DNA from: a virus
Direction: 5' to 3' (one strand)
IMG/VR virus record: IMGVR_UViG_3300045988_078221
Length of the DNA: 17,880 nucleotides
How positions within the stretch are numbered: position 1 is the first letter of the stretch; each line of letters opens with the position of its first letter. This document shows, piece after piece, positions 1 to 17,880 of this stretch. Both the position numbers and the translations under genes were made by a program. Below the pieces are notes generated by a model. That model worked only from the letters and a program-made list of their open reading frames with translations. It was not told where the DNA came from and did no database searches.

Positions 1-5
1 TTAGG

Positions 6-39
6 GTCTCGTGGGCTCGGAGATGTGTATAAGAGACAG
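6..39 (+). other. Synthetic Illumina Nextera adapter (read-2 tail GTCTCGTGGGCTCGG + 19-bp Tn5 mosaic end AGATGTGTATAAGAGACAG), not biological sequence
   Basis: Exact match by eye to the Nextera transposase adapter. The same string occurs reverse-complemented at the other end of the window. Confidence 0.97.
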
Positions 40-265
40 GTGCCCTCCCAGCTGCATTGCTTTTTCCACTGCTGCGTTGTGTGTGTGTGTGTGTGTGTTG
101 TGTTGTATTTTTTTGTTGGTGTTTCTTGTGTTGTGTATTTTATTTTTCTTTTTTTGTCGCGGTTTTTTGCGTGCTGTTTTGTTCTGTAATTTTTGGGCGC
201 TTGGTTTTGCTGTGGTTTATGCGCGTATATTTTTTCTCTGTTTTTTTTGTCGCTTCGGCGTGTCG
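40..265. repeat. Left inverted terminal repeat (ITR) of a linear protein-primed phage genome
   Basis: 40-265 is the reverse complement of 17615-17841, apart from a single 1-nt length difference in a homopolymer (T8 at 241-248 versus A9 at 17632-17640). The mirrored ORF translations in the track agree up to that indel. Similarity continues in degenerate form to about 312. Confidence 0.93.
78..98. repeat. (TG)10 dinucleotide microsatellite inside the left ITR (mirror copy (AC)10 at 17783-17803)
   Basis: Uninterrupted tgtgtg... run read directly from the sequence. Confidence 0.95.
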
Positions 266-277
266 CGCTTTTGTGTG

Positions 278-286
278 TGTTAGTAT
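278..286 (+). promoter_or_regulatory. Candidate left early promoter, extended -10-like element TGTTAGTAT
   Basis: TGnTAGTAT lies about 30 nt upstream of the first gene. The same element (TGCTAGTAT) is conserved at the mirror position of the right end, although the surrounding ITR extension has diverged. Confidence 0.4.
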
Positions 287-317
287 TAATAATGTCAACA
301 AGGAAAGGATGGACAAA

Positions 318-605
318 ATGATTAGGCTTATTGACAACAACAAGGCAGTTGAAATCAGTATTCGCGAGTGGGATGACGAGACCTCGCAGTATGGCCCCGA
401 TTGGAGTGCGGACTTTTTCGGTGCTGGCGGCCTCAAGCCTGTTGAGGGTGAAGAACTCACTTATGTAGTGGGTGACGTTGATTACTGCATCGAGTACGCC
501 AATGATATGGTGGCCGGCGAAGGCGATTTTGCTGGGGAGCCGCAGCCGGATCAGTTTGTTGATGTGACGGAACTCGATCGGAGCGCTTATCCGGCCAACC
601 TCTAA
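318..605 (+). CDS. Hypothetical early protein, strongly acidic (first gene inside the left ITR)
   Basis: This is the 3' part of track ORF 57..605; the upstream part of that ORF is ITR low-complexity translation. AAGGA at 305-309 precedes ATG 318 by 8 nt; ATG 309 is an alternative start. Rich in D/E, with no motif I recognise. Confidence 0.6.
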   Translation: MIRLIDNNKAVEISIREWDDETSQYGPDWSADFFGAGGLKPVEGEELTYVVGDVDYCIEYANDMVAGEGDFAGEPQPDQFVDVTELDRSAYPANL

Positions 606-654
606 TAGCCCAAAAAAAGAACTATGAAAAAGCAACAATGTGAGAGAAAGGAAA

Positions 655-912
655 ATGGTGGGTGATATGACTGGTGTTTCTGTTCGTTTTGAGACTCGTG
701 AGCTGGATGGGAGGGGGGTTCTTGTTTTGCGTTATCGTTTAAAGAGGTTTGTGGTTGTAAGGTTTTTTACTGAAACGTATGACCCTTGTACTGATGAGGT
801 TTGTTCGGCTATGGATAATATGGTGGGCTTTGTTTATCGCTTGATGGGGTTTGTTTCTGAGCATCCTGAGCGTTTTTATGGTAAGAGAATGGTGGTGGCG
901 AGATGGGCGTGA
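655..912 (+). CDS. Hypothetical early protein
   Basis: Track ORF 640..912. ATG 655 is preceded by GAGAGAAAGGAAA, which looks like an RBS; GTG 640 is an alternative start. The coding strand is strongly G+T-rich. No recognisable motif. Confidence 0.5.
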   Translation: MVGDMTGVSVRFETRELDGRGVLVLRYRLKRFVVVRFFTETYDPCTDEVCSAMDNMVGFVYRLMGFVSEHPERFYGKRMVVARWA

Positions 913-1094
913 AACTTGTTCAAGTGTTCGCTGTGCTACGTCATTATAGTGATGGCAAACGTGAGTGTGTAGCTGAGGTGGCTGAATGTAGTAGCCATGC
1001 CTGTGCAGTTAAGGCTATCGAGTATTATGGTGGTGTTGACTCGGTGGGCGTATATTATTGCATCGAATTGCGTTATAAGGTGGTGGAATTATGA
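903..1094 (+). CDS. Hypothetical early protein (63 aa)
   Basis: Track ORF that overlaps the previous stop by 10 nt and is tightly coupled to the next gene (ATGA overlap at 1091-1094). No recognisable motif. Confidence 0.45.
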   Translation: MGVKLVQVFAVLRHYSDGKRECVAEVAECSSHACAVKAIEYYGGVDSVGVYYCIELRYKVVEL

Positions 1095-1504
1095 TAATAA
1101 AGATGGATTATTTTAATGACGATAATATCGTAGACCTGTTTAACAGCTTTTTGCCTGACAACTATTTTACCTATAGAACGGGTCTCACTGATATAAGGAG
1201 TTCTTTGGGTGGCGAACCGGAGTACTTCATTCCTGTCAGATTTTGTAGGGAGCATAAGGGGGTTATGAGGAGTATCGATGGTACTATTCACGCTTCGGCT
1301 CGCGTCCATAACGGAATTATCGAACTAGATCGGATGGCGCTGAAGATTGACCTATTCCAGTGGGAGGATGAACGGGATAACTACGACATTGAGGTGAAAT
1401 TCACCAATTACCACGATACTGATTCGCTCAAGCGTGCTGTGTCGTATGATGCAAAGTGTTTAGCGAAAGGGTGTCCTATTGTGACTATAGAGGCAAGGAT
1501 ATAG
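1091..1504 (+). CDS. Hypothetical early protein (137 aa)
   Basis: Track ORF. AAGGTGGTGG at 1077-1086 lies just upstream of ATG 1091. No recognisable motif. Confidence 0.6.
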   Translation: MIIKMDYFNDDNIVDLFNSFLPDNYFTYRTGLTDIRSSLGGEPEYFIPVRFCREHKGVMRSIDGTIHASARVHNGIIELDRMALKIDLFQWEDERDNYDIEVKFTNYHDTDSLKRAVSYDAKCLAKGCPIVTIEARI

Positions 1505-1508
1505 AAAG

Positions 1509-2033
1509 ATGAAGAGCAATGATGACCGCACGAATTGGTTTGACGATGGTATTCTGGACGATGATCGTGTGCGCCGTGTCATTCGTGGCCGTCGGTGTAA
1601 TCTGCACTTGCGGGAGTACAACCGTGGTGAGGGCGATTGGGAGACGTTTTGTCGTAGTGTAGCGTTATTGAAAAGGTTTTACAAGCCACAGGGGGCACAA
1701 GTTGCTTTTGCGGACAGTATCGAACAGGCGGCGTATGTCTGTCTGTCCCTCAGTCCATGGACATCCCGTGTAGGCGCTTTGTGTCGAACGCAGAATATCG
1801 AAATGCTATCTGGGCTTATTTACTGCCCGGCGTTAGTGGCATGGTGCGCGGTCTGTCACATCAAGGGCGCGACTTGCTACGAGATGTGTAAAATTTGGGA
1901 CAATAATGAGTTCGCCCAGACTCTTGTCAAGATCGCATGTTGTTGTTTTGACAATCTGACCGACGAAAGCTATACTGATGAAGACATTGCAAGAATATCA
2001 CAACAGCAACAATATCAAGATAAGGTGGTATAA
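1509..2033 (+). CDS. Hypothetical early protein, Cys-rich (174 aa)
   Basis: Track ORF with an AAGGA-like RBS upstream. It contains many Cys residues, including CCC. No recognisable motif. Confidence 0.6.
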   Translation: MKSNDDRTNWFDDGILDDDRVRRVIRGRRCNLHLREYNRGEGDWETFCRSVALLKRFYKPQGAQVAFADSIEQAAYVCLSLSPWTSRVGALCRTQNIEMLSGLIYCPALVAWCAVCHIKGATCYEMCKIWDNNEFAQTLVKIACCCFDNLTDESYTDEDIARISQQQQYQDKVV

Positions 2034-2035
2034 TT

Positions 2036-2350
2036 ATGGCATATATTAAGCGAACCAGACACTATTCCGTTGTACGCGGCGTTACGCGCGGCGAAAACGG
2101 TGAACTCATCGACGCTGAAGTGATTGTGGACGGCGCTTGTCGCACAGCCGACATGGCGATGAAAAAAGCCCGCAAGATCAACAAGAACATGCTGCCCATG
2201 TCCGCTGAATATCATGCGCAGGTGACGCGCATGAGTGAAGAGGATTATTGGGCTAATTGCGAATTTGGAGATGATACCATTGTCGACTATTCGGGACCGG
2301 TTGGCGGTAACGTGGTTGAGGATGATATTATCTCTGACGAAGATAATTAA
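2036..2350 (+). CDS. Putative histone-like dsDNA-binding protein (phi29 p6 analogue); the product call is tentative
   Basis: Strong RBS AAGGTGG at 2022-2028. The protein is 104 aa, with a basic N-terminal half and an acidic tail (VVEDDIISDEDN), as in phi29 p6. Its position immediately upstream of the SSB-like gene, TP and polymerase matches the phi29 6-5-(4)-3-2 order. The call rests on synteny and composition only. Confidence 0.45.
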   Translation: MAYIKRTRHYSVVRGVTRGENGELIDAEVIVDGACRTADMAMKKARKINKNMLPMSAEYHAQVTRMSEEDYWANCEFGDDTIVDYSGPVGGNVVEDDIISDEDN

Positions 2351-2377
2351 TAATCCCTATAAGGAAAGGCAACACTA

Positions 2378-2815
2378 ATGATCGACAACGAACTGATCGC
2401 AGCAAGCGGCAACAATTTTGCGGCGAACGGCGCTAATGCTGTTTCGCATTTCTTTGATACCACTTCTATGGACGGTAAAATGGCGCTGTATAACGCCATG
2501 CAGACCTCCGACAAGGTGGATGAACATCTTAATGAGCCATTGCATGTGACCAACGTGCTTGCACAGGCCATTGAGGTTGCCAATCAGGAAACGGGTGAAA
2601 TCAACTCTTCTACCCGTGTCGTTATCCACGCGGAGGAAGGCGACTTCGCCGCCGCCTCCCCCACGCTGGCACATGCTTTTGGCAACCTATTCGCGATTTT
2701 CGGAACGCCGGACACATGGAGCCATCCGCTTGTTCTCAAGGTGGTGGAAAAAAAGAGTCGCCGTGGATTTAAGTTCTTCGACCTCGAACTTGTGTCGGAA
2801 AACAAGCGCAAGTAA
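2378..2815 (+). CDS. Putative phage ssDNA-binding protein (lactococcal-phage p2 ORF34-like SSB family)
   Basis: RBS AAGGAAAGG at 2361-2369. The pattern ...LYNAM...D..L...L.V.NV....IEV.N.ETGE.....RVVI....G.F.A.S......F.NLF.IFGTP..W..PL.L.V.E.....G.KFF.LELV matches my memory of that phage SSB family. Its position corresponds to phi29 gene 5. Confidence 0.55.
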   Translation: MIDNELIAASGNNFAANGANAVSHFFDTTSMDGKMALYNAMQTSDKVDEHLNEPLHVTNVLAQAIEVANQETGEINSSTRVVIHAEEGDFAAASPTLAHAFGNLFAIFGTPDTWSHPLVLKVVEKKSRRGFKFFDLELVSENKRK

Positions 2816-2843
2816 CGCGAATGTCCACATCATATGATAACGT

Positions 2844-2869
2844 GGTAATGTCCTTATAGGGACATTACC
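2844..2869 (+). promoter_or_regulatory. Perfect 10-bp hairpin (GGTAATGTCC / GGACATTACC) in the SSB-TP intergenic region
   Basis: Inverted repeat read directly from the sequence, with a 6-nt loop TTATAG and no downstream T-tract. Confidence 0.5.
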
Positions 2870-2877
2870 GCCAAACT

Positions 2878-2916
2878 CGCCCTCCGTCGTTTCCATCCTT
2901 ACGGCGGGGGGCGTTT
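2878..2916 (+). terminator. Candidate intrinsic terminator/attenuator between the early operon and the TP-polymerase genes
   Basis: CGCCCTCCGTCGT (2878-2890) pairs with ACGGCGGGGGGCG (2901-2913): 13 bp including 2 G-U pairs, with a 10-nt loop. TTT follows at 2914-2916. Confidence 0.5.
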
Positions 2917-2936
2917 CACACTCACATGGGGGGGCC

Positions 2937-3881
2937 GTGGCAAAACGTAAAAACAATCGACGTGCCAACAATCTGAAACGCAATGCCGCCATCAGATCGG
3001 CGCAGGTACGCCGAGAGCAAGCGGTCAGAGATTACAGTACCGGACACCTCCCCAAGCAAATCACCGAAACATTTTTGGGAAAGCTCAGCGCTCAACAGCT
3101 CGAACAGGTCGCACGACGTATCGGGCAGGAATTCGGAGAGAGGCAGCAGGCATTAAGGGCACGGGATAACGAACCGTATCAGGTTGTCCCCGATGTGCAT
3201 ATTACGAAACTTGATCGTGATCTGGCGGCACGTTCGCTGATTACCGACGCGGAAATCGCCGCCGCCCCGTCAAAACGGCGGAAGACATTACGGCAGCAGC
3301 AGCGGCGTCGTATTGAAGCACGGCAGAAAATCAAACGTGCCCAACAGTTCGAGGCGTTGACTCTGGCCCGTTACACTGTAGCCGAAATGCGAGAGATGGA
3401 ACGTGCCGGAGAATCGCCATTGGACGTACTTGGCGTGCACTCGGTCGGCGGTTCGGCCCGCGACGAACTTACGCGCAATCGAGCCAATATACTCGGCTCA
3501 GATCGTGGAATCAGCCACTTACGTGCAATGACGAGAGAGGGCAGGCGCAACAGGGCGGAAGAACTTGTGCTCGAATACGCCGGACTTACAGGCCGAGCCA
3601 AATTGCAAGCCGGCACAAAGACGATACCCCAGAATGAGGGCACGAGCGACTTTGGCAAGGTTGAACAGCGACTGGAAGCGTTCGACCAAAATATAGCCAG
3701 AAAATTTGCTTCCTTATCGAACCGACAAAAACGATGGCTAATAAACAATACGAATTTCAGTGTCGTGGTGCGCGAAGCGGCATGGTACAATGACAGGACA
3801 CACAAATGGGAGACTAAAGCAGACGCGGGAGATGTAGAGACCCGACTCGACGAATGGATAGCCAGCGCGACACGACGTTAA
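2937..3881 (+). CDS. Candidate terminal protein (TP, replication primer)
   Basis: 314-aa ORF with a GTG start preceded by a G-rich RBS. It lies immediately upstream of, and is apparently co-transcribed with, the protein-primed polymerase, as phi29 gene 3 is with gene 2. The N-terminus is very basic (MAKRKNNRRANNLKRN...) and further R/K-rich helical stretches follow. I see no direct sequence similarity to a known TP. Confidence 0.55.
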   Translation: MAKRKNNRRANNLKRNAAIRSAQVRREQAVRDYSTGHLPKQITETFLGKLSAQQLEQVARRIGQEFGERQQALRARDNEPYQVVPDVHITKLDRDLAARSLITDAEIAAAPSKRRKTLRQQQRRRIEARQKIKRAQQFEALTLARYTVAEMREMERAGESPLDVLGVHSVGGSARDELTRNRANILGSDRGISHLRAMTREGRRNRAEELVLEYAGLTGRAKLQAGTKTIPQNEGTSDFGKVEQRLEAFDQNIARKFASLSNRQKRWLINNTNFSVVVREAAWYNDRTHKWETKADAGDVETRLDEWIASATRR

Positions 3882-3888
3882 AAAAAGG

Positions 3889-5361
3889 ATGGACGGAATC
3901 ATGCGGGAGCGTCGAATAGCGACAACAGACGGCGCGACATTGTGCACCGATGACGGCGCGGAACCGTTGACGGCGAATAGCGTCATACGCCTTACCATGC
4001 TCGATCACCATACGCGCGTATGGTGCGCCCACGGATGGCAGGACATCAAACCCGTAGCCACCGAACTGTTGCAACGACTGCCATTGCAGTCGAATCCAGC
4101 TAAAGACGGCGTGTGGGGTACATTCAACATTCGCGGTCATTTCTACAGTTTCCGGGTACGAATGGGCGGCGTCACTGTAGATTTCCTGGACGTGCGCAAT
4201 ATCACGCGCGACGACGGCCTGAATGTTTCACGTGAAACATTCGGCGGCATGAACGACTTGGAAACCACATGGAATATCGCACAGGAATGCGCTGCACTGA
4301 ACCTTAGGGGCACTACGATAGCGTCTATGGCAATGACCGACTATATCGACGGGGATTACGCCGGATTTCGGCGTCATTTTCCGCCGTTGATCAAAGAGGA
4401 TTATCACCGGATGCGCCCCGCCTACTATGGGGCGATAGTATACAGCAAGCCGGGAGAATATCAGGACTGCCGAAGCTGGGATGTGAACAGTCTCTACCCG
4501 AGTATCATGCGCGACGCTCCCATGCCGACAGGCCTCCCCATATGGTACGACGGAGAATATCGACATGACGATGATTATCCACTACATATTGACGTCATAT
4601 CGTTTGACGCAAGACTGAAACGAAAAAAAACGGCGACGCTCACAAATATCCTACCCGTATGGGGGTATGAGGGCGAACGTTTGGACAGTACGCTAGGCGT
4701 CGTCACCATGCCCGTAACCAATGTGGACTTGGAGACACTTACGGAAAACTATGATATGCACGTGTGGGAGCATGTCGGTGGCTGGAAATTCCGCAAATCG
4801 CATGGACTGTATTACAACTACGTAGACAAATGGTTTCACGTGAAACAGACCGCGACCGGAGAGCGCAGGCAAATGGCGAAACTGCTATTAAACTCGCTGG
4901 TGGGAAAATTCGGGGCCTCGCTCTACCGACCTCTACTGCATCCGAAACCATCTGTGGACGGTGGCGTGGATTTCACCGTGGACAAGCCTGAGTCGGCCAA
5001 CAGTTTGGCATGGTTGCCGACCGCCGCTTATGTCAATGCCTACGGCAGACAGATACTATCCCGTGCGATGAATGCGAACAGCGGTCGCGTGCTCTACGCC
5101 GACACCGACGGCATGATATTGGAGGGGCTAGACGCGCCTATAGGTATCGAACCGAACGATCAGAAACTAGGCGCGTGGAAAAACGATCACACCTACGAAA
5201 AACTCCGTATCCTAGGCAACCGTAAATACGCCGGCGTGGAAACATGCGGTGATATTGTCATGCGCTTGAGCGGCGTGCATCGGGCCGCACCTATCCCCTA
5301 CGACGAGTTTACAACCGGGTCGCACCACCTCAATGACGACGGCCATGTTTTCGTGCTATAA
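3889..5361 (+). CDS. Protein-primed family-B DNA polymerase (phi29 gp2-like), compact at 490 aa
   Basis: RBS AAAGGA lies before ATG 3889. Recognisable motifs:
- DVNSLYPS (motif A; phi29 DVNSLYPAQM);
- KLLLNSLVGKFG (motif B; phi29 KLMLNSLYGKFA);
- YADTDG (motif C; phi29 YCDTDS);
- LGAWKNDH and GNRKY (KxY). Confidence 0.95.
   Translation: MDGIMRERRIATTDGATLCTDDGAEPLTANSVIRLTMLDHHTRVWCAHGWQDIKPVATELLQRLPLQSNPAKDGVWGTFNIRGHFYSFRVRMGGVTVDFLDVRNITRDDGLNVSRETFGGMNDLETTWNIAQECAALNLRGTTIASMAMTDYIDGDYAGFRRHFPPLIKEDYHRMRPAYYGAIVYSKPGEYQDCRSWDVNSLYPSIMRDAPMPTGLPIWYDGEYRHDDDYPLHIDVISFDARLKRKKTATLTNILPVWGYEGERLDSTLGVVTMPVTNVDLETLTENYDMHVWEHVGGWKFRKSHGLYYNYVDKWFHVKQTATGERRQMAKLLLNSLVGKFGASLYRPLLHPKPSVDGGVDFTVDKPESANSLAWLPTAAYVNAYGRQILSRAMNANSGRVLYADTDGMILEGLDAPIGIEPNDQKLGAWKNDHTYEKLRILGNRKYAGVETCGDIVMRLSGVHRAAPIPYDEFTTGSHHLNDDGHVFVL
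4224..4239. promoter_or_regulatory. Perfect parS (ParB/Spo0J binding site) TGTTTCACGTGAAACA, site 1
   Basis: Exact match to the 16-bp chromosomal parS consensus TGTTNCACGTGAAACA. It is embedded in a 22-bp perfect palindrome at 4221-4242 and lies in polymerase codons N-V-S-R-E-T-F. Confidence 0.8.
4832..4847. promoter_or_regulatory. parS site 2 (GGTTTCACGTGAAACA; 14-bp core perfect, 15/16 to consensus)
   Basis: The core GTTTCACGTGAAAC at 4833-4846 is a perfect palindrome. It is read in a different phase from site 1 (W-F-H-V-K-Q). Confidence 0.75.
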
Positions 5362-5362
5362 T
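5333..5362 (+). promoter_or_regulatory. Candidate late promoter: -35-like ATGACG, 18-bp spacer, perfect extended -10 TGCTATAAT
   Basis: TGCTATAAT at 5354-5362 overlaps the polymerase stop codon, and ATGACG lies at 5333-5338. The element sits exactly at the replication/morphogenesis module boundary. Confidence 0.45.
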
Positions 5363-5497
5363 ATTTGACAGCGGGGTGTGCGTCCCAAGTCGATTCGATG
5401 GCCCGACCGGCAGGCAATCGGTAAGACGATCGGTCGGATGTAGACGTGCGCAGCCAGCGCCCAGCGACGGCGAGGGAACCCGCACAGCCCAGCAATC

Positions 5498-5527
5498 TGG
5501 CACGGCAGCGTGATTGTTGCCGTGCCA
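5498..5527 (+). promoter_or_regulatory. Perfect 10-bp hairpin (TGGCACGGCA / TGCCGTGCCA, 10-nt loop) just upstream of the scaffold-gene RBS
   Basis: Inverted repeat read directly from the sequence. No T-tract follows it; the RBS AAGAGG lies at 5535-5540. Confidence 0.5.
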
Positions 5528-5545
5528 TCTACTTAAGAGGTGATT

Positions 5546-5884
5546 ATGAACGACTCTGAAATCGACGATAAGCCGAACACCACGCCCGACGACGAACCGG
5601 ACGCGACCGGCGACGACAATACGCCGGCCCCGGAGCCTGAAACGCAGGATGATAACGAGCCGGAGGACGCGGGCGACGACAAGAACGCCGACATGGCTGA
5701 TCGTCTCAGCGCTTTGGAAGCGGCCATGGCGGAATTGTCCAAAACCGTTGAAGAAATGCGTGATGCGGCAGCAGACCATGTGTTGCATGACGGCCCCGAC
5801 GACGTGACGCCGGACTCTACGGAAATGACCGACGACGACTATAACGGCACCTATAGCACGTTCGACGATCTATATAGGGACTAG
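5546..5884 (+). CDS. Putative scaffolding protein (phi29 gp7 position), extremely acidic
   Basis: AAGAGG lies 5 nt before ATG 5546 (the track ORF starts at GTG 5540). The product is 112 aa with D/E/P-rich termini and a central helical segment (ADRLSALEAAMAELSKTVEEMRDAA). It sits directly upstream of the major capsid gene. The call is based on position only. Confidence 0.5.
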   Translation: MNDSEIDDKPNTTPDDEPDATGDDNTPAPEPETQDDNEPEDAGDDKNADMADRLSALEAAMAELSKTVEEMRDAAADHVLHDGPDDVTPDSTEMTDDDYNGTYSTFDDLYRD

Positions 5885-5905
5885 TAATTAGAAAGGACAA
5901 CCATC

Positions 5906-7633
5906 ATGTCAACCACTCCAGTGGTGACGCCGAAGCAGCAGCTTCGCCCGCTCACCGAATTCAACAACTCCCAGATTCTCAATATGATTCGCAACGAGGC
6001 TTCCCCCGAATATCAGCGCCGTATGCCGTCGGCCACTCAAATGAACATGGACCGCCAGATGGCTACACTCATGTCCAGTACTCAGCTGAAGAACGAGTTC
6101 TATTCGGCGCTGGTGAACCGCATCGGCGGCACCTATGTGAACACATGGCGGTGGAATAATCCGCTCAGTGTTTTCCAGCGAGCATCTCAGGCGTATGGCG
6201 ACACGTGGCAGGAAATCGCCGTGGGAATGCCGCTTGCCCAAGTATATGACCCGAACGCGGAATATCTCGGCGCAGATAATTTCCGCAAGTGGAAGATCGA
6301 CGTGGATTCACTGTATCATCGTCTCGATTTTGCTCACTGGTATCCGGCGACCACGGACGACAAGACACTCCAGCGGGCATTCACGTCCGAAAACGGGTTG
6401 GCATCCCTCACCTCGCAGATTCTCACCTCTTGCTATAATGCAGCCGAAGTGGACTTGTTCGAGGCCATGTGTCACCAGTTCGTCGAGTATGCCAAGCTCG
6501 GCGGATACTGGCGCATCCACATGGAACATGATCTCAACAACATGGGTTCGACGGAAACCGACGCCCGTGACATGTTGCGGCAGATTCGCGCATGGGCTGA
6601 TACGTTGAAATTCGTGTCCACTCGATACAATGCCCGTCATATGCCGACGTTCGCCCGCCCCGATGAGCTTGTACTGTTCTGCTCGCCCGAGGTCAAGTCG
6701 GCGCTTGACGTGCAGGGTCTGGCGACCGTATTCCAGCGTACTGACGCGGAACCAACCATCGACCGGATTATCGTCATCCCACAGGACCGTTTCGGCATGG
6801 ACGGCGTACAGGCCATCTTGACCACCGACAAGTTCCTGATCGACATCCCCGTCATCAACGAGATGACCCAACAGACCAATCCAGTCAATATCAATTCGGT
6901 CAACCATTATCTGCATGTCCAGCATATTATCAGCGTGTCCGGCTTCGCCCCCGCCGTCATGTTCTGGACGGGAAAGGGTTCCACTGCCAACGTGGTGGTT
7001 CCTACCGGTACGACGGCCAAGACACCAACGTTCCAACTTAAGCTCGCGATGTACGGCGGCGGCACGGAAACCCCGAAAAACGTAGCACGAGGCGGCGCGG
7101 TGCAGGTCACCGCCGATACATCCATCAGCAATGACGGTAAGGCCACGTTCCGTTCGGACGCCGTTGAATATCGTATTGGTGATACCGTTAAGCCGAAGAG
7201 CGATTACACGTACATTTCGCCCACCGGCGTGCTGGTAGTCGGCCTTGACGAGCCGAACACCACTCTCCCGGTGACGGCGACCGCGCTGTACACGAATCCG
7301 GCGACGCCGGAAGTGCCGGGCACCGTGTCCGCCGCCCTGGACGTGCCGGTGGTCGGTGATGGTGTCATTGGATTCAACCCGTCGATCATCGCATCCATTA
7401 CCGTAACCGTGCCGAACGTGACCACGGGCCATACGGTACAGGCGTCCGCCGCAGCGACCATGATCGACGGGCGTACCGCCGACGTGACCACACAGGCCGC
7501 ATGGACATCCGGCACTCCAGAGAACGCTACCGTGTCCGAATCGGGTATGGTGTCAGGTGTCAAGGTGGGCGCGTCCGACATCACCGCCACGCTGTTCGGC
7601 GTGTCCGGCAAGGCCAGTGTGACCGTGTCTTAG
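5906..7633 (+). CDS. Major capsid protein (phi29 gp8-like) with C-terminal Ig-like (Big_2-type) domains
   Basis: RBS GAAAGGA lies upstream. Three segments match phi29 gp8 as I recall it:
- ILNMIRNEASPEYQRRMPSAT (phi29 [21 protein letters not shown]);
- NEFYSALVNRIGG (phi29 NDFITSLVDRIG);
- CYNAAEVDLFEAM (phi29 IYNSAEVDEYEYM).
The C-terminal ...TVQASAAATMIDGRTADVTTQAAWTSGTPENATVSESGMVSGVKVGASDITATLFGVSGKASVTVS is a typical Big_2 repeat. Confidence 0.92.
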   Translation: MSTTPVVTPKQQLRPLTEFNNSQILNMIRNEASPEYQRRMPSATQMNMDRQMATLMSSTQLKNEFYSALVNRIGGTYVNTWRWNNPLSVFQRASQAYGDTWQEIAVGMPLAQVYDPNAEYLGADNFRKWKIDVDSLYHRLDFAHWYPATTDDKTLQRAFTSENGLASLTSQILTSCYNAAEVDLFEAMCHQFVEYAKLGGYWRIHMEHDLNNMGSTETDARDMLRQIRAWADTLKFVSTRYNARHMPTFARPDELVLFCSPEVKSALDVQGLATVFQRTDAEPTIDRIIVIPQDRFGMDGVQAILTTDKFLIDIPVINEMTQQTNPVNINSVNHYLHVQHIISVSGFAPAVMFWTGKGSTANVVVPTGTTAKTPTFQLKLAMYGGGTETPKNVARGGAVQVTADTSISNDGKATFRSDAVEYRIGDTVKPKSDYTYISPTGVLVVGLDEPNTTLPVTATALYTNPATPEVPGTVSAALDVPVVGDGVIGFNPSIIASITVTVPNVTTGHTVQASAAATMIDGRTADVTTQAAWTSGTPENATVSESGMVSGVKVGASDITATLFGVSGKASVTVS

Positions 7634-7642
7634 TGGTATGAT

Positions 7643-7670
7643 GGGAGGGTAGCCGGTTGGCTACTCTCTC
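7643..7670 (+). terminator. Hairpin after the capsid gene (12 bp including 2 G-U, GGTT tetraloop)
   Basis: GGGAGGGTAGCC / GGCTACTCTCTC, read directly from the sequence. The downstream T-tract is weak or absent. Confidence 0.4.
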
Positions 7671-7686
7671 TCACGGCGTGATGCAA

Positions 7687-7729
7687 GCAAGGCCCGGAGC
7701 GCAACCCACGTGAGCGCTCCGGGCCTTGC
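7687..7729 (+). terminator. Strong GC-rich hairpin (16-bp perfect stem, 11-nt loop) between the capsid and tail-knob genes; candidate terminator/attenuator
   Basis: GCAAGGCCCGGAGCGC (7687-7702) pairs perfectly with GCGCTCCGGGCCTTGC (7714-7729). There is no U-tract. It ends 7 nt before the tail-knob RBS GGAGG (7736-7740). Confidence 0.55.
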
Positions 7730-7748
7730 CATACCGGAGGTCGGATTA

Positions 7749-10076
7749 ATGATTAATGACGCGAACCCCTACGTGGAGGCCAGTTTTTCTTGGGCAGAAT
7801 GGACACCCAACACTACGCTGAAGCTCTGTCGAGTCCCATGGGACGCCTCATACCGTGATGTCGTCCGGTTTGTTTCACGTGAAACACAGGAACAGTGGTT
7901 CGATCAAGTGGATGGCGTGGAATGCCGTCCGGCCACCATGCATATTTTCAACGCGCCCGCCCGTATCGAACTCCCGTTCAACGAGGCGTCGAACTGGAAC
8001 TATCTCGTAGCCTATAACGACTATCCCGGTTTGGAAGGGCCGCGAGCATGGTATTACTTTATCCAGCGCGTCGAGTACGTCAACGCCCATTGCACGCAAC
8101 TGGTCCTGATGCTGGACGTGTGGCAAAGCTTCCAGCACGATATCACGTTCGGCAGTTGCTACGTGACGCGCGGGCATATCGGCGTGGCCAATGAACACCA
8201 GTGGGACGGTTACGGGCGCACCTATCTGGCACTCCCGGAGGGCTTGGACACCGGCAGTGAGATGGTAACGACGGCACAACGATATCATTCCATCATATCA
8301 GGGCAACATCTGGACACCGTTCATGGGAAATTGAATTGGGTCGATTATGGCGTGATCGTCGTGAGCACCACGGATTTAACCAAGTCTCCCGGCAGTGAGT
8401 CAAAACCCGATCTGAACACGGCACAGGGCAGTGTATTCGAGGGTGCGACGGATGGATGCGCTGTCTATTATTGCGAATCCCGACTGGGTTACGTGGCGAG
8501 CATCATGTCATACGGGGCAGCATACCCGTGGGTCACTCAAGGCATCTGCGCAGTGTATATGGTGCCGAAGATTCCGAAGGATTACATCAATCGCTACGGT
8601 CAGGAGGTAACACAGATTTTAGGCCAGCCGATCAATGCGCGGTGGGGGCGAGTCTATAGTTTCCAAAGCGGCGTTGATTCGAACATGCGCTACGAAGACA
8701 TCATGACGGTACCCGGTTTCAGAAATCTTTTTAAGATTCCGCGACGATATCGCAATCTTCACAAGCTATACTGCTACCCTTACTGTGTCGTGGAATGTAG
8801 CTGCCTCAACGGCGCAGTGGTCAATTACAGGCCGGAAGACATTCAGTCAGATGATCTCGTTATTCGGGAAACGTACACATATGCCCCGTCCGGCACGCGA
8901 ATCAATTTCTATGTTCCCGGATACAATGAGGCCGGGGCGGACACGCTGACCCCGATTCAGATCAATAACCAAGGATACGGCTTGCCCATTGACGGCGGAG
9001 AGATGCTTAACGCCAGTTTCGGTATCACCAATCTGCCACATTTTTCCGTCGTCAATAATGGCGGTGCGCTGGCTACGGCGAACAGCGCGTATACTCGCGC
9101 ATATGCGCAGGAGTCTGCGCAATGGACGCGCCAGAAGGCGCTGGCGTCGGCGGATGTCGCCAATTCCAATTCGATGTGGCAACGCGAATACGCCTCACGC
9201 CAAACTAACCTAGCCAACGAAAACCGCACCGCAAATAACGCCATTACGGCAAACTCGCTGAACCAGTCACTCGCTATCGGGCAGAACCAAACCAATCAGA
9301 TGGCCAGCTTGCAGGTGGAACAGAACATCAGGAACAATAATCTCGACGGCATGGCCAGCATTATCGGCGGAGGGTTGAACGCCATCGTCAACCGCGACCC
9401 GCTAGGCGCGGTGAACGCGGTCGGCGGCGCGTTCCTCGGCTCTGCGCGGACGGATATAGCTAATCACGGCATCAATTCATCGGCCGCCATTTCCAATTCC
9501 GCAGCGGCAGCGAGTACGGCCAATCAGATCGCCACCAACGCGGCGGCCACCTCGCAAGCCAACGCTTACGCAAGCGGGGCGACCGGATTGAGCAATCAAC
9601 TCAACGCCATCACATCACAAGCCAATTATGGACTGGCCGCTTACGCCGCCCAAGGCGATTACCAGAACGCCATCGCGGGCATCAATGCCCAAGTCCAGCA
9701 GATGCAGCTCACCCCGCCCACCACGTCCGGGGCGCTCGGCGGAGACATGTTCAACCTGTCGAACGGCATCATGGGCGTGTTGGTCAGGTTCAAGACATGC
9801 GCACCGAGCGCGTTGAGATCGGCAGGTGAATACATGTTGCGTTATGGGTATTTTGTCCAACGTTTCATCACCCCGCCCCCTTCGTTGGAATGTATGACGA
9901 AATTCACGTTCTGGCAGATGCAGGAAGCGTATGTGAGGGGTATGCTGCCCGAGGAATATCGCCTGACCATCAAAGGCCTGTTCGAACGGGGCGTGACCGT
10001 ATGGAACAAGCCGGAATACATTGGCGTGACGGACTGGGCGGATAATGAGCCTCTGTCGGGCATCAGCTATGAGTGA
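7749..10076 (+). CDS. Tail knob protein (phi29 gp9-like)
   Basis: GGAGG lies 8 nt before ATG 7749; the track ORF start at GTG 7710 falls inside the hairpin loop. Four segments match phi29 gp9 as I recall it:
- WYYFIQRVEYVN...LMLDVWQSF (phi29 WFYAFVTELEFKN...EIDVLQTWMF);
- LYCYPYCVVE (phi29 LMMYPYCVTE);
- YMLRYGYFVQR (phi29 FFHKYGYKINR);
- GVTVWNKPEYIG (phi29 GITLWHTDNIG). Confidence 0.88.
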   Translation: MINDANPYVEASFSWAEWTPNTTLKLCRVPWDASYRDVVRFVSRETQEQWFDQVDGVECRPATMHIFNAPARIELPFNEASNWNYLVAYNDYPGLEGPRAWYYFIQRVEYVNAHCTQLVLMLDVWQSFQHDITFGSCYVTRGHIGVANEHQWDGYGRTYLALPEGLDTGSEMVTTAQRYHSIISGQHLDTVHGKLNWVDYGVIVVSTTDLTKSPGSESKPDLNTAQGSVFEGATDGCAVYYCESRLGYVASIMSYGAAYPWVTQGICAVYMVPKIPKDYINRYGQEVTQILGQPINARWGRVYSFQSGVDSNMRYEDIMTVPGFRNLFKIPRRYRNLHKLYCYPYCVVECSCLNGAVVNYRPEDIQSDDLVIRETYTYAPSGTRINFYVPGYNEAGADTLTPIQINNQGYGLPIDGGEMLNASFGITNLPHFSVVNNGGALATANSAYTRAYAQESAQWTRQKALASADVANSNSMWQREYASRQTNLANENRTANNAITANSLNQSLAIGQNQTNQMASLQVEQNIRNNNLDGMASIIGGGLNAIVNRDPLGAVNAVGGAFLGSARTDIANHGINSSAAISNSAAAASTANQIATNAAATSQANAYASGATGLSNQLNAITSQANYGLAAYAAQGDYQNAIAGINAQVQQMQLTPPTTSGALGGDMFNLSNGIMGVLVRFKTCAPSALRSAGEYMLRYGYFVQRFITPPPSLECMTKFTFWQMQEAYVRGMLPEEYRLTIKGLFERGVTVWNKPEYIGVTDWADNEPLSGISYE
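7871..7886. promoter_or_regulatory. Perfect parS TGTTTCACGTGAAACA, site 3
   Basis: Identical 16-mer to site 1, here inside the tail-knob gene (F-V-S-R-E-T-Q). Confidence 0.8.
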
Positions 10077-10088
10077 TACAATAACAAT

Positions 10089-11045
10089 ATGAGTAGGTCT
10101 AAAAAGAGTCGAATCGGCGGTGCGCTGCATCCTCGCGGCAATTACGCGAAAACACGTGCCGCCACACTCGACGACATGTATCTTCACTTGCTGATGGAAT
10201 TGGCGTTGAACCGGTTCAGCTGGCGTGGACTGCCCCCCACCGTGGACGAGCGCTGGCTGGAGATATGTCTCTGTGAATACGGGTGCGCACTGTTTTTCGA
10301 AGACAAGCGCATCGGCAGATTCCTTGTCACGCAGGCCGGATATCAAGGGCGACTGAACGTATACAACAATCCCACCATGTTCGAGCCGGTAGGCGTCAAC
10401 TACCACTACCGGCAGCTCAAGGCCGGAGTGGAATGCATTCCGATCTGGGATAACCGCATGCGCGTCGGATTCAAACCGACGTTATGGCAGTACGCGCGAC
10501 GCCTCGCTGATATCGATAAGGCGTATGACGTGAATCTGGAGAGCCTGAAACTACCGACCATCATTACAGCCGACCAGCGTACGAAACTTACCGTCCAGAA
10601 CATGTTGCAGCAGCGGCAAGACGGTCAGGATTATATTATCGGATATGATTCGCTGGACCCCGGTTCGATGTTTCAACCGTGGCCCAACACTACGCCTTAT
10701 CTACTGGATAAATTCATCCAACAAAAAACTCAGGTGACCAATGAGGTATTGGGGTACTTGGGTATCCAATCCAGTGGCACCGAAAAAAAAGAGCGGCTTA
10801 TCTCCGACGAGGTGGCTCAGGCCAACGAAAAAGTGGACGTGTTTCGATTGAGTTTCCTCAAGGCAAGGCAGGCGGCGGCGACCGAAATCAACCGGCTGTG
10901 GCCGCAGCTTGACATTTGGGTGGAATACGCCGACGCGCAGTCCTCCGGCGTACCTAACGCACTCCAGTCCGACAAGAGCTATTTCGAGACAACCAGCACT
11001 GACACGCCGGAACCGGAGAACAATGGTATCGGGGGAGTACTATGA
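10089..11045 (+). CDS. Portal / head-tail connector (upper collar, phi29 gp10-like)
   Basis: FSWRGLPPTVDERWLE matches phi29 FEWENLPPTINPSFLE, and LGIQSSGTEKKERLISDEV matches phi29 LGIKNANLEKKERMVTDEV. The size (318 aa) and the basic N-terminus (MSRSKKSR) are similar to gp10. Confidence 0.92.
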   Translation: MSRSKKSRIGGALHPRGNYAKTRAATLDDMYLHLLMELALNRFSWRGLPPTVDERWLEICLCEYGCALFFEDKRIGRFLVTQAGYQGRLNVYNNPTMFEPVGVNYHYRQLKAGVECIPIWDNRMRVGFKPTLWQYARRLADIDKAYDVNLESLKLPTIITADQRTKLTVQNMLQQRQDGQDYIIGYDSLDPGSMFQPWPNTTPYLLDKFIQQKTQVTNEVLGYLGIQSSGTEKKERLISDEVAQANEKVDVFRLSFLKARQAAATEINRLWPQLDIWVEYADAQSSGVPNALQSDKSYFETTSTDTPEPENNGIGGVL

Positions 11046-11836
11046 CACAGGATTTTACGGCTTATGCAATGGAAACGCCCGGCGAGTACACCGAAACCCT
11101 CGGCAATCTCATTGCGCTTGGATACGATACGGATGATAAACTCCATCTGTCCGCCGACTATTATCCGATTTACGACGAAACCCATCGCACCGAACTGAAC
11201 GAGAAAATCATCCGCCATTACGCGCTGAGGGAGATCGGACAGGAAACCGCCCAGCAATTCATCTTTTACCTAGGCATGACGATGGCGGAAATCATGCCTT
11301 ATTTCAACGAGCGCTACAAAACGCTCGACATGGAATACAATCCGCTACAATCCGTGGACATGACGACGGACAGCGAAAACGGCAGCGAATCCCAATCGTC
11401 CAGCAAGGCATCCAGCACTCAGGACTCGACTAGCAGCAGCAGCAGCAAGTCAGATAATGCCAGCACCACAACGTCAAAAAGCTTTGACAGTGACGTGCCT
11501 CAAACCGGTGTCGTAGGCGATTTCGCACGATACGCCTCACACGCAAACGAATCACAGGCGGACAGCAGCGGCACCGCCTCCAGCTCACAGGACTCGGCCA
11601 GTCACGCCACATCACACAGCGCGACCGACTACCAGCATGATGCAAGCAACTCCAAGGGCAAAAGCCATGTGAGCGGCAGAAGCCAGAGCGCCATGAGCCT
11701 CGTACAGGAATACCGGAACGCCATTATCAACGTGGACATGGAGATCGTGCGCAGCCTTGAGCCATGTTTCATGCAATTGTGGGGGTCATATGATACTATT
11801 TTTAGCAACTGCCATAACTACGGAGAATGGGAGTAA
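11042..11836 (+). CDS. Lower collar protein (phi29 gp11-like) with a long Ser/Thr-rich insert
   Basis: ATGA overlap with the portal gene stop. YPIYDETHRTELNEKIIRHYALREIGQET...MAEIMPYFNERYKTL resembles the conserved N-terminal region of gp11-type proteins. The position is also syntenic. Confidence 0.75.
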   Translation: MTQDFTAYAMETPGEYTETLGNLIALGYDTDDKLHLSADYYPIYDETHRTELNEKIIRHYALREIGQETAQQFIFYLGMTMAEIMPYFNERYKTLDMEYNPLQSVDMTTDSENGSESQSSSKASSTQDSTSSSSSKSDNASTTTSKSFDSDVPQTGVVGDFARYASHANESQADSSGTASSSQDSASHATSHSATDYQHDASNSKGKSHVSGRSQSAMSLVQEYRNAIINVDMEIVRSLEPCFMQLWGSYDTIFSNCHNYGEWE

Positions 11837-13410
11837 ACACTATGAATTCGTCTAATCCGACCATTCCTAGCCTGATTCGCCCCGTCGTGCCCACGTCGGT
11901 GCCATTCACGTACCGCGACGGTCTGACCATGCTTCAGCTGATTGAGTGTCTCAAGCACAATCTTGACAGGTTGCAGGAGTATGTGAACGGCGTCATGGAC
12001 AACGTTAACAAGGCATTGAAAGATCAGACCACGCAAAATCAGGACACATTGGACAAGGCGCAGCAGGCCGCACAGGACGCAGCCGACGCCGTCAAGCAAG
12101 CTCAGCATGCGCTCGGCCAGTACCAGAATATCGTGGACAGCGTCAATAACGCGATTACCACCGCAAACGCGGCCATCGACCGGCTGGAAGCGCTGGGAGT
12201 GACCGACCACGAAACGGCAACGGCACTTAAAAACACCATTCAGCAGACCGCAACCGACTTGGCCGCGCTGACAGAGCGCGTAACCACAGCAGAGGGCAAT
12301 ATTACAGAGCTACAGACTAAAGACACGGAAATTGAAAACAATTTAACCAGCACCACTTCGATGGCCCAGATCAACAAGGCCGATATAGCGAATATCAACG
12401 CGAATCTGAATGCGTTGCACGCAAACACAGCGTCCGACGCGGAAAATTTATACAACACCGTACAGAAATTGGATAATTCTAACCATCTTGTCATTATCGG
12501 GGACAGTTTTTCGACCAGCGCCCGCGAGGATGTGTGGTGGGCTAATCTGCCTGAAAATTGCAAGCACCTCGAAGTGCATAATTATGCAGTCGGAGGTACG
12601 GGGTTCATCCAAGATTCGGGGACGAATCCGGGGAATACGTTTACGCAGCAAATAGACAAGGCCATAGCAGACGCAACATTCCCTAACGACAGGGTGTCTC
12701 ACGTTATTATTTACGGCGGGTATAACGACTGGACTTACGGGAAAACCGCCGAGGATGAAAAAAGTGCCGTGCGCGCCGCCTACATGAATGCTGTAAGCAA
12801 CTTCCCTAACGCGAACGTCATATTATGCTTTGGCAATATTGGTATGGCAAATGGCGTTAAAAAATATAATACATGGAAGAACTGGGTTAAGGTAGTACAA
12901 GGTTCTTTGTACACCAACGGTGTGCCATTTGTGCAGAGTGATTTATGGCTTGTCGGATATACCCCCACAGTATTCGAGGGAGACGAACTACACCCCAATA
13001 ATATCGGAGAGGGTATTATATGCTCGCACATGGCGGCACTGATAATGGGATGGCAGACAAGCGGCGAACGTCTCATTACCCAAAAAGGCGATTCCAGCAC
13101 AATGAATTACGTCGAAATGTGGTATAACGACTTGACAGGCATCGTATCGCTGTACGGGAAGCAGTCGCCCGCCGGCTTGACCGGCACGGGACAACAGATG
13201 TTGCTTGACTTGGGAGGCTACCCGCCGATCATCGGCAACAAGGATAATCCGCTGTTCGGCTGTGCGTGGTATATGAGTGGCGCTCAGGCCGGCAAAGTTC
13301 GTTCCGTCTGCTTCTCCCCCGTCAACAAACGTGTTTACGTCAATATCAGCGAGGCGTTTACCAACCCCTCGACGCTTACTGTTTATTTCAATTGCCATTA
13401 TCACGTCTAA
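11827..13410 (+). CDS. Tail appendage / receptor-binding protein: N-terminal anchor + coiled coil + SGNH (GDSL) esterase domain + C-terminal beta-rich domain
   Basis: All SGNH blocks are readable: IIGDSFS (block I), AVGGTG (II), YGGYND (III) and GDELHPN (V). Residues ~45-215 are heptad-like and Q/A/N/T-rich. The gene occupies the position of phi29 gp12. ATG 11842 is an alternative start (GGGAG 8 nt upstream). Confidence 0.8.
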   Translation: MGVNTMNSSNPTIPSLIRPVVPTSVPFTYRDGLTMLQLIECLKHNLDRLQEYVNGVMDNVNKALKDQTTQNQDTLDKAQQAAQDAADAVKQAQHALGQYQNIVDSVNNAITTANAAIDRLEALGVTDHETATALKNTIQQTATDLAALTERVTTAEGNITELQTKDTEIENNLTSTTSMAQINKADIANINANLNALHANTASDAENLYNTVQKLDNSNHLVIIGDSFSTSAREDVWWANLPENCKHLEVHNYAVGGTGFIQDSGTNPGNTFTQQIDKAIADATFPNDRVSHVIIYGGYNDWTYGKTAEDEKSAVRAAYMNAVSNFPNANVILCFGNIGMANGVKKYNTWKNWVKVVQGSLYTNGVPFVQSDLWLVGYTPTVFEGDELHPNNIGEGIICSHMAALIMGWQTSGERLITQKGDSSTMNYVEMWYNDLTGIVSLYGKQSPAGLTGTGQQMLLDLGGYPPIIGNKDNPLFGCAWYMSGAQAGKVRSVCFSPVNKRVYVNISEAFTNPSTLTVYFNCHYHV

Positions 13411-13440
13411 TACGTCTATCGTACCCCACTGCTCACCGCC

Positions 13441-14724
13441 GTGGGGTATACTATTATCATGGATAATACCGCATACTACGCCATGTACGTTATAGGCACT
13501 GTGGAGAGCAATTGCGATTGGGGCGCTTGCAATTACGTTGACGCGATCACCATGGGCATGATGCAATGGTACGGTACACGTGCCCGCGATCTCCTGAAAC
13601 GAGGACGCACTACCGACCCCGACGGATGGAGCACGTTCGCCGCAGCCGCGCCCACACTCGCCCAGCAGGTACAGGACAATACTATTAACTGGACGGCACG
13701 CTACCTAACCATGGCAGAGGGCAACGCTTGGAAGGTTTGGGCGCAACATGCTCAGAATCATATGTTCCAGGAAGCGCAGTGGGAGGATGACTGGAAGGGG
13801 TACATGTCCACTATGGACAGGTACGGTTTCCCGGCGGGCAGCGTGAAAGAGCGCATACTGTGGGCGAGTGCCTACCATCAGTCTCCCGCGCGGGCGCAGC
13901 GCGTACTGGCGTCATGCTCTGCGACGGCCACGCTCAAACTGTTGTACACCACCATTCTGGCGGACGGCGTACTGGGGCAGTATCGCAATCGATACACCAC
14001 CGTCTATAATCTGCTCAAAGCATGGGACGGCACGTCTGCGCCGCCCGATTTTGGCCAAACCTCCAGCCCGTCGGACACGCCGGGAGGCGATCACCCCGGC
14101 ATCGAAGGCAGTCCAGCGAGTACCGCGTGGATACAATTGCACGGCGATAATCTCATCTACCGTGCAGACGACACTACGGCAATATTTGTCAAAAGCTCGG
14201 CACAGACGTGGGTGTACAAGACTTCCGAATCGACCAAACCGGGCGGCGGCCAGACTTCAGGCGGGTCAAGCTCCGGCAGCAGCAGCAAAGACGCCCAGCG
14301 CGTCGTGGAGTGGTTGCGGGCACGAATCGGCAAATACGCCTACTCGCAGGGCGGCGGACGATTGGACCCGGACAGTTCCGGTTATGGCGACTGTAGTTCG
14401 GTATGCTGGAGGGCGTACCAGAATGTGCTGGGCATTGATGTGGGCACATGGACAGGAGCCATGGCAGGCAAAGGTCGGCGCGTGTGTGGCAGTTCGGACA
14501 CGTCCATAGCGGACGCCATTGCCAAAGCCCATGCGGCCGATCTGCTCTTGCTGGACTGGGGTGCATACACACAGTCATGGGACCATGTAGAGATGTTCAC
14601 TACGGACGGCAAGGATGAGGCATTGTCTCACGGCGGACCGGGAAACGGACCGAATTTGCGTGTGGCGTCGGACGCGATGCATAGGGCAAGTCGGTGGGAG
14701 ATACGTCGATATATCACCGACTAG
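13441..14724 (+). CDS. Tail-associated peptidoglycan hydrolase (phi29 gp13 analogue): lysozyme-like N-domain + NlpC/P60 (CHAP-like) C-domain
   Basis: The N-terminal GTVESNCDW...GMMQWYG resembles phi29 gp13 GNMQSEST...GLVQWT. A Gly/Ser linker (GGGQTSGGSSSGSSS) follows. The C-domain carries GYGDCSSVCWRAY (catalytic Cys) and WDHVEMF (His). The start is uncertain (GTG 13441 or ATG 13459). Confidence 0.8.
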   Translation: MGYTIIMDNTAYYAMYVIGTVESNCDWGACNYVDAITMGMMQWYGTRARDLLKRGRTTDPDGWSTFAAAAPTLAQQVQDNTINWTARYLTMAEGNAWKVWAQHAQNHMFQEAQWEDDWKGYMSTMDRYGFPAGSVKERILWASAYHQSPARAQRVLASCSATATLKLLYTTILADGVLGQYRNRYTTVYNLLKAWDGTSAPPDFGQTSSPSDTPGGDHPGIEGSPASTAWIQLHGDNLIYRADDTTAIFVKSSAQTWVYKTSESTKPGGGQTSGGSSSGSSSKDAQRVVEWLRARIGKYAYSQGGGRLDPDSSGYGDCSSVCWRAYQNVLGIDVGTWTGAMAGKGRRVCGSSDTSIADAIAKAHAADLLLLDWGAYTQSWDHVEMFTTDGKDEALSHGGPGNGPNLRVASDAMHRASRWEIRRYITD

Positions 14725-14761
14725 CGCACCGCCGAACCGGTAGACATCCCCCGTTTTTTCC

Positions 14762-15883
14762 ATGTTCCGTGATATAATGCATGGCATGGAGAGGATTCTT
14801 GACGAAAATGACTATTACGACTATGGTCGTGTCCTCTCGTATCATGCTCCGTGGATGTTCGTTATAGGCGCACGTGGCCTCGGGAAAACCTATGGTGCCA
14901 AAAAACTGGTCATAGGTGATTGGATTAAAAAACGATGGCAGTTCATTTATCTGCGTCGCACCGCCGAAGAGCAGAAAAATAAGGGTACGTGGTTTGCGGA
15001 CATTGCGGAACGATACCCGGAATTGGAATTTCGCGTGTCCGGCAATCAGGCCGAATGTCACTGGCTGGACGATAGAGATGCTACCACTGACAAGCATGGT
15101 AAGAAACGTCCCACATGGCATATCATGGGGTACTTCATCGCCTTATCGCAGGCCGGACAGGTGAAATCGGTGGCCTACCCCAAGGTGCGCACTATTGTTT
15201 TCGATGAAATATTCCCAGACAACATGCGCTACCTTGGCGGAGAGGTCACGGCGCTGGAGGAGTTTTATAATACGGTTGATCGGTGGAACGATAGGGTGAG
15301 GGTTATCATGTGCAGCAATGCAGTAACCCTTGCCAACCCGTATTTTTCGGCATTCAATATCAATCTGAAACCGCAGTTGGACAATCACACGCAATATCAA
15401 CGGTATTGTGACGGGTTTATCATGGTGGAATTGGCCGATTATGGCGGGTTCAGTGCAAAGGTTGCAACGTCGGAGTTCGGACAATTTTTACGCAAATATG
15501 ACGAGAATTATGCGAATTATGCGATCAACAATGATTTTAGAGACAACGTTAATGCTCTCATCAGTGATTTCAGTAACGCCGGCTATGCATTCTCGCTCAG
15601 AACCTCTGAATATGGTATTTTTAATATATATCAGCAGTTAAGCGATACTGACGAAGTATTGTATATAATAACCAAAAAGAGACCGAAAATCACCCGCGAT
15701 TTTACGTTTGATTATCGACTGGTTGACAGTGATTGTATCATGCTCAAACGTTCGGACGACATGGCTCAGAAAATATTAAATGCTTATCGTGTGGGCAGAC
15801 TACGTTTTGAAACACCGCAAATAAAAGCGGGATTTAGTATGATCCTTGGCGGCCTGTTACAACAATCAGGAATAAGAAAGTGA
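14762..15883 (+). CDS. DNA encapsidation (packaging) ATPase, phi29 gp16-like
   Basis: Four segments match phi29 gp16 as I recall it:
- VLSYHAPWMFVIGARGLGKTY (phi29 MLSYDRILNFVIGARGIGKSY, Walker A);
- FIYLRRT (phi29 FIYVRRY);
- TIVFDEIF (Walker B; phi29 TIVFDEFI);
- CSNAVTLANPYFSAFNI (phi29 LSNAVSVVNPYFLFFNL).
The start could be 14762, 14777 or 14786. Confidence 0.93.
   Translation: MFRDIMHGMERILDENDYYDYGRVLSYHAPWMFVIGARGLGKTYGAKKLVIGDWIKKRWQFIYLRRTAEEQKNKGTWFADIAERYPELEFRVSGNQAECHWLDDRDATTDKHGKKRPTWHIMGYFIALSQAGQVKSVAYPKVRTIVFDEIFPDNMRYLGGEVTALEEFYNTVDRWNDRVRVIMCSNAVTLANPYFSAFNINLKPQLDNHTQYQRYCDGFIMVELADYGGFSAKVATSEFGQFLRKYDENYANYAINNDFRDNVNALISDFSNAGYAFSLRTSEYGIFNIYQQLSDTDEVLYIITKKRPKITRDFTFDYRLVDSDCIMLKRSDDMAQKILNAYRVGRLRFETPQIKAGFSMILGGLLQQSGIRK
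14770..14778 (+). promoter_or_regulatory. Perfect extended -10 element TGATATAAT at the 5' edge of the ATPase ORF
   Basis: Read directly from the sequence. The in-frame ATG at 14786 lies 7 nt after the hexamer. None of ATG 14762, 14777 or 14786 has a Shine-Dalgarno sequence, so a leaderless transcript is possible. Confidence 0.3.
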
Positions 15884-15893
15884 GGAAATATTC

Positions 15894-16259
15894 ATGCCAA
15901 TTCACGAACTAATTACAGTCGGCATCGTTTTTCTGCTGGTGCTGATAGACTATGTAACCGGAGCAGTGAATGCGATCATGCACAGAGAATTGTCCAGCGA
16001 AAGAATGCGGCAGGGCCTCGGCCATAAATTCGCTTATCTGGCGGTGATCTGCGTCGCATTGATTGTGGAATACGGTTCGGATTACATCAACCTCGGAATC
16101 GAGCTACCCGTATTCATCCCCGTGTGCGCCGGTATCTGCCTGATCGAAATCACATCAATCATGGAGAATTGTGTAAAAATCAACCCCGAACTATCCAACT
16201 CGAACATTCTCAACATTTTCAATATTAAAAGGAAAGAAAACGATGACAAGGAAAATTAA
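15894..16259 (+). CDS. Holin (Phage_holin_4_1 / LL-H-type, 3 predicted TM segments)
   Basis: RBS GAGGA lies 8 nt upstream. The LIDYVTGAVNAI...S...GL.HK ... IEITSIMENC pattern is typical of this holin family. There are three hydrophobic segments and a charged C-terminal tail (KRKENDDKEN). The gene is adjacent to, and overlaps, the endolysin gene. Confidence 0.82.
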   Translation: MPIHELITVGIVFLLVLIDYVTGAVNAIMHRELSSERMRQGLGHKFAYLAVICVALIVEYGSDYINLGIELPVFIPVCAGICLIEITSIMENCVKINPELSNSNILNIFNIKRKENDDKEN

Positions 16260-17304
16260 GACAAGCGCATACAGTGTAATTGCCGCAATCACAGCACTGT
16301 TGCTGGTATTCGTGCCATCCGCGAACGCGGCAGACATGATCGACGTATCCAGTTGGCAAACCGGTATCAACGTCACCACGTCCGGTGCGCAGATCGTCGT
16401 GACCAAAGCAACCGAAGGCACCAGCTATGTCAACCCGGACTGCAACCGCGTCGTACAAGATGCTCTTGCAGCTGGACAGGGCGTAGGAGTCTACCATTTC
16501 GCACACACCGAAAACAACCCCCGGCGCGAAGCTCAATACTTCATCAACCACACTCGCGGATATATTGGAAAAGGTATCGTGCCTATCCTCGACTGGGAGC
16601 CATCCGCCCCGTGGGATACCAGTTGGGCGCTCACATGGCTGCGCACCGTGGAAGCCGCATGGGGCACCAAACCAATAATCTACACATATCAGTACGTAGA
16701 AAATACATACAACTGGAGTAACGTAGTAGCAGGCAACTACGGTCTATGGATTGCCGCATATACACGAGGGGAAACGCCGATCTACGGCTTCAACCCACCA
16801 GACAGGCAGCCCACACTACGACACTGGCCGTTCGCCGTCGCATGGCAGTACACGGGCACCGGATATCTAAAAAACTGGCGTGGCCCCCTCGATCTCAGCG
16901 TAGTGTACGGCGACCTAAACACATGGCACGCATACGCAGGCAGCCGCCCGACCGCTTCTAACAAGCCCGCGCCCGCACTCAAACCCGCACCCAAACCGCA
17001 GCCCAGTACACCGGCAGCCAATTGTGTCGTCATCCAAAAAGGACAATATGTAAGTATGTTTTGGAGAGATTGGTGGAACGTTACCGTTCCTAGCAGGAAC
17101 CCGTCAATCGTATACCCCGGAGATAGGGCATGCCACCACGGAAGCGGCACCGCCGCTTCCACCACACGCCGCACGTACGTCGTACGATCTGGCGACACGC
17201 TGTCTGCAATCGCCAGACGGCTCGGAGTCAGCATATATAGTATCAAGGGGTATCGTTCTGGGAATATGAACCTGATTTATCCGGGTGAAGTGCTACGCTA
17301 TTAA
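16243..17304 (+). CDS. Endolysin: N-terminal Sec-type signal peptide + GH25 muramidase + Pro-rich linker + LysM
   Basis: - Signal peptide: MTRKIKTSAYSVIAAITALLLVFVPSANA|AD has n-, h- and c-regions with an AxA site.
- GH25 signatures: DVSSWQ, KATEGTSY, GVYHF, LDWE, WQYT.
- Linker: KPAPALKPAPKPQP.
- C-terminal LysM: YVVRSGDTLSAIARRLGVSIYSIKGYRSGNMNLIYPGEVL. Confidence 0.92.
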   Translation: MTRKIKTSAYSVIAAITALLLVFVPSANAADMIDVSSWQTGINVTTSGAQIVVTKATEGTSYVNPDCNRVVQDALAAGQGVGVYHFAHTENNPRREAQYFINHTRGYIGKGIVPILDWEPSAPWDTSWALTWLRTVEAAWGTKPIIYTYQYVENTYNWSNVVAGNYGLWIAAYTRGETPIYGFNPPDRQPTLRHWPFAVAWQYTGTGYLKNWRGPLDLSVVYGDLNTWHAYAGSRPTASNKPAPALKPAPKPQPSTPAANCVVIQKGQYVSMFWRDWWNVTVPSRNPSIVYPGDRACHHGSGTAASTTRRTYVVRSGDTLSAIARRLGVSIYSIKGYRSGNMNLIYPGEVLRY

Positions 17305-17322
17305 TGTCTCATTACCCAACTT

Positions 17323-17361
17323 ATAAAATCGCCCCCTAGGATGACTAGGGGGCGATTTTAT
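17323..17361. terminator. Bidirectional intrinsic terminator between the convergent endolysin gene and the right-end gene
   Basis: ATAAAATCGCCCCCTAG (17323-17339) pairs perfectly with CTAGGGGGCGATTTTAT (17345-17361), with a 5-nt loop. The GC-rich core is flanked by an A-run on one side and a T-run on the other. Confidence 0.88.
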
Positions 17362-17364
17362 TAA

Positions 17365-17550
17365 TCAATCCTCGATACGCTCGTCGTGCACCGCAACCTC
17401 AAAATAATCACGATACGACTCGACGCCCTCAAGAAGATACCTAACTAACAGATTATCTACGATAGCCCTAAGATTGTAGTCATCAACCCTTTCACCGCTG
17501 TTGCGGATGTAGGCAACAACCTCACGCATAATATCAGAACCACGAAGCAT
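17365..17550 (-). CDS. Hypothetical right-end early protein (61 aa), the only minus-strand gene
   Basis: Track ORF with AAAGGA 10 nt upstream of the ATG. It lies downstream of the mirrored ITR promoter-like element and ends 3 nt from the bidirectional terminator. No recognisable motif. Confidence 0.6.
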   Translation of the reverse strand: MLRGSDIMREVVAYIRNSGERVDDYNLRAIVDNLLVRYLLEGVESYRDYFEVAVHDERIED

Positions 17551-17593
17551 TTATTTACCATCCTTTTTTCCGTTACCCTTGCTGACACCACTA

Positions 17594-17602
17594 ATACTAG
17601 CA
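17594..17602 (-). promoter_or_regulatory. Candidate right early promoter, extended -10-like element TGCTAGTAT (minus strand)
   Basis: Reverse complement of ATACTAGCA. Mirror image of 278-286, positioned upstream of the only minus-strand gene. Confidence 0.4.
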
Positions 17603-17614
17603 CACAACAAAAAA

Positions 17615-17841
17615 CGACACGCCGAAGCGACAAAAAAAAACAGAGAAAAAATATACGCGCATAAACCACAGCAAAACCAAGCGCCCAAAAATTACAGAAC
17701 AAAACAGCACGCAAAAAACCGCGACAAAAAAAGAAAAATAAAATACACAACACAAGAAACACCAACAAAAAAATACAACACAACACACACACACACACAC
17801 ACAACGCAGCAGTGGAAAAAGCAATGCAGCTGGGAGGGCAC
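17615..17841. repeat. Right inverted terminal repeat (ITR)
   Basis: Reverse complement of 40-265 with one extra A in the homopolymer. Degenerate similarity continues inward to about 17558. Confidence 0.93.
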
Positions 17842-17875
17842 CTGTCTCTTATACACATCTCCGAGCCCACGAGAC
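17842..17875 (-). other. Synthetic Illumina Nextera adapter (reverse complement of 6-39)
   Basis: CTGTCTCTTATACACATCTCCGAGCCCACGAGAC is the exact reverse complement of the left-end adapter. Confidence 0.97.
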
Positions 17876-17880
17876 CCTAA

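What the first reader, a model, noticed from the sequence alone, without database searches (positions are those of the whole stretch)
4221..4847. Two canonical bacterial centromere (parS) sites embedded in the phage DNA polymerase gene
Positions 4224-4239 read TGTTTCACGTGAAACA and sit inside a 22-bp perfect palindrome, GAATGTTTCACGTGAAACATTC, at 4221-4242. Positions 4833-4846 read GTTTCACGTGAAAC; the surrounding 16-mer GGTTTCACGTGAAACA matches the consensus at 15/16.

This is the ParB/Spo0J binding site (consensus TGTTNCACGTGAAACA) that serves as the chromosomal centromere across Firmicutes, Actinobacteria, Caulobacter and many others.

Site 1 is translated N-V-S-R-E-T-F. Site 2 is read in another phase as W-F-H-V-K-Q. 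The conserved unit is therefore the DNA word, not a peptide. One particular 14-mer is expected on the order of 1e-4 times in 17.9 kb, so three copies (see the third site at 7871) cannot be chance.

My hypothesis is that the phage loads host ParB (a CTP-dependent sliding clamp) onto its TP-capped linear genome. Possible purposes:
- partition of the genome in a carrier state, or spore entrapment. As I recall, Spo0J was implicated in trapping phi29 DNA in Bacillus subtilis spores;
- recruitment of SMC, or positioning of replication factories;
- titration of ParB away from the host origin as phage copies amplify.

I am not aware of perfect-consensus parS sites having been described in a small phi29-like phage like this one.
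Basis: partly seen in the sequence, partly recalled or inferred. Interest (0 to 1): 0.88.

Follow-up and report, generated by a model that had tools for sequence, protein, structure and literature searches.

The report
Host centromere sites in gut phage
A small phi29-like gut phage, probably of Bifidobacterium, carries three copies of the bacterial centromere sequence parS that selection keeps intact at the DNA level; this is most likely the known phi29 trick of borrowing the host's ParB protein, here in a host that probably cannot make spores.

Summary
There are perfect 16-bp parS sites at 4224-4239 and 7871-7886, and a 15/16 site with a perfect 14-bp core at 4832-4847. No other site lies within 3 mismatches.

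They are not chance. None of 5000 synonymous-codon shuffles gave a perfect site.

The DNA word is under selection:
- Across 81 related genomes the sites are among the most conserved 16-mers of the polymerase gene (site 1 contains the top one; site 2 ranks 21 of 1458). Wobble positions are 0.90-0.99 conserved at most codons inside the sites, against about 0.4-0.7 in the flanks.
- About 40 relatives with a different tail allele lack the coding tail site. They carry a perfect parS in the capsid-tail intergenic spacer instead, and no genome has both.

The interpretation (hijack of host ParB) is reasonable, but the novelty claim is wrong. phi29 is published as having five parS sites used with Spo0J for spore entrapment, and my scan finds four perfect ones.

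What is new is the context. This is a very abundant human-gut clade whose closest cultured relatives are Bifidobacterium phages, which infect non-sporulating hosts. It has no excess of Spo0A boxes and no phage ParA/ParB. A sister clade of 80 genomes has no parS at all.

Best explanation: host ParB loads on the phage genome and tethers or partitions it. ParB binding was not tested and the host is inferred.

The parts
4221..4242 (.). parS site 1. The perfect 16-mer is at 4224-4239, inside a perfect 22-bp palindrome, within the polymerase gene (codons N-V-S-R-E-T-F).
   Evidence: The 16-mer starting at 4223 is the most conserved of the whole polymerase gene across 81 genomes: exact in 75%, against a median window of 20%.
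4832..4847 (.). parS site 2. It matches 15/16 with a perfect 14-bp core. The one mismatch is the G of a conserved Trp codon. It is read in another frame (W-F-H-V-K-Q), just upstream of polymerase motif B.
   Evidence: Rank 21 of 1458 windows for exact conservation. The F-H-V residues are not conserved in Bifidobacterium phage polymerases.
7871..7886 (.). parS site 3, a perfect 16-mer in the tail-knob gene (codons F-V-S-R-E-T).
   Evidence: It is present only in relatives with the window-like tail allele. Relatives with the other allele read F-E-S-P-Q-K here and carry an intergenic parS instead.
3889..5361 (+). Protein-primed family-B DNA polymerase gene, which hosts sites 1 and 2.
   Evidence: PF03175 with E = 7e-34 and phrog_1907 with E = 7e-54.
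7748..10076 (+). Tail-knob (gp9-like) gene, which hosts site 3. The ATG at 7748 is a more likely start than the GTG at 7710, because 7710 lies inside the upstream hairpin.
   Evidence: PF20934 and phrog_2248. Start inferred by comparison with the relatives' N-termini.
7687..7729 (+). Capsid-tail intergenic hairpin (-38 kcal/mol). In about 40 relatives this spacer instead holds a perfect parS, inside a GGGAG...CTCCC hairpin followed by a T-run.
13411..13440 (.). Intergenic spacer upstream of the antireceptor-like gene. There is no parS here in the window, but about 15 relatives carry a fourth, non-coding parS at the equivalent place.
1..303 (.). Left inverted terminal repeat: 248 nt are 100% complementary to the right end, then about 60 nt at 84%. 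The first ~40 nt are sequencing adapter.
17577..17880 (.). Right inverted terminal repeat. The last ~40 nt are sequencing adapter.

Best explanation
The three words are functional parS sites. They are read by the chromosomally encoded ParB of the host, which is most likely a Bifidobacterium.

Proposed mechanism: ParB loads at the sites and spreads over the 17.9-kb linear genome. This couples the genome to the host's ParABS/origin segregation apparatus, so an infecting or quiescent phage genome is positioned and inherited with the nucleoid (a carrier state). It is the same molecular trick that phi29 uses with Spo0J, but without the spore.

Shown here:
- the sites exist and are non-random;
- they are held by nucleotide-level selection;
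- they are replaced by non-coding copies when the coding context changes.

Inferred:
- that ParB binds them;
- which bacterium the host is;
- that the benefit is partition or tethering rather than ParB titration.
For: 1. The sites match the universal chromosomal parS consensus exactly over 16 bp. The same consensus is used to find the 1-10 parS sites in all 12 OMM12 gut genomes, Bifidobacterium included, and all of those genomes have ParABS (PMC10197239). All Actinobacteria surveyed have ParABS (PMC4255298).
2. No perfect site arose in 5000 synonymous shuffles.
3. Across 81 genomes with 79-98% nucleotide identity, parS codons have a synonymous entropy of 0.45, against 0.81 elsewhere (Mann-Whitney p = 0.0025). 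Flanking Gly, Leu and Phe codons vary freely. Third-position conservation is 0.90-0.99 at most codons inside the sites.
4. Placement is complementary. 33 genomes have the coding tail site, about 40 have an intergenic site, and none has both. About 15 have an additional non-coding site.
5. The residues encoded by the sites (NVSR, FHV) are not conserved in related polymerases outside the clade.
6. No ParB or ParA domain was found in any phage ORF, and no early gene co-varies with parS.
7. There is a precedent: phi29 has five parS sites and Spo0J-dependent segregation of its genome (PMC2731898; my scan).
8. The trait recurs. 25 of the first 120 viral contigs holding the perfect 16-mer are phi29-like phages from divergent clades. 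Cultured Enterococcus phage Athos and Clostridium phage CI55P1 also have perfect sites.
Against: - There is no binding or in-vivo evidence.
- The host is inferred only from best hits to Bifidobacterium phages: polymerase 33-38%, capsid 37-42%, antireceptor 50-54%, endolysin 53%. Two scans of 185,579 reference genomes found nothing.
- The sites are dispensable. 80 genomes of the sister clade around B. dentium phage BD811P2 have none, and four cultured Bifidobacterium podophages have none. Three members of this clade lost all sites by synonymous changes, and one of them keeps an 81%-identical antireceptor.
- No repressor or other means of holding a quiescent state is recognisable.
- A non-replicating genome tethered to one origin would pass to only one daughter cell.
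- The terminal protein is assigned by gene position only.
Confidence: 0.6

Rival explanations
1. ParB sponge. The sites exist to titrate host ParB away from the chromosomal origin as phage copies amplify (hundreds of copies times 3 sites). This would disturb SMC loading, chromosome segregation or division timing to the phage's benefit. It would not serve to partition the phage genome.
For: The sequence evidence for ParB recognition is the same as for the best explanation. The phage looks strictly lytic: holin and endolysin are present, and there is no integrase, repressor or partition gene. Several sites per small genome fit a decoy.
Against: The only experimentally studied case, phi29, points to segregation of the phage genome rather than host sabotage (PMC2731898). 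The strict one-or-the-other pattern at the capsid-tail junction suggests a need for a site at that position rather than for as many sites as possible. The sister clade does well without sites.
Confidence: 0.15
2. Spore entrapment exactly as in phi29. The host would be a spore-forming Firmicute, and ParB/Spo0J would carry the phage genome into the forespore.
For: phi29 and Nf carry the same word and use it this way. Many low-GC phi29-like gut contigs also carry parS.
Against: Every informative protein has Actinobacteria phages as its best cultured relatives, chiefly Bifidobacterium phages, including the antireceptor and the endolysin. GC is about 53%. Gene order is collinear with B. dentium phage BD811P2. 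Spo0A boxes (TGTCGAA) are at chance, 2 found against 2.9 expected, and none is near a promoter region.
Confidence: 0.07
3. The palindromes are read by a phage-encoded protein, or act as RNA or DNA hairpins (terminators, packaging or replication signals). On this view the match to parS is coincidental or only ancestral.
For: Six early proteins have no recognisable function. In about 40 relatives the intergenic copy forms the core of a strong terminator-like hairpin: -22 kcal/mol, z = -7.2, followed by a U-run.
Against: An exact 16/16 match to a host consensus, repeated at 3-5 unrelated positions and in many unrelated phi29-like clades, is not expected for a private phage operator. The coding copies lack the extended stem and the T-run. 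No early gene co-varies with presence of the sites. The window uses a different hairpin at the same junction.
Confidence: 0.08

Closest known systems
parS sites of Bacillus phages phi29 and Nf, used with host Spo0J (ParB) for spore entrapment (Meijer et al. 2005, as summarised in PMC2731898)
   Same: - Small phi29-like podovirus with a protein-primed polymerase.
- Several copies of the host chromosomal parS word, mostly inside coding genes, with one next to a terminator: phi29 site 17243 abuts TD1.
- No phage ParB.
   Different: - The host is probably a non-sporulating Bifidobacterium.
- There is no excess of Spo0A boxes.
- The sites lie in the polymerase and tail genes in the left-centre of the genome, not in phi29's late/right region.
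- The word is the fully symmetric TGTTTCACGTGAAACA, against phi29's TGTTTCACGTGGAACA.
Chromosomal ParABS centromeres of Firmicutes and Actinobacteria
   Same: The 16-bp palindrome is identical.
   Different: - The sites are on a virus, not near oriC.
- There are no adjacent parAB genes.
- They are embedded in unrelated coding sequences.
Self-encoded parABS cassettes of plasmid prophages (P1, N15, extrachromosomal actinobacteriophages)
   Same: A phage genome carrying a centromere. (This comparison rests on my own knowledge.)
   Different: Those elements encode their own ParA and ParB and have their own parS specificity. Here no such genes exist and the word is the host's.

Membership tests
Chromosomal-type parS (ParB/Spo0J binding site) | Match to the 16-bp palindromic consensus TGTTNCACGTGAAACA | tested here: met
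   Two sites match 16/16 and one matches 15/16 with a perfect 14-bp core.
Chromosomal-type parS (ParB/Spo0J binding site) | Nucleotide-level constraint beyond what the coding sequence forces | tested here: met
   Non-coding replacement copies occur in relatives.
Chromosomal-type parS (ParB/Spo0J binding site) | Bound by a ParB protein present in the same cell | not testable with these tools
   The host is inferred, not identified (searches were empty). The literature says Bifidobacterium and all Actinobacteria have ParABS and this consensus.
phi29-type spore-entrapment system (parS plus Spo0A boxes in a sporulating host) | Host-type parS sites on a phi29-like genome | tested here: met
phi29-type spore-entrapment system (parS plus Spo0A boxes in a sporulating host) | Consensus 0A boxes (TGTCGAA) at early and late promoters | tested here: not met
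   2 boxes found against 2.9 expected by chance. Both lie inside genes, at 1782 and 9757.
phi29-type spore-entrapment system (parS plus Spo0A boxes in a sporulating host) | Endospore-forming host | tested here: inconclusive
   All best cultured relatives infect Bifidobacterium or other Actinobacteria. The host itself is not identified.
Self-encoded phage/plasmid parABS partition cassette | Element encodes its own ParB (and usually ParA) | tested here: not met
   No ParB or ParA domain was found in 20 ORFs against Pfam and PHROGs.
phi29-like protein-primed podoviruses | Protein-primed family-B polymerase, phi29-type capsid, connector, gp16 ATPase and inverted terminal repeats | tested here: met
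   PF03175, PF25622, PF05352 and PF05894. ITR of 248 nt. The terminal protein itself is not recognisable by sequence.

The most novel reading that the evidence does not exclude
Borrowing the host centromere may be a general, overlooked strategy of phi29-like 'virulent' phages, well beyond spore-formers. In non-sporulating gut hosts such as Bifidobacterium (this clade) and Enterococcus (phage Athos), host ParB would load on the small linear genome and give it plasmid-like inheritance or polar positioning. That would be a carrier state needing no integrase, repressor or partition genes, and it could help explain how strictly lytic small podoviruses persist in the gut.
Probability: 0.3. Interest if true: 0.75.

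Novelty: new member of a known kind. Interest (0 to 1): 0.55.

Why it matters
The element and its logic are known from phi29. Here it turns up under clear purifying selection in one of the most abundant small-phage clades of the human gut: more than 1260 endolysin variants are found in public assemblies. The likely host cannot sporulate.

If host ParB really binds, a phage regarded as purely lytic would have a way to ride the host's segregation machinery. That bears on phage persistence, on pseudolysogeny, and on the design of Bifidobacterium phage tools.

The clade also offers natural controls. Some members have lost parS while keeping a similar antireceptor, and a whole sister clade has no parS. 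This makes the question directly testable.

Tried and rejected
- Host identification by scanning 185,579 reference genomes with the polymerase and with the endolysin: both scans found nothing.
- The one NCBI contig carrying a clade endolysin (GCA_001292545.1, 48 kb) is a chimera of the phage's right end with lambdoid prophage genes. It says nothing about the host.
- The endolysin homologue search returned only clade members, without organism names.
- Spo0A boxes are at chance.
- The CACGTG hexamer is at chance, so the signal is not a restriction-site or E-box effect.
- Phage-encoded ParB/ParA or another recognisable DNA binder: none found.
- No early gene correlates with parS presence.
- Rfam, including pRNA: no match.
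- The promoter and terminator consensus scans were uninformative.
- The terminal-protein candidate shows no similarity to the Av-1 terminal protein.
- The wobble test on the tail gene was underpowered, because that gene exists as two very divergent alleles.
- Meijer 2005 and Livny 2007 are not held in the library. The phi29 facts are therefore cited through PMC2731898.

Full report
**What the window is.** The 17,880 bases are a complete linear genome of a phi29-like podovirus.
- It has inverted terminal repeats: 248 nt at 100% complementarity, then about 60 nt at 84%.
- All major genes lie on the + strand. They include a phi29-type SSB (2378-2815), a protein-primed family-B polymerase (3889-5361), a phi29-type capsid protein (5906-7633) and a gp9-like tail knob (about 7748-10076). 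They also include the connector, the lower collar, a GDSL protein, an antireceptor-like protein (13441-14724), the gp16 packaging ATPase, a holin and a secreted GH25-LysM endolysin.
- GC is about 53%.
- The outermost ~40 nt at each end match Nextera adapter sequence and hit dozens of unrelated phage records. They are artefacts.

**The observation.** It is exact. There are two perfect 16-bp parS words, at 4224 and 7871, and one 15/16 word with a perfect 14-bp core at 4832. Nothing else lies within three mismatches. Sites 1 and 3 are read in the same phase as V-S-R-E-T in two unrelated proteins. Site 2 is read in another phase as W-F-H-V-K-Q.

**Chance.** I shuffled synonymous codons within each gene, keeping proteins and codon usage. 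In 5000 shuffles no perfect site appeared. Because the peptides are fixed, near-sites do arise: a site with at most 1 mismatch appeared in 18% of shuffles. The informative signal is therefore the perfection of the wobble positions. The CACGTG core is not enriched.

**Relatives.** IMG/VR holds at least 115 genomes whose polymerase is 85-98% identical. Most are from one large human-gut set, and 80 were fetched. The endolysin has more than 1260 close variants on contigs that are mostly up to ~17-19 kb long in public assemblies. Of the 80 genomes, 73 have at least two sites with at most 1 mismatch, at the same positions.

**Selection on the DNA word in the polymerase gene.** The 81 sequences share 79-98% nucleotide identity.
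- The codons GTT TCA CGT GAA are nearly fixed, while the flanking Gly, Leu and Phe codons vary freely.
- Synonymous entropy is 0.45 in parS codons against 0.81 elsewhere (p = 0.0025).
- The 16-mer at 4223 is the most conserved of all 1458 windows, and site 2 ranks 21st.
- Outside the clade the encoded residues are not conserved. Bifidobacterium phage polymerases read TELF or ITMT where this clade reads NVSR, and SEL, GDL or YGR where it reads FHV.

**The strongest single result.** The tail gene occurs as two alleles that are only about 56% identical at the protein level.
- Genomes with the window-like allele have the coding site (F-V-S-R-E-T).
- Genomes with the other allele read F-E-S-P-Q-K there. 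They carry a perfect parS in the capsid-tail intergenic spacer instead.
- That intergenic copy sits in a GGGAG-parS-CTCCC hairpin followed by a T-run: -22 kcal/mol, z = -7.2.
- The two placements never co-occur: 33 genomes against about 40.
- About 15 genomes add a further non-coding site upstream of the antireceptor gene.
- So the same word is kept in two coding frames and in two non-coding contexts.

**Losses.** Three genomes (L065, L069, L070; GC 57-59%) kept the peptides but lost every site through synonymous changes. L070 still has an antireceptor 81% identical to the window's. The sites are therefore beneficial but not essential.

**Who reads the sites.** No phage ORF has a ParB or ParA domain. 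No early gene co-varies with parS. The word is the universal chromosomal consensus, so a host ParB is the parsimonious reader.

**Host.** The evidence points to Bifidobacterium.
- The best cultured relatives of the polymerase (33-38%), capsid (37-42%) and antireceptor (50-54%; 11 of 15 hits) are all Bifidobacterium podophages.
- The endolysin is 53% identical over its full length to that of unrelated Bifidobacterium siphophages.
- Gene order is collinear with B. dentium phage BD811P2.
- Published work reports ParABS and this consensus in Bifidobacterium, and ParABS in all Actinobacteria.
- The host remains an inference, because the reference-genome scans were empty.

**What is already known.** phi29 is reported to carry five parS sites, and Spo0J helps to segregate its genome into the forespore. 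Spo0A boxes silence the phage (PMC2731898). I find four perfect sites in phi29 and two in Nf. A 2024 review of phi29-like diversity does not mention parS at all.

**Distribution elsewhere.**
- Four cultured Bifidobacterium podophages, Eggerthella LE1-1, Actinomyces Av-1, and Arthrobacter, Curtobacterium and Microbacterium phages have none.
- 80 relatives of BD811P2 (1.18 Mb in total) also have none.
- Enterococcus phage Athos has one perfect and one 1-mismatch site. Clostridium phage CI55P1 has one perfect site, inside its polymerase gene. Bacillus phage MG-B1 has two 1-mismatch sites.
- Of the first 120 viral contigs holding the perfect 16-mer, 25 are phi29-like and come from many divergent clades.

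**Mechanism.** I commit to this: host ParB loads at the sites and couples the phage genome to the host partition and origin apparatus, giving tethering or inheritance in a quiescent or carrier state.
- That ParB binds: about 0.75.
- The full statement: 0.6.
- ParB titration is the main rival (0.15).
- Spore entrapment is unlikely (0.07), given the host evidence and chance-level 0A boxes.
- A private phage operator or a pure hairpin role is also unlikely (0.08).

**Verdict.** This is a real, selected feature of a known kind in a new and ecologically important clade, with a likely change of cellular context. Interest is moderate to high.

Noticed in passing
window 1-41 and 17840-17880: Both ends carry Nextera transposase adapter sequence (GTCTCGTGGGCTCGGAGATGTGTATAAGAGACAG). 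It matches dozens of unrelated phage records at 97-100%. The true genome ends lie about 40 nt inside, and the '248-nt perfect ITR' includes this artefact.
   Followed up: partly
window 78-260 and its mirror 17620-17803: The ITRs contain a (TG)n tract and several T-rich direct repeats ending in TTTTTTTGTCGC (repeat families D1 and D4). These may be replication-origin or early-promoter elements.
   Followed up: no
L010:7530-7585 and about 40 other relatives (capsid-tail spacer): In these relatives the parS palindrome is the core of a strong terminator-like hairpin with a U-run, so one sequence may serve as both centromere and terminator. phi29's site at 17243 also abuts its TD1 terminator.
   Followed up: yes
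L172-L291 (viral contigs holding the perfect 16-mer): 25 of 120 are phi29-like podophage contigs from many divergent clades. Their GC is 32-53%, and several carry 2-4 perfect sites. parS carriage looks like a recurrent trait of the whole group.
   Followed up: partly
L298 (Enterococcus phage Athos) 4788 and 1252; L293 (Clostridium phage CI55P1) 4504; L299 (Bacillus phage MG-B1) 13884 and 24729: Cultured phi29-like phages outside B. subtilis also carry perfect or 1-mismatch parS sites. One of them infects a non-sporulating Enterococcus. CI55P1's site also lies in its polymerase gene.
   Followed up: partly
L089 (NCBI GCA_001292545.1, contig CYGL01000076.1, 48 kb): The right end of a clade member (ATPase, holin, endolysin) is joined to lambdoid prophage genes (RusA, Q antiterminator, hok, Ea22). 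This is almost certainly a chimeric assembly.
   Followed up: partly
window about 4255-4275: In relatives, a second highly conserved stretch about 20 nt downstream of site 1 reads TTGGAAACCACGTGGAA, which contains a CCACGTGG palindrome and is exact in about 70% of genomes. The window itself reads CCACATGG there.
   Followed up: no
window 7748-10076 and 13441-14724: The clade is mosaic. The tail-knob gene exists as two alleles about 56% identical at the protein level, and the antireceptor-like protein has a median identity of only 39%. Polymerase, capsid and portal stay at 88-93%.
   Followed up: partly
window 3889-5361: The polymerase is short (490 aa, against 575 in phi29). Family profiles match only from about residue 124 onward, so the N-terminal exonuclease region is reduced or very divergent. 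The same holds in Bifidobacterium phage polymerases (445-471 aa).
   Followed up: no
window, whole: No packaging RNA (pRNA) or any other Rfam family was detected at E <= 0.1, although phi29-like packaging normally needs a pRNA. A strong perfect hairpin lies at 17323-17361, downstream of the endolysin gene.
   Followed up: no
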